From: Calditrichaceae bacterium
GTDB taxonomy: Bacteria; Calditrichota; Calditrichia; Calditrichales; JBFXGD01
DNA length: 16,640 bases
Assembly: GCA_050178385.1 (NCBI GenBank)
Contig: JBFXGD010000067.1
Coordinates: 1-16,640 of the forward strand
Reading direction: 5' to 3'
Each line of letters opens with the position of its first letter. The first letter of the stretch is position 1. This document shows, one piece after another, positions 1 through 16,640 of this stretch. Both the position numbers and the translations under genes were made by a program. A model generated the notes under the pieces. The model was not told the DNA's origin, ran no database searches, and saw nothing but the letters and a program-made list of their open reading frames with translations.

Positions 1-1228
1 AGTTTTTCGGCAGATAGTCCTGTCCGATAAAATGCCCCGGATGATCATGCGGATAAAGGTAATCCTTCCCGTACTCCAGATCCTTCATCAGATTAGTCGG
101 AGCATTTCTCAAATGCAAAGGAACAGGTTGAATCCCTCCATTTTTAACGTCCCGAATGGCGCTGTCAATCGCCAGATAAGCCGCGTTACTTTTTGGAACT
201 GACGCAAGATAAGTACAAACCTGTGAAAGAACAATCCGCGCTTCAGGCATTCCAATATTTTTTACGGCTTCAAATCCTGCGTTCGCCAGTGACAACGCGT
301 AGGGTTCGGCGTTGCCGATGTCCTCCGATGCCAGGATTATAAGACGCCGGGCGACAAACACCGGATCTTCACCTGATTCAAGCATCCGGGCCAGCCAGTA
401 TACAGCCCCGTCAGGGTCGCTGCCGCGGACACTTTTTATAAAAGCCGAAATTGTGTCATAATGATAATCGCCCTTTTTATCATAATACAGAGGATTCTGG
501 CTTGCTGCTTTTTTTATGAGTTCATCGGTAATACTCAGTTTGTCACCGGTTTTGTCCGACATATAGAAGGCTATTTCGAGCAGATTTAATGTCCGCCGGG
601 CATCACCCGATCCGTAATAGAGCAAATCATCCATACCATCAATAATGATTTCATACCGCGACAATACAGAATCACCCGCTAGGGCATTCCGGATAATTTG
701 AAGCAGATCTTCTTTTTCAAGAGGTTCAAGCTTCAGAACCTGACACCTGGAGAGTAACGCGCTGTTGATTTCGAACGAGGGATTTTCAGTCGTCGCGCCA
801 ATCAAAACGATGGTTCCGTCTTCAACAGCATGTAAAAGCGCGTCCTGCTGAGCTTTGTTAAACCGGTGAATTTCATCAATAAACAGAACCGTATTCTTAT
901 TATAATATCCGATCTGCTTTCTTGCTTCTTCAATGATTTCCTTAACATCTTTAACACCGGAAGTAACTGCCGAGATTGGTTCATACAAGTAGCTCATTTC
1001 TGATGCCAATACTCTCGCCAGAGTTGTCTTTCCCACTCCCGGCGGTCCCCAAAGTATCAGCGACGGAAGATATCCCGATTTAATCTGCTTGTACAACCCG
1101 CCATCTTCCGAGATGATTGACTTATGCCCTGTGATTTCTGACAGTTTCTCAGGCCGGCATCTTTCAGCAAGCGGCCGGTTCAGGGAATTTTCAAAATTTT
1201 GATCAAACAGATTATTCGTTTTTTTCAT
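1..1228 (-). CDS. rarA: Replication-associated recombination protein A (RarA/MgsA AAA+ ATPase), 3' end runs off the window
   Basis: Not in the ORF track; segments translated by hand from ATG at 1228 are all in one frame: MKKTNNLF...RPLAERCRP, Walker A LILWGPPGVGKTTLA, Walker B LFIDEIHRFNKAQQDALL, HYDTISAFIKSVRGSDPDGAVYWLARML, and C-terminal VPLHLRNAPTNLMKDLEYGKDYLYPHD. 409 codons visible. Confidence 0.96.
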   Translation of the reverse strand, partial: MKKTNNLFDQNFENSLNRPLAERCRPEKLSEITGHKSIISEDGGLYKQIKSGYLPSLILWGPPGVGKTTLARVLASEMSYLYEPISAVTSGVKDVKEIIEEARKQIGYYNKNTVLFIDEIHRFNKAQQDALLHAVEDGTIVLIGATTENPSFEINSALLSRCQVLKLEPLEKEDLLQIIRNALAGDSVLSRYEIIIDGMDDLLYYGSGDARRTLNLLEIAFYMSDKTGDKLSITDELIKKAASQNPLYYDKKGDYHYDTISAFIKSVRGSDPDGAVYWLARMLESGEDPVFVARRLIILASEDIGNAEPYALSLANAGFEAVKNIGMPEARIVLSQVCTYLASVPKSNAAYLAIDSAIRDVKNGGIQPVPLHLRNAPTNLMKDLEYGKDYLYPHDHPGHFIGQDYLPKN

Positions 1229-1309
1229 TTTCTCTAACCGGATATTCAAATATAAAATAATACGCTCTGTTCAGAACGTTTTCTATGCAGTTCACATGCT
1301 CCGGAATTG

Positions 1310-3493
1310 TTATTCAATTCGGGCTTTCCATAAATTTAAAAACCCTGATGCTTTTTCCGATGTCGCGATAATGATTGTATTATAACCCGGCTTAAGGAAG
1401 CTGTTGATGCGGTAAACTTCAAATTTCTCTTCTCCCGCTTCCTTTTCATCATACCGCGGCATAATTTCATCTTTAAATATGGTATGATTGATAAAGATCC
1501 TGTAGTAGGGTTTGCCGCTGATCGCCAACGGATAGTTTTCACCTGTTTTATACACCCAGAGCTTTAATTGCAAGGGATCTTTTAGGTCAAGGGTAGTCGG
1601 AATTTTGAAGCGTAATAAAACCGCGTCTGTCCCCGGTGGATTCCGGTACTGGAACGCGTACCCCAGGTGCCAGATTTTTTCTCTAAGAACATTGTCCAGC
1701 AGGATTTCGGGGCCATTATTACGGCTTGTTGTGAATTTATCATCTTCCTGCATATAGCCTACATTTATATTTGCAAGAGCTGACGCCGGTTCCACTTCTT
1801 TGTTGCTGAAACTGACATAATACTCACCGGTATAACGAAACTCAAAATGATCATCACCATCAGGCGTAATGTCAATAGTCTGTTCCTCAGGCTTCTGATA
1901 ATATTCAAGATCACCAAAGGAAATCCGGTGTTCACCCATGGTTAAAGTCGCGGAAAAAGTTCCGGTTCCCGCTAATTTACCGTCTACAAAAATTGCCCCA
2001 TCAACCGGAAAAGTACGAATTGTGATTGGTTTGGCCGTATTTGTGAGTGTAAAATCTACACTTGCGCGTTTTTGATCTTCGCTTAACTTTACAACCTTTT
2101 CTTCGGGATATGATTTATAGCCTTCTTTAAATACCTTTACGATGTGCTGACCCAGCGGTATTTTTTGTAAAACATAATCAGTCTGGAAATCGGTTTCGTG
2201 ACCATCGAGATATATGACGGCATTTTTAATATTCGAACGAATTTCAATCAATCCCACAGCCTGGGGAGAAGGGTTAACAGCGGCGGCTCCCATCGATCTG
2301 ACCGCGGACAAACTAAATGACAAGTCGAGCGTGTCACCGGCATCCAGCTTAAATGTGTGCTGTCTCGGCGATGATATATATTTTTCCTTATTCAGCGAGA
2401 CTGTATGCTGGCCTTCCGGAAGATGGACAATGGGATTATTTCCTACTGTACCCTGAAATTCACCATCGACAAACACCGCGGCTTCCGAATATGACGCGTG
2501 AATACGAACAACACCGCTTTCCTTGTCTTCCCGCGGAATGAGTTCAAAGGCAATACGTACCGTATCACCCTGGTCTGCATCAATCTGCAGGAATTTTGGT
2601 TGAATAATGTACCCTGCGCGGATAAGTGATATTTCATGTTTTCCCGTTTGTATCGGATACGGAGAATTTGCCTTAAATCCGACAGCCAGATTTTGATCAA
2701 TGTATAAATGACCGCGATTGTCATTAAGACTGACCACCAGATAAGCTTTTGGATTATCATTGGGAGAAGAAAGATTCTGGATGGACCAGATGATACCCGC
2801 GACAAGAAGCAATGCAACTGCAATGAGTACGCGTTTCAGGAGAATTTTGCCTTTGGACTCAACTTCTTCAAAATACTCATCCTGACTTTCAAATTCTTCT
2901 TTTGTCAGCCAGCGATATTCACCGATATGGTTTTGATATTTTTTATAACCGCCGCGTTTTTTATAAAATTTATCCTGCTCATCTTCAACGATTTTATCAT
3001 GAGCGCGGCCTGTAATTCTGCGTTCACTTTTTTTTAGTTTTTCCCGATAAAGTTCAATCCTCTCCCGGGCTTCCCTTTCGATTTTCTCGGCGTACTCATT
3101 CGTTAACTGTTGTAATTCAGGCGAATCCGGAATTTTTGGGTGTCTTACTCTCCTGAATTTTCCTGTGAACTTTTCCCAAAAGGTTTCATCGAACGGGTAA
3201 AATTCAAATTCATCTTCCAGTTCCAACGGCGTAAGCCATCGTACTTCCTGGAGATGATTACCGCAACGAATAAACTCCGGATATTTTGAGTAAATTTGCT
3301 CTTCGATTTCCCTCCGCAGGAAATGCTCCATAAAATAAGAACTTTCTTTTGCGCGGAACGCCTTTATTCTCCGGGTTTCCTCATTCGTTTTATCGGGAGA
3401 CTGATCAGCATCCAGCTCATGTTCTTTCTCAAGTTCTTCACGAATTTTGCTTCTCAGTTCTTTCTCATTGAATTTTTTATCCTTGGAAGCCAT
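1310..3493 (-). CDS. Single-pass membrane protein with four PEGA domains, ~215-aa charged N-terminal region and a C-terminal beta-rich domain
   Basis: One hydrophobic helix (RVLIAVALLLVAGIIWSI, ~aa 221-238) preceded by basic residues. Four repeats of the PEGA pattern: GHLYIDQ..GKHEISLIRAGY, AAVFVDG..GQHTVSLNKEKY, AVIYLDG..GQHIVKVFKEGY, GAIFVDG..GEHRISF. C-terminal FLKPGYNTIII beta-sandwich-like motif. Confidence 0.85.
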   Translation of the reverse strand: MASKDKKFNEKELRSKIREELEKEHELDADQSPDKTNEETRRIKAFRAKESSYFMEHFLRREIEEQIYSKYPEFIRCGNHLQEVRWLTPLELEDEFEFYPFDETFWEKFTGKFRRVRHPKIPDSPELQQLTNEYAEKIEREARERIELYREKLKKSERRITGRAHDKIVEDEQDKFYKKRGGYKKYQNHIGEYRWLTKEEFESQDEYFEEVESKGKILLKRVLIAVALLLVAGIIWSIQNLSSPNDNPKAYLVVSLNDNRGHLYIDQNLAVGFKANSPYPIQTGKHEISLIRAGYIIQPKFLQIDADQGDTVRIAFELIPREDKESGVVRIHASYSEAAVFVDGEFQGTVGNNPIVHLPEGQHTVSLNKEKYISSPRQHTFKLDAGDTLDLSFSLSAVRSMGAAAVNPSPQAVGLIEIRSNIKNAVIYLDGHETDFQTDYVLQKIPLGQHIVKVFKEGYKSYPEEKVVKLSEDQKRASVDFTLTNTAKPITIRTFPVDGAIFVDGKLAGTGTFSATLTMGEHRISFGDLEYYQKPEEQTIDITPDGDDHFEFRYTGEYYVSFSNKEVEPASALANINVGYMQEDDKFTTSRNNGPEILLDNVLREKIWHLGYAFQYRNPPGTDAVLLRFKIPTTLDLKDPLQLKLWVYKTGENYPLAISGKPYYRIFINHTIFKDEIMPRYDEKEAGEEKFEVYRINSFLKPGYNTIIIATSEKASGFLNLWKARIE
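2867..3316 (-). repeat. Internal protein-level duplication (~40-aa motif, two copies 109 aa apart) in the PEGA protein N-terminus
   Basis: aa 60-100 (3194-3316) IYSKYPEFIRCGNHLQEVRWLTPLELEDEFEFY aligns without gaps to aa 169-209 (2867-2989) FYKKRGGYKKYQNHIGEYRWLTKEEFESQDEYF. Confidence 0.8.
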
Positions 3494-3500
3494 AATTATA

Positions 3501-4862
3501 TTACCACCTACTGATATACTCCATCGTTAAGGAACTCTCTTCACCCGCTTTAACGGGGATTTTAAATTTCAGAAAATTCGCTTTCTTCTCAAATAGTTTG
3601 TAATTAGACGAAACAAGTTCAACTTCCTGATACGGGTTTACGCGTTCCAGTATTTCAAGTTCAATATCTGTGTTCTTATGATTTCGAAGCGTATAACTTA
3701 TTTTTTGTGTCTGTGAACGCTTTTCTCTTCTCTGTGTTTCAAGAACATCCCGTTCCGCGACAACATCAAAGGCTTTTCCCACCTCAATTTCCAGTTTTTC
3801 GTCCTTTGGTGTGTGTTTAATTCGATTTTCGCCAACAAACTCCAGTTCATTTCCGTCTGCTTTATATAGACGAATAGTTCCTGCCGGAAGGGCAAAACCC
3901 AGATTATTCTCCTTCGAATTTTTGAGAATCACAAATACAGAGACACTGATCTCACCCGCGCTGTCCACACGATAGATTTTTTGCACATTACTTTTTGTTT
4001 CGGGAAATAGCTGTATTTGCTTGATCTGGTTCTGCTCAAGATCGGTCAGACGCTGCAGTGAGTAAAGATGATATTCAAAAAACTCCTTTTCCACAAAAGC
4101 GTCAGCATCTCTGGCCATCATTTTCACCATCGATCTTTCAGGATACGCCCTGCGGTCACTTACAAGATTAATATCTCCAGCCATCAATTTAAGCCGGGCG
4201 TTTTTATATGCTTTTCCGGATGTGTTATTAATTGTCACCCAGGATGCCAGCATGACCTCCGTGTCATTTTCATTTAATTTTGCCACATAGTCCGCCTGCC
4301 AATCAAGACCGCTGCTCAGATAGGAAAGCAGTGTCTTCTTATCGCCTTTACTCTCCGAATTGACTTTCCAAACAAGTGTGGGACGCGTTATGAAATTTGT
4401 TTTCGTTTTTGAATATTCTTTAAGAAAAATCTTTTGTTCGCCGTTTCTGGGAATAATCTGCATCTGACCGCCACCATCTATAAGAATCATATTAGAGGGT
4501 GTAGCCGAAAGCAGTTTACCGTCAATTACCCCCTGATCGGGGTGAATGATTCTTATTTCCTGATTCAGCGATTTGTCAAGAATTTTATCCACACTGATCA
4601 GATCATATTCATAATTCTGTTCAAGAACGCTAAAAGACTGATTTGCGCTTTCTATCAGGACTGAACCCGGATTTATCCCGGTTGGGATATCTTCCAGATA
4701 GATGGTTTGAAGTCCTTTGTCCATGGGTACTGACCTTACTTCACGTATAAGCCCCAGATTCGAATTTGTGACGGTTATTGCTACTTCATCCTGAGCAATG
4801 GATAAAACCGGCAGCATAATAATCAGAACAAGCAGAAGTGAAATGCTAATTAAATTTCTCAT
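3501..4862 (-). CDS. Secreted DUF4139 domain-containing protein
   Basis: N-terminal signal peptide (MRNLISISLLLVLIIMLPVLSIA-QD). Family-like motifs VAITVTNSNLGLIREVR, VLEQNYEYDL, LSYLSSGLDWQADY, WVTINNTSG..YKNARLKLMAGD, FFEYHLYSL, LGFALPAGTIRLY, FVGENRIKHTPKDE. Confidence 0.85.
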   Translation of the reverse strand: MRNLISISLLLVLIIMLPVLSIAQDEVAITVTNSNLGLIREVRSVPMDKGLQTIYLEDIPTGINPGSVLIESANQSFSVLEQNYEYDLISVDKILDKSLNQEIRIIHPDQGVIDGKLLSATPSNMILIDGGGQMQIIPRNGEQKIFLKEYSKTKTNFITRPTLVWKVNSESKGDKKTLLSYLSSGLDWQADYVAKLNENDTEVMLASWVTINNTSGKAYKNARLKLMAGDINLVSDRRAYPERSMVKMMARDADAFVEKEFFEYHLYSLQRLTDLEQNQIKQIQLFPETKSNVQKIYRVDSAGEISVSVFVILKNSKENNLGFALPAGTIRLYKADGNELEFVGENRIKHTPKDEKLEIEVGKAFDVVAERDVLETQRREKRSQTQKISYTLRNHKNTDIELEILERVNPYQEVELVSSNYKLFEKKANFLKFKIPVKAGEESSLTMEYISRW

Positions 4863-7494
4863 AATTTGATTTTACCTTTGCTAAATTTTCCTGAATATTT
4901 TTTAGCTTTTCTTTCTCGGCAAGCACAACTTTTTCCGGCGCTTTTTCAAGAAAGTTTTTGTTCTGAAGCTTGCCGTTAAGCGCCTTCTCGAGCCCTGTCA
5001 GCCGGCCCAGCTCCTTCTCAAGTCTTATTTTCTCTTTTTCCCTGTCTATTAAATCAGCCATCGGGATGAAGAATTCGATCCCTTTAACAACAACTGTCCC
5101 CGCGTCGTTCTTATCAAAATTATCCGGGATTTTTTCGATGGTTTCAACTTTTGCAAGCGAATTAAAGTACAGCCCGTTTTCTTTTATAATCCTCCAGGCC
5201 TCCGCCGTTCCGTTAACGAACACATGAATAGTTTTGCCGAGCGGCACATTCATTTCTGCTCTCAGATTACGGATAGAACCAATCGCTTCCTGAATGATAT
5301 CCATTTTCTCTTCGGCGGAGACATCTCTCATTTGAGCAGTAGATTCAGGCCATGGGGAAATGACGATACTTTGCTCATCATCATCGCTTAATTTCTGCCA
5401 AATTTCTTCCGTAATAAACGGAACAAAAGGATGAAGGAGTTCCATGCTTCCCTTCATGACAAACGAAGCAACCGCCAAAGCTGTATTTTTATCCTTTTCG
5501 GCATCCTCTTTATATAGCCGCGGCTTAATCAATTCAAGATACCAGTCACAGTAATCATGCCAGAAGAAATGATAGATCGAATTTAATGAATCATTAATCC
5601 GGAACTGATCCAGATTTCTTGATGTATTTTCCACCGCCTGATAAAAGCGGCTCAGAATCCATTTGTCGGCAAGTTCAAAATTATCCTGATAGACGGATAC
5701 ATTTGTGTCCGGCTTTTCGATATTCATATCAAGAAAACGAAACGCGTTCCAGATTTTATTGGAGAAATTCCGTCCCATTTCAAAATTTTTACGGTCAAGA
5801 TTGATATCCTGCCCTTCCGAACTCAGCATGATCAGCGTAAAGCGCACAGCATCTGCGCTGTATAAATCGATCATCTCCAGCGGATCGATACCGTTCCCTA
5901 AAGATTTTGACATTTTCCGGCCATTGGCATCCCGCACAATTCCGTTTAAAACCACGTCCCTAAACGGAACATCGTCCATCACTTCCAGACCGGCCATTAT
6001 CATTCTTGCCACCCAGAAGAATATGATATCAGGGGCAGTGACCAGAGTATCGGTAGGATAGAAATATTTCAGTTCCGCTTTTTCTTCCGGCCATCCCAGA
6101 GTTGAGAAAGGCCAAAGCCATGATGAAAACCATGTGTCAAGCACATCATCTTCCTGCCGGAATGATGTTTTTCCGCATTTTGTACATGTTTGCGGCATCT
6201 CACGGGCAACGATCATTTCGTTACAGTCATTGCAATAATACACCGGTATACGATGCCCCCACCACAACTGTCTAGATATACACCAGTCCCGCGCGTTTTC
6301 CATCCAGTGTTTATATGTCTTAAACCATCTCTCATGCGGATGCAGACGGATTTCACCATCTTCAACGACTTTAAGCGCTTTCTCGGCGAGCGGCTTGACT
6401 TTTACAAACCATTGCTCGGACAGATATGGTTCAATAATAGTTCCGCATCTCTGACAATGTCCCACATTGTGGCGATGTTTTTCTATTTTTTCAAGTAAGT
6501 CCAGTTTGGTCAGATCCTGCACGATCTGATTCCGGGCTGTGAAGCGGTCAAGACCCGCATATTTTCCCGCCATTTCACTCATTGTACCATCGGGATTCAT
6601 GACAGTTATCTGCGGCAGACTGTGTCTCTGACCCATCATAAAATCGTTCGGGTCATGCGCGGGCGTGACCTTGACGCAGCCCGTTCCGAATTCCCGGTCC
6701 ACAAAATCATCCGCGATTACAGGTATTTCGCGATCCATCAGGGGTAAAATCAATTTTTTACCGATTAAATCTTTAAAACGTTCATCTTTTGGATTCACCG
6801 CCACCGCTGTATCACCCAGCATTGTTTCAGGACGCGTGGTTGCAACGATCACATATTTGTTTTTTTCGCCTTTAACTCCGTACTTAATATGCCACAAATG
6901 GCCGTGACTGTCTTTATGCTCAACTTCTTCATCGGACAAGGCCGTCGCGCACCGCGGACACCAGTTGATAATATATTTACCTTTATAAATCAGGCCTTTT
7001 TCGTATAGCCTGATAAATATTTCCTTTACCGCGTTGGATAATCCCTCATCCATCGTGAACCGCTCTCTGCGCCAGTCACAGGATGAACCCAGTTTTTTTA
7101 ACTGACGGATGATTGTCGAGCCGTGTTTTGCTTTCCACTCCCAGACCCGCTCAAGAAACTCTTCCCTTCCCAGGTCATGTCTTGTTAAATTCTCTTTCGC
7201 AAGCTGTTTCTCAACAACATTTTGTGTCGCGATGCCGGCGTGGTCCGTTCCCGGAAGCCACAAGGCTTCAAAACCCTGTTTTCGTTTATAGCGAATAAGA
7301 ATATCCTGAATGGTATTATTGAAAGCGTGTCCAATATGCAGCATGGCTGTCACATTGGGAGGTGGAATCACTATGACATACGGTTTTTTTTCAGTATTAA
7401 CATCGGCATTGAAATACCCTTTTTCAAGCCAGTACTGATACCATTTATCTTCGACTGTCTTCGGATCATAAATTTTAGCAATCTCTTTTCGCAT
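4846..7494 (-). CDS. valS: Valine--tRNA ligase
   Basis: PPPNVTAMLHIGH (HIGH), PGTDHAGIATQ, ATTRPET, VKVTPAHDPND, DWCISRQLWWGHRIP, DVLDTWFSS, KMSKSLGN and C-terminal coiled-coil arm. Start moved from the track's 7524 to ATG at 7494 because of a GAGGAG Shine-Dalgarno at 7503-7508. Confidence 0.98.
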   Translation of the reverse strand: MRKEIAKIYDPKTVEDKWYQYWLEKGYFNADVNTEKKPYVIVIPPPNVTAMLHIGHAFNNTIQDILIRYKRKQGFEALWLPGTDHAGIATQNVVEKQLAKENLTRHDLGREEFLERVWEWKAKHGSTIIRQLKKLGSSCDWRRERFTMDEGLSNAVKEIFIRLYEKGLIYKGKYIINWCPRCATALSDEEVEHKDSHGHLWHIKYGVKGEKNKYVIVATTRPETMLGDTAVAVNPKDERFKDLIGKKLILPLMDREIPVIADDFVDREFGTGCVKVTPAHDPNDFMMGQRHSLPQITVMNPDGTMSEMAGKYAGLDRFTARNQIVQDLTKLDLLEKIEKHRHNVGHCQRCGTIIEPYLSEQWFVKVKPLAEKALKVVEDGEIRLHPHERWFKTYKHWMENARDWCISRQLWWGHRIPVYYCNDCNEMIVAREMPQTCTKCGKTSFRQEDDVLDTWFSSWLWPFSTLGWPEEKAELKYFYPTDTLVTAPDIIFFWVARMIMAGLEVMDDVPFRDVVLNGIVRDANGRKMSKSLGNGIDPLEMIDLYSADAVRFTLIMLSSEGQDINLDRKNFEMGRNFSNKIWNAFRFLDMNIEKPDTNVSVYQDNFELADKWILSRFYQAVENTSRNLDQFRINDSLNSIYHFFWHDYCDWYLELIKPRLYKEDAEKDKNTALAVASFVMKGSMELLHPFVPFITEEIWQKLSDDDEQSIVISPWPESTAQMRDVSAEEKMDIIQEAIGSIRNLRAEMNVPLGKTIHVFVNGTAEAWRIIKENGLYFNSLAKVETIEKIPDNFDKNDAGTVVVKGIEFFIPMADLIDREKEKIRLEKELGRLTGLEKALNGKLQNKNFLEKAPEKVVLAEKEKLKNIQENLAKVKSNYEKFN

Positions 7495-7623
7495 TAATAA
7501 CGCTCCTCGGAATTTTATCCACACCTGACATAACGATCAGGAAGTACTATTGAATAGCTCTAACTATATTAAATAATTCATTGTTCAATATTGCTATTTG
7601 TTAATTGGAAATGTTTAAACTTA

Positions 7624-7652
7624 AATATACAATAATTAGATAATTAAATAAA
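7624..7652 (-). promoter_or_regulatory. Possible sigma70-type promoter for the valS unit
   Basis: Minus strand TTTATT-17 nt-TATATT in a very AT-rich 180-bp intergenic region. The -35 is weak and chance matches are likely. Confidence 0.3.
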
Positions 7653-7674
7653 ATATTTAAGAATGGGGCATGAT

Positions 7675-9495
7675 TTATTCATTCACAAAATTATCCAGAA
7701 TCTCTCCAATAAAGAAACTTGTTTCCGTTAGGAATCTTTCGGATGAGCATCCCCGGCGGTTGCACACCTGGCAGGCAATAGTCAGATGGCAGTCAACCCT
7801 TTGCTTATATGAAGATTCCAGATCGGCAACAGCGTTTTCCATCTCTTTTGTAAACTCCTGGCTTGATTCATTTTCCATAGCAAGTTTCATAATTTTTTTC
7901 TTAACCATTTCCGACAAATCTTTTATTCTGCCGAGATAGGCGCTGATGGCGCTTCTCCAAATGGTCCTTGCGCGCATCATAATTTCTGATTCGATGTCTT
8001 CGGGTGTTCCCGGGCGAAGCGTCATAAGCCCTTTTTCCTTCAGCTCAAATATCTCATCGATTAAGGATCGGACATATTCCAGCTCATGAATTATTTTCGG
8101 GCTGGTATCGTAATAAATCTGATGGGCTGTATTATTTAACAACATTCTGGCTTCCAGGAAAAAATTATTCATTTCATTCTGCTTTTCACCAAAATTTTTC
8201 TTCAAAACATTACTGAATTTTTGTAATTGCTTCTCTGCGGCGGCTATTGATTTTATGGCATCATGGTATTCATTGATCTGGTTATATCCTAAAGATTGAA
8301 AAACAATATCGAAATATGCCTGAACGCTCATTTCGAGCTCTTTTAGATTCTCTCTTAGCCTGTGGCTTTCATTCTCAAACGAGTTGCTTACCTGTTTTCT
8401 TACCGATTCGTCAAAATGATCACTCAGGATATCCAAAACACGGTTGAAAACTTTTCTGGGAGTGGAAACGTCATTGATCAAATTAAAAATATCATCAAGC
8501 GAAAGCTGTTTAGCGGCTAATGACCGCAGCCCGGGGCTGGTGCTCAAATGACTGTGCGACAGAAGTATCACATTGTCAAAATTTGTCAAATCTTCGGAAC
8601 AGGCTTTGACAAGAATGGCCTGTTTCCTGATAAGCATCTGCAGAAAAAAATCTGAAATGGTCAGAAATTTACCATCTGCAACCACATTGTCACTGATATT
8701 CAGATCCGAAATATTGGCCCGTTTTAAATCTTCTCTCTTCTGAATAACAAAAACAAGTTCCGCCAAAATTTCAAAATGTAAAAGAGACGATTCGAAATGT
8801 TTACTTTCGAGACTGGTGAATACTATTCTTTTCAACTGAAGCGGGCTCGTATCGATCAGGATATTATACAATGCTTTCCGGATACTTTTATCTTCATCCG
8901 AAAAATGATTCAAAAACAGTATTAAATTTTTTTCATTGTTCAGATTTTCTGCGACTTTATTGATTTCAGAAATTCTTACAATGCGTTCCTTCTTGTCCTT
9001 CAGAGCTTCGATACACATTTCGGATATCTGCTCATCTTTTTTGCCATTGCCTCTCTCTTTGAGTAAGTGCATATATTTTACCAGCATCTGCACCGAGACG
9101 ACCGGATTTCTGAGCAGTTCGTTTATAATATCAAGATCATCCTCATACATCAGCAGTACAAGCACATTTGTCTGCCCCTCGTTCATCGCGAATTCTTTAC
9201 GCTCACGCTTATCAAAACCCATGATATCCTGATATTGCCCCATCAGGTCCCAGAATTCATTTTTTCGCGCGGCGCTGCGCACAAGATCGCTCTCATCATT
9301 CGCCAGAATATTTATTATAGACGGAAAGTGACAGATGCGCGCTACCTTAGCCCGCTGATGCTCATTTTCAAGCAATTCACCACTTATATAGATGTTAGAT
9401 GCAACCGGTGGCGCCTTTCTGAAATACTTTTCCATGACATAATTGAAATATTCCAGAAAATTTTTAAATGACCCTCGTCCTGCCTGAATCGCCAA
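7675..9495 (-). CDS. Hypothetical alpha-helical (HEAT/LRV-like repeat) protein with C-terminal C-x5-C-x2-C-x4-C motif
   Basis: 606-aa ORF with no TM segment or signal peptide. TTG start 1 nt after the upstream TGA, with GGAGG inside the last codons of that gene. Repeat-like segments LANDESDLVRSAARKN, FSDEDKSIRKAL, HLSTSPGLRSLAAKQ, LSDHFDESVRKQV. C-terminal CHLTIACQVCNRRGC. Confidence 0.75.
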   Translation of the reverse strand: MAIQAGRGSFKNFLEYFNYVMEKYFRKAPPVASNIYISGELLENEHQRAKVARICHFPSIINILANDESDLVRSAARKNEFWDLMGQYQDIMGFDKRERKEFAMNEGQTNVLVLLMYEDDLDIINELLRNPVVSVQMLVKYMHLLKERGNGKKDEQISEMCIEALKDKKERIVRISEINKVAENLNNEKNLILFLNHFSDEDKSIRKALYNILIDTSPLQLKRIVFTSLESKHFESSLLHFEILAELVFVIQKREDLKRANISDLNISDNVVADGKFLTISDFFLQMLIRKQAILVKACSEDLTNFDNVILLSHSHLSTSPGLRSLAAKQLSLDDIFNLINDVSTPRKVFNRVLDILSDHFDESVRKQVSNSFENESHRLRENLKELEMSVQAYFDIVFQSLGYNQINEYHDAIKSIAAAEKQLQKFSNVLKKNFGEKQNEMNNFFLEARMLLNNTAHQIYYDTSPKIIHELEYVRSLIDEIFELKEKGLMTLRPGTPEDIESEIMMRARTIWRSAISAYLGRIKDLSEMVKKKIMKLAMENESSQEFTKEMENAVADLESSYKQRVDCHLTIACQVCNRRGCSSERFLTETSFFIGEILDNFVNE

Positions 9496-9496
9496 A

Positions 9497-10030
9497 TCAC
9501 CCCTCCAGGGCTAAAGTAAACGCGGTTGTAAGTTTTAAAATATCACGGTTGGCTTTGCGTAACCGAACGACCAGCTCTGACGCGATATTACGATAAATGA
9601 GCATCCCGATACGTGTATCTTTCTCACAAATGTTTAAGAGATCTTTCTTTGTAAGCATCGCCATTAAACAGGTTTTTACGGTTTTTACTGACGCGGATCG
9701 TTCGGGCGTATCGTCAAACATCGCCATTTCTCCAAAAAAAGGATGATGTTTTTCCGAGAGATGCAAAAGAGATTTTTCTTGTTTCTGACTGGATTGAATC
9801 CATTGCGGCAGCACCAGGGACTTTGAAATTTCCACCTCACCTTCCAGTAAAATATAAATCGTATTATCCAAATCACCTTCCCTGATAAACGGCTGGCCGG
9901 CTTCTATTTCTTTCACCTTCATTACAGCGAGAATGGTTTTTATCTCATTTTCTTCAAGATCCCTGAAAAGAGGAACTTCTTTAAGATAATCCATCTTCGA
10001 TAATAATTCTTTTGGAATATTTTTATTCAT
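9497..10030 (-). CDS. Stand-alone cyclic nucleotide-binding domain protein (no HTH)
   Basis: LKEVPLFRDL, AGQPFIREGD..IYILLEGEVEI, phosphate-binding cassette FFGEMAMFDDTPERSASV, then a C-helix ending at aa 177 with no room for a CRP-type DNA-binding domain. Confidence 0.93.
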   Translation of the reverse strand: MNKNIPKELLSKMDYLKEVPLFRDLEENEIKTILAVMKVKEIEAGQPFIREGDLDNTIYILLEGEVEISKSLVLPQWIQSSQKQEKSLLHLSEKHHPFFGEMAMFDDTPERSASVKTVKTCLMAMLTKKDLLNICEKDTRIGMLIYRNIASELVVRLRKANRDILKLTTAFTLALEG

Positions 10031-11174
10031 GCTGACTGCTCTCTATTGATAAATAAAAATCCGATCTCTTTAACTCCAGGTCCGGAGAAGGATTAACCAC
10101 GATTTTAATTTGTTCATCCCCATCCATACCACGCCCGGCCTCCTTAAATTTCTGCATGATATAAGAATCAAGATAAGAGTAATCATCACTAAGGATTTCC
10201 GTTAGATTAAACGGCTCTGTGATCTGTCCAAGGCCTATTAAAATTCCTGAATACCGCTCCTTGTAGTATGCGGATAACTCCGAATATTTATGACCTGCAA
10301 GCTCACCGGGTATCTGGCGTCTTATGATTTTGTTTGACGCGTTTGCCGAGAATATCTGTTCAATGAGCTGCGGCACGCCCGGGGCAGAAACATAGTTCGC
10401 AAGTAAAAACCCCGTGTAAGCATCACTGACGATCACCTCATCGGCCTTGGCCTTCCGCAAATGCGAAATGTTATCTCGCTCCAGAATATGGGCGTACACC
10501 TTTATTTTGGGATTAAGCGTTTTTAGAGACAACGTGGCAAGGATTGTTCGTTCATCGCCTGATTTTACAAGGGCCGAACTATTATCCGGCAAAATGATGG
10601 CTGAAACCGCATTCTGGACGTTTGCCCTGGTCAAAATATTTTCTCTTGTAAAATCACCGCGGACAAATTTAATCGTCAGATTGCTGAACTTCGATAATAT
10701 GACATCAATATCCTCTTCGGACAATTGATTGATTAATACTATCGGTGCGGATCTGTCCTTTTCTTTATCAAGTGTAGCCAGTATTTGCTCAGCCTGAACA
10801 TTCCAGCCGCACAACAGGACGTGTTTTTCTATTTTTACATTCTGCAAGCCTTTCCCCTCTCTAATCATACGAGATACAAATATGGAAGAAATCGTTGCTG
10901 TTACTACAGAGAGCATCGCAACGCCGAAAAACATCAGGATAACACCAAGAACTCTGCCTACAGGAGTGACAGGTATTTTATCCCCATATCCAACAGTCGA
11001 TATTGTCACAAAAACCCACCAGATGGAGTCCCAAAAATTTTTGAACTGATCATTGATCCCTTCTTCAGAATACTCAACCAAGACGGATGCCACAACCGCG
11101 ATGATCAACAGTGTCATTAAGGCGCTGAAAGCGGGATGTTTTCTTAGTTCAATTATTTTTTTTAGTTTTTTCAC
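10023..11174 (-). CDS. Two-TM potassium channel with RCK (TrkA-N-like) gating domain, MthK/YugO-like
   Basis: TM1, pore helix FWDSIWWVFVTIS, selectivity filter TVGYGD (10980-10997), TM2, then Rossmann-like RCK (KHVLLCGWN, FVRGDFT..L.RANV..A, DERTILATLSLK..NP, HLRKAKADEVI) and an RCK C-lobe ending VVNP. GTG start. Confidence 0.95.
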   Translation of the reverse strand: MKKLKKIIELRKHPAFSALMTLLIIAVVASVLVEYSEEGINDQFKNFWDSIWWVFVTISTVGYGDKIPVTPVGRVLGVILMFFGVAMLSVVTATISSIFVSRMIREGKGLQNVKIEKHVLLCGWNVQAEQILATLDKEKDRSAPIVLINQLSEEDIDVILSKFSNLTIKFVRGDFTRENILTRANVQNAVSAIILPDNSSALVKSGDERTILATLSLKTLNPKIKVYAHILERDNISHLRKAKADEVIVSDAYTGFLLANYVSAPGVPQLIEQIFSANASNKIIRRQIPGELAGHKYSELSAYYKERYSGILIGLGQITEPFNLTEILSDDYSYLDSYIMQKFKEAGRGMDGDEQIKIVVNPSPDLELKRSDFYLSIESSQHE

Positions 11175-11214
11175 GTCTTTTACAGATTTTTCAGAAAGAA
11201 TAATTAATTAAATC

Positions 11215-11234
11215 TACCCGTTTCAATCCGGGTA
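11215..11234. other. Short hairpin/inverted repeat in the K+ channel leader
   Basis: TACCCG-N8-CGGGTA. No clean U-tract, so a terminator role is uncertain. Confidence 0.3.
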
Positions 11235-11235
11235 C

Positions 11236-11281
11236 TATTTGAGCTTATTCAAATATAAACGAAACTATACCTGCTCTACAA
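11236..11281 (-). promoter_or_regulatory. Putative promoter of the K+ channel operon with overlapping inverted repeat (candidate operator)
   Basis: Minus strand TTGTAG-18 nt-TATATT (-10 at 11252-11257). Inverted repeat TATTTGA-N6-TCAAATA at 11236-11255 overlaps the -10/+1 region. Confidence 0.4.
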
Positions 11282-12691
11282 CACTAAACTAAATTTATGC
11301 GGAAGACGTATTCGCATTTCACCCGAATCAATATAAACTGAGGCGAATGGAAGTCCTTCCCTATCCAGAACAAAATAACCATCTTCAATATCGTCAGTTT
11401 TTAATTTTCCTGAACTAAATATTTCAATCAATCGCGCGTCAGTCAATTCTAGTCTTCTTCGCGTTATCAAATTGCTTAGTAGCTGCACGCTTTGATTTGT
11501 CAGTTTCCACATTCTCAATTTCTCTTCACCCAGTAAAATACCTCCATTGGTAAATCCCTCATCCGGAAATGATTCAACATCATTGTTAAACATCCAAATA
11601 CGGTTACGCGTGCGCAAATATCTCCGCTGTTTCCAATACGATGATGAGATCCCCCAGGTTTCAGAAATACTTTCCAGGTCCTTTTTAACCGACTCATGAT
11701 CATGTTTTACTGTAAATCTCCGGTCCTGTTCAGCCGACAGGCGATTTGGTTTAACTCTACCCGTCTTAATAAGCCGGACAACAAAAAAACCTTCCATGTC
11801 ATGGAGATGCGGTACAATACGTATGGCCCTGCGGAGATCAGGATTTATTTTATGTCCCTTGTATTCCGTTATTCCACAGGAAAAATGCATAAGATTTTTT
11901 ATATTAATTTCAGCAACTTCCACAGGATATCTTTCCAGGATACTCTGAATGACCAGCTCATTTTCTTCCGGAGCAACCGAGCAGGTGGAATACACAATTT
12001 CGCCGCCTGTTCGGGCTGCCTTCACAGCTGATATAAGCAATTGGTTCTGTACGCTGTTGAGCTTCTCCAGCTTTTCCGGGGTCCACCATTTTATTATTTC
12101 AGGATTTGTGGCGAGAGTGCCTAAAGCCGTACAAGGCGCGTCTACCAGAACTTTATCAAAATACTCCGGGAAAATTTTCCCCAGGCGTTCCCCCGGCAGA
12201 TTATAGATGTACTGAATCATCGCGCCTGCCTTTTGAAGATTCGTGTTCAAAGGCTGATGCCGTGATCTCGAAGAGTCGTTTACAACCAATTGACCCTGAT
12301 TTTGCATCATAGCGGCAATTTGAGTGGATTTTGAACCGGGCGCCGCCGCCAAATCAAGTACCTTTTCCCCCGGCTTCGGATCAAGAACAATTGAAGGTAT
12401 TTGTGATGAAAGCCCCTGATACTGAATGTTTCCTCTAAAGAATTCGAGTGTGTGGCTTAAAGGCAGAACATCATCTTTTATAATAATCCCGGAATCATTG
12501 ATTACCGACTTATTATAAGCGACATCCCAGCGGATGAGCTGATTCTCAAATTCGCTAAGCGTCGTTTTTAAGGTATTCACTCTGACGGCTTTTGGTTCAG
12601 GGCGCGCGTTCAAAAAATCGAGATATTGAACGGCAAACAAATCTTTTAAATATTTACTCAGACTGACATTATCCATTATCTCAATCCGCAT
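11276..12691 (-). CDS. rsmF: RsmB/NOP2-family RNA cytosine-C5 methyltransferase, RsmF (YebU)-like
   Basis: VRVNTLK, SAM-binding VLDLAAAPGSKSTQIA, motif IV FDKVLVDAPC, motif VI GGEIVYSTCSVAPEENE, EGFFV. No N-terminal NusB-like domain (unlike RsmB) and a ~150-aa C-terminal extension as in RsmF. Exact target base not determinable. Confidence 0.8.
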   Translation of the reverse strand: MRIEIMDNVSLSKYLKDLFAVQYLDFLNARPEPKAVRVNTLKTTLSEFENQLIRWDVAYNKSVINDSGIIIKDDVLPLSHTLEFFRGNIQYQGLSSQIPSIVLDPKPGEKVLDLAAAPGSKSTQIAAMMQNQGQLVVNDSSRSRHQPLNTNLQKAGAMIQYIYNLPGERLGKIFPEYFDKVLVDAPCTALGTLATNPEIIKWWTPEKLEKLNSVQNQLLISAVKAARTGGEIVYSTCSVAPEENELVIQSILERYPVEVAEINIKNLMHFSCGITEYKGHKINPDLRRAIRIVPHLHDMEGFFVVRLIKTGRVKPNRLSAEQDRRFTVKHDHESVKKDLESISETWGISSSYWKQRRYLRTRNRIWMFNNDVESFPDEGFTNGGILLGEEKLRMWKLTNQSVQLLSNLITRRRLELTDARLIEIFSSGKLKTDDIEDGYFVLDREGLPFASVYIDSGEMRIRLPHKFSLVL

Positions 12692-12769
12692 TCAAAAAGA
12701 AATTCCTGTTCCAATCTCACCATGAATTTCTCTTAATTAAATTTTCCTGGTCCAGTTATTGGAATATGT

Positions 12770-12798
12770 AAATTAAACTCTACTATTTTTATATGCAA
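12770..12798 (-). promoter_or_regulatory. Putative sigma70-type promoter upstream of rsmF
   Basis: Minus strand TTGCAT-17 nt-TAATTT, ending 78 nt upstream of the ATG. Confidence 0.5.
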
Positions 12799-12894
12799 AC
12801 TTATTAGTTAAGGGAATTGCGGGAGGTTTTGCGGACATCAATTCTGTGAAGGAGTTCATAGCAATATTACTTAAAGCCGGTCATTCTTTAACGG

Positions 12895-13956
12895 TTATGC
12901 GGCCGATGAAACGCTGATCACATCAAATTGTTTTCGTATTTGCTGATAGTGCCGGCGCATGAGTGTATTGGAATACATGTTTATGAATGCGAGATACAGC
13001 TCCCTGCGAATCATTTTTCGGGAAACCTTTACTTTTTCTTCACCAAGCAGGGACAGGGTGTTTTCATGAATTTTTTGAAGAGTCCTCAATGCCCAAAACA
13101 GTGGAAGCATGCAGAATAACCTGATTCTTTTTTCTTCCTTCGGAATCAAAAGAATATAATCCAACGCTTTATCAAGATGTGAAACGGCATTTTGGATCAA
13201 TTCATTGAACATCATTACCGCCTGGTCCGCGTTTTCTTCTTTAAATATGGACTGTCTTGTAAGACGATATTTTTTGAGCAATTCGTCAGGAATATATGAC
13301 TGCCCCCTTCTTAAATCCACGGTCATGTCACGGATGATATTGACCATTTGCAAACCTTTTCCAAACGATTCAGCCAACTGCTCCAGCTTTCCACGAACGG
13401 CCGGGGTGATTTTTCGGGAGTAATGCGAAAAAAGCTCTGTCAGCAAATATCCGACAGTTCCCGCCACATAATATGTATATTCATCGAGCTCTTTCATTGT
13501 TCGCAAAAATGTGAATCGTCTTTTTTTAGATGACTGGGCATACTTTCGCATTCCCAGTGACATTTCGGTCACCCACTTCCCGATCTGTCGCCTCACACCT
13601 TCTGAAAAACTAAAATACACATCGAGAACAACTGGCAGGTTATAGAGCAGATCATCATCCGGAGTCACTCTGGACAAAGACGGAACAAGTTTCATGAATT
13701 TTGACTGCGCGCTTAAATCTGAATCATCAAAAATCCGGGCATAGGCATCGAGCATCTTTTTTTTCTGTTCTATCGATAGATCTTCGTTGTCCTCAACAGT
13801 ATCCGCAATTCTGCAAAGCAGGTACGCTACCGTAACCGGAACATTGAGCCCGGCCGGAAGCATCTTAATTGTCGGCGCGAATGTCCTTGAAACTTTTGGG
13901 AGCATTTCAAGACAGTATTGTTTTTCAAGAAATAATTTATTTTTACCGTTTATCAT
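12895..13956 (-). CDS. Squalene/phytoene synthase family protein, most like farnesyl-diphosphate farnesyltransferase (squalene synthase)
   Basis: Flap LPKVSRTFA, YLLCRIADTVED, YTYYVAGTVG, FGKGLQMVNIIRDMTVD..GQSYIP, RLFCMLP, KVKVSRK. ATG at 13956 (GGGA upstream) preferred over TTG at 13974. Confidence 0.88.
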   Translation of the reverse strand: MINGKNKLFLEKQYCLEMLPKVSRTFAPTIKMLPAGLNVPVTVAYLLCRIADTVEDNEDLSIEQKKKMLDAYARIFDDSDLSAQSKFMKLVPSLSRVTPDDDLLYNLPVVLDVYFSFSEGVRRQIGKWVTEMSLGMRKYAQSSKKRRFTFLRTMKELDEYTYYVAGTVGYLLTELFSHYSRKITPAVRGKLEQLAESFGKGLQMVNIIRDMTVDLRRGQSYIPDELLKKYRLTRQSIFKEENADQAVMMFNELIQNAVSHLDKALDYILLIPKEEKRIRLFCMLPLFWALRTLQKIHENTLSLLGEEKVKVSRKMIRRELYLAFINMYSNTLMRRHYQQIRKQFDVISVSSAA

Positions 13957-14020
13957 ATAATCCCGTATGATCAATTTTGTTTATACTAAATTAATACTTT
14001 TTTACCTATCGAAACAGATT

Positions 14021-14785
14021 TTAATTAATTTTTAAAAAATATTCTTCAAGATGCATAATAGTATAATCAAGAATCACATCCACCGTAATTTGAGCAAATC
14101 CGGAATCGGCAAAGGCCGGATACCCTTTGTATCCGGCCTTTCCTATCTCTTCTGAATATGGCAATTCCTTGAAATTATCCTGAACAAGTTCCGGTTTTAT
14201 CAGGAGCATCATGGATGTTTCCCACCAGCCGGCATGCCCGTCTTTTGAAAAATATTTTACCGCCATCGATGAAAGATGTTCCGGTAATCTTTTTATAATT
14301 TCTTCCAATAACTCACCGGAAAAAAACATCTCAGTCACACGGTTGCCGGCGGGAATCATTTCAAATTGCAATTCATTCATTAACCGTGTTTTTACAGTTT
14401 CCAATGCCGATAGATGACGGCTTCCCGCGTGACCATTACTGATCAGGCAATACTTAAAACCGCTCCTTGCAAGGCTTCTCCCATACTCAAATATGACCTG
14501 TACAGTCGTGTCATAATCCGATTCAATAGTACCTGTCATGGGTATTCCACCAACCCCCATGTTCAACGCGGGCAGGATGACAATGTTATGAAATCCGAAT
14601 TTTTCGGGAATCCTTGCCGCTAATCTGTCAGCCATATACTCCGCCACGTAAATATCCACACCCAGCGGAAGATGGTTCCCGTGTTCCTCCAGCAGACTTA
14701 CGGGAAAAATGAACAAGGTGGATTCACGACCCATTTTATCTAATTCAGAAGTCGTCATGTCTTTATATTGATGAATATTCACCAC
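14021..14785 (-). CDS. Creatininase-family metal-dependent amidohydrolase
   Basis: Metal-ligand motifs LEEHGNHLPLGVD, SNGHAG, DGHAGWWETSMML...PELV. GTG start. Substrate unknown. Confidence 0.88.
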   Translation of the reverse strand: MVNIHQYKDMTTSELDKMGRESTLFIFPVSLLEEHGNHLPLGVDIYVAEYMADRLAARIPEKFGFHNIVILPALNMGVGGIPMTGTIESDYDTTVQVIFEYGRSLARSGFKYCLISNGHAGSRHLSALETVKTRLMNELQFEMIPAGNRVTEMFFSGELLEEIIKRLPEHLSSMAVKYFSKDGHAGWWETSMMLLIKPELVQDNFKELPYSEEIGKAGYKGYPAFADSGFAQITVDVILDYTIMHLEEYFLKIN

Positions 14786-14886
14786 TATCAGTTACCCTTT
14801 TTTACAAATTACTTTAAATCGGTTTGGTCAGATTCTTTTCTGTGAATATTTGGTCTTCGATATTTTTTTCAAAACAGCGCTCGCGA

Positions 14887-16194
14887 TTAATCCGGCCTGA
14901 CCATCTCTGAAACCGCGACCGGTTTACGTAAAAGCGCGTATTCATCCGGTTTTTTCGGTAAATTTATATATACATCCGTCCCGCCCCCATGGGCGATTTC
15001 TATCAAATTACCGTTTGTGTCCGTCATCTTTTTTACCTGAAAGGGAATTGTTTCAGCAGGTGTAATCATTTCAAGAAATTCCCCTGTTTTAAAACGGTTT
15101 CGCACCCGTATCCTGGCCATTTCATTTTGTTCTTCCCATTGATCAATAATACCGGTGAACACATGAGTATGATTCCCTGAATGACCTGATTCATAATTCT
15201 GTCCCCTGTCGAGCGGATTTTTTTCAAGAAATCCTGTTATATATCCTCGGTTCGCGACGGCATTTACTTCATTCAGGATATTTTCAGGAACAGATTCCGA
15301 TCGCATATAATGATCTAAAGCCTTTCTGTAAGCGCGTGTTATGGTACTCACATAATAGACCGATTTTGTTCTTCCTTCGACCTTAAAACTATCAATACCC
15401 GCTTTTATCATTTGGTCCAGTAATTCAATGGCCGATAAATCTTTCGCGTTCATGATATATGTACCATGTTCATCTTCATCGATCTGCATCAATGAACCGG
15501 GTCGGTCTTTTTCCTCGAGATAGAAACTGCCTTTGATTGGCATATAGGCGTCACCCTCATCCTGTGAATCAGGGTTTTCAGTATACATATTGTACTCCCA
15601 TCGACAGGCATTTGTACAGGTGCCCTGATTCGCGTCCCGGTGATTAAAATAATTTGACAACAGGCATCTCCCGGAATACGCGATGCATATTGCTCCATGG
15701 ACAAAAGCTTCAAGTTCAATTTCAGGCACCCGTTGCTTGATCTCACTTATTTCATCAATGGATAATTCCCTGCTCAAAATGATCCGCTTGACGCCTAAAT
15801 TATGCCAGAATTTGACCGTCGCCCAATTCACTGTATTTGCCTGAGTCGACAGATGAATATCCAGCTCAGGATATTTTTCTCTGGCAAGCATGATCATTCC
15901 GGGATCAGCTATTATCAAACCATCCGGTTTCAGACCGACAACATCATTCATTACGTTTACAAATGAATCAACTTTTCTATTATGAGGAAATATGTTCATG
16001 GTTAAATAAAATTTTTTCCCAAGCCGGTGTGCAAAATGGATAGCATCTTTCATGTTTTGCATTGTAAAATCGTTTTCCCGGGCGCGCAGGGAAAATCTTG
16101 GCACTCCGGCATACACTGCGTCAGCTCCGTATGACAGAGCATATTTCATTTTCTCTATGGTTCCTGCCGGAACGAGTAATTCCACATTATTCAT
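14887..16194 (-). CDS. trhP: U32-family tRNA 5-hydroxyuridine (ho5U34) synthesis protein TrhP (YegQ)
   Basis: ELLVPAG, YGADAVYAG.PRFSLR, IHLSTQANTVNWATVKFW, RIILSRELS, Fe-S Cys motif HGAICIAYSGRC...NQGTCTNACRWEY, EDEHGTYIMNAKDL, KVEGRTKS.YY, plus C-terminal beta domain. Closely follows E. coli YegQ as I recall it. Confidence 0.9.
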   Translation of the reverse strand: MNNVELLVPAGTIEKMKYALSYGADAVYAGVPRFSLRARENDFTMQNMKDAIHFAHRLGKKFYLTMNIFPHNRKVDSFVNVMNDVVGLKPDGLIIADPGMIMLAREKYPELDIHLSTQANTVNWATVKFWHNLGVKRIILSRELSIDEISEIKQRVPEIELEAFVHGAICIAYSGRCLLSNYFNHRDANQGTCTNACRWEYNMYTENPDSQDEGDAYMPIKGSFYLEEKDRPGSLMQIDEDEHGTYIMNAKDLSAIELLDQMIKAGIDSFKVEGRTKSVYYVSTITRAYRKALDHYMRSESVPENILNEVNAVANRGYITGFLEKNPLDRGQNYESGHSGNHTHVFTGIIDQWEEQNEMARIRVRNRFKTGEFLEMITPAETIPFQVKKMTDTNGNLIEIAHGGGTDVYINLPKKPDEYALLRKPVAVSEMVRPD

Positions 16195-16223
16195 TTTATA
16201 AACCTTTTTCTTAATGAGTGTTG

Positions 16224-16252
16224 AATTTACAATTCCGGGGCGGGGAATTCAA
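16224..16252 (-). promoter_or_regulatory. Putative sigma70-type promoter for trhP
   Basis: Minus strand TTGAAT-17 nt-TAAATT, ending 29 nt upstream of the ATG and directly downstream of the predicted terminator. Confidence 0.55.
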
Positions 16253-16257
16253 ACGAT

Positions 16258-16290
16258 AAAGAGAAACAGGGGATTTTACATCTCCCCGTC
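16258..16290 (-). terminator. Probable intrinsic terminator after the YggN-like gene
   Basis: Minus strand GACGGGGAGAT-GTAAA-ATCCCCTGTT imperfect GC-rich stem followed by TCTCTTT. Confidence 0.55.
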
Positions 16291-16365
16291 TTTAAAGACA
16301 CAGCGATCATGACCTTAACAATATATCGTCATCTCAGAGAATATTTTTAAATGAACCGGCCAGGT

Positions 16366-16640
16366 TTAGTTTTCATCATGGAAACTTAAATTTAGTGATT
16401 CCCATTCCCGAATTCGCTGTCCTAATTCGAGATTTACTTCTTCAAGTTCGATGACAATATTTTCTATATCATCCGCATCGCTTTCAATCAGTTCTGCTTT
16501 TTCTTCAATTTTCCTGGCCTCTGCTTCAATTTTGTCCTGAAACTCTTCTTCGGCTTTTTCATCACAACCTTCTGCAATAAGTACCACGACACCACCAACC
16601 GCTTTGGCAGCCAAAGCAACGCCATCTAATCCTATCATCG
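16366..16640 (-). CDS. C-terminal part of an acidic helical protein, possibly YggN/DUF2884-like
   Basis: Frame is open to the window edge, so the Met at 16638 is probably internal. Pattern GLDGVALAAKAVGGV..L followed by an acidic coiled coil (KIEAEARKIEEKAELI..L..L...I) resembles DUF2884 C-termini. Family call tentative. Confidence 0.5.
   Translation of the reverse strand, partial: MIGLDGVALAAKAVGGVVVLIAEGCDEKAEEEFQDKIEAEARKIEEKAELIESDADDIENIVIELEEVNLELGQRIREWESLNLSFHDEN

Follow-up and report, generated by a model that had tools for sequence, protein, structure and literature searches.

Three co-oriented genes on the minus strand

The window analysed here, a stretch of 16,640 nucleotides from a Calditrichaceae bacterium (contig JBFXGD010000067.1), holds three co-oriented open reading frames on its minus strand, the coordinates of which were confirmed. 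An MthK-like 2TM-RCK K+ channel gene (10023..11174, minus strand; 383 aa, GTG start) is followed by the gene of a free cyclic-nucleotide-binding domain (CNBD) protein that carries no other domain (9497..10030, minus strand; 177 aa, ATG start) and by the gene of a 606-aa, all-helical, HEAT-like Cys4 protein (7675..9495, minus strand; TTG start). With the channel TAA occupying 10023-10025 and the CNBD ATG placed at 10030, the two genes share 8 nt, ATGAATAA (10023..10030, minus strand), an overlap that was read in the sequence and points to translational coupling. Likewise read in the sequence, the junction between the CNBD gene and the 606-aa gene is TGA-T-TTG (9495..9499, minus strand), with the CNBD TGA one base before the TTG and a GGAGG 6 nt 5' of the same TTG. 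Both junctions had been reported in a preliminary description of this DNA and were borne out, as was the 101-bp gap (11175-11275) that separates the channel gene from an RsmB/F-like gene upstream. On the opposite side, the 606-aa gene is followed by valS (4846..7524, minus strand; assigned by Pfam), a kept downstream neighbour. The gap measures 150 bp to the listed GTG of valS and 180 bp, the value given previously, to an ATG at 7494, the start that agrees with the N-termini of homologues.

Since it recurs in dozens of genomes, the three-gene arrangement is far beyond chance. Scanning positions 7300-11500 for promoters and terminators gave no usable transcript-boundary signal, with 11 promoter-like sites versus 11.5 expected and a single hairpin, located 3' of the upstream gene. 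Rfam and tRNA scans of the window returned no matches.

An MthK-like channel with a family-specific C-terminal part

Pfam profiles placed Ion_trans_2 at residues 24-99 of the channel (3e-17) and TrkA_N (PF02254) at residues 119-249 (2e-13), in addition to PF22614. The K+ selectivity filter TVGYGD (residues 60-65; 10980..10997, minus strand) was read in the sequence and is conserved in the family alignments. Ahead of the RCK there are only about 100 residues, the Ion_trans profile matches the channel at its pore part only (profile positions 136-235 of 241), and there is no 6TM or voltage-sensor-like architecture.

The best solved relative is MthK (E ~1e-26, residues 11-318), and the RCK N-lobe (TrkA_N, residues 119-249; 10428..10820, minus strand) was located both by Pfam and by residue alignment to the MthK chains. 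The main Ca2+ ligands of MthK, which we take to be D184, E210 and E212, align with D197, H229 and L231 of the channel, so that one of three is kept (D197) and two glutamates are replaced; H229 is nearly invariant in the channel family. Because the main Ca2+ site of MthK is not kept, an input other than Ca2+ is plausible for this channel. MthK itself makes soluble RCK subunits from an internal Met start in the linker, giving an octameric ring. Counting Met codons only, a Met within the linker window was found in 10 of 74 channels, and an MthK-style soluble RCK is thus probably not a conserved feature of the family.

The MthK alignment ends at residue 318, beyond which lies a family-specific C-terminal part (residues 319-383; 10026..10220, minus strand) with a conserved S-x-L/I-D-x-F-I motif. 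Within Calditrichota, S333, L335, D336, I339, K342 and G347 are invariant; across phyla, D336, I339 and G347 are kept at at least 95%, and L335 varies. The segment is a candidate docking site. Compared with MthK (Methanothermobacter, Ca2+-gated; PDB 1lnq, 3rbz), the channel thus has the same TVGYGD-bearing 2TM pore and a single RCK behind it, but differs in the two replaced Ca2+ ligands of the presumed triad, in about 65 extra C-terminal residues with their family-specific motif, in its constant pairing with a CNBD gene and in having no conserved internal Met.

A free CNBD protein with a conserved ligand site

The CNBD protein matches cNMP_binding (PF00027) at residues 40-138 (1.6e-14; 54 bits versus a cut-off of 27.5). 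Its AF2 model (pLDDT 88.6) consists of a beta-roll and a single long C-helix (residues 139-176). Foldseek searches with this model retrieved CRP-family sensor domains, the CNBDs of CNG channels, SthK and MloK1, and the stand-alone CNBD 3gyd, with E ~1e-12 to the CNBDs of CRP, CNG, PKA and PKG. No helix-turn-helix DNA-binding domain follows the C-helix, with which the chain terminates at residue 177; an NCBIfam CRP match covers the sensor part only and is far below its cut-off. The protein therefore resembles the CRP/FNR sensor domains and 3gyd (Methylobacillus flagellatus) in its beta-roll and long C-helix (TM ~0.68-0.74), but differs from them in the missing DNA-binding domain and the dedicated pairing with a channel gene. 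A second CNBD match in genome G086, the centre of one of the surveys below, is a CNBD-GAF-histidine kinase and is no channel.

The phosphate-binding cassette (residues 99-113, FGEM ... RSA; 9692..9736, minus strand) shows no variation at G100, E101, M102, R111 and A113 among 27 Calditrichota sequences. As the same positions, covering FGEM, R111 and A113, are kept at at least 95% in 80 cross-phylum sequences, the ligand site is, by the measure of these alignments, under selection. Three class-III cyclase domains are encoded in the genome.

The ligand site also bears on a reading in which the CNBD fold would be a ligand-independent structural subunit. KCNH channels carry cyclic-nucleotide-binding homology domains, an analogue for such a constitutive auxiliary domain, and the protein might stand in for the soluble RCK of MthK in completing the cytoplasmic ring, a role that would fit the rarity of linker Met codons described above. 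However, the residues contacting the cyclic phosphate hardly vary from phylum to phylum and cyclases are present, and we regard a purely structural role as very unlikely.

The most conserved stretch of the CNBD protein is the distal half of its C-helix (residues 155-176, with LKLTT; 9503..9568, minus strand), which is near invariant in the alignments and projects from the domain in the AF2 model. On this basis, we propose it as an effector or oligomerisation surface.

Channel and CNBD genes are kept together in several phyla

Channel orthologues, called at E <= 3e-81, were found in 50 of 86 Calditrichota genomes, and a CNBD orthologue, one per genome, in 51. Gene coordinates place the CNBD gene immediately after each of the 50 channels, on the same strand; the 51st CNBD gene starts 19 nt from a contig end. 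In an independent lineage, the order around genome G086, CNBD and channel occur in the same 29 of 151 genomes and both are absent from the other 122, with the paired genes adjacent in 28 genomes and on two contigs in one. Complementarily, we assembled a cross-phylum set of 80 loci from named records, found by CNBD profile, in which a channel lies directly upstream of the CNBD gene in 77 cases. The labels of these loci include Calditrichota, Bacteroidota (among them Chitinophagaceae and Cytophagia), Ignavibacteriae, Latescibacterota, KSB1, Neomarinimicrobiota, Gemmatimonas, Chloroflexi and others. At the 77 paired loci, the distance from channel stop to CNBD start is mostly between -20 and +20 nt, often a 4-nt overlap. 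The gene-neighbourhood check proposed in the preliminary description thus found the synteny of channel and CNBD kept in several phyla (50/50; 29/29; 77/80), which suggests that the sensor is a separate subunit.

The two genes are also lost together. In genome G008, one deletion has taken the end of the channel gene together with the beginning of the CNBD gene, and G048 lacks the RCK part as well as the entire CNBD gene; family f2 (10 genomes) and genome G010 have neither gene. With valS as the control, pairwise distances of channel and CNBD sequences remain correlated (39 loci; partial r 0.29, a value reached in 0 of 999 permutations), a weak support for pairing that is confounded by kinship.

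Subunits produced in fixed proportion would be expected to show just such one-to-one presence, shared deletions and start/stop overlaps. These observations have to be weighed against a reading in which the two proteins are co-regulated but do not interact, the CNBD protein being a soluble cNMP receptor or buffer for other targets that shares an operon with the channel via one physiological response. The three CNBD loci lacking an upstream channel would fit this reading; two of them (L101 and L110) have room for one, and the flank of the third (L100) is 318 nt only. The same holds for the results on gene fusion. A shallow search with the CNBD query gave no fused channel-CNBD protein at E <= 1e-8 among longer proteins, and in a similarly shallow search PF00027 was absent from the best 120 of 2225 channel relatives, all of 336-422 aa, so that contact cannot be argued from gene fusion in the usual way. 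Finally, valS lies directly 3' of the CNBD gene in 35 of the 49 cross-phylum loci without the 606-aa gene. As its order is conserved and it is surely no channel subunit, adjacency alone can last without shared function. Against the non-interacting reading stand the matched occurrence and absence of the two genes, one to one, in two distant lineages (50/50 in one; 29/29 with 122/122 joint absences in the other), the joint deletions, the overlaps kept across phyla and a CNBD protein without any output domain besides its conserved C-helix. Taken together, we consider it improbable that the two proteins act independently. An uncontrolled complex prediction of the channel RCK part (residues 100-383) with the CNBD protein scored 0.01, below the mark, and counts neither for nor against contact.

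A two-gene operon as the proposed functional unit

With moderate confidence, we favour a translationally coupled and presumably co-transcribed two-gene operon as the functional unit, in which the CNBD protein would act as a detachable regulatory subunit of the MthK-like channel. It would bind cAMP or cGMP via its intact phosphate-binding cassette, and binding would move the long C-helix to a new position. The projecting distal half of this helix could then touch the cytoplasmic RCK assembly of the channel, a contact that may involve the family-specific C-terminal segment. The contact would shift the pore open probability in one direction or the other, such that K+ flux or membrane potential would track the cellular cNMP level.

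To our knowledge, cyclic-nucleotide control of channels is known only with the sensor inside the channel polypeptide (CNG, HCN, MloK1, SthK), and RCK channels are gated by ions or nucleotides bound to the RCK itself. In MloK1 and SthK, the CNBD is fused via a C-linker to a 6TM channel. The present pair is like them in that a K+ pore is presumably under a canonical CNBD, whose profile matches theirs in sequence and fold. It is unlike them in that the CNBD is a separate polypeptide with its own start and stop, in this window as at 77 related loci, and in that the channel is 2TM, with an RCK in place of C-linker and CNBD. K+ transporters with separate cytoplasmic regulatory subunits, namely KtrAB/TrkAH and Kef with KefF/G, offer a second comparison, as in these a regulatory nucleotide-binding protein is encoded beside the membrane protein and acts in trans. 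In those systems the free subunit is an RCK or flavodoxin-like protein with ATP/ADP, NAD(H) or c-di-AMP as its ligand, whereas here it is a CNBD and the RCK is already on the channel. Full-text literature searches, covering the literature outside subscription journals, listed no publication that pairs a 2TM-RCK channel with a free CNBD.

If the proposed two-gene unit is real, a channel with a separate, stoichiometrically co-made cNMP sensor would represent a third design and show how the two gating modules, CNBD and RCK, can be combined. It would also provide a simple bacterial system (~380 + ~175 residues) for CNBD signalling to a foreign partner. The pair is widespread in environmental bacteria of the FCB group and may thus couple membrane potential or K+ homeostasis to cAMP/cGMP signalling in organisms whose signal pathways have hardly been studied.

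The 606-aa protein of Calditrichota

No Pfam family scored above cut-off for the 606-aa protein of the window; among its relatives, HEAT was matched at E <= 0.01 in 6 of 27 and HEAT_2 in 2 of 27. Its AF2 model (pLDDT 86.5) is composed entirely of helices. A fold search with this model gave generic solenoids only (all E > 1e-3, TM ~0.1), and an ESM Atlas look-up gave generic HEAT/LRV-like solenoids only, below the bar of the tool. The protein thus appears to share all-helical repeats with HEAT/LRV-type alpha-solenoids, with generic karyopherin, SF3b and Pds5 matches, but differs from these in a unique, invariant C-terminal Cx5Cx2Cx4C motif (C569, C575, C578, C583; 7747..7791, minus strand). Identified by conservation, the motif is invariant in 27 close relatives as well as in 20 sequences including distant stand-alone members, and is probably a metal site.

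Among 1.84 billion proteins, the family has only 61 representatives; virtually all of them belong to a single phylum, and 53 of 86 Calditrichota genomes carry a member. The gene lies directly 3' of 36 of the 50 Calditrichota pairs, is missing from 13 and sits on a separate contig in G018. It is also missing from 49 of the 80 cross-phylum loci, among them all those with other-phylum labels except one KSB1-labelled locus.

The preliminary description had proposed a three-part module with the 606-aa protein as scaffold or metal/redox input. In this reading, the protein would be a true third subunit in Calditrichota that binds the CNBD protein or the RCK ring. Several observations are in line with it. 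The TGA-T-TTG junction with its well-placed GGAGG fits translational coupling, and the four invariant cysteines are joined to a solenoid fold typical of protein-binding scaffolds. In 36 genomes from five families (f1, f3, f4, f6 and part of f5), the gene has stayed linked to the CNBD gene over identities from ~94% to ~28%, the lowest p606 values being 27-29%. Mapped on the p606 tree, the linked state can be explained with as few as ~3-4 changes, and two of these come down to a contig break and a degraded locus. The idea that the gene is a mere recent insertion was rejected, as the linkage persists to ~28% identity. Such lasting linkage goes beyond what a casual insertion would show and is compatible with an accessory role.

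The phyletic pattern, in turn, argues against a third subunit. Besides its absence from the pairs and loci counted above, the 606-aa gene stands alone beside unrelated genes in families f7 and f8, is intact without channel or CNBD in G010, f8 (9 genomes) and G053, and outlives the degraded channel and CNBD genes next to it in G008 and G048. In G051 and G052, it is found on contigs other than that of the pair. Inspection of channel and CNBD sequences by eye revealed no obvious feature tracking its presence. On this pattern, the candidate role of obligate subunit was rejected, and a true three-part module appears unlikely. Of the earlier proposal, a functional association of the free CNBD with the 2TM-RCK channel is strongly supported by neighbourhood and phyletic evidence, whereas the case for the 606-aa member is weaker, and the protein is not a defining scaffold. 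We also judge it distinctly unlikely that, in Calditrichota, the CNBD subunit, docked via its conserved C-helix, and the HEAT-like Cys4 solenoid sit on one Ca2+-insensitive MthK-like channel and integrate second-messenger and metal/redox signals.

Alongside the favoured two-gene unit, the 606-aa protein is, as far as its distribution tells, an optional passenger or accessory and no defining part. Its gene would be a separate, Calditrichota-specific one that came to sit 3' of the CNBD gene and is presumably transcribed along with it, the product being at most a lineage-specific accessory. In its own right, the family offers a clean case of a phylum-restricted protein with an invariant metal-type motif.

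Gene layout in the window

All genes of the window lie on the minus strand. A gene for an RsmB/F-type methyltransferase (11276-12691) is found upstream of the gene for the 383-aa MthK-like 2TM-RCK K+ channel (10023-11174, GTG start; Pfam Ion_trans_2 and TrkA_N), followed by the genes for the free 177-aa cyclic-nucleotide-binding protein, here the CNBD protein (9497-10030; Pfam cNMP_binding), and for a 606-aa protein (7675-9495, TTG start) without any Pfam family above the cut-off. Further downstream are valS (4846-7524), a DUF4139 gene (3501-4862) and a 727-aa PEGA-domain gene recognized by Pfam. An NCBIfam search added nothing specific, and scanning the window for Rfam families and tRNAs returned no matches.

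The preliminary description had presented the channel, CNBD and 606-aa genes as a candidate K+ signalling module that looked translationally coupled, and reading the sequence bore out the junctions on which it relied. The channel and CNBD genes overlap by 8 nt (ATGAATAA), with the CNBD ATG placed in the channel's final codons, and the TTG of the 606-aa gene stands one base past the CNBD TGA, with GGAGG 6 nt before it. The flanking gaps were likewise as described, with 101 bp upstream and, downstream, 180 bp to a valS ATG at 7494, or 150 bp if the listed GTG of valS is taken as its start. A terminator-like hairpin of 6 pairs (4 G-C) occurs between the RsmB/F-like gene and the channel gene (11215-11234, minus strand), as the one such site found in 7300-11500, versus 3.2 expected in shuffles. 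The valS stop region and the start of the DUF4139 gene overlap by 17 nt and the PEGA-domain gene follows 7 nt further on; valS, DUF4139 and PEGA genes may form one transcription unit.

Channel and CNBD genes form a conserved pair

Conservation of the pair was assessed in 86 Calditrichota genomes, the window's own included and, like the other genomes used here, nearly all of them metagenome bins, with orthologue thresholds that we set at gaps in the E-value lists (channel, E <= 3e-81 and identity of at least 39%; CNBD, E <= 1e-18). A channel orthologue was present in 50 genomes and a CNBD orthologue in 51, one copy in each. Coordinate comparison placed a CNBD gene directly downstream of the channel gene, on the same strand, in all 50 cases; for the 51st CNBD gene, the distance between its start and a contig end is 19 nt. 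The sole long channel-CNBD spacing in the phylum is that of genome G073, where the two genes stand about 650 nt apart and have a 95-aa ORF (L021:4889-5176, plus strand) between them.

Absences and lesions also affected both genes. Family f2 (10 genomes) has neither channel nor CNBD nor 606-aa orthologues. In G008 (L056, G008:C203, 2029-3050), the channel gene is frameshifted near residue 100, and a deletion runs from about channel residue 291-292 to about CNBD residue 122-123, leaving the downstream 606-aa gene intact with an open frame of 626 aa. G048 (L035:5394-5933) has channel residues 1-120 fused in frame to 323-382, so that the RCK N-lobe is missing, and its CNBD gene is entirely gone. 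A match confined to the pore part of the channel occurs in G049 (G049:C112:36488-36841). The mini-channels of G048 and G049 are either decaying genes or pore-only channels.

Beyond the phylum, a CNBD-profile scan with one genome per species yielded 150 relatives, and among the best 80 of these 150 loci a channel gene lay immediately upstream of the CNBD gene in 77. Of these channels, 73 had an ORF of more than 340 aa, three were interrupted by a contig end and one had 259 aa. This last gene (L089:2655-4034, plus strand; labelled Gemmatimonas) encodes a protein in which only the Ion_trans_2 pore was recognized and which matched channel residues 15-179 alone; it could represent a shorter type of channel that has kept its CNBD partner, or else a truncated gene. 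No channel was found upstream of the CNBD gene in L101 and L110, and the flank of L100 is too short to show whether a channel gene is present. The CNBD start was mostly positioned -20 to +20 nt relative to the channel stop, frequently with a 4-nt overlap. The records were labelled Calditrichota, Bacteroidota (including Chitinophagaceae and Cytophagia), Ignavibacteriae, Latescibacterota, KSB1, Neomarinimicrobiota, Gemmatimonas, Chloroflexi, FCB group and others, these being submitters' labels on metagenome bins, some of them probably wrong. Shallow searches for fused channel-CNBD forms retrieved none.

As an independent test set, we used 151 genomes of the order around G086, the genome carrying locus L098. 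A CNBD orthologue was present in 29 of them and a channel orthologue in exactly those 29; at the thresholds used, neither was detected in the remaining 122. The pair was adjacent in 28 of the 29 genomes and lay on two contigs in G096. G086 also encodes a 542-aa CNBD-GAF-HisKA-HATPase histidine kinase (L137:2422-4050, plus strand; G086:C8), another cNMP receptor besides the pair.

Pairwise distances of channel and CNBD proteins correlated with r = 0.89, and both also correlated with those of valS. Given valS, the partial correlation across 39 loci was 0.29, a value reached in none of 999 permutations; because related sequences inflate such tests, we regard it as weak support.

A putative K+ channel with a detachable sensor

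The phosphate-binding cassette of the CNBD protein (FGEM ... RSA) is invariant in 27 of 27 Calditrichota sequences and at least 95% conserved across 80 sequences of several phyla, and the window's genome encodes three class-III cyclase domains and ten CNBDs. The intact cassette and the presence of cyclases argue that the CNBD protein binds cyclic nucleotide. Its AF2 model (pLDDT 88.6) comprises a beta-roll followed by a single helix at residues 139-176, and nowhere is the protein better conserved than in the distal half of this helix. Fold matches included CRP-family sensor domains with a long C-helix, CNG channels with a CLZ coiled coil, SthK, MloK1, PKA/PKG domains and the stand-alone CNBD 3gyd. 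Neither a DNA-binding domain nor any other output domain was found in the protein, and in the model the conserved, projecting C-helix would be its sole possible output.

The channel carries the selectivity filter TVGYGD at residues 60-65, and its best solved relative is MthK (E ~1e-26 across channel residues 11-318). At the positions of D184, E210 and E212, the main Ca2+ ligands of MthK, the alignment places D197, H229 and L231, so that two of three ligands are replaced; the replacing residues are themselves conserved in the channel family. Met occupies the linker position, the site of MthK's internal start, in only 10 of 74 channels. The final ~65 residues fall outside the MthK alignment and contain a motif conserved inside and outside the phylum. 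Judged by alignment, most of the Ca2+ site of MthK is missing from the channel, which has acquired a conserved element at its C-terminus.

In two distant lineages, the two genes are strictly either both present or both absent; this pattern, the joint deletions and the start/stop overlaps kept across phyla are as expected of subunits made in fixed proportion. Together with the cassette and cyclases, the C-helix and the altered Ca2+ site, this co-occurrence leads us to read the pair as a candidate MthK-like K+ channel with a detachable cNMP sensor. We consider direct binding of the CNBD protein to the channel, together with regulation, somewhat more likely than not. The design varies known RCK-gated and CNBD-gated K+ channels and is not a new kind of system; our full-text literature searches, within the texts that they reached, turned up no paper describing a free CNBD protein that partners a 2TM-RCK channel.

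The 606-aa protein is separable from the pair

Neighbourhood conservation upheld the channel-CNBD part of the proposed three-gene module (50/50, 77/80 and 28/29) more firmly than its third member. The 606-aa gene directly followed the CNBD gene in 36 of 50 Calditrichota pairs (families f1, f4, f3 and f6 and three f5 genomes) and in 31 of the 80 loci of the wider scan, labelled Calditrichota in all cases except one KSB1.

The AF2 model of the 606-aa protein is all-helical (pLDDT 86.5). Foldseek returned only generic HEAT/ARM solenoids (E > 1e-3, TM ~0.1), the ESM Atlas gave HEAT/LRV-like clusters below that tool's own bar, and Pfam HEAT matched 6 of 27 relatives. Among 1.84 billion representatives, profile searching retrieved 61 proteins only. 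One relative is named Caldithrix sp., and the named records of the CNBD-profile scan likewise point to Calditrichota. A Cx5Cx2Cx4C motif (C569, C575, C578, C583) is invariant in close and distant relatives.

Within the phylum, the protein occurs in 53 of 86 genomes. The gene was non-adjacent in 13 of 50 pairs; there, the channel and CNBD genes make up a unit of two, and the next gene downstream is convergent. The query used found no match in G058-G060 (f8) and eight f5 genomes, all pair-bearing; in G051 and G052 (f7) the gene lies on another contig than the pair. G018 also has the two on different contigs: the pair (L054, G018:C143) ends 670 nt short of the contig end, with no 606-aa match there, and the 606-aa gene (L020, G018:C356) and valS start 893 nt into theirs. 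A repeated or inserted sequence could lie between them.

Conversely, nine f8 genomes and G053 carry the 606-aa gene without an orthologous pair; its neighbours in them are unrelated genes, HU and flagellar ones among them. It is also present in G010 (99% complete), where channel and CNBD orthologues are absent, and persists beside the degraded or deleted genes of G008 and G048. Among eight stand-alone f7/f8 loci (L022, L025, L026, L033, L034; L027, L030, L032), no shared operon partner was evident; an HU (Bac_DNA_binding) gene adjoins in five, and flagellar filament genes (FlaG, FliT, FliW) are nearby in three.

A quick maximum-likelihood tree of 42 sequences, with the careful search unfinished, SH-aLRT support only and two rows on very long branches, agreed with family taxonomy and needed 3-4 linked/unlinked changes, two of them being the contig break in G018 and the remnant in G048. 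The reading that fits the 606-aa protein best is that of a phylum-specific protein which has a function of its own, probably in binding metal and other proteins, and whose gene entered the channel-CNBD operon at an early stage in some lineages of the phylum. An accessory function in that operon is unlikely, and it would be neither required nor general.

The place of the 606-aa gene in Calditrichota is after the CNBD gene and before valS. Among the 49 loci without it, valS came next after the CNBD gene in 35, starting within 300 nt in 33 of these, and channel-CNBD-valS is therefore the older order (L087, L090-L094, L097-L099, L103, L109, L111-L116, L119-L125, L127, L128, L130, L131, L133, L134, L136). 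Conservation of this order over several phyla outside Calditrichota, beside an essential tRNA synthetase gene, is unusually deep. In L092, valS overlaps the CNBD gene.
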